A stretch of 64,000 nucleotides of DNA from Theionarchaea archaeon (GCA_018992685.1 JACVGT010000001.1:32001-96000), one strand, 5' to 3'; positions 1-64,000 are shown, counted from the stretch's first letter. A program made the numbers and translations. Notes: generated from the letters alone by a model not told the origin.

Positions 1-3000
1 TGTTGCGCTGTTTTTTTCAACTCCAGTTAGTCTATTGGCATAATCATAAGTGTAAACCCAAGAATCAGTGCTTGTTGTTCTTTCCGTCATATTCCCATTG
101 GAATTATAGGAAAAAGAAGTATCATTTGACAACGCAGTGACCTCATTGACAGAATTGACCGTATAAGTAATCCCATCTTTTCCTATTCTATTTCCTGTTT
201 TATCATAGGAATACGTATGAGACCAGGAAGTACAGCTAGCAGATGTCAATCGATCAAGCCCATCATAACTATAGGATTCAGTGTTAGAATGCCATGAATC
301 ACTGGTGTCTCTCCATGCGTTGGCGAGTTGGGTGATGTTGCTATTATTATCATACGTGTAATCAAGGTCCAAGAAGAAGGTTTCACCATTCTTTAAATCA
401 ATAGTAGATATCCTATCCCTTGAATCATAAGAGAAAGTTGCCCGCAGATCATTCCCATAATCAACTTGTGTCAACAGACTTTCCACATTGTATTGCACAT
501 TATCAAGGATGATTTCATCATTTGAGCCATCTACATACCGCTTGACATCAGTAATCCTGTTAAGATCGTCATATGAATATGTGATTTCCATGGTGTCTGG
601 ATAGGTCAACTTTATGAGCCGACCAGCGATATCGTACTGGTATGACACAATATATGCCTCTATTGAGATATGTCTTGTCTCAGAAATTATTCTTTCCCAA
701 GAATCATAGGTATTTTCGGTATAGTCTCCGGTGCTTATTGCATCATCATCCATTCTCACTACATTCGAATTCAAATCATAGGTCACAGTAACGGTAGAGG
801 TGTCCTGATACTGTACCTGCAACAGCCTATTCAAGGAATCGTACGTAATAGTGGTTTCGTTATCTTCAGCATCAGTCAGAGATGTCACATTTCCAACATT
901 ATTGTATTGATATTCTTCCCAAGTGGAATCAGGATAGGTGATTCTTGTTACTCCGAACAAAGAGGTATAGGTATAAGAGGTGGTGTGGCTTTCCGCATCT
1001 GTGAAAGACGTCAAATTACCAACTTCGTTGTATTGATAAGTCGTGGTTGCAAAGGTATCAGCAGTGTACTCTTCTTCCACTTTCACCAATTGACCAAGCC
1101 AATTGAACCAACCGATCTTATCATATCCTCGCCCATTTGTTAAGGTGACTTTGTTGTTGCTATCATCATATGACCAAGAGACTGAAGAAGAATCTGGGTA
1201 TGAGATCTGGAGTGCACGACCCAAAAAGTCGTAGGTGTATGTTTGCATTTGATTGAGTGGATTTGTCACCGTTGATATAAGATCATTGTATAACCAGGCA
1301 TATGATACTGTAGCATAAAGTGTACCTGATCCATAAGTTCCAGTGTACCATCTAGAACTCTGCAGCCTACCCAGTCTATCGTATTCTTGCACTATATGAT
1401 GCCTCAGTTGGTCTATAATGGTGATTTTTCTATTGGTATCATCAAAGATAGCTTCTATATAAGATCTCTGGGCTTGACCAGATAGTAATGGGAACTCTTT
1501 CTTGGTCACTCTACCCAAGAGATCATATGTAAATAAGTAATCATAGCCAGATCCAATGCTAACTCCTTCAGGCTGTTGTATGGAAGTAATCCATCCCCTG
1601 TTGGAGTCATAGGTGGCTTTGCTGGTGATAGTATCCTGACCCACAGTAGCTGAGATTTCTGTCAAGTATGCATAAGAATAGGTGGCAGAATAGGTTAAAG
1701 AGAGGTTATTGGATTCAGCATCGGTAATGGACGTGACATTTCCATAGGTGTCATACTGCATACTCGTGGTGTAGGTATCTGGTGAATTATCCACAGGGAC
1801 ATACAGTGCCCAGGAGAACTTGGTGTTCTGTGCAGAGGATTCAGTGAAATACAAGGTATTTTCACCATTTGTCAATCCAGTAACAGCGACCTGAGCTGTG
1901 GTATTCTTCAGATTGCTGGAAATAAGTTTCCAGTTGGATTCATTTACATCATACTGGACCTGTGCAGGATACGCTTTCCAATACGCAGTTACTGAAAAGC
2001 TATGTGACTGCTGGTTACAAGAAGGATTTGTCGAACAGCCTTGATACCCCAGAGTGTTGGGGTAGTGGGTAAAAGGTCCAATGTAGGCCCAGCCCTGGTA
2101 TATAGTAACGTCGGGGAAAACACCGCATGAATAGGTATAGTATGTCTTGTAATTACTGGACTGCCAGCTACAGAGTGTCCAGGTGGCATCATGGCATCCA
2201 GTTCCGTAATTTGGAGTGTAGGAATGTACTTCTGAGTAGGTGGGATCAGAGGCTAGCCCGGTGATCTGTAATATGGCATTTCCAGCTACCGAATAGCCTG
2301 TTAAATCCACGGGGAAAGAAGTGCTGCTTGTATTCTCATTAAAGGTCCCAGAAAAGGTTTGATATGAGGTGTAATTTCCAAATAAAGAGTCAGATTCTGT
2401 GGGATGAGCCTCCCCGTCATAGGTCACATATACTTCTTTCACATAGGTACTGTCCTGCTTTTCTGCCATGCCGATCAAGGCTGTATGTACAGAGGAGGGG
2501 ACAGTGCTATTGGAGAATTTGTTGGTGAAGGTCTGTTTTATGGCACCTGTATTATCCATGAAGAACCCCGAACCATTAGTGTTAGAATACGAGAAAAACG
2601 TCTCATGGCCTTCTGCATTTTTAGTATAGGTGATGTTCCCCCAGTTATCATAAGAAAAGTAGGTAGTATAAGAAAGTGTCGATCCATCATTATATACATT
2701 TGATTGCGTAACCGCCTTTTGGGAATTATAAGTATATGTGTATTTTCTGATGGGTGTTGCTGATTCATCCTTGGTTATCTGTTCTGTGATTAATCCACTG
2801 CTGTTTATAGTGAAGTGATTAGAACCTTTCGTAGTATCTGATTCATTCTTTACGGTGGCGACAGAAGATGTGATTGCCTCTAATGTCCCTGTGTAGGAGA
2901 AAACCATGTGGCGCACCTGACTCGTCTCATATACCCTCTGGTCAGTGACATAGTACTTATAGTAATCATTATCGGAGAACCTATCATACGAGTATGTTGT

Positions 3001-4509
3001 ATACCCCGTGGTGGCATACGCTATCTGGGATAGCAACCAGTAGTTATATCCACTGTTGTAGTAGTAACTGGTTCTCCTATCCAGGAAATCATCCATCCAC
3101 TGCAGACACCCGTTTCCATCATATGAGTATTCTAATTCGGCACTGTTATACGTGATTTTCCATAATCGACCACTGGAGTAACTGAGGCTGAGTGTCCGTC
3201 CAATGGTGTCCGTTATAGTGGTTAAAATGCCACTCTGATAGGTAAAATCAATACTGTTCCCATCAATATCTCGGATTTGAGTCAACTTCCCGGAGGTATC
3301 AAACTCATAAACTGTACCGCTGGCCATGGTCAACGTATATGTGTTATTCCCATTCTTCACTAGGGTGAAATGAGAGCCGACATGATTTTCAAAGGTATTA
3401 CTCACCCAAGAGATCTTGTATGCTGTCCCCCCCCATAGGTGCAGGTATTTCGTCCCAACATATGGGAAGTCGAGCGACCAGCCCTTACCCAGATCTACAG
3501 GAGGAGCTTCATAATCATAGGGGCTACTTCCATAGAATACTGCAGGGGTCTGGTATACCCTACTGATGTTTACGTTTAGACTTCGTCCTGGAATCACTAA
3601 ATCCGTTTGGGTAATAGTTAGTAACCCATTGGCAGGGTTGACAAACTCCTTCAGATTCCTGAAATACTGTCCATACGGTGTCAACCCTGAAGACTCCCAA
3701 GCATCTTCAAAAGTCTGCATGGAAGGGTCAATCACTACAGGGTATTGAGCAGACCTAAGCCATTCTTGTCCTGATGCATCAATCACTTTGTGCAGTTCAT
3801 ATCCTGTTTCCGTCTCAACTAGATCATAATGGACATCAGTACAAACTGAGCCTCTATCGTCCTTCATAAACGGAGCAAGTATTTCAACTATAGGGTTCCC
3901 ATCTGAAGAGAACAGCAACGATCCAGTTTCAGTATACTCTGGTGTCATTTTATCCCAGGAAATCTCATATATGAACCATTCACTCTTTATGAACTCAGAA
4001 AGTACCAGTCTCTCTGTTAATAACGATGTGTCTACCTCATATTCCATATCTACAGAACTAAATACACCAGAGACAGAAAGTGTATTGTCCTCAGAATCAC
4101 TCTCCTCAGCCTGCACTTCCCCCGAATCACTCTCCACCAATTCCAGTTCAATCCAAGTTTCTCCAATCTCCATTCTCATGGTTTGTCCATCGAAGAATGC
4201 TGTATAATATGGAGAATTTGCCATATACTCATAATCCTGGTTGCTACTGGAGTGAACCTGCAATGGCTCATGACTGGGAGATTCTGTATATCCATAATTC
4301 TCTTCAATACCATAAACTCCATCCTGCAGCGTAACATGTCGTAACCTGTCAAGTGAACTTCCGAACACTATTTCTTCGGAAGGTATATCTGTCATTCCAG
4401 CCAAGAGTTGGACATTAAATAGGAGACCCATAAAAAGAATGGCACCAATATAAGTAACTTTTGAGATTCTGAGAACCTCATTAACTGTACCTACATCTCT
4501 CATCTTCAT
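1..4509 (-). CDS. Large secreted RHS/YD-repeat protein (WapA-like N-terminus, DUF6531-like region); runs off the left edge, >=1500 aa
   Basis: Not in the ORF track, consistent with no stop inside the window. Both ends translated by hand: ATG at 4509 behind GGAGGT, hydrophobic N-terminal segment, 'YPVVIDPS', 'VNPANGLLTITQTDLVIPGRSLNVNISRVY', 'LGKGWSLDFP'; same frame at base 1 ('WVYTYDYANRLTGVEK'), with YD-type repeats. Confidence 0.88.
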   Translation of the reverse strand, partial: MKMRDVGTVNEVLRISKVTYIGAILFMGLLFNVQLLAGMTDIPSEEIVFGSSLDRLRHVTLQDGVYGIEENYGYTESPSHEPLQVHSSSNQDYEYMANSPYYTAFFDGQTMRMEIGETWIELELVESDSGEVQAEESDSEDNTLSVSGVFSSVDMEYEVDTSLLTERLVLSEFIKSEWFIYEISWDKMTPEYTETGSLLFSSDGNPIVEILAPFMKDDRGSVCTDVHYDLVETETGYELHKVIDASGQEWLRSAQYPVVIDPSMQTFEDAWESSGLTPYGQYFRNLKEFVNPANGLLTITQTDLVIPGRSLNVNISRVYQTPAVFYGSSPYDYEAPPVDLGKGWSLDFPYVGTKYLHLWGGTAYKISWVSNTFENHVGSHFTLVKNGNNTYTLTMASGTVYEFDTSGKLTQIRDIDGNSIDFTYQSGILTTITDTIGRTLSLSYSSGRLWKITYNSAELEYSYDGNGCLQWMDDFLDRRTSYYYNSGYNYWLLSQIAYATTGYTTYSYDRFSDNDYYKYYVTDQRVYETSQVRHMVFSYTGTLEAITSSVATVKNESDTTKGSNHFTINSSGLITEQITKDESATPIRKYTYTYNSQKAVTQSNVYNDGSTLSYTTYFSYDNWGNITYTKNAEGHETFFSYSNTNGSGFFMDNTGAIKQTFTNKFSNSTVPSSVHTALIGMAEKQDSTYVKEVYVTYDGEAHPTESDSLFGNYTSYQTFSGTFNENTSSTSFPVDLTGYSVAGNAILQITGLASDPTYSEVHSYTPNYGTGCHDATWTLCSWQSSNYKTYYTYSCGVFPDVTIYQGWAYIGPFTHYPNTLGYQGCSTNPSCNQQSHSFSVTAYWKAYPAQVQYDVNESNWKLISSNLKNTTAQVAVTGLTNGENTLYFTESSAQNTKFSWALYVPVDNSPDTYTTSMQYDTYGNVTSITDAESNNLSLTYSATYSYAYLTEISATVGQDTITSKATYDSNRGWITSIQQPEGVSIGSGYDYLFTYDLLGRVTKKEFPLLSGQAQRSYIEAIFDDTNRKITIIDQLRHHIVQEYDRLGRLQSSRWYTGTYGSGTLYATVSYAWLYNDLISTVTNPLNQMQTYTYDFLGRALQISYPDSSSVSWSYDDSNNKVTLTNGRGYDKIGWFNWLGQLVKVEEEYTADTFATTTYQYNEVGNLTSFTDAESHTTSYTYTSLFGVTRITYPDSTWEEYQYNNVGNVTSLTDAEDNETTITYDSLNRLLQVQYQDTSTVTVTYDLNSNVVRMDDDAISTGDYTENTYDSWERIISETRHISIEAYIVSYQYDIAGRLIKLTYPDTMEITYSYDDLNRITDVKRYVDGSNDEIILDNVQYNVESLLTQVDYGNDLRATFSYDSRDRISTIDLKNGETFFLDLDYTYDNNSNITQLANAWRDTSDSWHSNTESYSYDGLDRLTSASCTSWSHTYSYDKTGNRIGKDGITYTVNSVNEVTALSNDTSFSYNSNGNMTERTTSTDSWVYTYDYANRLTGVEKNSAT

Positions 4510-5109
4510 ATTCCAAACCTCCAAAAGCTTTGCATTGACTTCGCCACCTGCATGTGCATATTCTTCAATCTGCAGGCTTTGCTGTCAATATAGCTAAGCC
4601 GTAGACATTTAGCCGGTACTTTATTTAAACCTTTCGGTTTAATCTGTAGGAAATGCATTCATATCTCAACAGTGTTGAGATGAATACCAGTCACATGAGT
4701 CTCAGTTTGGGCTCTTGTCTTTGATTAGATTTTCAGAATGACCTATTTCGTTATCGATATTTGAAAGAGTTATTTAGAGTAATAGAAAAATGAATCTCAT
4801 TCCCGTGTGTATCTTTAGTCAATCGGATGTTTACCTAGAGAAAGAGAGTTGCATAATCCTCGTTTCTAGGTACAATACATAGGCCTCATCAGTACGTTTG
4901 ATCAGTCTAAAGTGATCTCTCTGGTGATGCTGACGGTCTTTTCAAGTGATAGGGCAGAATAGTGGCTGGGCTTGTCATGAAGTGTCTTTTGTGTATCTAT
5001 TAGAAGGGCCTTCCACTAGAAAGAATTTGATAGTTCGATGTTTCATTCCTCGTCGATGATATCATTGATTGATAGGTAACCCTTTATATTCTCACAGGTA
5101 TTTCATTCC

Positions 5110-5919
5110 ATGGTTCAAGCAAAGGACACTCGAGAGGAAGTTGACTGGTCTAAATGGTACAATTTCCAGGGTCGTATGGGTATTCCTATTATCCACTTGG
5201 GCGGGACAAGAGCAACCACAGATCTCTTGGCCCTCTGTGACCTTTCTGAAAAGAGTGAAGTGCTTGATGTGGGATGTGGCACTGGATACACGGCGTGTGA
5301 GATTGCACAAAAGTACAGTGCTCATGTTGTCGGTATCGATGTCTCTGAAGACATGATAGCAAAAGCACAGGAAAGAGCACGTCAAAACCACCTGAAATCA
5401 GTTGAATTTCAAGTTGCTGATGTATTGGAGCTCCCATTTCAGGATGAAACCTTTGACACGGTCATCATGGAATCAGTCCTCATCGTTTTACCTGGTGAAA
5501 AGCGTGACGCTCTGACTGAAATTGTGAGGGTTCTCAAACCAGGAGGAGTACTGGGCGCAAACGAGGATTTTGCACGTAGCGAAACGCCTGATGAAGTTCT
5601 GGATTGTCTCGCTACCGCATTACCCCTCATGAGCCTCTTGACTCCCCAGGATTTGAGGAAGCTCTTTGAAGACTCAGGGTTAGAAGTCATGCACTGTATA
5701 GAGAACTCATCAAAAGGTGTGATCACTCCAAGAGAAGTGGTGAACATCATCAAAACAATGGGCGTGGTTAGACTCCTATCTTACTCTCTACGGTCAGTAG
5801 TTGATCCAGAAATCCGGATGTTTGCCAGGCATTACAGGGAAGGTTCAAATATTATGATTAAACGTAAGGATACCATGGATTTCTTTGGATATGTTTTGAT
5901 TGTCGGAAGAAAATTATGA
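5110..5919 (+). CDS. Class I SAM-dependent methyltransferase
   Basis: VLDVGCGTG motif I, 'LPFQDETFD', 'RVLKPGG'. TATA box about 25 nt upstream suggests a leaderless transcript. Confidence 0.9.
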   Translation: MVQAKDTREEVDWSKWYNFQGRMGIPIIHLGGTRATTDLLALCDLSEKSEVLDVGCGTGYTACEIAQKYSAHVVGIDVSEDMIAKAQERARQNHLKSVEFQVADVLELPFQDETFDTVIMESVLIVLPGEKRDALTEIVRVLKPGGVLGANEDFARSETPDEVLDCLATALPLMSLLTPQDLRKLFEDSGLEVMHCIENSSKGVITPREVVNIIKTMGVVRLLSYSLRSVVDPEIRMFARHYREGSNIMIKRKDTMDFFGYVLIVGRKL

Positions 5920-6235
5920 TACTAAAGGTTATTGACTGCTTTCAAGTGCCTTGAACAACACTTTTGGATGGGTGTGATCCAAATGAAAAAACAAGAAAGG
6001 CAGTATAGGCCAGGAGCACGAACACGAAAATGTATCCCCCTACTACACGAAAGCTTGTTGTATGTGTTGTGCATCAGGTAACTGCGATTCAGGGCATTCA
6101 TCTTTCTACTGGACGCCCGAATTTCACGGAATGACTGCTGCACCTCAAGACTAGGATTCAGATTGGTGGAAAGTCTTATAAACTACTACATCCCTTAATA
6201 GCTACTATAGTCGGTAGACAATTCACAGGAGAAAG

Positions 6236-7282
6236 GTGGAAAGAATGAATGGAAAGTCATGTATCATCCCACGCAAAGTATGCTGGCTCTTACTTTTTGC
6301 CTTAATGCCATTGTGCAGCGGCAGTATTGATGGCTCAACCCCTCTGGAGACGTTATCACGAGATGTTATCATACTCAACCAGCATGCACCTGGAGAAAAG
6401 GTTGAAATCACGTTCATCAGCAATGCTGGATTCCTCATAGTCTCTGGTGATAAGAAGATCCTGGTGGATGCTCTGTGGGAGGCAAGTGCTGGAGATCAAA
6501 CTCCACAGGAAGTTCGAGAATTAGTAGGGAATGCATCGCCCCCATTTGATGATATTGACCTTGCTTTGACCACTCATGTTCATATTGACCATTTTAGTCC
6601 GTCAGTGGCCGGAGCACATCTGGAAAATGACCCACATACAATTTTCGTTTCTACAGAGGAAGTGGTACGGACTCTAAGATCATCCTTTCCCGGGTTCAGC
6701 TCAATTCAGGACAGGGTGAAAGCAGTTCAACCAGAAGAGGGAGAACGAGTTTCATTGACTCTCAATGGCATTGACATTGAAGTATTGAACCTCCATCATG
6801 GCATTGATGTTCCTGTGAGAAATAATGCCTACCTCTTCACGATTGGTGGACTGAAAATGTTTCATACAGGAGATATTGATGTGACATTCGAAGAAATTCA
6901 AGCTTACGAGCTGTTCAATGATGAAATTGATATTGCCTTCGTTCCATACTTCTTTATGGTATTCGGGGGAGAGGAAGAACGAATACTCAGGGAAAGCATC
7001 AAAGCAAACCGCATCATCCCCATACATATTCAACCTAATTCTGGTAGATACACTCTTGAGAACATAGATGAAGAATACCCTGAAGCTTGTGTGTTCTATG
7101 GAAAAATGCAGACGATCGTTGTGTCTCCCCAATTGGAAGCGATAGAAGAACACGCAGAAGATGAAGAAGAACAGGAAGAACCTGTGGAGGAAGTGCCAGA
7201 AGAAGGAGGATTTTGTCTCGGTACTCTCTTACTCTTGAGTCTGTTGGCTGCAGGTGGTATTGTTGGAAAGAGAGAAGAATAG
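6236..7282 (+). CDS. Secreted/anchored MBL-fold metallo-hydrolase with CLGT-type C-terminal tail
   Basis: Signal-like N-terminus, THVHIDH motif, 'FHTGD', 'IPIH', acidic linker, then GGFCLGT-TM-KREE. Start may be ATG 6245. Confidence 0.85.
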   Translation: MERMNGKSCIIPRKVCWLLLFALMPLCSGSIDGSTPLETLSRDVIILNQHAPGEKVEITFISNAGFLIVSGDKKILVDALWEASAGDQTPQEVRELVGNASPPFDDIDLALTTHVHIDHFSPSVAGAHLENDPHTIFVSTEEVVRTLRSSFPGFSSIQDRVKAVQPEEGERVSLTLNGIDIEVLNLHHGIDVPVRNNAYLFTIGGLKMFHTGDIDVTFEEIQAYELFNDEIDIAFVPYFFMVFGGEEERILRESIKANRIIPIHIQPNSGRYTLENIDEEYPEACVFYGKMQTIVVSPQLEAIEEHAEDEEEQEEPVEEVPEEGGFCLGTLLLLSLLAAGGIVGKREE

Positions 7283-7372
7283 ATTAATACATCGATTATT
7301 GTGACCAGGTGCTCATGTACTCCCCCTGAACTCATACTGCAGATTATGCGCTTTGGGAGTGGTACAGCTCCA

Positions 7373-8677
7373 CTAGTTTCCCTCAAAGAATATGCGATCT
7401 GTGATTTTCTTCTTCCGTGCGATTCGGAGCACTTCCTTGATGAAGTCACTGGCGCCACACACACAGAAATCGTTGAACATGGAATGGGAAAGAGCAGCAC
7501 AACGGAAGTTGCACACATCTTCAACATCGCACGTTTTACATTCTGAAAAAGAATCCTTTGTAATCTGTCTGAATGCAGTCCCACCTTTTCCATTTTCCCA
7601 GATTTCCTTAAATGATGTATCTCTCAAGTTTCCCATGCAAAATTCTTCCAGCGCTGCAGTATCAGCGCACGGGTACACATTGCCGTCAAATCTCACCCAG
7701 ACATCAGTTCTGGAACCTTCACAAGCGAGAAAAGCTTTTTGGAAAAGCTCTGGCATATCGTCCACATGGAGGGGATGAGGACCTCCATACAGTTTTCGAT
7801 CCCGTGATTTCACACGACGAATCTTGAGTTCTCTGATCCTGATGAAATCGTGTGCATCTTCCTTCCTGAGCCAGAGTTGCTTTTGATGTTCAGAAGATCT
7901 GCCAAATGGAAGTACAGGATTAAGGCTCACTTTTATCCCTCTGTTCAGCCAGTGTGCCATCAGTCGTTCTGCTTCCCCTTTGTTTATCTGGGACAGGGTG
8001 AAGTTGATCCCAAACTTTGTTTCTTCCCTCAGGAACATTTCTAAAACTTCTGTAGTCCTTGCAAATGAGCCCTTTCCCCGTATCTTGTCATGACTCTCCT
8101 CGAACCCATCAAGACTCACACCATACCTGACACTTCTTGGTAGAACCTGAAAATCATCCTCTGTCACGAGAGTGGCATTGGTGACCACGTACTGCTGGAG
8201 ACCGACCTCATCACCATAATTCAAGATTTCAACGATGTCTTCTCTCATGAAGGGCTCACCTCCTGAGATGTTTACTTTAAAGACCTTCATGTCAGCCCAT
8301 TCATCATACAGGGCTTTGATCTCCTCAGTTGTGAGCTCATCCGGATGCTTCTTCCCTGCTGCGAAAAGGCAGTGTGGACAATTCAAGTTGCAGGCATGGG
8401 TTACCTCAATGCAGGCTGTAATAGGTGCTGAAAGATGTGTACATCCATCATCAAACTCGAATGCTTTGAGCTGAAATGGAGTGTAATCCATGGATTTCTT
8501 CTCACCGGGAATCATGCCTGCATTTGTAAGATACTGCATGAGGGGGTCATCAATATCTCCCTTCTCAATACGTTGGAGAGTTTTCTCATTGATAAAGAAC
8601 ATTGAAGCATCTGCATTGATCATGAGTCCTCCAAAATGCTCTCTCCTACAAGCACAATACTTATTGAATTCGATCAT
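7373..8677 (-). CDS. Radical SAM/SPASM peptide maturase (MftC/PqqE-like), possible N-terminal RRE
   Basis: CNLNCPHC, GGEP, SPASM cysteines (CEG...DGNVYPC...CKTCDVEDVCNFRC). N-terminal 'RREHFGGL' resembles MftB-like RREs. Confidence 0.88.
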   Translation of the reverse strand: MIEFNKYCACRREHFGGLMINADASMFFINEKTLQRIEKGDIDDPLMQYLTNAGMIPGEKKSMDYTPFQLKAFEFDDGCTHLSAPITACIEVTHACNLNCPHCLFAAGKKHPDELTTEEIKALYDEWADMKVFKVNISGGEPFMREDIVEILNYGDEVGLQQYVVTNATLVTEDDFQVLPRSVRYGVSLDGFEESHDKIRGKGSFARTTEVLEMFLREETKFGINFTLSQINKGEAERLMAHWLNRGIKVSLNPVLPFGRSSEHQKQLWLRKEDAHDFIRIRELKIRRVKSRDRKLYGGPHPLHVDDMPELFQKAFLACEGSRTDVWVRFDGNVYPCADTAALEEFCMGNLRDTSFKEIWENGKGGTAFRQITKDSFSECKTCDVEDVCNFRCAALSHSMFNDFCVCGASDFIKEVLRIARKKKITDRIFFEGN

Positions 8678-8693
8678 CAGTACCACTTGATTT

Positions 8694-8710
8694 AAAAGAA
8701 ATAAAAAAAA
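8694..8710 (-). terminator. U-rich tract between putative precursor and rSAM gene
   Basis: Oligo-T run on the minus strand right after the peptide stop codon. Confidence 0.5.
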
Positions 8711-8713
8711 GGG

Positions 8714-8809
8714 TTAGGGTGCCCAGACTATACCGCCCTTTGGGAACACAATTGGGTTCACACTTCCGATTACAATTGTTCTCGTCATGCGTAGAGTTAC
8801 TTTCTTCAT
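8714..8809 (-). CDS. Putative RiPP precursor, 31 aa (MKKVTLRMTRTIVIGSVNPIVFPKGGIVWAP)
   Basis: Hand-translated. GGAGGTGA RBS at 8816-8823, TATA box at about 8843-8852, directly upstream of the rSAM/SPASM gene. Confidence 0.72.
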   Translation of the reverse strand: MKKVTLRMTRTIVIGSVNPIVFPKGGIVWAP

Positions 8810-9059
8810 TTGCTTTCACCTCCACTTTCAACTCCCCCGTCTCTATATAAATCTTTCTATTAGATCAATTGCCAAAAGAAAGAGACATTATCCTGTATGG
8901 AAGATATTGAGTCTTCGAGACAGAATTACTTCTCCACGAATTTAGATATTGTAGGCTAATAGCAGGTTAGTTCTTTCTGAAATCATGAAGTCTTCATGTG
9001 AGTACTTTCCTGGAGCATGTGTCCTCTCAATCTACTGCTTTCTCGTTTCCCGCAATCAA

Positions 9060-10805
9060 TTACTTCAAGTTCAATATCTTTTCTGTTTCCTCATCCCTTC
9101 CTAGATATGTCAGCTGGCTGGCTGCTCCATCTACCATCCATTCCTGCTTACAGTGTTCAGGGCTCCTGAATAGTTCTGTAATAGTAGTCACTGGATCATC
9201 AATTCTCACCCATTTCACATTATCGTACCACACATGGTCCTTTTCAAACACAACTGGAGTGCCATTGAACTCAAAGAAGAGGTTCGACACGTCTTCGTGC
9301 TGGTACAACCGTTCACTCTGATCACACTTCAAATGGAGATATCCATCATCTTCAATCTTGACTCCACAGAAGACAGGTTCAGTACCGTAAATATTCATGT
9401 GATACAACCCGGCAAATGCTTTCCACGCAGGGTTATGTGGTCCAGGAGATTCGGGTGGTCTGCCCCTGTAGTCCATGTGGAGGATTCCAGAGTTTTCTGA
9501 ATACATCTTCAAAGAGACAGGTTCCCCATCGTCGACCTGAAATACCACTCCCTTGGGAGACTCAGCACTGAAGGCTGTTTCATTGTGTGGAGTGAGCTCA
9601 ACTGCTCTGTCAGGATAATCCAGATATATTGTGCCATTCCGTACATTAACTGATACGGTGCCCCAGAACCCACTATAAACTCCTGTGAGCCGTTTCAGCA
9701 ATGCCTCATCAATCTTCACAGAAGTTTCAAATGGAAACTCAGCAGGACGTAAAGGTACCCCCTTAGCCTCCAGAACACGCCTTACAGCATTCTTTGCAAG
9801 TACGCTAATATAATCACTGTATTCCTGATTTGTAAAGACAGCCACTCCACAATCATACTCAGGCAGCCAGTACATTTCAGAACGCAGCCCAAAGCCACCC
9901 CCTGGATGATATGATAGAGAAATACCCCATTCTCTGTTCACCAGTGTTCCCAGGCCATACCATCCTTCCTTATCCACAGACCGCATGACATCAATTAACG
10001 CGGAATTCAGGACGTTATCACCTTCAACCTGCCCCCTGTTCAGGAGAAATTGCACGAATACAGCTTGCTCTTGAATAGAGAGAGAAGCTGCACCACATCC
10101 AAGTCCCACAGGATCTATCTGTGCTGCTTTGACTTCACCCAGGTATCCCTTTGCTGCATTCTGGGTATTGTACACCTCTCTTGTGTTGTAGTGGAAGTGT
10201 ATACCAAGAGGATCACCAACCACTCTCTGTACATACTCGGTGTATGATTCACCTGTGATACGCTCTAGGAGATACGTAACCAGGTCCATTCCCACGTTAG
10301 AATACGCAATTCCTTTCCCCACGGGAAATTTCAGCCATGTACCATTAATACCCTCAATGTGTTCCTCCCAGGTACAGGGTACATAATTAAAGACTCCACC
10401 CACTTTTGATTCCCGAACGAGACCAGATGTGTGTGATAACAGGTGCCTAAACGTAATCTTTTTGTACTGATCTCTACCAAACCTGCTGTTGACTTTGAAT
10501 TCAGGACAGATCTTGAATACACAATCATCAAGGGTAACTAGTCCCTCCTGGACAGCCAGCAAAAACGCAACTGTCGTGACAGTTTTTGTGGTTGATTGGA
10601 GGGAAAATAGGGTGTCTATGTTAACTGCCTGTCGTCCTGATACATCAGTAACCCCAAAACATCCGCACCATACCAACCCTTTCTTGGAGACCAGAGCTAT
10701 CGCTAGCCCTGGGATATTCTCTTTTTTCATCTTTTCAGGTATTTCTTTCTGAAAATCTTCAATTATGTCCATATAGTTACGTTTCATTTCATTTTTCATT
10801 GTCAA
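9060..10805 (-). CDS. Serine hydrolase, beta-lactamase/peptidase S12 family
   Basis: STTK (SxxK), LLSHTSGL, YSN and HPGG motifs, plus a C-terminal extension. Confidence 0.88.
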   Translation of the reverse strand: MTMKNEMKRNYMDIIEDFQKEIPEKMKKENIPGLAIALVSKKGLVWCGCFGVTDVSGRQAVNIDTLFSLQSTTKTVTTVAFLLAVQEGLVTLDDCVFKICPEFKVNSRFGRDQYKKITFRHLLSHTSGLVRESKVGGVFNYVPCTWEEHIEGINGTWLKFPVGKGIAYSNVGMDLVTYLLERITGESYTEYVQRVVGDPLGIHFHYNTREVYNTQNAAKGYLGEVKAAQIDPVGLGCGAASLSIQEQAVFVQFLLNRGQVEGDNVLNSALIDVMRSVDKEGWYGLGTLVNREWGISLSYHPGGGFGLRSEMYWLPEYDCGVAVFTNQEYSDYISVLAKNAVRRVLEAKGVPLRPAEFPFETSVKIDEALLKRLTGVYSGFWGTVSVNVRNGTIYLDYPDRAVELTPHNETAFSAESPKGVVFQVDDGEPVSLKMYSENSGILHMDYRGRPPESPGPHNPAWKAFAGLYHMNIYGTEPVFCGVKIEDDGYLHLKCDQSERLYQHEDVSNLFFEFNGTPVVFEKDHVWYDNVKWVRIDDPVTTITELFRSPEHCKQEWMVDGAASQLTYLGRDEETEKILNLK

Positions 10806-11355
10806 TTCTCCTTTTCCATTTTAACTACGTCAGTTCTACCTCCAAGATTCCCACTTCCAGATCGTTGATGAGTCTGTCCAGAATGGATTGTCGGGCAGAA
10901 TCTGAAGCACTGAGTACTAGCCTCTCTCAATGAGCTCACTAATGAACTATGCACCTTCTCAGGAATCTTGCTTGCCTTCAGCTACATCTCTTATCGCAGT
11001 AGCTGCTTTTGTGTCCTCCACAAAGGACACTTTGAGGCTTTTCTTAGATCATATAAAAGTTTTCGGGTTCTCGTCATGTGTTGTGGGCCAGCCACGACCC
11101 CGAAATCACAGCACTCTCAAGTCCTTAGAGGTGAAGAATCCGAGATCATCATCTCTAGGGTGAATGACAGTGGAGCCCAAGAATTCTCATGTGGAATTTG
11201 ATAGTGAACAGCGCTCTGACACGGTCCAAGAGACTCGTGGAGAAGAGGTCAACCTGACCCTCGGGAGACCCTGAAAAGTAGAATAGTAAAGGATATGAGG
11301 AAGATTGTGACCTCAAAATCCAAAATAGAAAATTAAAAAAAGAGAGAAAATAAAT

Positions 11356-14300
11356 TTAGCGTCTTCTGTATAGTGCTGCAGATCCAAACAATACGAGCAT
11401 GAAAACAAGGGTAGTTCCTAAACAGGATCCACCGTTGTCAACTTCGCAGGTGACTGTGTCCTGAGCTTCCGGTGTGCTTGACGCGTATCCCTCAGCCAGT
11501 ATGGTGTGGTTGCCGTCAGAATAGTCAGTCGTATCCCAGCTGTACTGGAAGGGTGCTGTGTAGTCAGTTCCCACGAGCGAGCCATCAATATAGAACCTTA
11601 CCTCTTCACAGTTGGTGTCTGTAGTTATTGTAACAGTATCAGACACAACCTCACCATCAGATGGGTTGGTGATGGTAAGATAGTATTCGATGACATTGTC
11701 CACGGTGACGGTAACAGAGTCGGTGTCTTCCAAGGTACCAGATACGTATCCCTCAACCATTATGGTGTGGTTACCATCAGGGTAGGCTGTCGTGTCCCAG
11801 GTGTACTGGAAGGGTGACGATGTATCATCATACACGAAAGTGCCATCAATGTAGAACCTCACTTCATCGCAGTTGGTGTCTACTGTAATGATGACAGTTC
11901 CTGAAACTGTTGACCCATTGGGTGGATTGGTAATGGTAATGTAGTACGTGATGTTTTCCACCGTGACGGTAACAGAATCACTGTCTTCCAAGGTACCTGA
12001 TACGTATCCCTCAGCCAGTATGGTGTGGGTTCCATTGGAATATCCAGTGGTGTCCCAGGTGTAATCGAATGGTGATGCTGTATCATCCTTCACCAGAGTG
12101 CCGTCAATGTAGAACTTCACTTCATCGCAGTTGGTGTCTGTGGTAACGCTGACTGTTCCAGAAACAGTGGACCCGTTGGCTGGATTCGTAATGGTAACGT
12201 AGTAGCTGATGTTGTCCACGGTGACGGTAACAGAGTCAGTGTCTTATGGTGTGGGTTCCATCAGAGTACGCTGTGGTGTCCCAGGTGTAATCGAATGGTG
12301 ATGCTGTATCATCCTTCACCAGAGTCCCGTCAATGTAGAACTTCACTTCATCGCAGTTGGTGTCTGTGGTAACGCTGACTGTTCCAGAAACAGTGGACCC
12401 GTTGGCTGGATTCGTAATGGTAACGTAGTAGCTGATGTTGTCCACGGTGACGGTAACAGAGTCAGTGTCTGAGCCAGAATGGTGTGGCTGCCGTTGGAAT
12501 ATCCAGTGGTGTCCCAGGTGTAATCGAATGGTGATGCTGTATCATCCTTCACCAGGGTGCCGTCAATGTAGAATTTCACTTCATCGCAGTTGGTGTTTGT
12601 GGTAACGCTGACTGTTCCAGCAACAGTTTCTCCTTCTGAGGGGTTCGTAATGGTAACGTAGTAGACGACATTATCCACGGTGACAGTAACAGAATCACTG
12701 TCTTTCAATATACCTGACACGTATCCCTCAGCCAGTATGGTGTGGTTCCCATTGGAATATCCAGTGGTGTCCCAGGTGTAATCGAATGGTGATGATGTAT
12801 CATCCTTCACCAGGGTGCCGTCAATGTAGAACTTCACTTCATTGATTGATCCTGTTGTGTACGTGGTAACGCTAACTGTTCCAGATACAACTTCCCCTTC
12901 GTTCGGGCTCGTAATGGTCACTGTGTCCTGTACTCCTCTCTTGGTCAGACAGGGGGTCTCTGGGTCTCCCATGAGATTTCTTTCATAGAAGCACCACCTG
13001 TAGTATGTGTCGCTCTGAGCTGAGGCTGCCATGTAGTATCGTGACCTGTTCAGAATGTCACCCAGCTTCTGATAGCCATCGCCCCAACAAGCTCTTACCT
13101 CCATCTCGCAGAATTCTCCACTCAGTGCGCATGCGTCATTCGTCATGTACCAGCCGTAGTTGTCATTGTAGAGGGCACCAATAGCCCCACAGTCGTCTTT
13201 AACGTAAAACTCAGCCAGACAGTCAGAAGCCTCAAATTCACCGGTAATGCAGGCAACACTGGTGGTCCAGGGATAGAAGGTGTTGTTCAAACTGGCTACA
13301 TCTGTCGTGTACCAGCTCACGGTGCCACCCACTTCGTAGTTGATGTAGTACACAGTCGTATTTCCATGTCCAATGTGGACTACCGCTATGGGGTTAGCAG
13401 CCCATGCAGCTATCCAATCGCTCTTTGTCACCGTGCCGTCTTCTTCGAAGAGATATTCGATGGTGTAACTGCTAGGGATGTAATCATCACAGTTCCAAGC
13501 CAGACAGCGGGCATCTGGACTGTTGTTGCTGCCCACTCGAGATTCGTGCAGGCAGACTCTCTCCGGCTTATCCATCTGCTCGTAGGCAATGACCTTGTTG
13601 ACAAATATCTGGGCTTCCGTAGTGTTATCCACAGGTGCTCGACCTACTGCAACCTCCGCATAGAAGTCGACATTATCATTGGTCTCACCGTAGTAGCTGT
13701 CACCATCCGAGTTGTGACTGCCGTCCAGGTGAGCGTAATACATGTCTGCTGCCATGTCACTGTCAGTATATCCACCTGTGCTGACGTAAAATCCTCTATA
13801 GGGGACAACGCCAGTATCACCACCAAGTAGGACGTATAGTGTACCGTTGTTGGTGTACTTGTCAATGATGAAGTTTCGGATCTTCATCTGGTTGTCAGTA
13901 CCACTGTAGTTGGATGTAATCCAGGACACTGTGTAAACGGAAGCGCCGTCCACGAAGCCAGCTTTCCAGTCTGCTAAGTCCTGGAATGTGGACTGCAATG
14001 TGTCGTTGGTGATGATGATGTACTCTTCTGTCGCCAGTGGAACAGGTTCACTCTCATAGGTACTCAGTGTGTCAATGTTATCTACAATGTCAGCGACTGC
14101 AACTTTGTCCTTTTCCAACCCTCTATACAGCTTGTTCTTCATGCCATTACCAAACTGTACCTCAACAGTCAACCTCTGATAGAAGTGGACTGTGCCAGAC
14201 TTTGGCTGGTACTGCACAGGGAACAAGAGTAGGTTCAGGATGTCGTATCCTCTGAACGATTCTATGCCCACGACTTGGAACAGTGTCTTGGGGTATAGAC

Positions 14301-14676
14301 TGTTGGAGTTGTATGTCTCTTCATTTCTGCCAACCATCACAGGTGTATCGCTGAATGTGCAGGGGGGGTGACCCCATGGCAGGTCAAAGCCTGTCAGGAT
14401 AGTGGGGTTGCCATGCTTTACCTTCACGTCCTTCACCTCTACACCCTGAGGCAGGAGAATCGAGGCAGTTCTGTAGGGCACTAGCGGCTCTCCCGGGACA
14501 GAATAAATCTGGGTATCCTCAATCAGATAGCTGCCGCATCCACCACACAGACCATCTACCATGACTGGCGTGAATGTGTAGTCTACACCGAAATTGTCGT
14601 TCTTAGAAAAAGCTGTTGGAATACTCATGCAAAGCATTAGTACCAATGCTAGTATTGTCACTTTTCTACCTTTCAA
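11356..14676 (-). CDS. Gingipain-like C25 cysteine peptidase with propeptide, six Ig-like repeats and CLGT tail; two frameshifts inside the repeats (probably assembly artefact)
   Basis: Signal peptide, 'YVLLGGD', 'VGRAP', catalytic HIGHG and 'SVAC', 'LMGDP'. Split into ORFs 12343-14685, 12236-12445 and 11356-12219. TTG start at 14676 behind GGAGGTG. Confidence 0.85.
11435..12930 (-). repeat. Six tandem ~255-nt repeats encoding Ig-like domains
   Basis: Repeated 'VTITNP..G.TVSGTV.VTTDTNCDEVKFYIDG..V.DDT.SPF.YTWDTT.YS.G.HTI'; two units are nearly identical in DNA. Confidence 0.9.
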
Positions 14677-15041
14677 TCCTTTCACCTCCTTTAGGATTTT
14701 ATGAGCCTCTATTTGAATACTAGCTTATATAGTTTTTGGTAGTCTGGAATTATTGAGATTTGTGCTTTAAATTCATAGAGTTCTGGATGGAGGTCTCGCT
14801 TCATTAAGAGACGAATGAGCCGTGGATTTCCAAAAAGACACCCTAAGAATTCCATTTATGAGGTTCATAGAAAAGCCAGAGATGAGGCATGACCTTGAAA
14901 ACATGGTTTCATGTTTGAGATTTGACTGGGATTGGACAGTCTGATGTGAGATTTGCCAGTCTGATAATTCCGGTTTGTAGTGAAAAGGCAAACCCAACGC
15001 TTATATGTGTGTGATCCCTTCCTGAAAAAGGAGGTAATGGT

Positions 15042-15302
15042 ATGGCAAAGCTGAATGTAGAGGGACCGCTTCCGTCTAACTGGAAGAAAGCAGTCAGCTG
15101 GCGAGTTGTGTACGAACCCAATTCTGGCAAGTTTAGAGTGTGCATTTGGGTTGAAGGCGTACAGCAGTGCTTCGTGTGGGATAACCTGTCTGCGGATACA
15201 GTCCATGTTATCATCTACTTGCTAGGTCTCGATGGGCGCAGATGGGGAGACCCAAGTTCAAGAGTGGTGCAGGTAGAAGGCGGAGTAGGCAAATGGACAT
15301 GA
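15042..15302 (+). CDS. Hypothetical protein, 86 aa
   Basis: GGAGGT RBS and TATA-like 'cttatat' upstream; no family recognised. Confidence 0.6.
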   Translation: MAKLNVEGPLPSNWKKAVSWRVVYEPNSGKFRVCIWVEGVQQCFVWDNLSADTVHVIIYLLGLDGRRWGDPSSRVVQVEGGVGKWT

Positions 15303-15806
15303 TGCCCAAAGTCCAAGGGCAGAGCACAGGAGTTCTTACGTTCTATTCTCTTTTTTCTTTTCTCTTTCTAGTTAGTTTTTGAAAGGAGATCACGCTGGAA
15401 CGAACAAGAAATGGAAAGTCAGTAGGTTCTCCCTATGAAAGTGAAAATCGTTTCAACTGAACAGAGGTAAGATGCTGAGAGACAAACTCTGAAAGGAACA
15501 TAACGTGGGACCTCATTGACTGGTTGAGCGCCCTCTCAAAGAGTGTAATATTTCGAAGGTACTCTCCAACAAACCTCTGAGGAATGTCTCATGAAAATGA
15601 GCAGGAATAATCATCCATGTAGCAATGCCTGGTACTGTGCTGATAACGCACGCCTTCACGGAAACATTTAAAAGCACATGAAGTATAAAGCTTCTGTGAC
15701 CTCAAAGGTCTCTCTTGTGAGCGATTTGAGCACATCATACTGCGCCATTTCTCAGGCGTCTTAGAAAGAAATCAAGATTATTAACCATAAAGAAAGATAT
15801 GGAGAT

Positions 15807-16274
15807 GTGACTATGTCTGAATTCAAGGGTATCGTGCGTATACATGGCACTGATCTCAAAGGAGATAGAAATCTGGAGTTAGCCCTCACAGGTATCAGGG
15901 GGATCGGCACCATGATGGCGAGAGGTATAGCCAACACAATCAATATCGATCCCAGAGAAAAACTGGGAAATCTCTCTGATGAAAAGATTGAGGAAATTGA
16001 AGAAGTCCTCAGAAATCCTTCAGAACATGGGATTCCACGCTGGATGCTTAACAGAAGACGAGATTACTATTCCGGGGAAGATTCTCACCTGGTGGGCGCT
16101 GACCTCATTATGATTCTCAGGGAAGATCTGAACAGACTCAGGAAGACTCGATCATACCGTGGAATTCGCCATGAGTCAGGGCTGCCGGTAAGAGGACAAC
16201 GAACCAAGTCCAGCTTCCGTACAGGGAGAACTATTGGCGTGAGCCGGAAGAGGGCCAAGGAGAAGAAGAGGTGA
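15807..16274 (+). CDS. rps13: 30S ribosomal protein S13
   Basis: 'ALTGIRGIG', 'WMLNRRRD', 'YRGIRH..GLPVRGQRT'. Confidence 0.97.
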   Translation: MTMSEFKGIVRIHGTDLKGDRNLELALTGIRGIGTMMARGIANTINIDPREKLGNLSDEKIEEIEEVLRNPSEHGIPRWMLNRRRDYYSGEDSHLVGADLIMILREDLNRLRKTRSYRGIRHESGLPVRGQRTKSSFRTGRTIGVSRKRAKEKKR

Positions 16275-16278
16275 TTGT

Positions 16279-16755
16279 ATGGGAGATCCCAAGAAACCAA
16301 GAAAATCCTATGACACACCTTCTCACCCCTGGAGAAAGGAGAGAATAGAACTGGAAAAGGAGATGGCCAGAAAATACGGGCTCAAGAACAAGAGAGACAT
16401 ATGGAAGGCTGAATCCAAATTGAGGAGTATCAGGAGACTGGCCAGAAACCTTCTCGGTTCACATGGGGAACAGGCAGAACAGGAAGAAGAAAAGCTCATG
16501 GCCAAACTGCAGAAACTGGGACTGTTGAAAGGAGATTCTGACCTTGATTCGGTCCTGGGATTGACCATAGAAGACATCCTGGAGCGCCGTCTTCAATCAC
16601 TGGTGCACAGGAAAGGCCTTGCCCAGAGCCCCAAACATGCCAGGCAGATGGTAGTACACGGTCATGTCCGGGTGGGGGGCAGGCGCATTACGTCTCCCAG
16701 TTATCTCGTCCCTGTGGAACAGGAAGAGACGATTGTTAGTGAGGTGTTTTCATGA
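16279..16755 (+). CDS. rps4: 30S ribosomal protein S4
   Basis: '[18 protein letters not shown]', 'YGLKNKR', 'LERRLQS', 'ARQMVVHGH'. Confidence 0.97.
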
Positions 16756-17141
16756 AGAAAGAAGGATGGGGCGTTGCCCATATTTTTGCATCATTCAACA
16801 ACACCATAGTCCATATTACTGATTTGACAGGTGCAGAAACCATTGCCATGGTATCTGGTGGCATGATTGTCAAGTCTGACCGGGAGGAGTCCTCTCCCTA
16901 TGCAGCAATGAAGGCTGCATTCCAGGCTGCCGATCAGGCGCTGGAGAAGGGCATTGTAGGTGTCCACATAAAAGTGAGAGCTCCAGGCGGAAGCAGAATG
17001 AAGAACCCAGGACCGGGAGCCCAGGCGGCAATTCGTGCTCTCTCCAGGGCCCGGCTCAAAATAGGGTCCATAGAAGATGTCACACCAATCCCTCACGATG
17101 GTACAAAGCCCAAAGGAGGAAAGCGCGGAAGAAGGGTCTAA
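16752..17141 (+). CDS. rps11: 30S ribosomal protein S11
   Basis: '[10 protein letters not shown]', 'SSPYAAM', '[12 protein letters not shown]', '[11 protein letters not shown]'. Confidence 0.98.
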
Positions 17142-17143
17142 CC

Positions 17144-17926
17144 ATGGAACTACGTGTACTGCACCGCGGAGAAGACAAGATCCGATTTGTTGTCGAAGGA
17201 GTGAATGCTGCCTTTGTTAATGCGCTGCGCAGGACATTCATCAGCGGAATTCCCACCTTCGCCATAGACTACGTCGTATTCTACTCCAACATCTCTCCAT
17301 TATTTGACGAGATCATTGCTCATCGTCTGGGAATGGTCCCCTTGACCACCGAGACCACCCGCTATATTCCCAGAGATCAGTGCTGTCAGGATGGGTGTGA
17401 GAAATGCTCTGTCACCCTGAGCCTCTCCAAGGAGGGTCCCTGCACGGTGATGTCGGGAGATCTGATTAGCGAAGACTCGGATGTTGTCCCTGTCTATGAG
17501 AATATCCCGCTGGTGAAATTAGGCCCAGATCAGAAGCTGACTCTCAATGCCATTGCACGCATAGGATATGCCAGGCATCATGCTAAGTGGCAGGCAGCTC
17601 TAGCCTCTTTCCAGCATGTAGCTCGAATTTCGGTGGATACTGACATGTGTGATCTGGGAGGAGCCTGCATCAGAGAATGCCCCCGGGGTGTCCTGGACAT
17701 CATGGGAGACGAGCTGGTTCCAAAATATCTGTATAACTGCACTCTGTGCAAGGCGTGCACCGATGTGTGCGATTTCGATGCCATAAAGGTAGAGCCACTC
17801 GATGACAGCTTCATTTTTACTCTGGAATCATATGGGAACGTGCCTGTGGAAGTTTTAGTCCAGGAAGTAGTCCGTATCTTCAACGGAAAGGCTGATTCGC
17901 TATTGGAAGAAACAGAAAAACTCTAG
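17144..17926 (+). CDS. rpoD: DNA-directed RNA polymerase subunit D (Rpo3) with ferredoxin-like domain
   Basis: 'NALRR', 'DEIIAHRLG', 'HAKW', Cys motifs CDLGGACIRECP and CTLCKACTDVC; expected operon position. Confidence 0.96.
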   Translation: MELRVLHRGEDKIRFVVEGVNAAFVNALRRTFISGIPTFAIDYVVFYSNISPLFDEIIAHRLGMVPLTTETTRYIPRDQCCQDGCEKCSVTLSLSKEGPCTVMSGDLISEDSDVVPVYENIPLVKLGPDQKLTLNAIARIGYARHHAKWQAALASFQHVARISVDTDMCDLGGACIRECPRGVLDIMGDELVPKYLYNCTLCKACTDVCDFDAIKVEPLDDSFIFTLESYGNVPVEVLVQEVVRIFNGKADSLLEETEKL

Positions 17927-18152
17927 ATACTGGAGATCAGAGATTCCAGCTTGTCTAGTGTTCATGTGGTCACGTGATTAGTTCTCTCTGCAAATGGGTG
18001 TACTGAAATTCAAGAGATTTTTATTCCCATCCCCTTCTCTCTTTGACATTTCTACCTTTAGCACCTGTATCAGTGACTGTATTTGAAGAAGATAATGACT
18101 GTCTGCTCATGACAAAGGAAAGACTTATATTGGAGTAATCACCCTTTTCTGC

Positions 18153-18644
18153 ATGGAGAAAGATGTGGAATACGACCTGGATGAGTTTATTAGAAAGGCC
18201 AGGAGACGTTCAGCTGAGTACGAGGAACAGCCCTACGACGAGACAACATTCAGAAACTACAGAAGGTTTTCCAATCTAGAGGAACACGAGGATTATTACC
18301 AGCAAATAAAGGTTTGCAAGGCCATTCTAAATGATATCAGATCCAGATCCCACTTTTTGTCTAAGATGGAGAAGTATTCTCCAGGTATTAGTTCACTCTC
18401 CATAGAGGATGTAGCAAAGATCAGGTACAGTTCAGAGAATGAATCATACATTGTTTATGCAGATGGAACTGAGTTCGACATTTACGAGGACGACATGAAA
18501 TTCATTTACCCCTCAATTGTCGACATTCCTGATTCATATGAGTTTGAGGTCGTCATCGAGGACTCTTCAGTGTACGTGTACAACAAGTTTACTGCAGATC
18601 AGCCCTTCAGGGTGTTCGGGGCAGCTGAGGCGGCTGAAGAGTAG
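18153..18644 (+). CDS. Hypothetical acidic protein
   Basis: 163-aa ORF with a TATA box about 25 nt upstream. Confidence 0.7.
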   Translation: MEKDVEYDLDEFIRKARRRSAEYEEQPYDETTFRNYRRFSNLEEHEDYYQQIKVCKAILNDIRSRSHFLSKMEKYSPGISSLSIEDVAKIRYSSENESYIVYADGTEFDIYEDDMKFIYPSIVDIPDSYEFEVVIEDSSVYVYNKFTADQPFRVFGAAEAAEE

Positions 18645-19722
18645 AGAAATACAGTGAATACAAGTCACTGGTGAGAGTTTTGATGCCTTCCAGAAGTATT
18701 TCGGCCTGGGCAGCATCTGGCCCCAGGTTTCGCACCTGCAGGGTCAAGGTTCTGGCACGTTCAGGAATGTCGGGAATGGCTCTAATCGACTGTTGAAGTT
18801 CAAGAAAGCTGACCAGCTTGAAGCAGGCCTGGAAAAAGTAGGCCAGTCGCTCGGGGTCATACATTTTCTCTCCAATTTTCCACTGATAGTTCTGCAGGCC
18901 AAAAGCAGCCAGTCTGCCATTGGATACCCACCGTTTCACTTCCTTAATCCAAGTTCGCTTTTCATTTCCTTTGATCTGGGAGCCCGTGGGTTCCACGTGA
19001 TATCCTCTGTGAGGTATCTTCGAAAGCAGGGCTATCAGTTCTCGGTTAGCGTCTGGGAAGTGAGGATGTTCAAAATGAGGTCCAAATAAGTAGAGACACC
19101 CTCTCGAAACCTTCTTGGTTATCAGGGCTCTCTTCCCAAGGAGAGCCTGTCGTGCTTCCTCTTTCCCGCAGAGGAACATGGTCTTGGGAGTGAACTGGGA
19201 GTAGGACGCCAGAGGTTCAGCGTTTGCAGAGAGGATTCCCGGACCTCCATATAACGGTGCCTGTATGGTGTATCCATTGTATTCCAGAGTTACAGCCTCC
19301 CTTACGGGGTGGAATACGAACCCGTCTCTGTATTTTACCAGATACTTGTGAGGCATTCGTATGTTGGGAGGGGGTTCAATTGCGAAGTTTGAAATCTCCC
19401 CGTCCACTAGGTTGAGCCAGGGATAGGGATTCTCATGGAACCGGAGGGCAAAGTATGTCCCAGCACAGATCCCAATATAAGTTCCCCCCTTCTCAATGAA
19501 AGACCGTATCCGGGAAACGCCATGCTTCCCGATATGAGAAAAGAGGGCAAAAGGATCACCTCCCGAAACTACCAGGACATCTGCTGCAATATCCCCGGTA
19601 TCGGTGATGAATTCAATGGTGTTGATCCCGTGGGAACTCAGGGTATCAACGAACCAGATCCATGAATGGGAAGCTCCCTTGCCAGTGTATAACGCAATTT
19701 TCAGCGGTAATTCTGCAGTCAT
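18607..19722 (-). CDS. BPL-N domain (class I glutamine-amidotransferase-like) protein
   Basis: 'LVVSGGD', 'GGTYIGICAG' nucleophile elbow, 'YGGP', 'GPHFE'. Confidence 0.8.
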   Translation of the reverse strand: MTAELPLKIALYTGKGASHSWIWFVDTLSSHGINTIEFITDTGDIAADVLVVSGGDPFALFSHIGKHGVSRIRSFIEKGGTYIGICAGTYFALRFHENPYPWLNLVDGEISNFAIEPPPNIRMPHKYLVKYRDGFVFHPVREAVTLEYNGYTIQAPLYGGPGILSANAEPLASYSQFTPKTMFLCGKEEARQALLGKRALITKKVSRGCLYLFGPHFEHPHFPDANRELIALLSKIPHRGYHVEPTGSQIKGNEKRTWIKEVKRWVSNGRLAAFGLQNYQWKIGEKMYDPERLAYFFQACFKLVSFLELQQSIRAIPDIPERARTLTLQVRNLGPDAAQAEILLEGIKTLTSDLYSLYFSTLQPPQLPRTP

Positions 19723-20813
19723 AGACGAGACACAATATCGTCCAGGGTATCAGCAGAGATTTCCAGTCCTGTGCCTGCCGTAATGGCTCGAACGGCAGCT
19801 TCTTCATCAATGCCAAACTGGTCCAGTATGGGGCATACACCAAGAGTGTAGTACCATCCTTCCTTGTCTTCCAGGGGCTGAGCAGGTTGTGATCCCATGG
19901 TGGTTAATGCGTTGGGATCTTTTCCATACTTGGGATTGACACCCAGCTGGTAGCAGGTCTGAAGGGTTTCTGCAGCCTTCTTGACATCGAGACCATGTGC
20001 CATCAGATCTTTCAAATGTCTCTCAAAGATGACCACACCCTCATTCTCGCCTGTCTCTACGAAATTCCTGCAGGCATAGGGACAGTTGAAACATGCATCA
20101 AACCGCTGTGTAATGGCTTCCAACCCTTCAACAGGAGCACCTTTCTTCTGTATCTTTGACTTCAGCCCAGTCAGGACCTCTTCGGCTGCCGAGATGAACT
20201 CTTCAGGTTCTGAGATTTCTACTTCACCCATTCCTCTCATGGCCACAGCCTTGACGTTTTTCTCTCCCAGTACTGCAGCAAGCCCGTTCCTATCGTCAGT
20301 TCCCCAGTAATTATTCACCAGGAGGGCTGCTCCGGATTTCTTCTCTCCTCCTTCGCCAATGACCAGAGTTTGTATCCGGTTCTCACCTAGTTCTTCTCTC
20401 AAGTAGGCTGTCGTTTCCCAGGTGTTCTTCCCCCACAGATCAGTGGATTCAATGTCAGCAATTTCATCGTGCAGCCACAGATAGACCGGATTCTCAGCCT
20501 TGCCTTTTAGCACCACAAAGCTGAACCCCGATAGTTTCAGTTCCGGTCCTGAGAACCAGTTGAAGGCTGAATGACACACTGTTCCATTTTTCTTTGCTGT
20601 CACAACACCCAGAGCCGATCCCGGGAAGAGTGTCCCTGTCAAGACACCTGTTCCCAGTATGACAGAATCAGGATATTGGGATAATAACGCATTGTTAGCA
20701 CAGGCTCCACCAATATTTTTCTCAATAAAATCCTCTTCAATATCTACTTCTTCTACTTCGCCTGCATCCAGATCTACAACCGCAATTAAATCAGTGTACA
20801 ATTCCATGCTCAC
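19719..20813 (-). CDS. Short aldehyde:ferredoxin oxidoreductase-family protein
   Basis: AOR N-terminal motifs 'GPELKLSGF..VVLKGKA', 'DLWGK', 'GEKNVKAVA', then CFNCPYAC and 'GVCP'; only 364 aa. Confidence 0.8.
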   Translation of the reverse strand: MSMELYTDLIAVVDLDAGEVEEVDIEEDFIEKNIGGACANNALLSQYPDSVILGTGVLTGTLFPGSALGVVTAKKNGTVCHSAFNWFSGPELKLSGFSFVVLKGKAENPVYLWLHDEIADIESTDLWGKNTWETTAYLREELGENRIQTLVIGEGGEKKSGAALLVNNYWGTDDRNGLAAVLGEKNVKAVAMRGMGEVEISEPEEFISAAEEVLTGLKSKIQKKGAPVEGLEAITQRFDACFNCPYACRNFVETGENEGVVIFERHLKDLMAHGLDVKKAAETLQTCYQLGVNPKYGKDPNALTTMGSQPAQPLEDKEGWYYTLGVCPILDQFGIDEEAAVRAITAGTGLEISADTLDDIVSRL

Positions 20814-21136
20814 ACCTCTTTAAGACACCCTGTTGGGCAGAATCGAACGCACATGGCATCGGTGCAGTTGTCACAGGGTTCTCTTAGCAAAATGGGTTTT
20901 CCTCCGCCACCAGTATCACTTGATTCTCCTTCTTTCATCACTTCGACACCTTCTGGCCTTCCCAGGAGGACTTCTCCCTCCCGTTTGAGCATGACACCGT
21001 AGTAGTTCTTTCTCTCCTCTCTGTGCAGAATGATGCTGGATCGCATAGTGGTGAATACTTCTTCTTCTCTGTATAAACTGCATGCCACTTCACAGGCACC
21101 ACATGCTGTACAGATTTGGGGATCGATTTCTATCAT
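20810..21136 (-). CDS. 4Fe-4S dicluster ferredoxin-like protein
   Basis: CTACGACEVAC and CDNC...CVRFCPTGC. Start set to MIEID behind AGGTGA. Confidence 0.85.
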   Translation of the reverse strand: MIEIDPQICTACGACEVACSLYREEEVFTTMRSSIILHREERKNYYGVMLKREGEVLLGRPEGVEVMKEGESSDTGGGGKPILLREPCDNCTDAMCVRFCPTGCLKEV

Positions 21137-21328
21137 TGTAATCACCTGACATGACAGACCTATGACATAATATAAAGGTTTTCCATCTTCTTTTGGGTAG
21201 GTTGTGATAGCAGATAGAGTCAAGAATGATCTGGAATCAACCATTGAGAAAAGAAGGGCGAAATTACGGGGTTGCTGCAGCCTCTACAATTCGAAAGATT
21301 TATATAGCCACACCCACTCCATAGGGTA

Positions 21329-21402
21329 CCCGGCGTAGTTCAATCTGGCAGAACGGCGGACTGTAGATCCGCATGTTGGTGGTTCAAATCCGCCCGCCGG
21401 GA
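21329..21402 (+). tRNA. tRNA-Tyr(GTA), intronless
   Basis: Acceptor CCCGGCG/CGCCGGG-A, anticodon arm GCGGA-CTGTAGA-TCCGC, T loop GGTTCAAATCC, TATA box at 21298-21305. CCA not encoded. Confidence 0.97.
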
Positions 21403-21476
21403 TTATTTTGGTGCATCAGCAACAGGTGAAGTGTCAATGTCTCAGATCACAGCCTTTGAGTTCCTGTCCAGGCATG

Positions 21477-22370
21477 CTATCCCATTTTCTGCGATAACCG
21501 CAAGATTTCTATCCATGTATGAACAAACTGATGAAAAGGGTAACTCAAAGGTATGTTTCCCTTAGCAGTGTAGTTCCACAGAGTTTTTCTCGTTTTGCTG
21601 TGTATACAGGTCATTGTTCTTAAGTTCGCTACAAAGATGAACCCGTCCACTAGCATCGGATCTCCTAAATAGTATCCCACGTCCCTTTTCCACCTCACGT
21701 GACGTATTCCAGCCTTCCCTTCAGGTGAGATTGCAGGTTCACTGTAGGGAAAATAAGGGGAAAAGTCCTTGTCAAGGTAATATTCCGGTGCCATGGGCGA
21801 ATAACACCCCCAGCGAGCTATCTTACCACCATCTTGTATACCATTGTTTCTCTAGTGATCATCTAATTCTATTAGAATCTTAAAAAGGGCAGAAGGTATC
21901 TTTCCGTTGAATTGTACGAATTTCTTCCCACAGAAATCAATGTCCCAGGGAATAAAACAGTGAAACCCGGAATGTGAATAAGGCATAATCTTCCCTTCTG
22001 TTGAGGTAATGGTGACTTCAATATGAGGATAATAGTCGAATCTGATGAAGTCATTATAGGATGGTTCGGGAACTTCAACTTCATAGAAATCAGTAAAATT
22101 CGCCATCAGATTATCAATGAGTTCTGGATCAATATTCTTACCCGTATCGGAGAAATATCCTGCATTTTTGCGTGTTATTGTATAGTACTTATCATCCTTC
22201 CCCGGAAAGTACACAACTCCATAATATATTTCAATCTTCTCAACAGTAGCAAGCTCTTCTCTAATTTTTGTCACAGGGAAGAATGATCCTTGTTGAATCA
22301 GAGAGAGCACCACAATAACTGCAATACATGCCCTGAGAGCATTCGTACAACAAGTAAAATACCCTGGCAT
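21477..22370 (-). pseudogene. Degraded secreted protein with PQQ-like beta-propeller fragment
   Basis: ORFs 21852-22370 and 21477-21794 share a frame and are separated by one TAG; the intervening 19 codons are open. 'GDPMLVDGFIFV...LWNY' resembles a single propeller blade. Confidence 0.5.
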
Positions 22371-22554
22371 AAAAGGACTTTCTGAAGAACTTAAGGATAT
22401 GTGAGTCTGTGACAGATTCTGTAAACCGTATCTCCCCTTACTTCTACTACTAATCTCGCTACCTATTACATCACAATGTGGACAGAAAGATTTATAAGCA
22501 CGCGAAAAGAGAGGTAAGTATTTCTGAATAGGACATAGACAAAGAGGTGATAAA

Positions 22555-22665
22555 ATGATGAAAACGTGGATAGATCCGTTAGCCCAAAAGATGGAAGGAG
22601 CAGAAATTGATCCATTGGGAGTCTCAAAGTGTTCATGCGGTTGTGACCCCACGCTCATTCCATAG
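22555..22665 (+). CDS. Putative RiPP precursor, 36 aa (MMKTWIDPLAQKMEGAEIDPLGVSKCSCGCDPTLIP)
   Basis: Hand-translated. GAGGTGA RBS at 22544-22550, TATA 'tttataa' at about 22491, WxxP leader, CxCxC core; first gene of the maturase operon. Confidence 0.85.
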   Translation: MMKTWIDPLAQKMEGAEIDPLGVSKCSCGCDPTLIP

Positions 22666-22685
22666 GAATATTTCTCGCAGAACTA

Positions 22686-22706
22686 TTTCATTTTTTTTAT
22701 TTTTTT
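22686..22706 (+). terminator. U-rich tract after the precursor gene
   Basis: About 20-nt oligo-T stretch between the peptide and the first enzyme gene. Confidence 0.55.
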
Positions 22707-22722
22707 GTGGGAAGGGAATACT

Positions 22723-23694
22723 ATGAATGGAAGTAACAAGAAAATAGACGTTCGGGAGATAGTCATTGCTCTGAGAAGAGCAAAGATTTTTATTGCGAGG
22801 ATAATCTATACTCACAGGAATCTCCTAGAGTATTACCCTGCACACATTTCAGCGCTATTTTGTTATGCAAGACTATTGGACATCGTAGTACCGCGCGATA
22901 TAGACGAAAGCTTCGAAAAATTCATGCTTGAGAATCTCAACCGTAACTATGAGAGAATGTCTTTCTTGGACATTTTTTGGGGAATTTCCTACTTCAGTTT
23001 AAAAGGATATGGGTCCGGGAAATTGAGTGAATTCATTGAGCAGATTTTTTCTTTTCAAAATGAGAATGGTGGAATCGGATCTCACAGAGGAGATATAGGC
23101 AGAATTCCTCACACAGGAAGATTCTTGACCGCACTTCTTTCTACAGAATATGAGAGTGAAGATCTTTTCAAGTCCCATGAACAAAAAATCTTGAAGGCAT
23201 GTGATTTTCTAATTACTGAATGGAGCAAGGACGTTTCATCAGGAAATGCCCTGTCTCACAAGGGTGCAGCGGTATTGAGTGGTCTCTCCAAGTGTTCAGA
23301 AGTGAATCTGGGAATACAGGGGTTAGACCAACAAATAGTGGATACGATAAGAGTGCTTCTGGATCTGCAGATTCAAAACGGTGCCTGGACATTTCTCACG
23401 AAACAGACTGATGACAGGATTTCACTGGAATTGTCAGCCCCTAACATAACTGCTATGGTAGTGCGCTCGCTAAGCGAGGCATACCTTAAGGAAAAAGGTA
23501 ATGAAGCGCCCAAAATGAGTGAAGAACTCTCAAGGGATGTACTCCTGGCAATTGAGAGAGGGAGCAAGTACCTTTGTGAAACTCAAAGCGAATTTGGGTT
23601 TTGGCCTGCTAGTAACAGTGGAGATCTATCCGTTTTTGCCGGGGAGAGCGCATTGGCGTTGAAACCGGCTTTGGAGGTTCTTGAAGATGGGTAG
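22723..23694 (+). CDS. Prenyltransferase/squalene-cyclase-repeat (alpha/alpha barrel) protein
   Basis: QW-type repeats QNENGGIG, QIQNGAW, QSEFGFW, each in a helical-looking context. Confidence 0.75.
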   Translation: MNGSNKKIDVREIVIALRRAKIFIARIIYTHRNLLEYYPAHISALFCYARLLDIVVPRDIDESFEKFMLENLNRNYERMSFLDIFWGISYFSLKGYGSGKLSEFIEQIFSFQNENGGIGSHRGDIGRIPHTGRFLTALLSTEYESEDLFKSHEQKILKACDFLITEWSKDVSSGNALSHKGAAVLSGLSKCSEVNLGIQGLDQQIVDTIRVLLDLQIQNGAWTFLTKQTDDRISLELSAPNITAMVVRSLSEAYLKEKGNEAPKMSEELSRDVLLAIERGSKYLCETQSEFGFWPASNSGDLSVFAGESALALKPALEVLEDG

Positions 23695-24895
23695 TAGAGT
23701 ATCTGAATATGAAAAGGCCATATCCAGTATCGTGGAAAGGAAATATGAGGATAAGAGAGTTTTTTCTGTGCAGTGGCATATAACTGATCATTGCAACCTG
23801 GCATGCAAGCACTGCTATTCCAGCAACAATTCGATAAGGGATCTACCATTGAATGTACTCAAGGCTATCTTTGATAAGTATCTGAAAGCCATACTCAAAT
23901 GGGGTGTGGAAGGGTATCTTAGCCTGACCGGAGGAGAGGCAATTCTGCGGAGTGATTTCTTTGAACTTCTTGACTTCATACATGCAAGATGGGAAGAACA
24001 CCCAGTTTTTGTTGTGAGCTTGATGTCAAATGGGACTCTTATCGATGAAGAACGTGTCTCTCATCTGAAAGAGTACTTGCCCATGTTGTCGCATGTTCAA
24101 ATCAGTCTGGATGGTGTTAACGAAGAGACACACGACTTCTTACGAGGAGAAGGGTCCTTTTCGAGAAGCAAGAAGGGCTTTTCCTTGTTGCGTGAGGGTG
24201 GGTTCACCACTGCATTGCACTATGTGGTGCACAAAGGAAATTACAGAGATGCTTTCAACATACTGGAGCTGGGAGATGAACTCAAAGTAATCAGGGTCAC
24301 CTTATCAAGGCTGGTCCCCGAGGGCGGAGGGAAAACTTTGGAAATGCTAGCACCTTCCGAACTAAGGGATTTATGGGACTATCTGGGCAGCAGATGTTTG
24401 GATTACTACCCAAAGGGAGTCTTCTTGGCAAGGGGCAGGTGTGATCTGTGGCACCTCCCAGACATAGCTTCTGCCTTATACTCCCTGAAGTTGAACTCAC
24501 AGGGAAATGCATTTCCTGCACTATACAGGGTTGGTCAGAGATGTCCTGTAGGGCTCAATGGACTCGCCGTGGATACGGACGGGACCGTCTATCCTTGCAG
24601 AAGACTGCCCATTTCAGTAGGGAACATCGTCCAGGATACATTTTTCAAAATATGGTATAGCTCCAGACTTCTATGGAAATTCAGGCACAAGGAAGAATAC
24701 ATGAAAGGAAAGTGCCGTGATTGCCCGTTTCTCACTGATACACAGTTGAGAACCTTGTGTGCTGGAGGCAGTCCCTGCATTTCCTATGGTAATTGTGGAG
24801 ATTGCTTTGAGCCCGATCCGCAATGCTGGTTTGATCCGTACTCGGAGGAACAGAGAGAGGAGGTGGAAAAATGGAGAAAAAGGATCCTAGAATGA
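23681..24895 (+). CDS. Radical SAM/SPASM peptide maturase
   Basis: QWHITDHCNLACKHC, LTGGE, SPASM 'CPVG...DGTVYPCRR...GKCRDC...CAGGSPC...DPQC'. Confidence 0.92.
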   Translation: MKMGSRVSEYEKAISSIVERKYEDKRVFSVQWHITDHCNLACKHCYSSNNSIRDLPLNVLKAIFDKYLKAILKWGVEGYLSLTGGEAILRSDFFELLDFIHARWEEHPVFVVSLMSNGTLIDEERVSHLKEYLPMLSHVQISLDGVNEETHDFLRGEGSFSRSKKGFSLLREGGFTTALHYVVHKGNYRDAFNILELGDELKVIRVTLSRLVPEGGGKTLEMLAPSELRDLWDYLGSRCLDYYPKGVFLARGRCDLWHLPDIASALYSLKLNSQGNAFPALYRVGQRCPVGLNGLAVDTDGTVYPCRRLPISVGNIVQDTFFKIWYSSRLLWKFRHKEEYMKGKCRDCPFLTDTQLRTLCAGGSPCISYGNCGDCFEPDPQCWFDPYSEEQREEVEKWRKRILE

Positions 24896-25140
24896 GAGAG
24901 AACTTGTTCGTTATAAACGAAGAAGGAAGATACGTAGTCTTCGATCCAGAAGAGGGAGATCAGTGGAAACTGAACGAAACAGGAGCCCTGATTGTGGATT
25001 GCCTGATGCAAGGAGCCTCAATGGAAGACATAAAAAGTAAAATAATGGAAGAATATGATATAGATTCGGAAAAAGCGGAGGAATCGTTGAACAAATATAT
25101 AGAAGTGCTCAAGAAAGAGGGAATTATTCTGGAGGATTGA
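24871..25140 (+). CDS. PqqD-family RiPP recognition element (RRE)
   Basis: 'YVVFDP....WKLNETGALIVD.L......I...I.EEYDI...AEE.L..YIE.LKKEGII'. Start may be ATG 24892. Confidence 0.88.
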   Translation: MEKKDPRMRENLFVINEEGRYVVFDPEEGDQWKLNETGALIVDCLMQGASMEDIKSKIMEEYDIDSEKAEESLNKYIEVLKKEGIILED

Positions 25141-25175
25141 ATGAAGGTGTTTGAAAGGAGGGATGGTACATTAGA

Positions 25176-26810
25176 TTGGCTAGAATTGAGGTAGATTCTC
25201 CATGTAATAACCGCTGTATTCACTGTCTCACCGGAAGGAGAGAGCAGAAAGACGTCATAGGATGTGAAGAACAGATCAAGAGGGCTCACAATGAAAAAAA
25301 AGATGGGATCGTCATATTGGGGGGAGAACCAACCCTGAGAGGGGATATTCTTGATATCGTCTCCTGTGCCAGAGAGATCGGGTTCAAGAGAATAAACCTC
25401 ATAACGAATGCGAGGACCCTTTCAAACAGGGAGTTTGCCGGTAACCTGATACGCGTAGGAATTTCTGATTTTGTGGTAAAACTGTGGGGAGCCAGAAGGG
25501 AGGTTCATGACAAGATAACTGGAGCGAAAGGGAGTTTTGAACAAACAGTGAGCGGAATAAAGAATATTGTGTCCCTCAAGGGTGAAGGAGTTATTATGGG
25601 ATATTCAGGAATACTCATGGAGAATTACGTGTCGTTAGCTGAGCTGATACAGCTTTTTGCCGATCTCCGTGTAAGATGGGTACGGTTGAGGCTGCCCCCA
25701 GTGGAAGATGCACTCATCCCTCTGACCCAGGAAACCATGAAGTACATCTACAGTGCCATAGAGACTGCCAACAGACTGAATGTTGGTCTGGAGATAGAGA
25801 ACATTCCCTTCTGTTTCATGAGAGGCTATGAAGATTATGTATACATTTCCACAACGCGCAAAGACAGACTGGAAGATTGTGATTTCTTGGACTTTGTCAA
25901 GGTCGAACAACACGATGGCAAAACAAAAGTGCCCGAGTGCAACCAATGCAAGTACTCTTTTCTTTGTGGCGGAGTTTGGAACAAGTATCTGGAAAAAGAC
26001 TCTGTATGTGAAGTCAATCCAGTTGAAAACATGGGAGAATCGAGAATGCTCCAGAGAATTGATGACCTGATAGGTAAAGAAGGGCTGTTTCATCCACTGG
26101 TGGAGAGCGGAGAAGTGCCCGAAGGACTTCGAGCAGATGCTATTGTCCACTTCAGCGGCGGCATTGATTCTACAGTAGCAGCAGGAATATATGCCAGCAG
26201 AAACAAGGAGAGAAAAGTGGTGCTCGTTACATATTGTCATCAAGGTCTGCTGAATGTAAATAGCTCGAGAGTCAACGGCTCATATCTCATGGAGAAATAC
26301 CCCAATATAGTGGCACACCTCCACATCTCTCTCCTGCAGGAGCTGTATGTTCCCCTTTGCTTTGGCAGGGATTACAAAGAACACGCCATGAGGCTGTCGG
26401 GAAATTACGGATGCATAGCCTGCAAGCTCCTGATGTATGCTTACTCTGTATTTCTGCAAACTGCTTACTTCAAGGGAGACACCATTATTTCCGGAAATAA
26501 CCTAACCATAATTCCAGACAGAGGGGGTCACCCGATACCACAGATGCCGGAGGTAGTGACCCTCATCAAGGACTTTGTAGGTGAGTATGGCATGGCATGT
26601 GTCAATCCTGTCTACGCTGTGTCGAGCAAGCAAAGGATTGTACTCTTGGCAGAAACGATGGGCCTTCCGGCCACCAGCATGTTTCAATCCAAGTGCATCC
26701 TGGGGGTTCCAATTCTCTGTAAGGATATGGAACCCGTGGTTCAATTCTTAAGAGAGAGAATTCTGCCGATTCTTCGAAATGTATTGACAGCCAACATGAA
26801 GAGGCTGTAG
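25176..26810 (+). CDS. Fusion of radical SAM domain (HxsC-like) and PP-loop adenine-nucleotide alpha-hydrolase domain
   Basis: N-terminal CNNRCIHC, GGEPTL, 'NIPFC', 'CNQCKYSFLCGG'; C-terminal 'VHFSGGIDST' and 'CIACK'. Confidence 0.85.
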   Translation: MARIEVDSPCNNRCIHCLTGRREQKDVIGCEEQIKRAHNEKKDGIVILGGEPTLRGDILDIVSCAREIGFKRINLITNARTLSNREFAGNLIRVGISDFVVKLWGARREVHDKITGAKGSFEQTVSGIKNIVSLKGEGVIMGYSGILMENYVSLAELIQLFADLRVRWVRLRLPPVEDALIPLTQETMKYIYSAIETANRLNVGLEIENIPFCFMRGYEDYVYISTTRKDRLEDCDFLDFVKVEQHDGKTKVPECNQCKYSFLCGGVWNKYLEKDSVCEVNPVENMGESRMLQRIDDLIGKEGLFHPLVESGEVPEGLRADAIVHFSGGIDSTVAAGIYASRNKERKVVLVTYCHQGLLNVNSSRVNGSYLMEKYPNIVAHLHISLLQELYVPLCFGRDYKEHAMRLSGNYGCIACKLLMYAYSVFLQTAYFKGDTIISGNNLTIIPDRGGHPIPQMPEVVTLIKDFVGEYGMACVNPVYAVSSKQRIVLLAETMGLPATSMFQSKCILGVPILCKDMEPVVQFLRERILPILRNVLTANMKRL

Positions 26811-26868
26811 AACCAGTCATAGTGGGAGAAGAGGCTGTTGCTGATAGTGGTAGTTCCTCAGGAGCGAG

Positions 26869-28695
26869 TCAGATTCTCTGATCCTGAGGAGCAAGTTCCC
26901 TTCTCCATGCTTCTACTATTGAAATAATAGTGTGCATATCCTTGTCATAGTACACCAGTCCGGCTTCTCTTAGGGTGTTGAGTGTTTCAAGAAGATCTTC
27001 TTCTTTCTTGTGCTTGAATTTCTGTTTTACTTGGCGCAAGGTCTTAATTGAATCGCAAAAAACCAGAAGGTCTGTCTCGTCGCGGTCCAGCACATATGTA
27101 CAGGTGCTCGATCCCTTTTCCTCAATGAAAGAACCATCCTCATACTCAATCCAGATATAAGAGCAATTCTCTTGTACATAAGATTTCATCATCATTTCAA
27201 AGTCATCCCACAGGGCATGATGAGGTCTTTCCCTGTGAAAACCGGAGAACTCAAATCTATCAGAGACTGGCACGAGACCAGTGGGATGGATTTCAGCCCA
27301 GAATTGGTCGAAATTCCAATCTTTTCTCTCTTCTTCTGACATCTCATCATAAAATACAGATCCTTTGTATAGGACAAAAGGAATCAGATTGAGAGCATGA
27401 GTCCTGAGGAGAAATCGCAAGAACCTGAGATTGACGCAGCTTTCCAAGATATCCTCTTCCGTCTCTGTGGGAATTCCCTGCAATATGTTGAGATAGTCAA
27501 TTCTCAAATTATACTGACTGCCAAGTTTCAATGCCTGGATATTGTGAGCAAACCTGTGGCGTTTCTCCATTTTTCTTAGGAGTGAATCCGTGAGCGCCTC
27601 AAACCCAATCTGTAATGAGGTGAATGATGCAAAGCGAATGTACCTCCCTGTCTCGGAATCCAAGAAGATGGGAGATATTTCGCCGAAAAAATGGTACGGC
27701 TCTCTTCGACTTGCCGAAAGCTTTGATAAGGCTTTCAATAGGATTCTGAACCTTTTCTTATTCCCGGGAAATTCGTTATCCACAAAGATGAATGAATCAA
27801 TGTGGTGTCTATTTGATTGAAACCGTATTTCCTCAATGACATTCTCAGGCGATCGCGCATGATATGAATACTCTTCATTCAGGACACAGAATTTGCATTT
27901 GTTCCACGGACAAGACCTGCTTCCCCAGATAGGGATGAGAATTCGCATTTCGCGGGGTAAATATGTCCTCAGTGTACTAAAGTAGTCAGAATGATCTGCG
28001 AAAGGATACAAATCCAAATCAAGAAATTCACTGTTTTTCTGCGTAGAATGGGCAGTTGTGTCCTTCCGGTAGATGAGTTGTGGCACATCTCTGATGTCCG
28101 TGTTTTCTTCCAACGCCCTGGTCAGATAAAGGAGTGGAAATTCGCCTTCCCCCCAGATGGCAAAATCAGCCAGAGGGAAGAGGTTCATGAAAGAGTATCC
28201 CTGTGACTCGCTGCGGATTCCTCCAACAAGTATCTTGATCTCAGGATTCATTTCTTTCAGCCGGTGAATCAAATAGTAACTCATCATCCACTGTCGGGTC
28301 TTCAGGGTGAATCCAGCAAGAGTCGCCTTGTGGAGATTATTATCTCCAATATATTGGTCAATCTTGTCTTCAATTGAGGTTACGAGCTCTTCGATTTTCC
28401 CTTTGGGAAAAAAAGATGAGAAAAATACATCAAGTGGCGTTTTGTTGAAATTCCAATTATCTTTTATCAGCAAATGCTTGCATATGAGTACGGTGAAAAC
28501 ATAGAAAGGAGGTAATTTCGAGAGCATTGGAAGATCTTTCATTATTCTTCCATATTTCATTATTTCTTGGAACAAGATTAGGTTCCAGTACACATTCTGC
28601 ACGTTGATTCCTTTTGCTTCAAGAAATCCTTTTAGGTATCCTAGTGCGGGATTCGAAATGTCCCATCTATATGGAGGCATGCAATTCAAAATCAC
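26869..28695 (-). CDS. Cobalamin-dependent radical SAM protein (RiPP C-methyltransferase-like)
   Basis: 'MPP...PALGYLK', 'WGEGE', CPWNKCKFC (CX4CX2C), 'QIGFEAL', and a C-terminal segment resembling a winged helix/RRE. Confidence 0.85.
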   Translation of the reverse strand: MILNCMPPYRWDISNPALGYLKGFLEAKGINVQNVYWNLILFQEIMKYGRIMKDLPMLSKLPPFYVFTVLICKHLLIKDNWNFNKTPLDVFFSSFFPKGKIEELVTSIEDKIDQYIGDNNLHKATLAGFTLKTRQWMMSYYLIHRLKEMNPEIKILVGGIRSESQGYSFMNLFPLADFAIWGEGEFPLLYLTRALEENTDIRDVPQLIYRKDTTAHSTQKNSEFLDLDLYPFADHSDYFSTLRTYLPREMRILIPIWGSRSCPWNKCKFCVLNEEYSYHARSPENVIEEIRFQSNRHHIDSFIFVDNEFPGNKKRFRILLKALSKLSASRREPYHFFGEISPIFLDSETGRYIRFASFTSLQIGFEALTDSLLRKMEKRHRFAHNIQALKLGSQYNLRIDYLNILQGIPTETEEDILESCVNLRFLRFLLRTHALNLIPFVLYKGSVFYDEMSEEERKDWNFDQFWAEIHPTGLVPVSDRFEFSGFHRERPHHALWDDFEMMMKSYVQENCSYIWIEYEDGSFIEEKGSSTCTYVLDRDETDLLVFCDSIKTLRQVKQKFKHKKEEDLLETLNTLREAGLVYYDKDMHTIISIVEAWRRELAPQDQRI

Positions 28696-29473
28696 GTGGA
28701 ACCCTCCTAAGTAGCTGGAGTTCCCTTTCTCTTATAAAGCTTTGTTCTATAGAAGTACTTCTGATTCTAAGGGAATGCTTTGAAGAAGTGGCTTGTCAGT
28801 CTGCTAGCCCAATAATCCTGCGCAAGGGAATTTTCTCTGGGAGATGAACCCGCACCTTACTGCAAAGCAGCTGGCCTCCTGGAAGAGGGTATATTCGGGT
28901 CTTTTGTATTCCATGCTGCTTTTTGGTTCTCGAAGAATCTCTCGTATGCTTGAATCGTTTGTTGCAGGAGATGAAGGCTTCATTATTGCCATCAATGTCA
29001 CGAGGATGAAACCTACAGAGAAGTGTGTAGATGCGAAACCAGGATTTCATGAAGTGTCAGTTATTCGAAATGTGATCAATGCTTTCTTTTGTGTGGGGTG
29101 TGCATACAGGGCTTTCATAGGGGTGATCATCTGCGAGATGGGGTATTTTCTCTTTGCGAATAAAAGGTTTTCGTCGACAACTATCCCGGAACTGGATAGT
29201 CATTCCTCCTGCTCTCTTGTTGATGGTTTCTTTTGTGGAGACATTCACGTTAGATATTCTGTTCAGGCCGTTGAATTGCTGAAGTAAAGTGTGTGATGAC
29301 TTTTCATATGTCGGCTACCTGATAGGAAGATTTTTTTTGGAAGGTGTGAGTTCATGGTATACATTGTAGTGATTCAGGTTGACCCTTCACCATGTGAGGG
29401 AGATGCAACGGGTACCATACCACAACCAGAAACATTTTAAAGAGCAGTCTCTCAGTCCACCTGGTGATCATCA

Positions 29474-31213
29474 ATGAAAGAACTGCTCATGGGAAATGAA
29501 GCAATTGCCAGAGGCGCTGTTGAAGCTGGCGTGAAAGTCGTTGCAGCGTATCCTGGCACTCCTTCCTCTGAAATTCCCAACACCATCTCAAAGATAGCCA
29601 AAAAGCATGGCATCTACTTTGAATGGTCTACTAATGAAAAAGTCGCATACGAAGTTGCCTTTGCAGGGGCTTTAACAGGACTGCGTTCCATGGTGACCAT
29701 GAAGCACGTTGGGCTGAATGTAGCCTCAGATGCGTTTATGGCTTCTGCGCAAGTGGGTGTAGAAGGAGGATACGTGGTCGTTTCTGCAGATGATCCTTCT
29801 TTACATTCTTCCCAGAATGAACAGGATAACAGGTACTATGCCCGACTGGCCAATATCCCCTGTATTGAGCCTGTTTCCCCACAAGAAGCCAAAGATTATA
29901 CTATTAAGGCATTTGAAATCAGCGAACAATACAAGATCCCTGTCATGTTGAGGACAACCACCAGGGTCAACCATACTCGAGGTGACGTAGAACTGGGTGA
30001 CATCCTTTCACTGGGGCGCACTCCGGAGTTTGAGAAGAATCCCCGCCGTTACGTTACTGTCCCCACTAATGCACGAGTCTTGAGAGAGAACATCATCAAG
30101 AAGATGGACTCGCTCAAATCAGACCTGGATACTGTAGAAGGAAAGGGGTCTTTAGGAGTCATTGCTTCAGGGATTGCCTACAACTACGTGAAAGAGACAC
30201 TCATGCTACTCGACATTGAAGCAGAGATTTACAAGGTTGCGGTCACTCATCCTCTCAGCAGTGCTATCATCGACTTTCTCAACCGGCATGATGAAGTCAT
30301 TGTGGTAGAGGAACTCGAACCCATCGTAGAGACAGATGTACGTTTCATGGCTCAGAGAGAGAACATACCAGTGACGATCTATGGAAAAGACATTGTCCCC
30401 AGGGCCTTCGAGTTAAATACTACCAGAGTGGCCAATGCTTTCAGGCAATACAAGAACCTTCCTTTGGAAGAAGTCCAGGAATTTGGCATACCCGCGCGAC
30501 CTCCTATTCTATGTCCAGGGTGTCCTCACCGAGCTTCTTTCTATGCCATCAGAAAAGCAGCTCCCAAAGGTATCTATCCCTCTGGGATCGGGTGTTACAC
30601 ATTGGGATTTGTTCCTCCTCTCGGCGCTGTAGACACCTGCTTCTGTATGGGTGCTTCCATTGGGGTTTCCTGCGGATTGTCTGAATTTGTCTCCGATCCC
30701 ATCATCTGTACCATCGGAGATTCCAGTTTCTTTCATGCAGGTATCCCTCCCTTGCTGGATGCCGTGTATAACCAGCACAGGTTTGTGGTAGTGATCCTGG
30801 ACAATGAAACCACTGCCATGACAGGCCATCAACCCCACCCGGGAACAGGTGTCACTGGCATGGGAGATAGCGTGACTAAGATCTACCCAGAGAGACTCAC
30901 TGAAGCGATGGGTATCACCACAGAGGTGGTGGATCCGCATGACGTCAAGAAGACCATTGACGTGCTCAAAGAGGCGGTTGCATCTAAGGAATTGCGCGTA
31001 GTCATTGCACGCAGACCGTGTATTTTCCTGGAGAGTGCAGAAAGAAACCCTCCATACACAGTCACAGATGAGTGCACAGGATGTAAATTATGTCTGAATC
31101 AGCTGGGATGTCCCGCCATGGACATGGTGGAAGGAAAAGCAGTCATTAATGAGTTATGCAATGGATGCGGCGTTTGTGCCCAGATTTGTCCTGCAAAAGC
31201 TATTACGGGGTGA
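29474..31213 (+). CDS. iorA: Indolepyruvate:ferredoxin oxidoreductase subunit alpha
   Basis: GNEAIARGA, YPGTPSSEI, MKHVGLNVA, SSQNEQD, LCPGCPHR, TAMTGHQ, C-terminal ferredoxin domain. Confidence 0.95.
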   Translation: MKELLMGNEAIARGAVEAGVKVVAAYPGTPSSEIPNTISKIAKKHGIYFEWSTNEKVAYEVAFAGALTGLRSMVTMKHVGLNVASDAFMASAQVGVEGGYVVVSADDPSLHSSQNEQDNRYYARLANIPCIEPVSPQEAKDYTIKAFEISEQYKIPVMLRTTTRVNHTRGDVELGDILSLGRTPEFEKNPRRYVTVPTNARVLRENIIKKMDSLKSDLDTVEGKGSLGVIASGIAYNYVKETLMLLDIEAEIYKVAVTHPLSSAIIDFLNRHDEVIVVEELEPIVETDVRFMAQRENIPVTIYGKDIVPRAFELNTTRVANAFRQYKNLPLEEVQEFGIPARPPILCPGCPHRASFYAIRKAAPKGIYPSGIGCYTLGFVPPLGAVDTCFCMGASIGVSCGLSEFVSDPIICTIGDSSFFHAGIPPLLDAVYNQHRFVVVILDNETTAMTGHQPHPGTGVTGMGDSVTKIYPERLTEAMGITTEVVDPHDVKKTIDVLKEAVASKELRVVIARRPCIFLESAERNPPYTVTDECTGCKLCLNQLGCPAMDMVEGKAVINELCNGCGVCAQICPAKAITG

Positions 31214-31217
31214 TCAG

Positions 31218-31775
31218 ATGAAATATGACATTGTATTGGGTGGTGTTGGGGGCCAAGGCATCTTGCTGGCCTCCCAGGTTGTGGCTCAGGCAGCTATGAA
31301 GAAAGGGTTGAAGGTGATGATGGCGGAAACCCATGGAATGGCCCAGAGAGGGGGGTCAGTGATTTCCCACGTCAGACTGGGTGATATCTACGGTGCACTG
31401 GTCCCTGAAGGTCATGCTGATCTGGTGGTGGGATTTGAGTTCATGGAGGCATTCAGGCAGCTGAAATTCCTGGCAAAGGGAAAGAAGTTGATTATAAACA
31501 CTCACAGAATAAAACCTGTAACACTGGAGACATACCCCGAGATGGATTACGATCTCAGTGACTATGATGTGTTGAAGCTTGATGCTTCAAGAATTGCTTT
31601 CAGGCTGGGAAATGCTATTGTAACCAACATGGTCATTCTGGGTGCCATGTCTGAGTTTGCTGAACTCCCTGCTTCGAAGGCAGAGATGCAGGATGCAATC
31701 CGAGAAAGTGTGCCCCCCAGATTTGCCGAGATTGACTTGAAGGCTTTTGAAGAAGGTGTTAAGGCAGCGCAATAA
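31218..31775 (+). CDS. iorB: Indolepyruvate:ferredoxin oxidoreductase subunit beta
   Basis: GVGGQG and ETHGMAQRGGSV; follows iorA. Confidence 0.94.
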   Translation: MKYDIVLGGVGGQGILLASQVVAQAAMKKGLKVMMAETHGMAQRGGSVISHVRLGDIYGALVPEGHADLVVGFEFMEAFRQLKFLAKGKKLIINTHRIKPVTLETYPEMDYDLSDYDVLKLDASRIAFRLGNAIVTNMVILGAMSEFAELPASKAEMQDAIRESVPPRFAEIDLKAFEEGVKAAQ

Positions 31776-32358
31776 CACTTTCCCCCGCCTTCACCTGATC
31801 TCCTTCCTCCGCTGTAATCTGGAATTGCTGAGACAGAATAATGACGACCTGAGAACCGAGTACAATTCTCCCTATCCTTTCCCCTTTCTCGATGCAATCC
31901 CCCTCCTTCACAAAACACTGGATTCTCCTCACGAATTTCCCTGCAATCTGGATGACAATCATCCGGGTTTTCTCCCCATTATCTATGACAACAATATTCC
32001 TCTCATTGGAAAGAGCCAGCTTGCTGGCCATCTGGTACCCCCCTTCCACATAGAGGATTTTGGTGATAGTTCCCTGCATGGGACTTCTGTTGACATGAAT
32101 GTCTATGGGATTCATGAAAATTGCAATTAGATAGCAGTCCTCCGTTATCAGTCCCGTGAGCTCTTCCAGATAGATCTCGTGTCCATTTTTCACCACGACG
32201 GGAACGTCCCCTGCCTTCACAGTCTCTATGGCAATGATCTTGCCGTCAGCTGGTGATACCACTCCTTCTAGAGGGATCTGTCTGTCAGGGTCCCTGAAGA
32301 ACTGGAATATGAAAATCAGAAGAGCAAATACCGGAATGAGGACCCACTTCTTTTTCAT
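31759..32358 (-). CDS. psd: Phosphatidylserine/archaetidylserine decarboxylase proenzyme
   Basis: FFRDPDR, SPADG, HVNRSP, NER, QIAG, and the 'LGS' self-cleavage site. Confidence 0.9.
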   Translation of the reverse strand: MKKKWVLIPVFALLIFIFQFFRDPDRQIPLEGVVSPADGKIIAIETVKAGDVPVVVKNGHEIYLEELTGLITEDCYLIAIFMNPIDIHVNRSPMQGTITKILYVEGGYQMASKLALSNERNIVVIDNGEKTRMIVIQIAGKFVRRIQCFVKEGDCIEKGERIGRIVLGSQVVIILSQQFQITAEEGDQVKAGESVIALP

Positions 32359-32505
32359 GGTTGACAGAAGAGGAAGAGGTATAAAAAGGTTGTGTAATGA
32401 CGGAAGGTTTCAATGTTGACTGAAAATGTTGATAACCATTCTTGATTAGCTGTAATGTAAACTGCTGAGTGGAAGCTTTATTAGGATGTTTGCGGTAATG
32501 GCTGT

Positions 32506-33498
32506 ATGACAGCGTTGGACTCATTGTTGAAAGGAAATCCTGAGGAGTGGCTTCTTGAGGAAGAAAATCCTTCTGTTCGATACTGGACACTAAGAGACAT
32601 CTACGGGAAAGATGAGAACGATCCTGACGTTAGACTGGCAAGAGAACAGATCATGGAATCCTATCCTGTCACTGAGATACTGAAGAATCAGCAACCAGGA
32701 GGGTTCTGGGTAGCAAAGGAAGATCCTTACCTCCCGAAATATAGGGCAACGCATCATCAGTTGTTGATCCTCTCCGAATTGGGGGCCTCCCCCAGTGAAG
32801 AGATTCAAAACACAGTAGATTTATTGTTTGAGATTTATCAGTACGATAGTGGTCGCTTTGACTGGAAAGTGCTGAAAACGGCTAGAGGAAGGTCAAGCAG
32901 CCTCATAGATGGTGAATGTCTGACGGGAAATATTGTAAGGGCACTGATTCATTTTGGGTACCTTCACCATGAGAGAACACAGAAGGCACTTCAGTTTCTG
33001 GTGAGAGTTCATGAGACGGGATGGCCGTGCAGGGCATACCCTATTGACAGGAAGAAGGTGTTCCCCGAGAACTGTTACATGGGAGGAGTGAAGCCACTGA
33101 TAGCCCTTTCAATGGTTCCAGAAGAAGAACGAACCGCCGAAATGAAAGAAATTATCGAGAAGGAAGTGGAAATCTACCTGGAGAATGAGATTTTCATGTA
33201 CTTGAAGGATGAACGAGGAAGGAGGAAACCAAAACCCGGATGGACGAGATTTGGGTTTCCCCTGTTCTATCAATCAGATGCACTTGAAGTCCTAGATGTC
33301 CTCACGAAGCTGGGAGTGCGGGATGAGCGAATGCAGAAAGCAGTCGATTTGGTGCTTTCCAAGCAGAGTGAGAACGGGAGATGGAACCTGGAAAATACAT
33401 TCAATGGCAAGATGTGGGTGGATATTGAAGAAAAAGGCCGTCAGTCGAAATGGATTACTCTAAAGGCCGTGCGAGTGCTGAATCGATTCTACAGGTAG
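32506..33498 (+). CDS. Squalene-cyclase/prenyltransferase-like alpha/alpha barrel protein, function unknown
   Basis: 'WLLEEENPSVRY', QQPGGFW, 'FGFPLFYQSD', QSENGRW, 'SKWITL'. Confidence 0.75.
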   Translation: MTALDSLLKGNPEEWLLEEENPSVRYWTLRDIYGKDENDPDVRLAREQIMESYPVTEILKNQQPGGFWVAKEDPYLPKYRATHHQLLILSELGASPSEEIQNTVDLLFEIYQYDSGRFDWKVLKTARGRSSSLIDGECLTGNIVRALIHFGYLHHERTQKALQFLVRVHETGWPCRAYPIDRKKVFPENCYMGGVKPLIALSMVPEEERTAEMKEIIEKEVEIYLENEIFMYLKDERGRRKPKPGWTRFGFPLFYQSDALEVLDVLTKLGVRDERMQKAVDLVLSKQSENGRWNLENTFNGKMWVDIEEKGRQSKWITLKAVRVLNRFYR

Positions 33499-33543
33499 CT
33501 ATCAGCACCATATGCGCCCTCAGGCATGAGTACCAGCACACCG

Positions 33544-34341
33544 CTATGGAGGATAGGCGAGAAGATTCACAGCACCTCTTTCGTCGATTGTTATGTAGGT
33601 GTCTTTTATGAGGTGGGGGACACTGGTGTCGTCCACCCATGACCCAGTATTAGCCATCTTCTGCTCCGGATCCACATATGAATGGTGTGTGTGCCCATAC
33701 ACGATGAAACAATCCCCAATCTGATCTTCAAATTCCTCTCTTTTCTTTACAGCTTCTTTCTGTATGTTGTTCATAGCTTTTTCTTGCAGTCTTTCTGCAG
33801 GCAGCCCCACAGCAGTCTTGAACTTCTGCTTCAGTCTGGATTCCGTTCCAGTTGTGTCGAAATGACCGAAACATGTCTTGTAGAGGTTCCAGAGGCCGTC
33901 AGCAGTGCGACCAGTAGCATCATCCCCCATACACAAAATGCCTGCAAACTGTTGGTAGCTATCCAGACTGTCGGGGAATTCAAATTGATGCCCGTGGACA
34001 AAATAGTATGATTGGTCCCCATATGGGATGAGAGTTTCCGTTCCTACCTCCACATTGTATTTTCGTTCTAGATTCTCACCTGCCTCAATCATGTGATAAT
34101 CGTGGTTTCCCACCACATAATGGACACTCTTCGATTCTCGCATTTCTCTCAGCAATTCCAGTATGTCACTGTATTCAATAAGCAGTTTCACTGGATCCCT
34201 TCTCCACATGTCAAAGATGTCGCCCATCAGCACGACATGATCTATCTGAGGGTTCAATAATATGTCCTGCAGAAATCTTCTAAAAATACGCTCTTCACAG
34301 CAGGAAAATCCCAGATGCACATCGGATAAAGCAACTATCAT
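33544..34341 (-). CDS. Calcineurin-like metallophosphoesterase (LpxH-like)
   Basis: SDVHLG, GDIFD, GNHD, HGH, GHTH, NTGSW. Confidence 0.88.
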   Translation of the reverse strand: MIVALSDVHLGFSCCEERIFRRFLQDILLNPQIDHVVLMGDIFDMWRRDPVKLLIEYSDILELLREMRESKSVHYVVGNHDYHMIEAGENLERKYNVEVGTETLIPYGDQSYYFVHGHQFEFPDSLDSYQQFAGILCMGDDATGRTADGLWNLYKTCFGHFDTTGTESRLKQKFKTAVGLPAERLQEKAMNNIQKEAVKKREEFEDQIGDCFIVYGHTHHSYVDPEQKMANTGSWVDDTSVPHLIKDTYITIDERGAVNLLAYPP

Positions 34342-34492
34342 GTAACCACCACTCTTTCTAGCTGTCTAGAATTATAAGTATTTGGTGTGTAGCAAAATGT
34401 GAAAAACGGAGAGAGAACCCAGAGCGAAATGCATAAATTTATGTCAGGTGTGAGAGTAGTAAGAGGCTCAGATTGAATACAGGGGGTTATGA

Positions 34493-35107
34493 ATGGAATA
34501 TGCAGTCGAAGGAATGATAGGATATGTGAGCTATTTCACGCTGGGTGTTCTTTTCTTCTTTGTGATATGGAGTTTTACAGAGAAGATCACGTGTCATATG
34601 GTTAGAGATGGCCATATAGGAGGGCTCCTGGGGCTTATTGCTGCAACGTATGGATTTTGGTACCCCTTTGTCCCCTTTCTGAGGATTCCCTATGTGGTGC
34701 TCCTAGGAGTAGGATCTCTGGCAGGCTCAACTCTCTCCAGATTTGGCATGGTCAATACATGGAGTACGCGTTACAGCAGATTCACCCTGGCAGGGATTGT
34801 TATCGGCCTAGCAGGATTTGACATTCTTCAACTTGTTCTATCTGTATTGCTGGTATCCTCCCCGTATCGGGAGATTGGAACGTTGATTTCATGGGTGCTC
34901 CTAGTCTATGGGATCAGTCCCTGCAAAATCATAGGAGCAGTCATAGAGAACAGTGGACTCCCCCGCTCAAAGTTCATTTGGGTTGCTTTCATTCTGGCAT
35001 GTGTGGTCTTCCTTCCTCTCGAATTCCCTCTCATTTATGGTTTGATGTCCCTGAGTGCGGTTCTCGGAACGCTCGCCGGCTTGGTATTTGCATGCAGAGC
35101 CGGATAG
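34493..35107 (+). CDS. Hypothetical multi-pass membrane protein
   Basis: About seven hydrophobic segments; GGGGGT RBS. Confidence 0.7.
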   Translation: MEYAVEGMIGYVSYFTLGVLFFFVIWSFTEKITCHMVRDGHIGGLLGLIAATYGFWYPFVPFLRIPYVVLLGVGSLAGSTLSRFGMVNTWSTRYSRFTLAGIVIGLAGFDILQLVLSVLLVSSPYREIGTLISWVLLVYGISPCKIIGAVIENSGLPRSKFIWVAFILACVVFLPLEFPLIYGLMSLSAVLGTLAGLVFACRAG

Positions 35108-35240
35108 TGAGTCTTTCTAAAGACGTGTTATACGTTCACCGTATCCGAAGCCTCCATGACTCTCTGACAGCAGAGTATGTTCTCTCCTCCCGCTCTCCAG
35201 TCCATATCTTTAAAAGGATACATTCACCTGGAATACGGCC

Positions 35241-37973
35241 ATGATATCTGAAAGCATACAGAAGCTGATGGAACGGAAGGGGTTCACATCGTTTACGCTT
35301 CCCCAGGAAAAAGGAATTCCACCCATTAAAGAGGGTAGGAATGTCTTGGTTATTGCCAGAACGGGATCCGGAAAAACGGAGGCTGCTATTTTCCCGATAT
35401 TTGACAGATTACTTTCATTACGAAAAATCAGGGGAATCAAGGCCCTGTATATTGCCCCTCTGCGTGCTCTGAACCGTGATCTTCTGGAGAGAATGGAATG
35501 GTGGGCAGACCAACTTAAAATAAAGATAGAAGTTCGCCATGGGGATACGTCCCAGTATCAGAGGCGCAAACAGGCAGAATCCCCTCCTGACCTGTTGATT
35601 ACGACCCCAGAGACCTTGCAGGCTATCCTCCCTGGAAAAGTCATGAAGCAGCATCTGAGAGAGGTCCAGTATGTGGTCATTGACGAGATTCACGAGCTGG
35701 TAGAAGACAAGAGAGGAGCACAGCTCTCTCTGGGGCTGGAGCGGCTGACAGAGATGACACAGAAGCCCTTCCAGCGGATTGGACTATCGGCCACGGTGGG
35801 TTCACCTGAGGAGGTAGCCTCATACCTGGGAAAGAATGTGGAAATAGTAGATGCAACTGAAGACAAGGACCTGGTAGTGCAGGTGGAATATCCCTTGGAA
35901 GAGGACATGGACCTGGCTTCTCAACTTCACATCAACTTGGAAACCGCAGCCCGCATCATCAGGATACGGGAACTGCTGGGAGAACACACGAGCGTCCTGG
36001 TTTTTGTCAACACCAGGGAAATGGCAGAAGTTCTGTCTTCTCGCTTCAACATTGTAGACGAGAATGTTGACGTCCACCACTCATCGTTATCAAAGTACAT
36101 GAGGATTGAAACAGAAAAGAGGTTTAAGTCACAGGAATTGAAATCCATCATCTGTACCAGCAGTATGGAGCTGGGCATTGATGTGGGCAGTGTGGATCTG
36201 GTGATCCAGTACATGTCACCCCGTCAAGTGTCTCGACTGATCCAGAGGGCGGGGAGATCAGGGCATAGATTGGGTGAGGTATCGAAAGCGGTAATTCTCA
36301 GTGTCAACGAGGACGATATTCTGGAGGCTGCGGTCATTGCCAGAAAGTCTCTGGGTCATGAACTGGAAGAATTGAAGACCTATGAACTGGCGCTTGATGT
36401 TCTGGCTCATCAGGCAGTGGGGCTGGCTATTGACAAGTACAAGGTGGGAATCGACGAAGCCTTGGCCATCATCCGGAGAGCATTTCCTTTCAGGAATCTG
36501 AGCAGAGAGAAGTTTGTGGAGGTGCTGCAGTTCCTGAAAGAATTACACCTGGTTTGGATGGATGAAGAGGAATATGGGAGAAAGAGATCTTCATACCACT
36601 ACTACTTTGAGAATTTGTCCATGATTCCTGACACGAGACAGTACCGCACTATTGAGGTTGGTTCTCAGCATTTCATTGGAGTGCTAGACGAAGAGTTCAT
36701 TTCCACCAAGGCTGAAATAGGGAGTTCTTTCATTATTAAGGGCAGAGCGTGGAATATTGCAGATATACAGGAAGATGTGGTTCTGGTGACAGAAACAGAA
36801 TCTCTCGGTGCTATCCCTGCCTGGGATGGGGAGCTAATACCTGTTCCTTACGAAGTGGCTCGAGAAGTTGCTGACATGCGAACTCGAATTGAGGAATACC
36901 CTGTCGATAGAAACGCGCTGGAAGTGGCCCAGGCATATCTGGAAGAACAGAGTCAGTGGTTTCTTCCCACAGCAGATGAGATTATTGTGGAGGTATTCGC
37001 CAATTTCGTCATCCTGCATGCACCCTTCGGTTCCCTTATTAATGAGACTATCGGTAGGTTGGCCGCCTCTCTCGTTTCTGCAAAGATTGGAGCAAGTGTC
37101 TTGATGCGCTCTGATCCCTACAGGATAGCCTTCCAGTTTCCTGCAGCTCCTGATTACGAGAGTGTAATTCATATGCTGAGGAGCACAGATCCCACACATA
37201 TTCAGCCCATCCTGGAGATTACGCTGAAGAGGAGCAACTTGTTCGGGTGGAAGCTGGCTCAGGTGGCACGGCGATTTGGAGCTGTATCAAGAGATGCGGA
37301 GAGATATCGGTTGAAACGGCTGATCTATGCATATGAAAATACCCCTCTGTATGAGGAAACGATCCATGAGATTGTCAGGGAGAAACTTGACATTGAGAGG
37401 GCAGAGGAGGTGCTCCGGAAGATCCAGGGGGGTGAAATTTCTATTCGCATTCATCAGTCCAGTGATCCTTCCCCCATGGGAATGTCAGCTATCAGCAGCA
37501 TGGGGGCTTCTGATATTGTGTTCCCCAAGAGGGCAGAACGGGAGATTCTGAAAACACTGCAGGCTAGGCTGGAGAAGAGGCGAATCAAATTATTTTGCGT
37601 GCACTGCGGCGAGTGGAGTGCCACCTTTACCATAAAGCACCTGGATGACTACCCCAAGTGTCGATTGTGTGGGGCACGATTCCTTGCGATTCTGGATAGA
37701 CGGGACAAAGACACTATGGCTGCCATCAGGAAACGGTTGAAGAAGCAGAAGATAAGCGAGGATGAGGAGGAGCTAGTGATCAGAGCAAAGAGATCTGCTG
37801 ATTTGATGCTGGCCTACGGAAAGAAGGCAGCGTTGGCGTTGTCCGGAAGGGGGATTGGCCCTCAGACTGCGTCCAGGGTTCTGGCAAAGATGCATACAGA
37901 AGATGAGGAGTTGCTGCGAGACATACTGGAAGCTGAGAGGACATATGCCAGGACGAGACGGTTCTGGGACTGA
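35241..37973 (+). CDS. lhr: Archaeal Lhr-family SF2 helicase
   Basis: TGSGKT, PLRALNRD, TTPETL, DEIH, LSAT, HHSSLS, QRAGRSGH, C-terminal CxxC...CxxC. Confidence 0.93.
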   Translation: MISESIQKLMERKGFTSFTLPQEKGIPPIKEGRNVLVIARTGSGKTEAAIFPIFDRLLSLRKIRGIKALYIAPLRALNRDLLERMEWWADQLKIKIEVRHGDTSQYQRRKQAESPPDLLITTPETLQAILPGKVMKQHLREVQYVVIDEIHELVEDKRGAQLSLGLERLTEMTQKPFQRIGLSATVGSPEEVASYLGKNVEIVDATEDKDLVVQVEYPLEEDMDLASQLHINLETAARIIRIRELLGEHTSVLVFVNTREMAEVLSSRFNIVDENVDVHHSSLSKYMRIETEKRFKSQELKSIICTSSMELGIDVGSVDLVIQYMSPRQVSRLIQRAGRSGHRLGEVSKAVILSVNEDDILEAAVIARKSLGHELEELKTYELALDVLAHQAVGLAIDKYKVGIDEALAIIRRAFPFRNLSREKFVEVLQFLKELHLVWMDEEEYGRKRSSYHYYFENLSMIPDTRQYRTIEVGSQHFIGVLDEEFISTKAEIGSSFIIKGRAWNIADIQEDVVLVTETESLGAIPAWDGELIPVPYEVAREVADMRTRIEEYPVDRNALEVAQAYLEEQSQWFLPTADEIIVEVFANFVILHAPFGSLINETIGRLAASLVSAKIGASVLMRSDPYRIAFQFPAAPDYESVIHMLRSTDPTHIQPILEITLKRSNLFGWKLAQVARRFGAVSRDAERYRLKRLIYAYENTPLYEETIHEIVREKLDIERAEEVLRKIQGGEISIRIHQSSDPSPMGMSAISSMGASDIVFPKRAEREILKTLQARLEKRRIKLFCVHCGEWSATFTIKHLDDYPKCRLCGARFLAILDRRDKDTMAAIRKRLKKQKISEDEEELVIRAKRSADLMLAYGKKAALALSGRGIGPQTASRVLAKMHTEDEELLRDILEAERTYARTRRFWD

Positions 37974-38307
37974 GAGTCAATAGAAAAGGGAGATTCACTT
38001 CTGGTGGATGATGGGAAGAATTGGCTGCACTTTTCAGGAGGTGATTGCTCAATTTTGAGAGACACATTTCTCGCTGGTTTCTGGTGGGCGTTGGAGATTC
38101 CTTTCTTGAACTTCGTTTTAAGAAAAGATACAGAAAATCATTGTTCATCTTTCGAATTTCTCGAATCCTAACCGAAAATCTTATATAGATCAAGTGAGAA
38201 GACATTGTTGTCGTGAGGCTACGGAGTACCACATTCATGGTGAATCGCCTACTCCTGTCGGCCCCCTCATCGATAAATACTCATGAGTTTCGGGAAGAAT
38301 CTGCAAT

Positions 38308-38997
38308 TTGGGAGGGAAAAGCGTGGTTTCGAAAAGAGAATTGACAATCGGGTTAATTTTTCTATTGTTGGTATTTTTCTCGTTCTATTATGTTCAAGAG
38401 AATAAGAGACGAGAATCCTTAAGAACCTGGACTTACTCAGAAAGCCTTGAGGATCATCAATCTCCACAGGCCTTAGAAGAGACAATCGGGTGCGGAAAAG
38501 GAGAAGAAAACGAGAACGAAGACGAAGACAAGGATAAAGACAAGGATAAAGACAAGGATAAAGACAAGGATAAAGACAAAGGTAAAGGCCAGGGTAAAGG
38601 CGGTGGGAAAACTCCATCGCCCCCACCCACTCCTACTTCTTCCCCAGTTCCTACTCCTACTTCTTCCCCAGTCCCTACTCCTACTTCTTCCCCAGTCCCT
38701 ACTCCTACACCTACTCCTTCTCGAATTCCTTCAACGCCCATGCCACTAACTCCATCTCCAACTCCCACATCTCCACCCCCCGCCCTTGTCACTCCCTCCC
38801 CTGTTTCTACCTTCAGTTCACCTATGCCTGCGTCTCTCACTCTGTCTCCTACCATTGTTTCTGTCCTTCCTTTATCATCATCTCCAGCTACCCAACATCG
38901 ACCCACCTTGGAGGAAATCGGGGCCGTGTCCAGTATCATTGCATTGATGTTTTGCATGTACCAGTTTCTGTTCAATGGACATCAGAAGCAAACCTAA
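38308..38997 (+). CDS. Membrane protein with DK repeat and Pro/Thr/Ser-rich linker
   Basis: N- and C-terminal hydrophobic segments flanking low-complexity repeats. Confidence 0.65.
   Translation: MGGKSVVSKRELTIGLIFLLLVFFSFYYVQENKRRESLRTWTYSESLEDHQSPQALEETIGCGKGEENENEDEDKDKDKDKDKDKDKDKDKGKGQGKGGGKTPSPPPTPTSSPVPTPTSSPVPTPTSSPVPTPTPTPSRIPSTPMPLTPSPTPTSPPPALVTPSPVSTFSSPMPASLTLSPTIVSVLPLSSSPATQHRPTLEEIGAVSSIIALMFCMYQFLFNGHQKQT
38527..38580 (+). repeat. 12-nt tandem repeat GACAAGGATAAA x4.5 (DKDK)
   Basis: Read directly from the sequence. Confidence 0.9.
38626..38709 (+). repeat. 24-nt tandem repeat x3.5 (PTPTSSPV)
   Basis: CCTACTCCTACTTCTTCCCCAGTY units. Confidence 0.9.
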
Positions 38998-39044
38998 TGG
39001 GTCAACAAGAATGAGCTGAACAGAAAAGGGCTCAGACTGATACT

Positions 39045-40271
39045 TCAGAAATCCCAATCTGGATGAGGCTCAGGTATGCACAAAACCCGATCGAGGTCAT
39101 CCAGTAGCTCCTGGGGTCCGTGGACATCATCTGTAGCTGCAAGACCTGTTGCGGGACGGACTCTCAGCCAAAGGCGAGTAAAAGCACCTACTGAAGCTTT
39201 CAAGGTGGGAAGTGTTCCATCCTTTCCTACCTCTGCATGTGAGGAGGGCCCCAGCGTGACCACGTACGTGCCTGAGACACCCTTCCAGGGTACATCAGCA
39301 GGAAGAATAGCTTCTATTGGATCAGAAAGCACCAGATTGAAAGAAATCTCTCCTCCAGGTAGATGAGTCTTCTCCAAGCATTCTTCTAGGTTCAGTATTC
39401 TCATCTGCCAGTACGCGTATGTCTGCATGCGATTCTCGAATGCAGATTTCTGTGTCACCTGACGGATTCTAAAGGGCATCTCAAGGAGATCCTGTAGTTG
39501 GAGGCCGGGAGGTTCTCGCATGGCAACCAGGTGAATCTGGTCCTCCAAATTCTTGATCAAGGCCATGAGTTCACAGAACTGCTGAAACGTTCGGTATACC
39601 ATCCATTCCACATTGTATGGTCCGTGTTCTGCCTTTTCTGCATTGACCCAGATATGGTGAGTGAGCTCTCCATTTCCAAAATAACCCAGACCGAACCCAT
39701 TTTTCTGCCATGCCATCTGTGCTCTGGTATATTCTGGGGCATGGAGGTTACAGGCACCATGGCTCCGCATCCTGTTGAGGCGACATTGATGAACCGTCTC
39801 CCAGTCCTTCGCCGTCAACCGTGAGGGAACACCTGCTTCTGTCTTCACTCGTATATGTCTGGGATCAAATGCGGCCCATTTTTCATAGCTGCCAGTGCCA
39901 AATCCCAACAAATTGTAGAATCCCTGCTCAAACATTCCCAGGCCGCAAACCGCCGCCCCTTGATGTGCATCAGATGCTATGGCTGCAGCAGTCAATCCCT
40001 TTGCCAGTCCCTGCTTCCTGGCGACTCTGCTGGTTCCCACACTTGTGACCCATGAAAAAGGAAGATCCTCCTTCATGTATCTTATGTTCCCGGAGACTGT
40101 GGTAACAAGACATTCGGCTTCATCATTAGTTTCTGCTATCAATGCTCGACTTCCGTCAATGAAAACAATGAGGGGTTCTTCTTGACCATCCTCTAGCCAC
40201 CCCACTTCTTTCCAGATGCGAATAACACTGTCCTTGTCCTTCTGCCGATTATATTCCCGGAATATGGCCAT
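39045..40271 (-). CDS. Eis-like GNAT acetyltransferase with C-terminal SCP2-like domain
   Basis: 'VGTSRVARKQGLA' acetyl-CoA motif, 'GFYNLLGF', C-terminal 'LSDP..PW' region. Confidence 0.8.
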   Translation of the reverse strand: MAIFREYNRQKDKDSVIRIWKEVGWLEDGQEEPLIVFIDGSRALIAETNDEAECLVTTVSGNIRYMKEDLPFSWVTSVGTSRVARKQGLAKGLTAAAIASDAHQGAAVCGLGMFEQGFYNLLGFGTGSYEKWAAFDPRHIRVKTEAGVPSRLTAKDWETVHQCRLNRMRSHGACNLHAPEYTRAQMAWQKNGFGLGYFGNGELTHHIWVNAEKAEHGPYNVEWMVYRTFQQFCELMALIKNLEDQIHLVAMREPPGLQLQDLLEMPFRIRQVTQKSAFENRMQTYAYWQMRILNLEECLEKTHLPGGEISFNLVLSDPIEAILPADVPWKGVSGTYVVTLGPSSHAEVGKDGTLPTLKASVGAFTRLWLRVRPATGLAATDDVHGPQELLDDLDRVLCIPEPHPDWDF

Positions 40272-40414
40272 GTGATCACTGCATCCACTTCTGGAAACAT
40301 CAGCTAAAAACCTTTTGGTCCTCCTTTTTGCTGTTCAATGAACAAGAATGCACCATTCTGTGTGCATTAACCTGATACCTCAAAAAAAGGAGAAAAAAGA
40401 AAAAAGGGAAGAAT

Positions 40415-41986
40415 TTATCGTCTCTTGATTACAACTCCCAATCCTACGAGTACTGATATCAGTGCTGTTCCGAGGCAGATACCACATTCGCATCCGCAAT
40501 CACCATCTGGCGGAGGAGATACACCTGGATTACTCAGTACCTGCTGTACTGCTCCATATGCATCCACGCGGCCCCACCCCCATAGACAGTCTTTGTTGAC
40601 GTTGCCCTTATCAATTGCACTGGCACCCATACAGTTCTTGATCTGTAGAGGCGTTGCAGTGCCATTGGCATCCAGCATGAGGGCGGCAACGCCCGCAATA
40701 TGGGGAGTGGCCATTGATGTGCCAGACATTGCGACGTCACTGCATGAGGTCCCTGCACGAGCAGCGTATATAGAAACCCCTGGAGCTGTGATATCTGGCT
40801 TTGTTCTATCATCTGTGGTGGGTCCTCTGGAAGAAAAGCTGGCCAGGGCATCAGATTTGTCTGAGGCGCCGACAGTGATGACCTTGGTGGCGTCTCCTGG
40901 CGTACTTATGGTGCAGCACGTTGGACCATCATTTCCTGCAGCACACACCACCACTACTCCCTGGTCTACTGCCCAGTTGGCTTCCAAAGCTAGAGCACTT
41001 GTTCCGTCGCCGCCAGCACCACCCAGCGACATGCTTTCCACATCTGCACCCTGAGCTACTCCAAAGTCGATTCCCTGGATAATCGCAGTATCAGGGCATG
41101 ATCCGCCTGAGTTACACACCTTGGCGCCCATCAATGATGCACCTCTGGCTACACCGTATGGCGAATAAGCACCTGCGGCAATAGAAGAACAATGTGTCCC
41201 GTGCCCGTGATCATCATAGGGTGTCGAGCCAGATCCAATGTAGTCTGCCCAGGCAATGATCTTTCCGGTGGGATAGCTGCCGGGGAAATCGCAATGGTTG
41301 TCGTCAATCCCCGTGTCAATGATGCAGATCTTGATCCCCGTCCCGTCATATCCTGCAGCCCAGCAATCGTCAGCGTTGATCAATGGAATGCTCTGGGATA
41401 GTGTTATGTGGGCCACACCTTCAGCTTCCACAAACATGATGGTACACTCTTCGGAGAGCGCTTTGATCTTGGAAACCCGAATATCCACTGAAGCTCCCAT
41501 ACCACTCAGGAAGGAGTAGTGCACAGAGCCGAATTTCTCCAGGACTGCACCCGCTGACGGATCTTTGAACCACACCAAAACACGCACGATACTACTTTCA
41601 CTCATCCCTTTGATCTTGTCTCTAATGGACCATTTCATCTTGGCAGCATCATTGGGCACCACTGCAACGAATTCCCCGGGCCCTACTTCAGTCAGATATG
41701 TCTTGGGGACTCTGAATGTAGAATCATCCATCTGCACCACAGGCAGATTTTCGATGTTTATCTCTCTGGATACTCTCGCTATGACTCCCGGGGTCACCCG
41801 CACGTACAAGAAGTCAGAGTCTTCCCCAGCAATCTCCACATTGAGAGTCAAAAGATCCCTTCCTTCATATCCAAAGGTTTGCACGTGAATAATGGCTTTC
41901 TGCGGCGTCGCACTCACAGAATAAAGCGAGAAACAGAGTACTGCTACTGTAATCAGCACCAATACCTTTCGACGGTTATTCATCAT
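40415..41986 (-). CDS. Secreted S8 subtilase with CLGT-type C-terminal tail
   Basis: Catalytic triad motifs IDTGID, HGHGTH, SGTSMATPH; AAGN; signal peptide; tail GICLGT-TM-KRR. Confidence 0.93.
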   Translation of the reverse strand: MMNNRRKVLVLITVAVLCFSLYSVSATPQKAIIHVQTFGYEGRDLLTLNVEIAGEDSDFLYVRVTPGVIARVSREINIENLPVVQMDDSTFRVPKTYLTEVGPGEFVAVVPNDAAKMKWSIRDKIKGMSESSIVRVLVWFKDPSAGAVLEKFGSVHYSFLSGMGASVDIRVSKIKALSEECTIMFVEAEGVAHITLSQSIPLINADDCWAAGYDGTGIKICIIDTGIDDNHCDFPGSYPTGKIIAWADYIGSGSTPYDDHGHGTHCSSIAAGAYSPYGVARGASLMGAKVCNSGGSCPDTAIIQGIDFGVAQGADVESMSLGGAGGDGTSALALEANWAVDQGVVVVCAAGNDGPTCCTISTPGDATKVITVGASDKSDALASFSSRGPTTDDRTKPDITAPGVSIYAARAGTSCSDVAMSGTSMATPHIAGVAALMLDANGTATPLQIKNCMGASAIDKGNVNKDCLWGWGRVDAYGAVQQVLSNPGVSPPPDGDCGCECGICLGTALISVLVGLGVVIKRR

Positions 41987-42439
41987 ATCACCTCCTCTCT
42001 CTTTTCTGTCTTGCTTTTAACAACCTGTTTACTTCTCTGATACTACTATTCATTCCATATATATAAACATTTCGTCATTAGACATCTTTTGTGTCTTTAT
42101 AAAAAGAAAAAATGAATATATGAGATTTAGAAGAGTTTTACATAATAATGATCTAATCGTATATCATTCCCGACCAAAAAAAGTGTATATAGTCTTATCC
42201 GGGATCAAATGTGTAGCTAGATGTACTGTCCTAGACGAATGGTTTGCCTTTATAAACCTTTCGCCCGTACAGGTACACAATCTGGATTGCCATTCGACGT
42301 AGGTGGATCTAACACAGAATGTCCCACCAATCACTGAACATTCATCTTTCAGGAATAGTCGCACCAGAAAGTGAGAAATTGCAGAAAGATCATATGTGGG
42401 TATTCTCAGCCAGGCAGTACACGTCATGGGGATAGGCAG

Positions 42440-43096
42440 TTACACTTTCTTTGCCGTATAGCAAATATCTGCCATCTGCCAGCCACCACCTTCAGGGTGA
42501 TTTTTCTCAATGACAAGTTCAGTAATTCTCTTTTCCTTCCTGATGACCTCAAAGGCTTCAAAATACGCGTCTGGTTCAGTATCCTCGTAATAACTGCATA
42601 TGTGTCCTTCCTTTGTGATGCCAGAATACCACTCTTCTTCCTGGAGAAATTCACCTGGAGAGACTTCTTTTCCGCGTCCGAACCAACAGTCATCAACAGA
42701 CACAAAATTGACAAAACAGAGTCCTTCATTCTTGAGAACCCGTCTAATCTCCTGTACAGCAGTGGCTGTGTCTTTCTTTGATAAATGGCATACAGTGTTG
42801 ACAGAGTACACAAAGTTCATTGATTCGTCTCTGAAGGGGATGTTTCGAATGTCTCCCAGCATGATAGGTACATTCAGGTTCGTCTCCCTGCAAAACTCGC
42901 GCGCGAGCTGAATCTGCTCAAGGGTACTGTCAATTCCAACAACTCTGTACCCCTGCTCACGGAAAAGAGCCAAGGGCGGGTAATTGCCTCCTGCACCACA
43001 ATCCAGGATCTCCTTCTCGAGGGGACTTTCATTGCACTCTCTTAGGAACCCGTACAGGGGCCGCACCAGGGGATGGGAGAGAATAAAGGGCTTCAT
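42440..43096 (-). CDS. Class I SAM-dependent methyltransferase
   Basis: ILDCGAGG, 'GDIRNIPF', 'RVLKNEG'. Start set to MKPF behind AGGTGA. Confidence 0.85.
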   Translation of the reverse strand: MKPFILSHPLVRPLYGFLRECNESPLEKEILDCGAGGNYPPLALFREQGYRVVGIDSTLEQIQLAREFCRETNLNVPIMLGDIRNIPFRDESMNFVYSVNTVCHLSKKDTATAVQEIRRVLKNEGLCFVNFVSVDDCWFGRGKEVSPGEFLQEEEWYSGITKEGHICSYYEDTEPDAYFEAFEVIRKEKRITELVIEKNHPEGGGWQMADICYTAKKV

Positions 43097-43185
43097 TTCA
43101 GTCACCTTACTGGTTCTTCTGACGACATGTGTGCTTTGGTGTTTGAAAGAAAAAGATTTCGCAAGAACAGCACTCACTCGACAGG

Positions 43186-45546
43186 TCATACAACGCCATG
43201 TGCAGTCCTCGAAATGATCTCATCCTGTAGCTCCTTTCCAATATCTACAAAGTAGTCGCTGTATCCTGCCACCCTGACAATCAGATCCCTGTACATTTCC
43301 GGGTTTTGCTGGGCCTTCCGCAGGGTTTCTGCATCAACAACATTGAACTGTATGTGGTGTCCTCCCAGTGCGAAATACGTGCGTATCAGGTGCGCCAGCT
43401 TCTCTATTCCAGCAGTACTCTGCAGTACGTGTGGCAGGAATTTCTGGTTTAGTAGGGTTCCCCCTGTCCTGACATGATCAATTTTCGAGGCAGACTTTAT
43501 CACAGCAGTGGGTCCATTGAGGTCTGCTCCCTGACTGGGGGAAATTCCGTCTGAGAGAGGTTCTCCCCGTCTCCTTCCATTGGGCGTGGCTCCCGTGGTC
43601 TGGCCAAAATAGATGTGCACAGTGGTGGGCAGCAGATTTATGCGGTATTCCCCACCCTTGGTGTTGGGTCGTCCGTCCACCAAATCAAAGTACATATCGA
43701 AGACATCTCTGGCAATGGAATCAGCATAGTCCTCATCATTGCCGTACTTTGGAGCATCTACCAGCGATTGCCTTGCCCTTGTACATTCCTCAAAGTTCCT
43801 GGCAAGACTGTGAAGCAGCTCTTGCATGGTCATTGAATTCTCATCAAACACACAGTACCTGATGGCAGCAAATGAGTCTGTCACTGTTCCCATGCCTACT
43901 CCTTGAATGTAGGTGGAATTGTACCGCGGGCCTCCATCATGATAGTCTCCCCCCTTTTGTATGCAGTCATCAATCAACAATGACAAGAAAGGGGCAGGCA
44001 TCCACTTTGCGTACAACCTCTCAATGATATTATTGTATTTGATCTTCAGATCAACGAAATACTTCAACTGGTTCCTAAATGCTTTCATTATTTGTTCAAA
44101 AGAGGTGAATTGAGTGGGATCCCCGCTTCTAATGCCTACCAGGTCCCCCGTGATGGGATCGATCCCATCATTCAATGTAATTTCAAGGATTTTTGGCCAG
44201 TTCATATACCCTGTCAAGATACAGCTTTCTTTCCCGAAAGCACTGATGGTAACACATCCACTGGGTCCACCAGCCCTGGCATCCTCAACAGATTTCCCCA
44301 TGCGCAGGAACTCCTGCTGGATTACATCTGCATTGAAGATGGAAGGCTGACCAAACCCACTCTTGACTATGTGGAGAGCTCTCCTCAGGAATCGTTGGTC
44401 ATTTTTTGCTGATAACTGGATACACGTACTGGGCTGGATTAGTCGCATTTCGTCAATGACGTCAAGAATCACATAGGAGAGTTCATTGACTGCATCAACA
44501 CCGTCTTCTGTGATTCCCCCAACATTGATCAAGGAGAAATCCTGGTAGGTCCCACTCTGTTCTTCAGTGATTTCCACCTTGGGAGGGGCTGGCTGGTTGT
44601 TGATCTTGATCCAGAAGCACTGGAGCAACTCCTTGGCAAAGTTCTCAGTCATAACGGTGGTTTCCAGATCCTCCTTGTAGAAGGGATACAAGTGCTGGTC
44701 AAGTCTCCCCGGATTGAAGGAATCCCACACATTCAACTCTGTGATCACACCCACGTGGACAAACCAGTACATCTGCAGAGCCTCCCAGAAGGTACGGGGT
44801 GCAAGAGCGGGAACGTGAGAGCAGACCTTGCCTATCATTTCAAGCTCCGACTTCCTCTGAGGGTTCTTTTCCGTCTCTGCTAATCTTCGGGCTTCTCTGG
44901 CATATCTCTCTGCAAATTCAATGAGTGCATGTAGGGTAATGACCATGGCTCTCAGTTCCTGTTCCTTCCAGTAAGCATCATCATCGTTGTAGTAATCCAG
45001 GTTACGCAGTGCATCCTCAATTTCCTCCTCGAGGGCCAGTAAGCCTTTATGATAAATCTTATCGTCCAGAATAGCATGGCCGGGGGCTCGTTGCTCCATG
45101 AATTCTGTGAACACTCCAGCATCAAACGCTCTCTTCCACTGAGCTGACACTGCGCAGAACACTCGCTCCCGCATGGTCTTCTGGTTCCAGAACGGGATGA
45201 TTTTTTCCCTGAATACTCTTTTGACATCTTCTGAAACATGGAACGGTGTCTTTTCCCTGGATGAGAGGACTTCCAAGTCCTCCAGAGTATGGCAGCATAA
45301 TTCAGGATAGGTGGGTGTTGCCTTTGGGGCAGGGCCCCGTTCTCCAACAATGAGTTCACCATCTCCGAGGTAGATGGCCTTGTTCTCCAGTATGTACTTG
45401 AAAGCCAGAGCACGAGTTACCGGAACAGACTGTATGCCAGGTTCGTTCATGTAGAAATCAGTAAGCAATTCGGCCCTTTCTGCAGAGATATATGGCCTTG
45501 TAGTAATACTCTGTTCCCTTAGTCGTCTAACTCTTTCTGATAGCAT
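43186..45546 (-). CDS. Glycyl radical enzyme, trans-4-hydroxy-L-proline dehydratase-like variant
   Basis: RVAGYS glycyl loop, 'FTEFMEQRAPGH', 'WDSFNPGRLDQ', 'SGTYQDF', 'SGCVT', 'LPTT'. Confidence 0.88.
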   Translation of the reverse strand: MLSERVRRLREQSITTRPYISAERAELLTDFYMNEPGIQSVPVTRALAFKYILENKAIYLGDGELIVGERGPAPKATPTYPELCCHTLEDLEVLSSREKTPFHVSEDVKRVFREKIIPFWNQKTMRERVFCAVSAQWKRAFDAGVFTEFMEQRAPGHAILDDKIYHKGLLALEEEIEDALRNLDYYNDDDAYWKEQELRAMVITLHALIEFAERYAREARRLAETEKNPQRKSELEMIGKVCSHVPALAPRTFWEALQMYWFVHVGVITELNVWDSFNPGRLDQHLYPFYKEDLETTVMTENFAKELLQCFWIKINNQPAPPKVEITEEQSGTYQDFSLINVGGITEDGVDAVNELSYVILDVIDEMRLIQPSTCIQLSAKNDQRFLRRALHIVKSGFGQPSIFNADVIQQEFLRMGKSVEDARAGGPSGCVTISAFGKESCILTGYMNWPKILEITLNDGIDPITGDLVGIRSGDPTQFTSFEQIMKAFRNQLKYFVDLKIKYNNIIERLYAKWMPAPFLSLLIDDCIQKGGDYHDGGPRYNSTYIQGVGMGTVTDSFAAIRYCVFDENSMTMQELLHSLARNFEECTRARQSLVDAPKYGNDEDYADSIARDVFDMYFDLVDGRPNTKGGEYRINLLPTTVHIYFGQTTGATPNGRRRGEPLSDGISPSQGADLNGPTAVIKSASKIDHVRTGGTLLNQKFLPHVLQSTAGIEKLAHLIRTYFALGGHHIQFNVVDAETLRKAQQNPEMYRDLIVRVAGYSDYFVDIGKELQDEIISRTAHGVV

Positions 45547-45547
45547 T

Positions 45548-46432
45548 TTATCCTCCTATCTGAGGGTTCAGCCCATGATCTTCCAGTATCGCTAGAGCAT
45601 TCTGTATAATGTCTGGTGAAGGAGCGGTATACACAGAACTCTCTGTAGCAAAGAGTCTTTTAGCTTTTTCGACACCCCCCCTGTGGTAGGGCAGCAGAGT
45701 AACCTGGCTAACACGATATGAGGATATCAGTTTCGCCAACTCACTGAGATGCTCAGTGGAACTGTTAACTCCGGGAATAAGTGGGACTCTGACAATCACC
45801 TTATCCGGTGGAAGTAGTTTCAGGTTCTGCAGGATAATTCTGTTGGAGACACCAGTTTCTCTCACGTGAACCTCGTCAGATGCAACTTTGATGTCGTACA
45901 GGAAAAGATCTGTGCAGTTTACGATCTCTTGGAAATACTCCTGTGGTGCATACCCACTCGTGTCTACTGCTGTATGGATTTCATGTTCTTTACACACTTT
46001 TAACAACCTGTACAAGAATTCAGGCTGTGCCAGAGGCTCACCTCCCGAGAAGGTCACGCCACCATGTGATTGATCATAGAATAGAGTATCTCTTCTTATT
46101 TGCTCCAAGACATGGGATTCTGTCATGGGAGTTCCCACCACTTCTAAAGCTCCAGATGGACAGGTCTCAACACAAGCTTTACACAGGTCACACAGGGCCC
46201 TGTCCAATTCTGGGGGGGATGAGTAGTGAATTGCATCCTTCGAACAGGTATTCTGGCAGCTCCTGCAGCCAGTGCACCGTTCTGACCGCCAGGTTAGTTC
46301 TGGATATGGGTTCTTCCCTTCTGGATTGTGGCACCAGTTACAGGTCAGTGGACACCCTTTGAGAAAGACAGTGGTGCGAATGCCGGGTCCATCGTGGAGC
46401 GCATACCGTTTGATGTCAAATACGATACCTAT
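45548..46432 (-). CDS. Glycyl-radical activating enzyme (radical SAM with ferredoxin insert); apparent ATA start
   Basis: Frame stays open 75 codons upstream of the listed ORF and contains HDGPGIRTTVFLKGCPLTCNWCHNPE and CTGCRSC. GGAGGTG lies 5 nt before ATA at 46432. Confidence 0.9.
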   Translation of the reverse strand: MGIVFDIKRYALHDGPGIRTTVFLKGCPLTCNWCHNPEGKNPYPELTWRSERCTGCRSCQNTCSKDAIHYSSPPELDRALCDLCKACVETCPSGALEVVGTPMTESHVLEQIRRDTLFYDQSHGGVTFSGGEPLAQPEFLYRLLKVCKEHEIHTAVDTSGYAPQEYFQEIVNCTDLFLYDIKVASDEVHVRETGVSNRIILQNLKLLPPDKVIVRVPLIPGVNSSTEHLSELAKLISSYRVSQVTLLPYHRGGVEKAKRLFATESSVYTAPSPDIIQNALAILEDHGLNPQIGG

Positions 46433-46593
46433 GGTACCACCTCCTGGTAGTGATGTAATGGTGGATATTTAAAAGGTTGTTCTGTACATATGTGCGATGC
46501 AGGAGCAACCGGGGAAAGACGTGATAGTGGTATCACGAATGTCTAAATTCGTGTTACCCATAACCTTTTAAACCTGGCTGGATTCTCTACAGC

Positions 46594-47238
46594 ATGCACT
46601 TTACCGAGGTTTCCGTTGGGGCAGATCTAATCCAAAAGAACGAAGAACTTGCCCTGAAGAACAGAGAACTCCTGGATAGCCACAATGTGAAAGCATTCAA
46701 TATCATGGGAGCTATTGGCTCAGGCAAGACCATGCTCATCGAGCATGCAATTGATCTCCTGGAAGGCCGATATGCCTGCGCTGTCTTTGCTGGAGATGTC
46801 ATTGCACGCTATGATGCACAGCGATTTGAAAAGAAGGGCACCTTGACTGTTCCTCTGAACACGGGAAAAGAATGTCACCTTGATGCTCACCTGGTGGGCC
46901 ATGCTCTGGAAAAGATAAACCTGCACACCATTGATCTCCTGTTCATCGAGAATGTGGGCAACCTCGTGTGTCCTTCTGACTTTGTTCTGGGAGAGCATAA
47001 GCGGATTGTGGTGGTATCTGTAACAGAAGGTGATGACACCATTGCAAAACATCCAATGATATTCAGGATATCAGATGCTGCAGTGGTGAACAAGATTGAT
47101 ATTGCACAGTTTGTGGATGCTGACCCTGATAAGATGATTGGAGACGCACGGCGCATCAATCCTAAGATAGAAGCTATTAAGACGAGCTGCAAGACAGGAG
47201 AAGGGCTTGATAGATGGATTACTCTGCTGGTGGGATGA
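46594..47238 (+). CDS. hypB: Hydrogenase nickel incorporation GTPase HypB
   Basis: [29 protein letters not shown]. Confidence 0.95.
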
Positions 47239-47330
47239 CAAGGAGGGGAAGTGCCCTCCTACGTTCATACGTTCGATCTTCCTCCAGGGATTCTGCAAAA
47301 TCTTTTAAGGGATCATGTCACATATGCTCC

Positions 47331-47492
47331 ATGATTGACGATAAATTGCTTGAGATCCTGGCCTGTCCCAAGTGCAAGGGAACCATCAGATTAGAAGGAG
47401 ATAGACTGATTTGCGATGCCTGCAAACTGGCTTATCCCATCCGGGAGGGTATACCCGTAATGCTCATTGACGAAGCAGAGAAACTCACATGA
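47331..47492 (+). CDS. Trm112-family protein
   Basis: '[12 protein letters not shown]...[18 protein letters not shown]'. Confidence 0.9.
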
Positions 47493-47751
47493 TCAAGTAA
47501 AGGTGTGGCACAGTCAGAAGCTGCTGGGTTGCTTGAATGTTTCTTCTAGCTGTCATCTCCTTCGAAAAGCTTTTTTTATTCTAATTCCAGGGTTCCAACG
47601 AGACTTTTAGGGGCTGATAATCTGTCTGGTCGAGAAGTGTCCGGCTTCTGCAGAAGAACTCATGGAAAGAGTATCTGGACTTACAGCAGCAGGTTCTACC
47701 GCAATCTTTATATACCTTCGAGAAGATACTATCTCGGTAGGAGGTAAAAAG

Positions 47752-48663
47752 ATGATACGTAGAGTTATTCCAATCTTTATACTGGCAGGATTTATGCTGC
47801 TGGCACCTGCATACAGTCAGCCCAGAACGTATACCGTGAATATTCTGGGCATCAGTCAGCCAGACAGCAGGCTCCCCGTTTCCGAGAATATTACGCTTTC
47901 AGGTCAGCGGTACGTGACCTTTTCTGGTGCTCCTCTTCTTGTGGAGTTCTACGCTTCAGGGTTCGAATGCCCCAATCAAGACCTCAGTTTCTATGTTTCC
48001 TACACCTATCGGAGGGTTCGGCCAGCAAACTTCTTGGAGGACCCCAGCCTGTACGTCATGGAAGGGTTCATGACTTCCACAACCGTCATATCTGAAGGGT
48101 GTTCAGGTACGTGGAAGTCCCCGGGATTGCGCGATGGTATCCACACCATTGGCATCATGGCTTTTGATGGAGCTGGTGCCCAGAGTCCCTGGCACTACAT
48201 CAGAGTTGTCAAGAACAATGAACGAGGAACTGCCATCTCCATGTTTCCAGGAGGTGAAGATGCTGCAGGCTCAACTCAGGAGGAGTTTCCTGTGGACAGC
48301 CAGCCGCAAGTGGTCATTGATACTCCCTCTCTGGTGTTCTCCATCGGAGTGGATCCCATCCAGTATGCAGATATCTATTTCCACTCAAAATACCCTTTTC
48401 CCATTGAATATTTCTACGTTGAATGGATATTCACGTCCGGGAGCGGGTGCACGTATTCGTGTTCAGCCATTGTATATCCCATACGATTCAACGAGGGAGT
48501 GTATCGACTGGACATGACCGAGGTATTTGCCAATGAATGGGATAAGCCAAGCGACTCCTATGGCAAGTGTGCATTTGGTCCAGGAGACTTCATCGTCACA
48601 ATCAGCGCCAAGACTGCTGAGGGACTGGGACCCAGCGCTCTCGTGGTCATAAGTTTGAATTAG
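47752..48663 (+). CDS. Secreted hypothetical protein
   Basis: Signal peptide MIRRVIPIFILAGFMLLAPAYS; GGAGGT RBS; Ig-like 'LRDGIHTI..MAFDGAG' strand motif. Confidence 0.75.
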   Translation: MIRRVIPIFILAGFMLLAPAYSQPRTYTVNILGISQPDSRLPVSENITLSGQRYVTFSGAPLLVEFYASGFECPNQDLSFYVSYTYRRVRPANFLEDPSLYVMEGFMTSTTVISEGCSGTWKSPGLRDGIHTIGIMAFDGAGAQSPWHYIRVVKNNERGTAISMFPGGEDAAGSTQEEFPVDSQPQVVIDTPSLVFSIGVDPIQYADIYFHSKYPFPIEYFYVEWIFTSGSGCTYSCSAIVYPIRFNEGVYRLDMTEVFANEWDKPSDSYGKCAFGPGDFIVTISAKTAEGLGPSALVVISLN

Positions 48664-48664
48664 T

Positions 48665-49450
48665 TCATAGGTTGTACAGTGTGCGAACCTCCTGGTCGTG
48701 GATTCTGTCCACCATGTCCTCAGTCAGAGTGCCGGTGTTCACAAGCTTCAGGGTAGTCTTGGGAACAGTCTTAGGACCCAGGACTGCTCCAGGTCTTCGT
48801 GGATCATCAATGTAATCAGTCTCCATGAGGAATTCCATCCTGGAGGTTACAGCCTGTGTAACATTGGATTCAGTGGCCAGAATGGAAGGGATCATACTCT
48901 TGTACTCAGGATGAGGAGAAGCAAAGTGTTTGATGACCCGGGTACAGCCTAGCTCCTTGACCAATCTGTCAAGGGAAGCAATACCATCACTGTCCAATGA
49001 TTCAGTATGCAGTTGAATAGGACAGTCCAGCTCCCGGGATCGTTTTAAAGCTTGTATCATGTACTCGTGAGAAGCCTCATAGGTTTCAGCAGACACAGGA
49101 TAATGGGGCCTTCCAAACTCCCCCATGCCAACTACCTTCTTTTTCTCCACATAGGATTCCACAACATCGAGAGCCTGGTAGCACACGTCTTCTTTCCCTT
49201 TGTTATATAGTCGGTCAAATTCAGCAGGGTGCAGCCCCACCACAGCGTAGCATTCTACAATATTCCTCACTGCCTGGCACACGGCCAGCGTCTTTTCAAC
49301 CTGCTGTACAAATTCTTCTACACTCTGGGGAAAGCCGGGTTTCTGGACTAGAATGATTCGTCCTCCACCCGCTTTCTTGAACTGGTTGACAGCGTCAAGG
49401 AACAACCCTCTTCTGTCAAGGTGCATGTGGTTATCAGTTATTGCTGTCAT
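48665..49450 (-). CDS. TatD-family metal-dependent hydrolase
   Basis: DNHMH, GLHP, GEFGRPH, QLHTE, METDYIDD..RPGAV. Confidence 0.9.
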   Translation of the reverse strand: MTAITDNHMHLDRRGLFLDAVNQFKKAGGGRIILVQKPGFPQSVEEFVQQVEKTLAVCQAVRNIVECYAVVGLHPAEFDRLYNKGKEDVCYQALDVVESYVEKKKVVGMGEFGRPHYPVSAETYEASHEYMIQALKRSRELDCPIQLHTESLDSDGIASLDRLVKELGCTRVIKHFASPHPEYKSMIPSILATESNVTQAVTSRMEFLMETDYIDDPRRPGAVLGPKTVPKTTLKLVNTGTLTEDMVDRIHDQEVRTLYNL

Positions 49451-49465
49451 CGTGTCACTCCAACG

Positions 49466-50194
49466 TCAGCTTTCCTTCTCTTCCTCTCCCCCTCCCTTTT
49501 TTCCTCTTTCCCTTTCCTTTTCTTCCTCATTTTCTTCTCCTTCCAGATGGCAGCTCTCCTGTGTTCCCAGTAATATCTTGTCCAATACCAATTCTTCATC
49601 TACTTTGGTGCAGTAGCACCCATCTTTCAGGAGGGGAACACCCTGCACGGGGCACAGAGCTGAAAGCTCCATCATACTGTAGTTGAGCTCATATCCGCAG
49701 GCAACTCCAAGAGCTCCCGTTGGCCTGTCCTTTTTTGCAATGCGCTTCACAAAACTTCCCCCTGGTACAATGTACACCTTATAACCCTCTGCTTCCGCCC
49801 TTTTCTTCAGGTTTCCTATGACACACTGTCCACACATCTTGCATTGGACCCCATACTGGGTCAGAAGGGCGGGGCACGTTGGGTTGCGCAAACACTGGGG
49901 AAAAACCAGAATTCTTCCATCAATAGCTGATTGTCTGAATGCCTTCTCATATGTCCTGTTCCGTATTTCAATGCCTATTTCGTCAACATATCGCTCACTC
50001 AATCCCACCAACCGGATCAATTTTTTCAGAAGGAAATACAGGCTATCAATAACATACAGGACAAATCGGGGCAAGATCATAACCCCTTTTCGTAGTAAGA
50101 TGAATCCCAGCAGTAGTGAAATGGCAGCAGTGACAAAAAGGAAGACAAGAGAAAAAATGAGGAGTTTTCCTATGAATGCATACGGAATCTGCAT
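49466..50194 (-). CDS. DUF116-family membrane protein
   Basis: PQCLR..CPA, C..CG.C.IG, PGGS, GVAC, PLLKDGC. Confidence 0.85.
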   Translation of the reverse strand: MQIPYAFIGKLLIFSLVFLFVTAAISLLLGFILLRKGVMILPRFVLYVIDSLYFLLKKLIRLVGLSERYVDEIGIEIRNRTYEKAFRQSAIDGRILVFPQCLRNPTCPALLTQYGVQCKMCGQCVIGNLKKRAEAEGYKVYIVPGGSFVKRIAKKDRPTGALGVACGYELNYSMMELSALCPVQGVPLLKDGCYCTKVDEELVLDKILLGTQESCHLEGEENEEEKERERGKKGGGEEEKES

Positions 50195-50198
50195 CCGA

Positions 50199-51152
50199 TC
50201 ACATTTTCACGCCAATCTTTCTTAACGCTCTCCTGACTTCGACAATTGCATTTTCCACATCTTCTCGAGTTTTTGCACCAGTACATACGATTTTTCCTGA
50301 ACCAAAGAGCAACAAGACCACCTTAGGTTTTTTCAACCGGTAGATCAATCCTGGAAACTGTTCAGGTTCGTACTCGCAGTTAGGAAGGCCAAAGACAATT
50401 GCATCTAGGTTTAATTCAACTCCCAGGTCTGCTGAAGCCACAATATTTTGAACGACAATTTCAGGTCCTCTGAACCAGACAAACACCCCTGCATCTTCTC
50501 CGGGAATGTGACGGGGTTCTCGAGCAGGATTTATAGAATCAAGTCCTGACAGAGTGGGCTGTTCTCTCAATTCAAAAGGAATTTGAGGAGGGTTGGCTTT
50601 ATTCTTACCTACAAAGACAGATTCAGGCTTATATGTGGAGTCTACCTTGATATCAAAGGTGATAACACCTTCAGCTTCAAAATTAATACCTCTTTGTCCC
50701 TCCAATGCAGATCCTGAAAAGGTGATAGTATTCTTATCGCTCTTAACCTTGTCTTTCTTGAGCTCTTTCTTTCTCTGCTCTTCATCTACATACTTCACAT
50801 TCTTGACGGACTGAGCGGTTATTGTCCCTTCAAATGCGTGTTCAGTGCCGTCGCCACTCCATCGCACCTGCCACATCGGATCAGGAATAGGAGTATCTTC
50901 TTTCTTGAGAAGATCAATAATCTTGTAGATGGCTCTCCTGGATTCCTCCGGTGACTTGGCTCCTGTGCACACCAGTTTCCCAGAACCAAACACAAGAGTG
51001 GCGGTCTTCGGATCATCGAGCCTCAAGACCAAGCCTGGAAACTGTTCAGGCTCGTATTCGATATCTTCTACAGCAGTTGCTATTCGTTCCAGATCAATAG
51101 TTTCATTCAGGGTGGCCGATGTAACAACGTTTTGTATTTTGACGTTCTCCAT
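50199..51152 (-). CDS. tbp: TATA-box-binding protein with a large inter-repeat insertion
   Basis: Two TBP repeats (QNVV/QNIV, YEPEQFPGL, FGSGK.VCTGAK) separated by about 137 extra residues. Confidence 0.95.
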   Translation of the reverse strand: MENVKIQNVVTSATLNETIDLERIATAVEDIEYEPEQFPGLVLRLDDPKTATLVFGSGKLVCTGAKSPEESRRAIYKIIDLLKKEDTPIPDPMWQVRWSGDGTEHAFEGTITAQSVKNVKYVDEEQRKKELKKDKVKSDKNTITFSGSALEGQRGINFEAEGVITFDIKVDSTYKPESVFVGKNKANPPQIPFELREQPTLSGLDSINPAREPRHIPGEDAGVFVWFRGPEIVVQNIVASADLGVELNLDAIVFGLPNCEYEPEQFPGLIYRLKKPKVVLLLFGSGKIVCTGAKTREDVENAIVEVRRALRKIGVKM

Positions 51153-51404
51153 CTATTCACCTCTCTTTTAGAGAAGGAACCTCGGCTTTATAAAGGTTCT
51201 CTTAAAAGAAGGAACTTCAGACCATAGAATGGCGACTCATGTACTGGCAGGAGAAGGGTAACATGAGGCAGTTTGGTGTACGTCCTCATCGGTATGGACA
51301 ATTCAGGTGTCTATGAACACGTCACATGCCCGCTTTACACGAAGTTAAGACTTGCGAGACTGAGAACCTGGATGTGAAGATCAAAAAAAGAAAGAAGAGA
51401 TGAA

Positions 51405-52301
51405 TTAGGTCGTTTCCTGTTCTTCCTTGGAGCCTTCAGAGACTTTTTCTTTCAGGAGTTCCCCGATTCCAGCAATACTTCCCAGGATTCCACTGGCTTC
51501 GTACGGCAGGAACACTTTTGAGGCTTTCCCGTCTGCAATCTTCTGGAGGGCCTCAAGATATTTGATTGCAATGAGGTCGTTGGTGGGGTTCCCCTTGTGG
51601 ATCGCACCGAAAACAGTATTAATGGCCTGGGCTTCTCCTTCTGCCACAGTCTTTTTCTGGTACTTGTCAGCATCTGCGACTCTCTTGATAGCCTCTGCCT
51701 GTCCTTCAGCATTCAATATTGCAGACTGCTTCTGACCTTCTGCCTCAAGAATCATGGCTCTCTTGTCTCGTTCTGCCTTCATCTGGCGGTGCATGGCTTC
51801 AGTGACATCTCTGGGGGGTTCAATCCGCTGCAGTTCTACTCTCGATACTCTAACACCCCATTTGTCAGTGGCATCATCGAGAATCTGCCTCAATTTCGTG
51901 TTGATGACTTCTCTGGACGTCAGTGATTCATCCAGAGACAGGTCACCCACTAGGTTCCTCAGGTTAGTCTGGGCTAACTTGGTAGCTGCTGTGTAAAAAT
52001 TGGCCACGTTATATGTGACCTTTACCGGGTCAGTGACCTCATGGTAAATGACTGCATCCACCTCTACCACCACGTTATCTTTGGTGATAACGCCTTGAGG
52101 TGGGACATCTACCACCTGTTCCCTCATGTCGACCTTTATTAGCCGTTCGACAAACGGAAAAACCAAGGTCAGTCCGCTGTCCACTGTCCGCTGATATCTG
52201 CCCAATCTTTCAATGAGTCCTTTTTGCCACGGCCGTATTATTTTGATGGCTGTTGCCGCAATTATGACCACTACTACGGCCAATACCACAAACTCTATCA
52301 T
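51405..52301 (-). CDS. SPFH/Band 7 (stomatin-like) protein
   Basis: 'ERLGRY', 'ITKDNV', 'QTNLRN', 'KWGVRV.RVE', 'QMKAER'. Confidence 0.93.
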
Positions 52302-52745
52302 TTACTCATCCTCCTTTATGGGGGCTACCACCAGATGGGTTCCATCCAGCCTGACAGCATGTACTTCCGTGCCCTCCGGTATGATTTCCCCTGTTTCGCT
52401 GTCTGCCCGCCATTCCTCCTTTCCTATCCTCACCATTCCCTCATTACTGATATTGTCCACGCGCACCAGGACAACACCTGTTTTTCCAACATATCGATCA
52501 GCCCCTACCCCGGGAGGCTGCTGCTTGGTGAAACGATCAGCAAATCGTCGGGACATTATCACCAGAATGCTGGCACTCACCAGGAAGATACCCCACTGCC
52601 AGGCTGGGCTGAAACCAAGATATGCTGTAATGCAGGCCAGTGCGGATCCCACGGCAAACCAAGACAAGAAAAATCCCGTGGTAAAAATTTCACCAATGGC
52701 GAAGATACCTGCAAGGATCAACCATAATAACCAGTTCTCAATCAT
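52302..52745 (-). CDS. NfeD-like membrane protein
   Basis: N-terminal TM helices followed by 'G.VRIGKEEWRA'; adjacent to the SPFH gene. Confidence 0.9.
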   Translation of the reverse strand: MIENWLLWLILAGIFAIGEIFTTGFFLSWFAVGSALACITAYLGFSPAWQWGIFLVSASILVIMSRRFADRFTKQQPPGVGADRYVGKTGVVLVRVDNISNEGMVRIGKEEWRADSETGEIIPEGTEVHAVRLDGTHLVVAPIKEDE

Positions 52746-53192
52746 GACCTCACCTTTTCGCAAGAGACACCTTTATCACGCGCAGCTTGATCACTGTGTC
52801 CCCATGCAGGCTTTGCTACAGGGTTGCCCTCTGTGTGATCTTCACTGGGTGTCACCGCAAACCTGCCGGTGATGTACTCTAAAGGTATCACGTCACTACA
52901 TAGCTGGACTCGTATTTAAACATTTCCCACTTCTGTCCAGAGTCACTATCGAGACTACCTGCTACTGAGAGTATATCACTCAGTATGTACTTCCTTTTTG
53001 GCTCGTGCTCTATATCAGTATCTCCCTCTTATTATGTGCAGAAATTATGTGTATTCTTGCTGAGTCATGATACGTAAATAAGCACAAAATATGACATAAT
53101 AAATAATATTTTATTAATACAATTTTATTTTAAAAATCAAGTGAAAAATATTCTAACAAAAAGTTTATATATATCATATAGCAAATCTTGTT

Positions 53193-53483
53193 ATGAAAAA
53201 TCCATTCCTCAATGAAAAGAAAGCACTGATCATGATGAATTTGCTTGATGGAGCAGATTACATACGTCATATCGCAGAAAGCAGTAATACCATGTACCCT
53301 CACGCTCTACAGACACTAAAACTCCTGGAAAAGAGAGGATATGTTGATTCCAAGAAAGAAGGAAGAATACGGATGTATCAACTCACTGAAGAAGGGAAAA
53401 AGGTAGCTTCTCTGATACAGGAATTGTGGGATATGACCCAGGATCAGGGAGGTGGTCAGGTTAGTGCTGGGAGCCAGGAGTGA
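53193..53483 (+). CDS. Small winged-helix DNA-binding protein
   Basis: 'LKLLEKRGYV....EGR.RMYQLTEEG' signature; TATA box about 25 nt upstream. Confidence 0.85.
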   Translation: MKNPFLNEKKALIMMNLLDGADYIRHIAESSNTMYPHALQTLKLLEKRGYVDSKKEGRIRMYQLTEEGKKVASLIQELWDMTQDQGGGQVSAGSQE

Positions 53484-54238
53484 GAAGAAAGAGCGTTTTG
53501 TTGTGCGGAAGATTCCTGAGGTTCCATGGCTGTAACCCAATTGCCAGCAACCTGAGCTCTCTTGCTGTGCAGAAATTCTATGAAACCTCGACTAATAGAA
53601 TTGCCAAGGTTAAAAGGCACGGTTCTGGATTGTATATGGAACTTCCGTACCTCCTGTGTGCAGAAATTTTTTATAGCATTGGCTTATCTAGGATAAAATA
53701 ACAGATGTAATATGAAGAATATATATTATAATATTTTATATAAAAAATTTTTTTGATATTATTTTATTACTAATATTTTGTTTATAAAATTTCATATATA
53801 CTATATTATATGATTTATTTTATTAATAAAGTAAAATAGGGATTGATATCCACGATCTAGAATCTTCGATTGATGTGCACCTTCCAGACAGATAGGTAGA
53901 GAGCAGAATACGCAACACTTCATGGAAGAATTTATAAGCAAAGGTACATATTAGTATCATACGTAGCTACTATCTCCGATAGAAAAACGAGTGGAAGTGC
54001 TGGTGTCATTACACGAGTGTATTGACAGAACCTGCAATCGTGCTGACATTTCACGTGAGGTCCACTGATGTGTCCTGTAACATGGAGCGCGCGTGAAAAG
54101 ATGTCATACCATTTCAGCAGAATCCAAGCCGAGAGGAGATAGAATACTTCCCAACAGCAGGGGAAACCCTCACACATCCCTGAAAGAACACCAGTACCTC
54201 AGAGAAATCGCAGTGATGGGCTGAAAGAGGTACGAATC

Positions 54239-55186
54239 ATGAGAAAGGCTAATGTCGTTATATTGGCAGCAATCTTCATCCTGTTCCTGATATCTGTATC
54301 TGTCTACGGGAAATATGATGAAACGAGAAGAGAAAAAACTCTCCCCCATAGATACAAGGACCTCGTCTATGAAAGCCCTACACATACACCTCATGGATTG
54401 TTCTTCTTGGATGGATACGTGTGGATCTCCTCTTCATATGACCATGCTTTGCTACAGTATGATTTGAAGACAGAAACCGTGGCTAAGACGCTGCCATTGC
54501 CCTGTGTTGAAGCTGCAGGACTGACCTATGACGGGAACGATTTCTGGGTTGCTGACTACAGCAGGAGAACTATCTACAAAATCTCTCCAGAAGGTGAGGT
54601 TCTCGATTCCTTCACGACACCCTACAGTACACCCTGGGGCCTCGCGTGGGATGGCCAGTACCTGTGGATCTGTGACGTCTATGGATTTGAGGAGTTTCCA
54701 GATTTGTCTGCTGCTCTGTATCCAGATTCTATTCTCTACCAGTATGACCCAGACACTCATGACGTGCTGAGAATTCTTGAATCCCCCACCCCATTTGCAG
54801 GCGATATTGCATACAAAGAAGGTGAACTTATTGTTAGCGGGTGCTCCTCCAGAAAGATATTTCATGTAGATATTGGCACAGGGGAGACAACACGCTGGTA
54901 TTACTCACCTGAACCATATCCTCGGGCAGTTGCAACCGATCAGAATGATACTGTCTATGTCTCAGGCATGATCACCATGGATCTCTGGGAGATACAGCTG
55001 AATAAGAGGGCACAGTGGAAGGATTTCTTCAGGGTTCGTGACATCAAGGTTCCATTCTGGATCATACTCATTTTCCTGATTTTTTCAATACCCATCTTTA
55101 TGGATGAACTGCTAAAGCGGGAATATACCAAGAAACGAAACGTATGGGAAGAAGAGCCACGATGGTGGCAATTCTGGAAGGAATAG
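54239..55186 (+). CDS. Membrane-anchored beta-propeller protein
   Basis: Repeats 'GLTYDG.DFWVAD' and 'GLAWDGQYLW'; N- and C-terminal hydrophobic segments; ends RWWQFWKE. Confidence 0.75.
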   Translation: MRKANVVILAAIFILFLISVSVYGKYDETRREKTLPHRYKDLVYESPTHTPHGLFFLDGYVWISSSYDHALLQYDLKTETVAKTLPLPCVEAAGLTYDGNDFWVADYSRRTIYKISPEGEVLDSFTTPYSTPWGLAWDGQYLWICDVYGFEEFPDLSAALYPDSILYQYDPDTHDVLRILESPTPFAGDIAYKEGELIVSGCSSRKIFHVDIGTGETTRWYYSPEPYPRAVATDQNDTVYVSGMITMDLWEIQLNKRAQWKDFFRVRDIKVPFWIILIFLIFSIPIFMDELLKREYTKKRNVWEEEPRWWQFWKE

Positions 55187-55202
55187 GAAGTGCTCACAAC
55201 TG

Positions 55203-56027
55203 CTAAAAGACGTCGAGATCTCTCCCTGAGACTACCCTCCCCTTGTAGGAGCATGTGATTTCTCTGAGAAGGTCATCCTCAGTGACTCCCCAGAAAAGCT
55301 GGTGGTACAGCACCAGGAGACCAGGAGCCGATTTTCTGGCAAGGTCAGCAAGTTCCCGTGATGAGGTGTGAACAGCAGTGTGATAGGTCTGCCATATCAG
55401 GGGTCTCGTTTTCAATCCCTGGGATGAATAAACTTCATGGATGAGGATGTCACTTCCTCTGGCTTTCTCGGCAACGATCGAGGAAGGGGCTGTATCCCCG
55501 GATATGACTATTGTCCGATCTGGAGTGGTTACTTTGAACCCAAAGGCTTCGAGTGATCCATGACTCACACGAAAAGCGTCAACCTCCACTCTTGAATCTG
55601 TATAGATGATTCCTGGCTGAACCTCATGAGCATCAACGTTATGTCCTGTGGGGTTTGCCGGTTCAAGTCCTTGGACTCTTTCTACAATGTCAACTTCATA
55701 CGCAGCGAGAATATGGTCAGTCATGGGTTTTGTGCCAGGAGGCCCATATACTTCAAGGTGACTATGCCTTCCCAAGACCCAGGGTGTGAGAATGAGATCA
55801 GGATACCCTGCTGTATGGTCAGAATGCAAATGAGTAAGGAATCCCTTGTTCAGTTGGTGCATGTTCAGACCAGCTGCAGCGGCACGCCTCACAGTGCCAG
55901 GTCCGAAATCGAAAAGGTACACTTCCTCATCAACAACGAGAGCAACGGAGGGCCCTGAGCGCTCAGGGTCAGCATTAGGGGTTCCGGTTCCCAGGAGGAT
56001 AATCTTCGTTCTCTTTCTGGCAGTCAT
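55203..56027 (-). CDS. MBL-fold hydrolase (RNase Z/AtsA-like)
   Basis: LLGTG.P, THLHSDH, ISGDT, LIHEV, HTS, LYH. Confidence 0.88.
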   Translation of the reverse strand: MTARKRTKIILLGTGTPNADPERSGPSVALVVDEEVYLFDFGPGTVRRAAAAGLNMHQLNKGFLTHLHSDHTAGYPDLILTPWVLGRHSHLEVYGPPGTKPMTDHILAAYEVDIVERVQGLEPANPTGHNVDAHEVQPGIIYTDSRVEVDAFRVSHGSLEAFGFKVTTPDRTIVISGDTAPSSIVAEKARGSDILIHEVYSSQGLKTRPLIWQTYHTAVHTSSRELADLARKSAPGLLVLYHQLFWGVTEDDLLREITCSYKGRVVSGRDLDVF

Positions 56028-56542
56028 GATAATCCATAAAATGTGCCTATTAAAGGATTGTCATGGCGGGCTGATTTCGGATTTCACTTCCCCTCGCCAG
56101 GTTCATGCAGTCTTTTGAAGAAATCAGAAGGAACGGGTTGTCGCCTATTGGCTGGCTCTCTTCTTGTTCTGTGGATTTCTCATCCCCGTCCTCCCCCTGT
56201 TGGCATGGAGGATACTCGAGCATCTGCTGAGACAGAAAGATTTAAATTACCAAGTAGAGTAGGGGGAGAAGCTTACTGTCAAACTGGTGCTGGCAGCGAT
56301 TGTGGGCAGCCTTTGTTCGGCAGCCTTCTTTCACGAGGGGCGAGGGACTGCAGAAAAAATCAATGGGCATATTCCGGTGGAGATGAATGCTGAATAGCCA
56401 GGGGCACCAGAAAACGTGGAAGATGACACTTATGAGGTGTAAAGGGAAGAAAAGTTCTCAGAAAGGCAATCCCGTGAGAGCAAGAAGAACCTCTTTGCAT
56501 AATGGGGAAGACGTAAAGATGAGAGTAGTGAGGTGAACTAGC

Positions 56543-56833
56543 ATGAAAAAACCCTTTTCAAAGACGAAGAGAATCTCACAGACAAGAATGAAGGCCAAGT
56601 CAGGCAGAGGGATAAAGAAACCTTCACAAGTCAGAAGATTGGGAAAGACCAGGAGGACCGAGAGGTCAGTAGTGGCTATGGTCAATTCTCGAACAAGCAG
56701 AGCAAGAACTGGTGCAGCAAGACCACGAGGCGCAGTGAATACGAGGAGAATCAGGATAAAGGGAATAGCGCTCAAGAGAGCGGCAGGGAGAAGATCGTCC
56801 AGGAAAGCAGGAACAAGGAAAAGGAAAGCATAA
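56543..56833 (+). CDS. Small highly basic Lys/Arg-rich protein
   Basis: GAGGTGA RBS; 96 aa dominated by K and R with one acidic residue. Confidence 0.6.
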   Translation: MKKPFSKTKRISQTRMKAKSGRGIKKPSQVRRLGKTRRTERSVVAMVNSRTSRARTGAARPRGAVNTRRIRIKGIALKRAAGRRSSRKAGTRKRKA

Positions 56834-57107
56834 AGTCAGGAGACATTGGTTGCAAGGGGAGGAGCATCCATGTTCAACACGGATGTGGAAGTTAATATTT
56901 GTTGGATTGAATTAATCTTGTAGATGACTTTCGTAGGTTATCCCTAAATCTCTCCCTGTCTCTCTTAGGTTAAAGGAGGTTTCTTCCAGCTCTGTATTCT
57001 CCCTGGCTTCCAGGTTTTCTTCGCGAGAACTTTTCCTTTTATCTGCGGTTCAGGAATACTAACCATTAGAAATGTGAATTTTAAGCGGAAAAAGGGCTCA
57101 AATCTAC

Positions 57108-57425
57108 CTACGATTTCTCCCTCTCCAGTTTGAATATCACAGGTCGTAACCCGTCATGGCAGCACACAATAGAAATACCTTTCTCTTTGAACCAGGGCAT
57201 GTCCCCACCAAAGGACAGTACCCGGACGCTGGGAAACAGGGTAATCCAGGCACTGGTGCAGGGAAACCCTTCAGGCATTGCACCACCTTTACTCACAAAC
57301 TGCTGGCCATCCTTCAATATTCCACATGCCCCCAGAGATTCTGCAGGTGTAACAGGGGGGTTCTCAAAAACCTCTGATGGATGCATTCTTTTTACCACTG
57401 TTATTTTTACTTGTTCTACGGGCAC
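57108..57425 (-). CDS. TIGR04076-like protein
   Basis: 'VKITVVK', 'PEGFPC..AW', 'CC.DGLRPVIFKLER'. Confidence 0.8.
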   Translation of the reverse strand: MPVEQVKITVVKRMHPSEVFENPPVTPAESLGACGILKDGQQFVSKGGAMPEGFPCTSAWITLFPSVRVLSFGGDMPWFKEKGISIVCCHDGLRPVIFKLEREKS

Positions 57426-57695
57426 AAAATCACCACCCTACCTTGGAAAAGCCTGCTTAAGAATGTTTGGCTGGCAGTGAGAAAAAAGCCAATACGTTCT
57501 CGGTGTGTTGTGAAGAATTATCATACATTCGGGGGAGACTCGAGCACTGAGAGCAGACGCGGGGACTATCTGCGATGAACAAAGGTGTGGCTGTCACTTA
57601 CCTTGATTGGTGGTTGGTACAGTGTATCTGTATCTGCAAACCTTTATATGGATTCTCTCCTAGACTCATCGATAAGTCGAAATTCAGGTGATACC

Positions 57696-58223
57696 ATGAT
57701 CTGTCCGATTTGCCGGACGTCGAATGACATAGGAGTGAGATTTTGCAGGAAATGTGGGTCCAGTCTCCAGCAGCTGGACAACTACACAGATTATGTGGGG
57801 GCCAGCGCCCGGGCATCCGCTTTCCTGCTTGATACGCTCGTTACTATCGTTCCCACAGCTTTCATTCTGTGGATTGCCGTCGGGTTGTCTGGTATCAGGA
57901 TCCTAATCATTCTTCTTTTGATGAGCTGGGTATATTCTGCAGCACTGGAAAGTTCATCCCGGCAAGGCACCCTCGGAAAGATGGCTGTTGGAATAAGAGT
58001 GGTGGATTTTCATGGAAAGAGAATTTCGTTTGGAACAGCCTCAGTGCGATACTTCGTTAAAGTCGTGACTCTCGGCAGTTTCTGGTATTTAGTTTTGGTT
58101 TCCGAAAAAAGACAGGGAATACACGATATGGCTGCAAACACCTACGTAGTAATGGATGGCCCCTATTCTCGAAGAGAGTCCACGCACAAAACTCCACGGT
58201 GGTTTGGAGTATACAGAGAATAG
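57696..58223 (+). CDS. RDD-family membrane protein with N-terminal zinc ribbon
   Basis: CPIC...FCRKCG, 'RASAFLLD', 'TLGK..GIRVV', 'QGIHDMAA.TYVV'. Confidence 0.88.
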   Translation: MICPICRTSNDIGVRFCRKCGSSLQQLDNYTDYVGASARASAFLLDTLVTIVPTAFILWIAVGLSGIRILIILLLMSWVYSAALESSSRQGTLGKMAVGIRVVDFHGKRISFGTASVRYFVKVVTLGSFWYLVLVSEKRQGIHDMAANTYVVMDGPYSRRESTHKTPRWFGVYRE

Positions 58224-58516
58224 CCATGCAAAAGAATCAGCACTACAGCAGAAAAGGAGGTTCAGGTCAGTCCACTAGTATTCTAGATTATTCGAGGAGT
58301 CTCAGAATCCTCGGTCTCATTGATCCTGGTCTGGAAATAAAGTTAATTGCCATCGCAGGTCCAGGACAGGACCTCTATGGTTTTTGAGAACATCTTAGTG
58401 TCAAGTTGAATCTCTACCCAATCACGTCTATCTCTAAGTATGTCGGTTTGTCTTTCGAAAAAGTTTATATACCCCAACCTACTATGTACTGTAACTACTT
58501 TACAGGAGGTGACAGA

Positions 58517-58627
58517 ATGGAGGGATACTCCGGGAAATTCCTCATGAAGATAGAGGAACTGGAAAGAGCTGGAAGTGAGAAAGCTCTAGCAATCTGCTGT
58601 GGCGGATATGGTACTGTAGACCTGTGA
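58517..58627 (+). CDS. Putative RiPP/bacteriocin precursor, 36 aa (MEGYSGKFLMKIEELERAGSEKALAICCGGYGTVDL)
   Basis: TATA box 58461-58470, GGAGGTGA at 58505-58512, U-rich tract 58650-58668; heads an ABC exporter operon. Confidence 0.72.
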   Translation: MEGYSGKFLMKIEELERAGSEKALAICCGGYGTVDL

Positions 58628-58681
58628 TCCACAGTATTCGGGTCTGCCATTATTTTTTTCTTTTCTTTGTCTGGTGATACG

Positions 58682-59650
58682 ATGGAATACGTCATTGAAA
58701 CAAAAGATTTAGCCCGCGAATTCGATTCTGCAGAAGGCGTTCTCCTCAAGAAAAAGAGAAAAATCATAGCCGTTGATCACGTTACGTTCGGAGTGAGAAA
58801 GGGAGAATTATTCGGTCTCCTGGGCCCCAATGGAGCTGGAAAAACAACCACCATAAAGATGCTCACCACGCTACTTGTTCCCACTGAGGGAGATGCCTAT
58901 GTCCACGGCTGGCACGTGGTGAAAGAGGCGCAGAAGATTCGCAACCACATCAACGTCATATTTGGAGGGGAAAGAGGCTTGTACCTCCGATTGAGTGGAA
59001 AGGATAACCTGCGCTACTTCTCAGATCTCTATGGTGTTCCTGCCACCACACAGAAGGAACGAATCCCTGAACTTCTCCAGCTGGTGGGACTCGCAGAACA
59101 TGGGGAGAGAAAAGTGGAAACATACTCACGAGGCATGAAGCAGAGGTTGCACATTGCAAGGGGATTGATCAATGACCCTTCTATAATTTTCATGGACGAA
59201 CCCACAATTGGACTGGATCCAGAGGGAGCTCGTTCCCTGAGAGCAATCATACAAGGGCTGACTTCCAAGGATAAGACGATTTTCTTGACCACTCACTACA
59301 TGTTTGAGGCTGATGAACTCTGCACCAGGATTGCTCTTCTCAAGGAAGGGAAGATCTTAAAGATTGATACGCCAAAATCCTTCAAGAATGAGGTATCTCA
59401 CGTCACTATCATTGAAGCAGAGGGCCACCACATTCCCCGAGAGCTCATTGATGCATTAGAGGCACGTCAGACCGTACGAATGGTAACCACTTCTCAGCAG
59501 GACATGAACCAGGTCCTTCAGATCCAGACCGAACCCTCAACGGATGTAGTCATGGACATACTCCAGAGCCTGCACACAGCCCGGCTTTCTAACATCCACA
59601 TACGTGAGCCATCACTGGAGGACGCATACATCAAAATAATGCAGGGATAA
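58682..59650 (+). CDS. ABC exporter ATP-binding protein (DrrA-like)
   Basis: GPNGAGKT, YSRGMKQR, MDEPT, TTH. Confidence 0.93.
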   Translation: MEYVIETKDLAREFDSAEGVLLKKKRKIIAVDHVTFGVRKGELFGLLGPNGAGKTTTIKMLTTLLVPTEGDAYVHGWHVVKEAQKIRNHINVIFGGERGLYLRLSGKDNLRYFSDLYGVPATTQKERIPELLQLVGLAEHGERKVETYSRGMKQRLHIARGLINDPSIIFMDEPTIGLDPEGARSLRAIIQGLTSKDKTIFLTTHYMFEADELCTRIALLKEGKILKIDTPKSFKNEVSHVTIIEAEGHHIPRELIDALEARQTVRMVTTSQQDMNQVLQIQTEPSTDVVMDILQSLHTARLSNIHIREPSLEDAYIKIMQG

Positions 59651-59652
59651 CC

Positions 59653-60429
59653 ATGGGTATGAGAACGATTTTTTCAGCTTCAAGACAGGCATTCTACGAA
59701 TTTCTGGCACGACCAGTATGGATTTTCGAAATGACTGTTTCTCCCTTTGTTTTTGCCACAGTTGCCTTGATCATGTTCAGGGACTCACCCTCAACCAATT
59801 CCACGTATATTGTAATGGCCGGGGGTATTATGGGAATGTGGGGAAGCACCCTCTTGGGTGCGGGTTATTCAGTGGTCATTGAACGATATTTTGGAACTTT
59901 ACAGTACTTGTTCGCCAGTCCCTCCTCCCTGGAAGAAATTATTGCAGGTAAAGCCCTCACCAGTGCCGTCATGGGGCTGTGGAATCTCGTTTTCGTCTTC
60001 CTGATTGCAATCATTCTCTTTGGAGTTGACATAGAGATTGCTCACCCTCTCACTTTCTTACTGGCATTGGGGTTGTGTCTCTTTTCTTTTTCAGCCCTGG
60101 GGATACTCTTGTCCACTCTGTTCGTATTGAGCCGTTCTGCTGCAGCTTTAGGAAATATTCTGGAGTTTGCTGCTTTTGTAGTATGTGGCATCATGTACCC
60201 TATCTCTTTCTTGCCTGTATGGATCCGTCCTCTCTCATACATTCTAACACCCACCTGGGGAGCTCAGGTATTGCGGTGGGCCGTGATAGAACCTCAGTTA
60301 GGGGAAGGGTTCTGGATTGGTGTCGCCATGATTGGTATACTCTCTTGTTCGTACATAGTGATTGGCCACTACCTATACTCCCGGATTGATTATCAGGTGC
60401 GAGTGACAGCCAGTTTGTGGAGGTTTTGA
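59653..60429 (+). CDS. ABC-2 type permease
   Basis: About six TM segments, 'ERYFGTL', 'YPISFLP.W'. Confidence 0.9.
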   Translation: MGMRTIFSASRQAFYEFLARPVWIFEMTVSPFVFATVALIMFRDSPSTNSTYIVMAGGIMGMWGSTLLGAGYSVVIERYFGTLQYLFASPSSLEEIIAGKALTSAVMGLWNLVFVFLIAIILFGVDIEIAHPLTFLLALGLCLFSFSALGILLSTLFVLSRSAAALGNILEFAAFVVCGIMYPISFLPVWIRPLSYILTPTWGAQVLRWAVIEPQLGEGFWIGVAMIGILSCSYIVIGHYLYSRIDYQVRVTASLWRF

Positions 60430-60431
60430 TT

Positions 60432-61220
60432 ATGGATGCACTACGGGCAGCCTATAGCAGTGCAGTGTTCTCATACAAGGGGTTACTTACCTGGATAGAG
60501 CCCCGGAACTACATTGGGATGAAATTCATTGTGCCCCTCCTGCAAATGTCATTCTTTGCCTACGTAGCCAAGAATGCTGGAGGAGCAGAAGCCATGTCGT
60601 TCGCTGTGGTCGGCAATATGGTCCAGCTGTGTGCTGTTACATCGGTTCTGGGCATGTCAATGGCGGTGGGAATGGAACGGTATTTTGGCACCTTACCTCT
60701 TCTCCTCGTGAGTCCCACTAACAGGTTTGCCCTGTTTATGGGGCGTTCTGTCGTGTATGTGCTGGACGGGGTTACCAGCACCCTGGTGGGGCTGGCATAT
60801 GCGGTATTCCTTTTTGGTGTAGATTTTTCCCAAGCTAACCCTGTTCTCCTGGTGGTAATCTTTCTTGTTACATCCTTTGCCCTGTCAGGATTTGGACTGT
60901 TGATTGGAAGTCTGTCTTTGTACACGAGAGAAGTTGTGGCTGTGGCCAATGCATCGTATTTTGCTCTGTTAATCGTGTGTGGCGTGAATTTTCCGGTGAC
61001 AGAATTACCTCATGTCCTGCAAGGGCTTTCAAAAGTCCTCCCCTTGACATATGGCATCCAGGCGACACGAGAGGTGGTCCAGGGAGCTTCCTTCACAGAT
61101 GTACAGGGATTGATTGGAGCTGAAATTCTCTTTATGGGTGCCCTCCTCGTCGTTGGTTACTTCTTTTTCAGGTACTTTGAGCAAAAGGCTAAAAAGAAGG
61201 GCACCTTTGAGCTGATCTAG
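60432..61220 (+). CDS. ABC-2 type permease
   Basis: About six TM segments, 'ERYFGTL', 'FPVTELP', 'PLTYG'. Confidence 0.9.
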   Translation: MDALRAAYSSAVFSYKGLLTWIEPRNYIGMKFIVPLLQMSFFAYVAKNAGGAEAMSFAVVGNMVQLCAVTSVLGMSMAVGMERYFGTLPLLLVSPTNRFALFMGRSVVYVLDGVTSTLVGLAYAVFLFGVDFSQANPVLLVVIFLVTSFALSGFGLLIGSLSLYTREVVAVANASYFALLIVCGVNFPVTELPHVLQGLSKVLPLTYGIQATREVVQGASFTDVQGLIGAEILFMGALLVVGYFFFRYFEQKAKKKGTFELI

Positions 61221-61228
61221 GTGAGTGT

Positions 61229-61804
61229 ATGAAAGTCATGGGTATTGATTGTTCCCAGAAACGGAGAGATTCTACCGGTAGGCATCTCTTGCAGGTCGCA
61301 CTAGAGAAGATAGAATCTTATGCAATTACCACTGATGCCATCAGACTAATTGATTACACGCTGGAGTTGTGCACAGGCTGCAATCAGTGTGTGACAGGAG
61401 GTATGTGCCCCATTGACGATGATTTCGATAGCATCTGTGAAAGGGCTATCCCTGCTGATGCACTCCTTTTTGTGTCTCCAGTGTACTGGGGGAGATATCC
61501 CAGTATTCTGTCGTGCTTTATTGACAGGATGAGGAAGATCACAACAATGCCTCATCCTCTCTACAGGAAGAAGGCAGGCCTCATCGTTCAGACAGGGATC
61601 ACTGATACAGCACTGACTGTGGGCAGTTTTGGCCAGCTGTTCAGGTCGTTCAACATGATCAATGTCGTCGCCGTGGGACTTGGTATGATGGATTATGAGG
61701 GACGCCCATTAGAAGACAAGAATGCAATAGCTCTTGTCCAACTGGTGGGAGAGCGGTTAGTCATGGGACTGCAATCAGAAAAGATCAAAGAGATTTTCGG
61801 ATGA
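61229..61804 (+). CDS. Flavodoxin-fold iron-sulfur flavoprotein
   Basis: CTGCNQC.....CPIDDD, SPVYWG, FIDR. Confidence 0.85.
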   Translation: MKVMGIDCSQKRRDSTGRHLLQVALEKIESYAITTDAIRLIDYTLELCTGCNQCVTGGMCPIDDDFDSICERAIPADALLFVSPVYWGRYPSILSCFIDRMRKITTMPHPLYRKKAGLIVQTGITDTALTVGSFGQLFRSFNMINVVAVGLGMMDYEGRPLEDKNAIALVQLVGERLVMGLQSEKIKEIFG

Positions 61805-63020
61805 AGACATAGGGAGTCACCAGTTCTCTGTAGGAGGGGAAAGGGTTTTCTTCTCGTATCCCTGTGCCCTCGATGGATTTCATCAGATCAAAAACATTCC
61901 CCTTCAGAACAAAAGGTGGTACTCTTCCCACAAAGTCTCCTTCTCTAACATAGTAGGCCCGCTTGATGTTAAAAACGTATTCTCCTGAGACAAGGTTTGC
62001 ACCCTTGTCATTGACAACTTCCTCAACAACCACACCAGTAAACTGGCTAAGAGAGTTGCTTCCTTCTTTGACCAGTACATTCCTGGGTCCAATCTTGGGC
62101 GGGGCCATGATTGAGGTGCGTACAGCATTCCCTGTGCTTTCTGTTCCATCAAGAAGCGCATGAAAATGATCATATAAGATGTGGGTCAAGATCCCGTTTT
62201 TTATTATTGGATATCTTCGTGACGGTATTCCCTCACCATCACAGAACGATGTCCTCACTCCTTCAGGGTACAGACCATCATCAAAAAGCGTGAACTCTTC
62301 TCCTGCCACATCTGTGCTACTGGCAATACGGGAAATCCCCCGTTTTACTCTGTCAACACTCACCTGCCAGATCAAGGGACGTAACACTGCATAGAGAGCC
62401 CGTGAACCCAGGGCAATGTGGGAAAATCTATATTCTGCATCCTGCGTGTAGCGGTCAATATACTCCTTGATACATCTCACAAGAGACTCACTGTCTCTAT
62501 CCCACAGCCGGGATGAGTTCACTATGTTGAACGTAGATGTTCCTGCTGATACGTCTATATCCAGCACGAAGAAGGTACTCTTTTCTTCAACATCAAGGCC
62601 TGCAGTCGTTTGCAGTGAGAAAGATGATTCTCTGCAGTATATCAACCCCTTTGAAGAAAGTCCGTGGTCCAAGAGCCCCTCGACGATTTCCATGCAATAG
62701 CCTGTGAGGTCCGTGATGTCAGCCCGCTCTATTTTCGGATCACAAATTCCTTCCACTGAGGGATATTTCTGCACTCCAGGAAACGCTATTTCCCACTGGT
62801 ACTCCGTGTCCAGAGCACGGGCAGACTGGAGAGCCTTCTCAACCTGTTCTGTTGTGTTACACGGCATGTTACAGTAATTGAACCCTACTTTGTTTCCCTT
62901 AATAACCCGGACTGCCTGCCCCGATACCTGCACTTTTTGGGGTGTCATTGTTCTTCCCTGGAACTCTACGATGGTATCGGTATACTTTCCCTGGAAAACC
63001 TCACTCTCACACGTACTCAC
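61785..63020 (-). CDS. pmbA: PmbA/TldE-like protein
   Basis: 'DGEGIP..RYPIIKNGIL', 'STGNA.R', 'NLVSGEY'; no HExxxH motif; paired with TldD. Confidence 0.8.
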   Translation of the reverse strand: MSTCESEVFQGKYTDTIVEFQGRTMTPQKVQVSGQAVRVIKGNKVGFNYCNMPCNTTEQVEKALQSARALDTEYQWEIAFPGVQKYPSVEGICDPKIERADITDLTGYCMEIVEGLLDHGLSSKGLIYCRESSFSLQTTAGLDVEEKSTFFVLDIDVSAGTSTFNIVNSSRLWDRDSESLVRCIKEYIDRYTQDAEYRFSHIALGSRALYAVLRPLIWQVSVDRVKRGISRIASSTDVAGEEFTLFDDGLYPEGVRTSFCDGEGIPSRRYPIIKNGILTHILYDHFHALLDGTESTGNAVRTSIMAPPKIGPRNVLVKEGSNSLSQFTGVVVEEVVNDKGANLVSGEYVFNIKRAYYVREGDFVGRVPPFVLKGNVFDLMKSIEGTGIREENPFPSYRELVTPYVFIRKSL

Positions 63021-64000
63021 GAAAGCACCTCCACCTCTGAGAATTTCAAGAACGGTGTCAAGCTAGATGATGGAATGAACTGTCGACCCTTTGAGCAGTG
63101 TCTCGTCACGAGTTCCCGTTCTTTTCCCACCCCCTCAAGGTGGGAAAGGATTTCATTCACATTTATTCTCATATTTACGTTACGCACAGAGTATCCCTCT
63201 ACGAGATGGTTCCCAGACTCTGCAACAAGAGACAGAACATCTTGTTCATACTGGAGTTCCGCTGCACCCAGGCTGTCAACAACAATATCAGCTCCTTCAC
63301 ATAGTTCTTCTGTGGATTGATTTCCAGGAAGAACCTGAATATTACTGGTTCGTACCAGGGGTGGACACAGGACACTCTCTGAAAGGGCATTGGCAGTGGG
63401 GTTACACGAGAGAGCACCTGCAGTTTCCCTTGAATGCAGCAAAGAGGTTAAGACGCCTTTTTTAATGACGGGAGTTCCTTCTGCCTTGACACCTTCATCA
63501 TCATAGGAATACTGGCCAAATGCGTTCTCCAGTAACGGGTCATCGATGCATGTGCAATCGTTTGAAGTGATCTCCTCTCCCAGATGGTCAGCCAGCACAC
63601 TCTCCCCTCTCAGCACTTTGTCGGCCTCGAGCCCATGCCCTACGACTTCGTGGATGAGAATTCCAGTAATTTCAGGGGCGAAAACGATGGTGTACTTTCC
63701 TGGGGAAGGCGAACCCACTTTCTTGGGGAATGTGTTCATTTTTTCCTGCAGCTTTCTTATGACCCGCTCCTCTGACAAGAATTCAAGACCATATGGCGCG
63801 ATCAAGAACCCTTCTCGGACGTAGTCTCCCATCAGGGCAAAAATGATTCCTGTGGCTGCTTCCTCTGTTTGAATATGTGATCCCTCCGAATTCTCAAAAA
63901 GGTCCATACTGTAATAGTCATTAAATCCCAGGTAGTAATGGTTAATCAGCGGATTCTCATCAATTCCAGATGATTCTACTAGTGTTCTTATTTCCCTGAT
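63017..64000 (-). CDS. tldD: TldD-family metalloprotease, 5' end beyond the window
   Basis: HEVVGHGLEAD, 'YDDEG', 'VRTSN', 'CSKG'. Frame checked open from 63907 to the window end. Confidence 0.85.
   Translation of the reverse strand: MREIRTLVESSGIDENPLINHYYLGFNDYYSMDLFENSEGSHIQTEEAATGIIFALMGDYVREGFLIAPYGLEFLSEERVIRKLQEKMNTFPKKVGSPSPGKYTIVFAPEITGILIHEVVGHGLEADKVLRGESVLADHLGEEITSNDCTCIDDPLLENAFGQYSYDDEGVKAEGTPVIKKGVLTSLLHSRETAGALSCNPTANALSESVLCPPLVRTSNIQVLPGNQSTEELCEGADIVVDSLGAAELQYEQDVLSLVAESGNHLVEGYSVRNVNMRINVNEILSHLEGVGKERELVTRHCSKGRQFIPSSSLTPFLKFSEVEVLS

Follow-up and report, generated by a model that had tools for sequence, protein, structure and literature searches.

The window, the 64,000-nt stretch of Theionarchaea archaeon DNA analysed here, contains a very short ORF with a Cys-rich C-terminus (A), four coupled genes on the same strand (B-C-D-E) and a convergent gene on the opposite strand (F). 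This arrangement raises the question of whether the six genes specify a peptide and the enzymes that modify it and, if so, what their product would be. On balance, we favour the view that the block containing them (Table 1) is a RiPP biosynthetic gene cluster in which A is the substrate and B to F have the roles proposed below; we infer all of the chemistry.

Table 1. Features of the A-F locus, in window coordinates
Feature	Position	Strand	Basis or remark
Variable block with whole cluster A-F	22375..29448	.	blastn against G001
TATA-like element TTTATAA	22491..22497	+	Direct reading; purine-rich AGAAAGA just before
Shine-Dalgarno sequence GAGGTGAT, 8-nt match	22544..22551	+	3 nt 5' of the ATG of A
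A, 36-aa candidate precursor	22555..22665	+	Direct reading; leader KTWID...EIDPLG, core KCSCGCDPTLIP
T8-A-T7 tract	22691..22706	+	Begins 25 nt past the stop codon of A
B, 323 aa, squalene-cyclase-like (alpha/alpha-toroid type) repeats	22723..23694	+	Family profile matches
C, radical SAM/SPASM enzyme, CX3CX2C	23687 (or 23681)..24895	+	Pfam; start overlaps the end of B
D, PqqD-family RRE, a stand-alone peptide-binding protein	24871..25140	+	Pfam; Shine-Dalgarno sequence AGAGGAGGTG
E, whole gene	25176..26810	+	Radical SAM and PP-loop fusion
E, N-terminal half, radical SAM domain, CX3CX2C, HxsC4-like	25176..26045	+	Four more conserved Cys: C213, C255, C258, C264
E, C-terminal half, ThiI-like PP-loop domain	26046..26810	+	SGGIDS, C413-x2-C416 and C507
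F, B12-binding radical SAM enzyme, CX4CX2C	26869..28695	-	Pfam and TIGR03975
About 750 nt without a recognisable gene, inside the block	28696..29448	.	Two longest ORFs without Pfam match

The cluster occupies a strain-specific block

We compared the locus with that of a same-genus genome (G001) using blastn. A single G001 contig matches the window at 21410-22374 and 29449-31735, and the intervening 13.7 kb of this contig bears ordinary, unrelated genes, with A-F absent. In contigs from related populations, likeness to the window ends at 21825 and resumes at 29462, both being loose ends. The block, about 7 kb of DNA from an uncultured archaeon, is strain-specific, and A-F form one unit, since they lie jointly in a block that G001 lacks at the same locus. 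B overlaps C, C overlaps D, and Shine-Dalgarno sites precede A, C and D (for C, GGAGGT 8 nt 5' of the ATG), in agreement with the original prediction of four tightly coupled genes and a convergent cobalamin radical SAM gene. The promoter of F presumably lies in the gene-free DNA at the end of the block. We found no protease, transporter or immunity gene in the block.

E and B are rare. Among 5.8 billion proteins we identified five full-length relatives of E and nine of B, and there were none of either across 132 further genomes from the phylum. Relatives of E (cluster P0005) and of B (cluster P0051) lie on contigs of three shared sizes (35143, 22646 and 6737 nt), the last of which is labelled Theionarchaea. 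On this 6737-nt contig the E and B relatives have NCBI accessions that are 3 apart, a distance that would fit two genes in between. For four of the five E clusters and eight of the nine B clusters there is no same-sized contig in the other family, and contigs of 31, 18 and 16 kb have a B gene without a relative of E among the matches listed; hence, the two do not always co-occur.

A 36-aa ORF is the leading substrate candidate

The translation of A is MMKTWIDPLAQKMEGAEIDPLGVSKCSCGCDPTLIP, with a K-x-W-x-D motif in the leader and a C-x-x-D motif (C28-G-C-D31) in the core. Direct reading located the ORF and the TATA box, ribosome-binding site and downstream U-tract that had been described with it. 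The TTTATAA element, 58-64 nt 5' of the ATG, may be the promoter of A. The Shine-Dalgarno sequence GAGGTGAT occurs at 193 sites genome-wide, 77 of which have an ATG 2-8 nt downstream. The T-tract is a possible archaeal terminator or attenuator; alternatively, being placed about 25 nt 5' of the ATG of B, it could act as a TATA-like element for that gene. We propose that A would be transcribed from its own promoter, and that the T-tract would keep peptide transcripts in excess of enzyme transcripts.

We addressed the conservation of a small peptide upstream of homologous operons through paralogous clusters within the same genus. The genome contains 4026 small ORFs preceded by a Shine-Dalgarno sequence; just three distinct ORFs among them have the pattern C.CG{1,3}C, and all three are directly upstream of radical SAM genes. 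The closest paralogues of C (42%) and of F (58%) are in one such cluster, C10, whose 64-aa peptide has the core KCGGCACGC. A profile search yielded five further peptides from G001. The family to which A aligns consists of eight Cys-rich genus peptides preceded by Shine-Dalgarno sequences, seven of which are within ~2 kb of radical SAM genes. In a leave-one-out HMM built from the eight other peptides, A ranks 4th of 89,032 ORFs, a weak match (E 0.18, 13.9 bits) that is inflated because the first two seed peptides were selected for their likeness to the core of A. The alignment spans 29 positions and keeps both the W-x-D of the leader and the core in register. We detected no BLASTP match between A and the G001:C97 peptide, and no NCBIfam family matched A.

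We consider it quite unlikely that A is a chance ORF and that these peptide-modifying enzymes act on a substrate encoded elsewhere or on a larger protein. This possibility has some appeal: A is absent as a called gene from both protein collections searched, its membership of the peptide family is statistically weak, and dinucleotide shuffling of the 352 intergenic nt produced an ATG ORF of at least 36 codons preceded by a Shine-Dalgarno sequence in 137 of 5000 trials. Moreover, archaeal radical SAM/SPASM enzymes that act on large Cys-rich proteins exist (PMC13692751). However, A has an exact 8-nt Shine-Dalgarno match at the correct spacing, is positioned just ahead of the operon, has a Cys-rich C-terminus, and aligns with the genus peptide family in both leader and core; and we found no further paralogue of its motif nearby. 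The evidence supports A as the best candidate substrate of the cluster enzymes.

C, D and F resemble peptide-modifying enzymes

That the cluster modifies a peptide, as originally predicted, is supported by three of its proteins. D matches Pfam PqqD (PF05402) at 6e-16 (59 bits, cut-off 23.4), C matches Radical_SAM (PF04055, 1.6e-22) and SPASM (PF13186, 2e-11), both above the Pfam cut-offs, and the nearest family to F is TIGR03975, a family of RiPP C-methyltransferases (1.6e-51). Scores against curated families are all under those families' own cut-offs. For C, the best NCBIfam match is the ACGX model TIGR04340 (150.4 bits, cut-off 400), and the next-best matches include the haem enzymes AhbD (131 bits) and NirJ (120); PapB (NF047865) scores 64.4 bits against a cut-off of 340 and PqqE 79.1 against 381.35. 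For D, the best is the lasso-type PqqD model NF033530 (52.4 bits, cut-off 70), and PqqD TIGR03859 scores 19.2 against 46.

These matches place the cluster near, but not within, several known systems. It resembles ranthipeptide and sactipeptide systems (PapB and the SCIFF maturases, TIGR03974) in combining a maturase with CX3CX2C and SPASM motifs, a PqqD-type RRE, and an adjoining 36-aa peptide with clustered Cys at its C-terminus and a C-x-x-D motif; it differs from them in that C is far under their cut-offs and groups with AhbD/NirJ/ACGX-type SPASM enzymes, in that the RRE is a separate protein, and in that B, E and F have no counterpart there. It resembles PqqA/PqqD/PqqE in having a stand-alone PqqD beside a SPASM radical SAM enzyme with a very short peptide just upstream, but scores of both proteins are low against those models, PqqB and PqqC are absent here, and the core of A is Cys-rich with no Glu/Tyr pair. 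The Crp system of Methanococcus voltae (CrpA/CrpC, TIGR04463) likewise pairs an archaeal SPASM radical SAM enzyme and an RRE with Cys-rich substrates, whereas it acts on a large repeat protein through a maturase of another family, and no PP-loop, B12 or toroid partner is described (PMC13692751). The same source ties the C-x-x-Q/D motif of Crp to ranthionine formation and presents such motifs as suggestive of thioether formation by radical SAM enzymes (PMC13692751). We propose that D would bind the leader of A and hand the peptide to C, which would link core cysteines, most likely as thioethers.

F matches Pfam Radical_SAM (6e-16) and, under the cut-off, B12-binding (6.3e-05). Like TIGR03975 proteins it has a B12-binding region and a radical SAM core, and residues 3-587 align to model positions 3-600 of 606; unlike them, it has the cluster motif CX4CX2C and a score (175.6 bits) below the 281.85 cut-off. 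F is a distant relative of TIGR03975 rather than a curated member. Its other matches are BchE (75.6 bits), HpnJ and HpnR, which TIGR03975 leads by 100 bits. There are four paralogues of F in the genome, at least three of which are in other radical SAM peptide clusters, beside short Cys-rich ORFs. F, a cobalamin radical SAM enzyme, would methylate an unactivated carbon. Both this methylation and thioether formation by C are suggested by family resemblance alone.

B is a putative toroid-type protein without recognisable catalytic motifs

The original domain calls for C (radical SAM/SPASM), D (RRE), E (radical SAM-PP-loop) and F (B12 radical SAM) hold, whereas the "prenyltransferase" call for B receives support only from a likeness in repeats and fold. 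The window's own B protein has no Pfam or NCBIfam match. Its family weakly matches squalene cyclase models, namely Pfam SQHop_cyclase_C (nine of ten members, best 6.5e-05) and TIGR01787 (all ten, best 1.4e-08), and a PDB profile search gave E values of about 0.01-0.02. In an alignment of ten sequences the invariant acids are E62, E65, D124, E166, D170 and E257, with no conserved DxDD or DDxxD among the invariant columns. These ten sequences also have no invariant Cys, and hence lack a Zn thiolate site like those of LanC and the protein prenyltransferases. Lipidation, which had been raised as a possibility, is not supported, since the B family has no conserved catalytic motif. B would be an accessory protein.

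E fuses a radical SAM domain to a putative sulfur-inserting domain

The original prediction had given the PP-loop of E no role. E matches Pfam Radical_SAM (1.4e-15), and its SGGIDS PP-loop falls in a ThiI match (0.0022, 18 bits) under the 20.5-bit cut-off; five of seven sequences in the family match Pfam ThiI at E values up to 1 (best 1.7e-05). In all seven sequences, PP-loop residues S327, G328, G329, D331 and S332 are invariant, as are C413, C416 and C507. Using hhalign, we aligned the C-terminal domain with ThiI-like proteins over 190 columns (97.1%, E 5.1e-11) and with TtuA-like proteins (67.5%), where SGGxDS, CxxC and the third Cys line up. Past the PP-loop, the CxxC and third Cys of E are at +86 and +180; the corresponding offsets are +77/+160 in six of seven ThiI-like proteins and +75-80/+170-173 in 12 of 13 TtuA-like proteins. 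By these comparisons, the domain is ThiI-like with the CxxC...C pattern of Fe-S sulfur-inserting enzymes, which suggests ATP-dependent sulfur insertion. The most distant fusion relative, L075, is solitary on a bacterial contig, with peptide genes absent. L075 adjoins a gene that, from its translation alone, is QueD-like.

E shares a PP-loop ATP site and a CxxC...C motif at matching spacing with archaeal ThiI and with TtuA, both of which act on tRNA, and with TtcA. It shares them also with CtaC, an Fe-S enzyme of the same superfamily with the same three-Cys motif that makes thioamides in closthioamide, although the CtaC substrates are carrier-protein-bound non-ribosomal intermediates (PMC6772006). 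Unlike all of these, E, known from sequence alone, has the domain fused to a radical SAM domain and is in an RRE-containing operon. We propose that, using ATP, the PP-loop domain would activate a carbonyl oxygen by adenylation and exchange it for sulfur held on a three-Cys Fe-S cluster, giving a backbone thioamide or a thiocarboxylate. If E inserts backbone sulfur, the product would be of the type made by YcaO-TfuA (thioamitides, methyl-coenzyme M reductase), a peptide thioamide, but activation would be by PP-loop adenylation, in contrast to phosphorylation by YcaO. Neither YcaO nor TfuA is among the Pfam matches of the six block proteins.

QueC and asparagine-synthetase-like lasso cyclases adenylate carboxylates. 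In the same way, the PP-loop of E could act without sulfur insertion, adenylating a carboxylate of A (that of Asp31 or of the C-terminus) as a step towards an amide, a nitrile or a macrocycle. We regard this as unlikely. It is true that Pfam QueC matches all seven E-family members weakly (best 0.00021), that E aligns to QueC with hhalign (92.7%), and that the best NCBIfam match of D is of lasso type; in addition, the leader of A has an aromatic-x-x-P motif, which we take to be lasso-like. However, the QueC alignment covers just 56 columns, against 190 for ThiI, and the three conserved Cys of E are placed as in ThiI-like and TtuA-like sulfur inserters. The cluster also differs from lasso systems in that D is under the NF033530 cut-off, Asn_synthase matches weakly in only one of seven E-family members (0.033), and the block has no protease domain (Pfam).

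Sulfur insertion by E is our preferred reading, and a wider question is whether a peptide is involved at all. The block could instead modify a lipid, a tetrapyrrole or a tRNA; B would then be a relative of squalene cyclases, C a SPASM enzyme of the AhbD/NirJ type, E a ThiI-like thiolase and F a B12 methylase resembling the hopanoid and BchE enzymes. For C, the haem-enzyme scores are indeed near the peptide-maturase scores; F also matches the BchE and Hpn models and the B family the squalene cyclases; ThiI is a tRNA enzyme; and L075 has the QueD-like neighbour and no peptide genes near it. Nonetheless, the gene for the stand-alone PqqD shares 25 nt with the end of C, the RiPP methyltransferase family is the best match of F by a wide margin, at least three of the four F paralogues in the genome are beside radical SAM genes and short Cys-rich ORFs, and B has no cyclase DxDD motif. 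We therefore judge a non-peptide pathway to be very unlikely.

Discussion

We conclude that the RiPP cluster is probably real and a new form of a radical SAM/RRE system. The combination of enzymes, which had not been recognised from any described RiPP class, was absent from curated families and from the literature searched. A more speculative reading, which we consider less likely than not, is that E is the first ThiI/TtuA-type Fe-S/ATP sulfur inserter to act on a ribosomal peptide, that its fused radical SAM domain prepares or further transforms the same residue, and that E, acting alongside the SPASM crosslinker and B12 methylase, would yield a C-methylated, thioether-bridged mini-peptide bearing a thioamide or thiocarboxylate. 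If this is true, the cluster would represent a new RiPP class, found so far only in Theionarchaea-labelled and unlabelled metagenome contigs, and a route to peptide thioamides would have evolved independently of YcaO-TfuA.

A variable chromosomal block carries a candidate peptide gene and its enzymes

We compared the window with a second genome of the same genus (G001), whose flanking proteins are 89–92% identical to those of the window. A single G001 contig aligns to window positions 21410-22374 and then to 29449-31735. These breaks place genes A to F and ~750 nt of apparently non-coding DNA in a single variable block (22375-29448). Between the same flanks, G001 carries 13.7 kb of ordinary genes (G001:C141:1033-14713) encoding an AsnC regulator, aldehyde:ferredoxin oxidoreductase, an aminotransferase, an M24 peptidase, creatininase and an Opp-type ABC transporter. 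Between a conserved hypothetical gene and iorA, two genomes of one genus therefore carry entirely different cargo: a 7-kb peptide cluster here, and a block for amino-acid/peptide catabolism with an Opp transporter in G001. Similarity to contigs of related populations from other metagenomes breaks off at 21825 and resumes at 29462, and the block begins ~1 kb downstream of a tRNA-Tyr gene. We rejected a recent foreign origin of the block, since we found no direct repeats flanking it, its GC content is only mildly shifted (43.7% versus 46.7% for the genome; 7.5th percentile), and its tetranucleotide distance is not unusual, with 12.8% of windows at least as distant. The two longest ORFs in the stretch beyond gene F have no Pfam match; this stretch may be degraded sequence or the long upstream region of F.

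Features of the variable block (window positions)
Feature	Position	Strand	Remarks
TATA-like TTTATAA	22491-22497	+	purine-rich stretch ahead; read from sequence
Shine-Dalgarno (SD) sequence of A, GAGGTGAT	22544-22551	+	ATG 3 nt further on
A, 36-aa ORF	22555-22665	+	reads MMKTWIDPLAQKMEGAEIDPLGVSKCSCGCDPTLIP
T8-A-T7 tract	22691-22706	+	begins 25 nt past the stop codon of A
B	22723-23694	+	gene following A
C	ATG 23687	+	GGAGGT 8 nt ahead; start overlaps last codons of B
D	24871-25140	+	25-nt overlap with C
E	start TTG 25176	+	homologues begin MAR or MTR, except P0006 and P0007 (N-terminal extensions)
F	26869-28695	-	convergent
No recognisable gene, ~750 nt	28696-29448	.	longest ORFs 147 aa (+) and 84 aa (-)

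The original prediction proposed a 36-aa precursor ORF with a TATA-like element, an SD sequence and a downstream T-tract, and direct reading of the sequence located all of these. The centre of the T-tract lies ~25 nt ahead of the ATG of B; the tract could end transcription of A as an oligo-T terminator, and could also be the TATA-like element from which a leaderless B transcript is made. A minus-strand ORF (21852-22658) overlaps A. Since this ORF has no Pfam or NCBIfam match at E 0.01 or better, and only its portion to ~22374 is conserved in the sister genome, we place A in a true intergenic region. Shuffling the intergenic stretch 5000 times produced an SD-preceded ORF of at least 36 codons in 137 cases; genome-wide, 77 of 193 GAGGTGAT sites are followed by an ATG within 2-8 nt. 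Metagenome contigs from four runs in four studies cover parts of the stretch, and the peptide gene, covered in two runs only (X8 and X15), shows no difference there. A search of protein collections with the 45-aa open frame matched nothing, itself included, and a HMMER scan of 1.84 billion representatives likewise found no match; both searches are uninformative because A is not a called gene in these collections. The xIDPL-plus-Cys pattern of A has no paralogue elsewhere in the genome. A scan for sigma-70 promoters and terminators, which is poorly suited to archaea, found no excess.

A family of cysteine-rich peptides in the genus

The genome contains 20 PqqD matches, 16 of them above the cut-off, and 24 matches to the radical SAM (rSAM) domain of E, as well as four paralogues of F (58, 53, 52 and 36%) and three of C (42, 42 and 39%). 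A locus on contig C10 carries both the F paralogue of highest identity and one of the two nearest C paralogues. This locus starts with a 64-aa SD-preceded ORF ending KCGGCACGCFVVNCMGLSAC, continues with three rSAM genes and a PqqD-rSAM/SPASM fusion, and also holds a GNAT gene on the opposite strand and a B12-rSAM gene. We searched all 4026 SD-preceded small ORFs (18-90 aa) of the genome for C.CG{1,3}C. Only three distinct ORFs carry this motif, each directly upstream of rSAM genes: A itself, the ORF of the C10 locus, and one of 52 aa on contig C18.

A profile built from four peptides retrieved five further peptides from G001 (5.5e-19, 1.9e-9, 6.5e-8, 2.6e-4 and 0.175). All nine peptides have a GGTGA-type SD sequence, and in the eight other than A an approximate (L/V)NKK-x-W-x-D leader precedes a core rich in CGC. 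These genus peptides have no Pfam or NCBIfam family matches. The family spans 40-64 aa, with loci in G001 (L221, L226, L227, L228, L229 and L192) and in G000, the genome that holds the window (L195 and L189). We then scored the 89,032 six-frame ORFs of the genome with a leave-one-out HMM built from the eight peptides other than A. A ranked 4th overall and 2nd among non-seed ORFs, a weak match (E 0.18, 13.9 bits) to a model whose early seeds were picked by likeness to the core of A. The alignment covers 29 positions, from KTWID through KCSCGC. BLASTP of A against a G001 peptide on contig C97 produced no alignment. We conclude, with moderate confidence, that A is a divergent, shortened member of the genus peptide family. 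The other non-seed match, a 41-aa open frame (G000:C2:73342, plus strand; E 0.09), shares the Cys core EICGCAGCTCL alone.

Outside the window, the genome has many more rSAM/PqqD/B12-rSAM clusters, at C10:13962-23286, C3:84211-89455, C13:52535-57224, C1:308646-310645, C17:9218-10670, C18:7978-11088 and C39:714-2779, each with a short SD-preceded Cys-containing ORF. Those on C1 are paralogous peptides of 28 and 35 aa that start MISMYT and carry CMCC.

Domain content of the downstream genes

Domain matches agree with the predicted rSAM/SPASM protein (C), PqqD-type RRE (D), rSAM-PP-loop fusion (E) and B12-rSAM (F), with curated cut-offs reached by cluster proteins for Pfam domain models only. The ACGX-system model is the top NCBIfam match of C, at 150 bits where the cut-off is 400, with AhbD, NirJ and GeoRSP scoring close behind. 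D has a PqqD domain (6e-16). The N-terminal radical SAM domain of E is nearest to HxsC4 (114 bits, the cut-off being 500) and is joined to a PP-loop domain with SGGIDS. F combines a B12-binding region with a radical SAM core (CX4CX2C) and aligns to nearly the full length of TIGR03975, 'RiPP maturation radical SAM C-methyltransferase' (1.6e-51; 175.6 bits, below the cut-off of 281.85). We also considered an RRE at the C-terminus of F, which had no Pfam support.

B itself has no Pfam match. Within its family, nine of ten members match SQHop_cyclase_C (best 6.5e-05) and all ten match a squalene/oxidosqualene cyclase subfamily model (best 1.4e-08); a B profile searched against the PDB found copalyl diphosphate synthases at E ~0.01-0.02. 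These matches support a terpene-cyclase-like repeat protein. Repeats of this kind form an alpha/alpha toroid. The invariant columns of the family include no Cys, no DxDD and no DDxxD. We found in B no basis for either prenyl transfer or thiol alkylation of the LanC kind, and the suggested lipidation is not supported.

The PP-loop domain of E resembles sulfur-inserting enzymes

In an alignment of seven E sequences, SGGxDS, C413, C416 and C507 are invariant; the rSAM half has C10/C14/C17 together with C213, C255, C258 and C264. Pfam matches to the family are weak (QueC in seven of seven, ThiI in five of seven), and a PDB sequence search with the C-terminal domain returned chance matches only. 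In profile-profile comparison with reference families gathered from related genomes, the C-terminal domain matched ThiI-like proteins with 97.1% probability (E 5.1e-11) over 190 columns, QueC with 92.7% over 56 columns only, and TtuA-like proteins with 67.5% over 174 columns, in which the three Cys all fall in register. In the E family, the CxxC lies at +86 and the third Cys at +180 past the PP-loop. The corresponding spacings are +76-79 and +159-162 in short archaeal ThiI-like proteins (6 of 7), and +75-80 and +170-173 in TtuA-like proteins (12 of 13). Three such Cys in TtcA/TtuA and CtaC bind a [4Fe-4S] cluster required for sulfur insertion, and CtaC produces backbone thioamides (PMC6772006). 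Given the ThiI/TtuA-like homology and the three-Cys pattern, the C-terminal domain of E is most likely an ATP- and Fe-S-dependent sulfur inserter; we infer its substrate and product.

E is rare. A search of 5.8 billion clustered proteins identified five full-length relatives (53-60% identity) and a sixth, distant one (P0007, 26%); the other matches, 38 of 45, span the radical SAM half alone. The same collection holds nine relatives of B (43-52% identity). We looked up contigs for all five E clusters, P0007 and all nine B clusters. E cluster P0005 and B cluster P0051 have three contig sizes in common (35143, 22646 and 6737 nt), and there were none in common for the other four E clusters and eight B clusters. 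The 6737-nt contig is labelled Theionarchaea archaeon (accessions MBU7047201-MBU7047204); on it, the accessions for E and B are three apart, a gap that would fit C and D sitting between them. B also occurs on 31-, 18- and 16-kb contigs with no E relative listed, indicating that the two genes need not occur as a pair. Searches of 132 other genomes of the phylum turned up neither B nor the C-terminal domain of E, and E was absent from the 40 relatives searched.

Scanning with the E alignment yielded 61 loci in genome contigs, all distant, and at least 62 in metagenome contigs, all distant among the matches listed; in both scans the listed matches were to the rSAM domain only, with the exception of locus L075. 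This locus (L075:4720-6459) encodes a distant rSAM-PP-loop fusion of 27-30% identity that retains SGGxDS along with the CxxC and the third Cys. On its bacterial contig the gene lies by itself, with no peptide-maturation neighbours, which cautions against presuming a peptide substrate for the whole fusion family. As read from translations, it adjoins QueD-like and Fur-like genes, near recR and dnaX. At five other loci, on bacterial and Woesearchaeota-labelled contigs (L010, L011, L072, L109 and L076), we observed tandem radical SAM arrays of up to ~7-9 paralogous genes with 22-35% identity to the N-terminal domain of E, some of them fused (~600-1000 aa).

Discussion

We infer all of the chemistry of the A–F cluster from homology. 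By their likeness, A, C and D form a core that would work as in ranthipeptide, sactipeptide and PQQ systems, although every curated membership score for these failed; F is distantly related to the RiPP C-methyltransferases. No described RiPP (ribosomally made, post-translationally modified peptide) pathway with a counterpart of E was found in the literature searched, outside subscription journals, in keeping with the original remark that the enzyme combination was not recognised from any described RiPP class. For the ACGX system, nothing relevant appeared among the literature matches listed. The thioamide of methyl-coenzyme M reductase is YcaO-TfuA-dependent. Routes to peptide thioamides named in the literature consulted are YcaO-TfuA, for ribosomal peptides and proteins, and MbnB, for methanobactin (PMC11002830). 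In the accessible portion of that source, a 2024 review of RiPP enzyme mining, thioamides come up solely through MbnB and in connection with methyl-coenzyme M reductase. The PP-loop enzyme CtaC is described, in the accessible portion of its report, only for a non-ribosomal product (PMC6772006). The cluster differs from described rSAM/RRE RiPP systems; should the sulfur chemistry be confirmed, it could represent a novel class.

With five full-length relatives of E among 5.8 billion proteins, the chemistry of the fusion is unexplored. If our reading is correct, a PP-loop/Fe-S sulfur inserter in a RiPP operon would be an added enzymatic route for sulfur into peptide backbones. Even if E does not insert sulfur, the cluster remains an archaeal RiPP candidate that is compact, clearly delimited and equipped with five enzymes. 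The uncatalogued Cys-rich peptide family, with its K-K-x-W-x-D leader and CGC-rich core, recurs in numerous rSAM clusters within a single uncultured genus of archaea and provides a defined substrate set for bench work.
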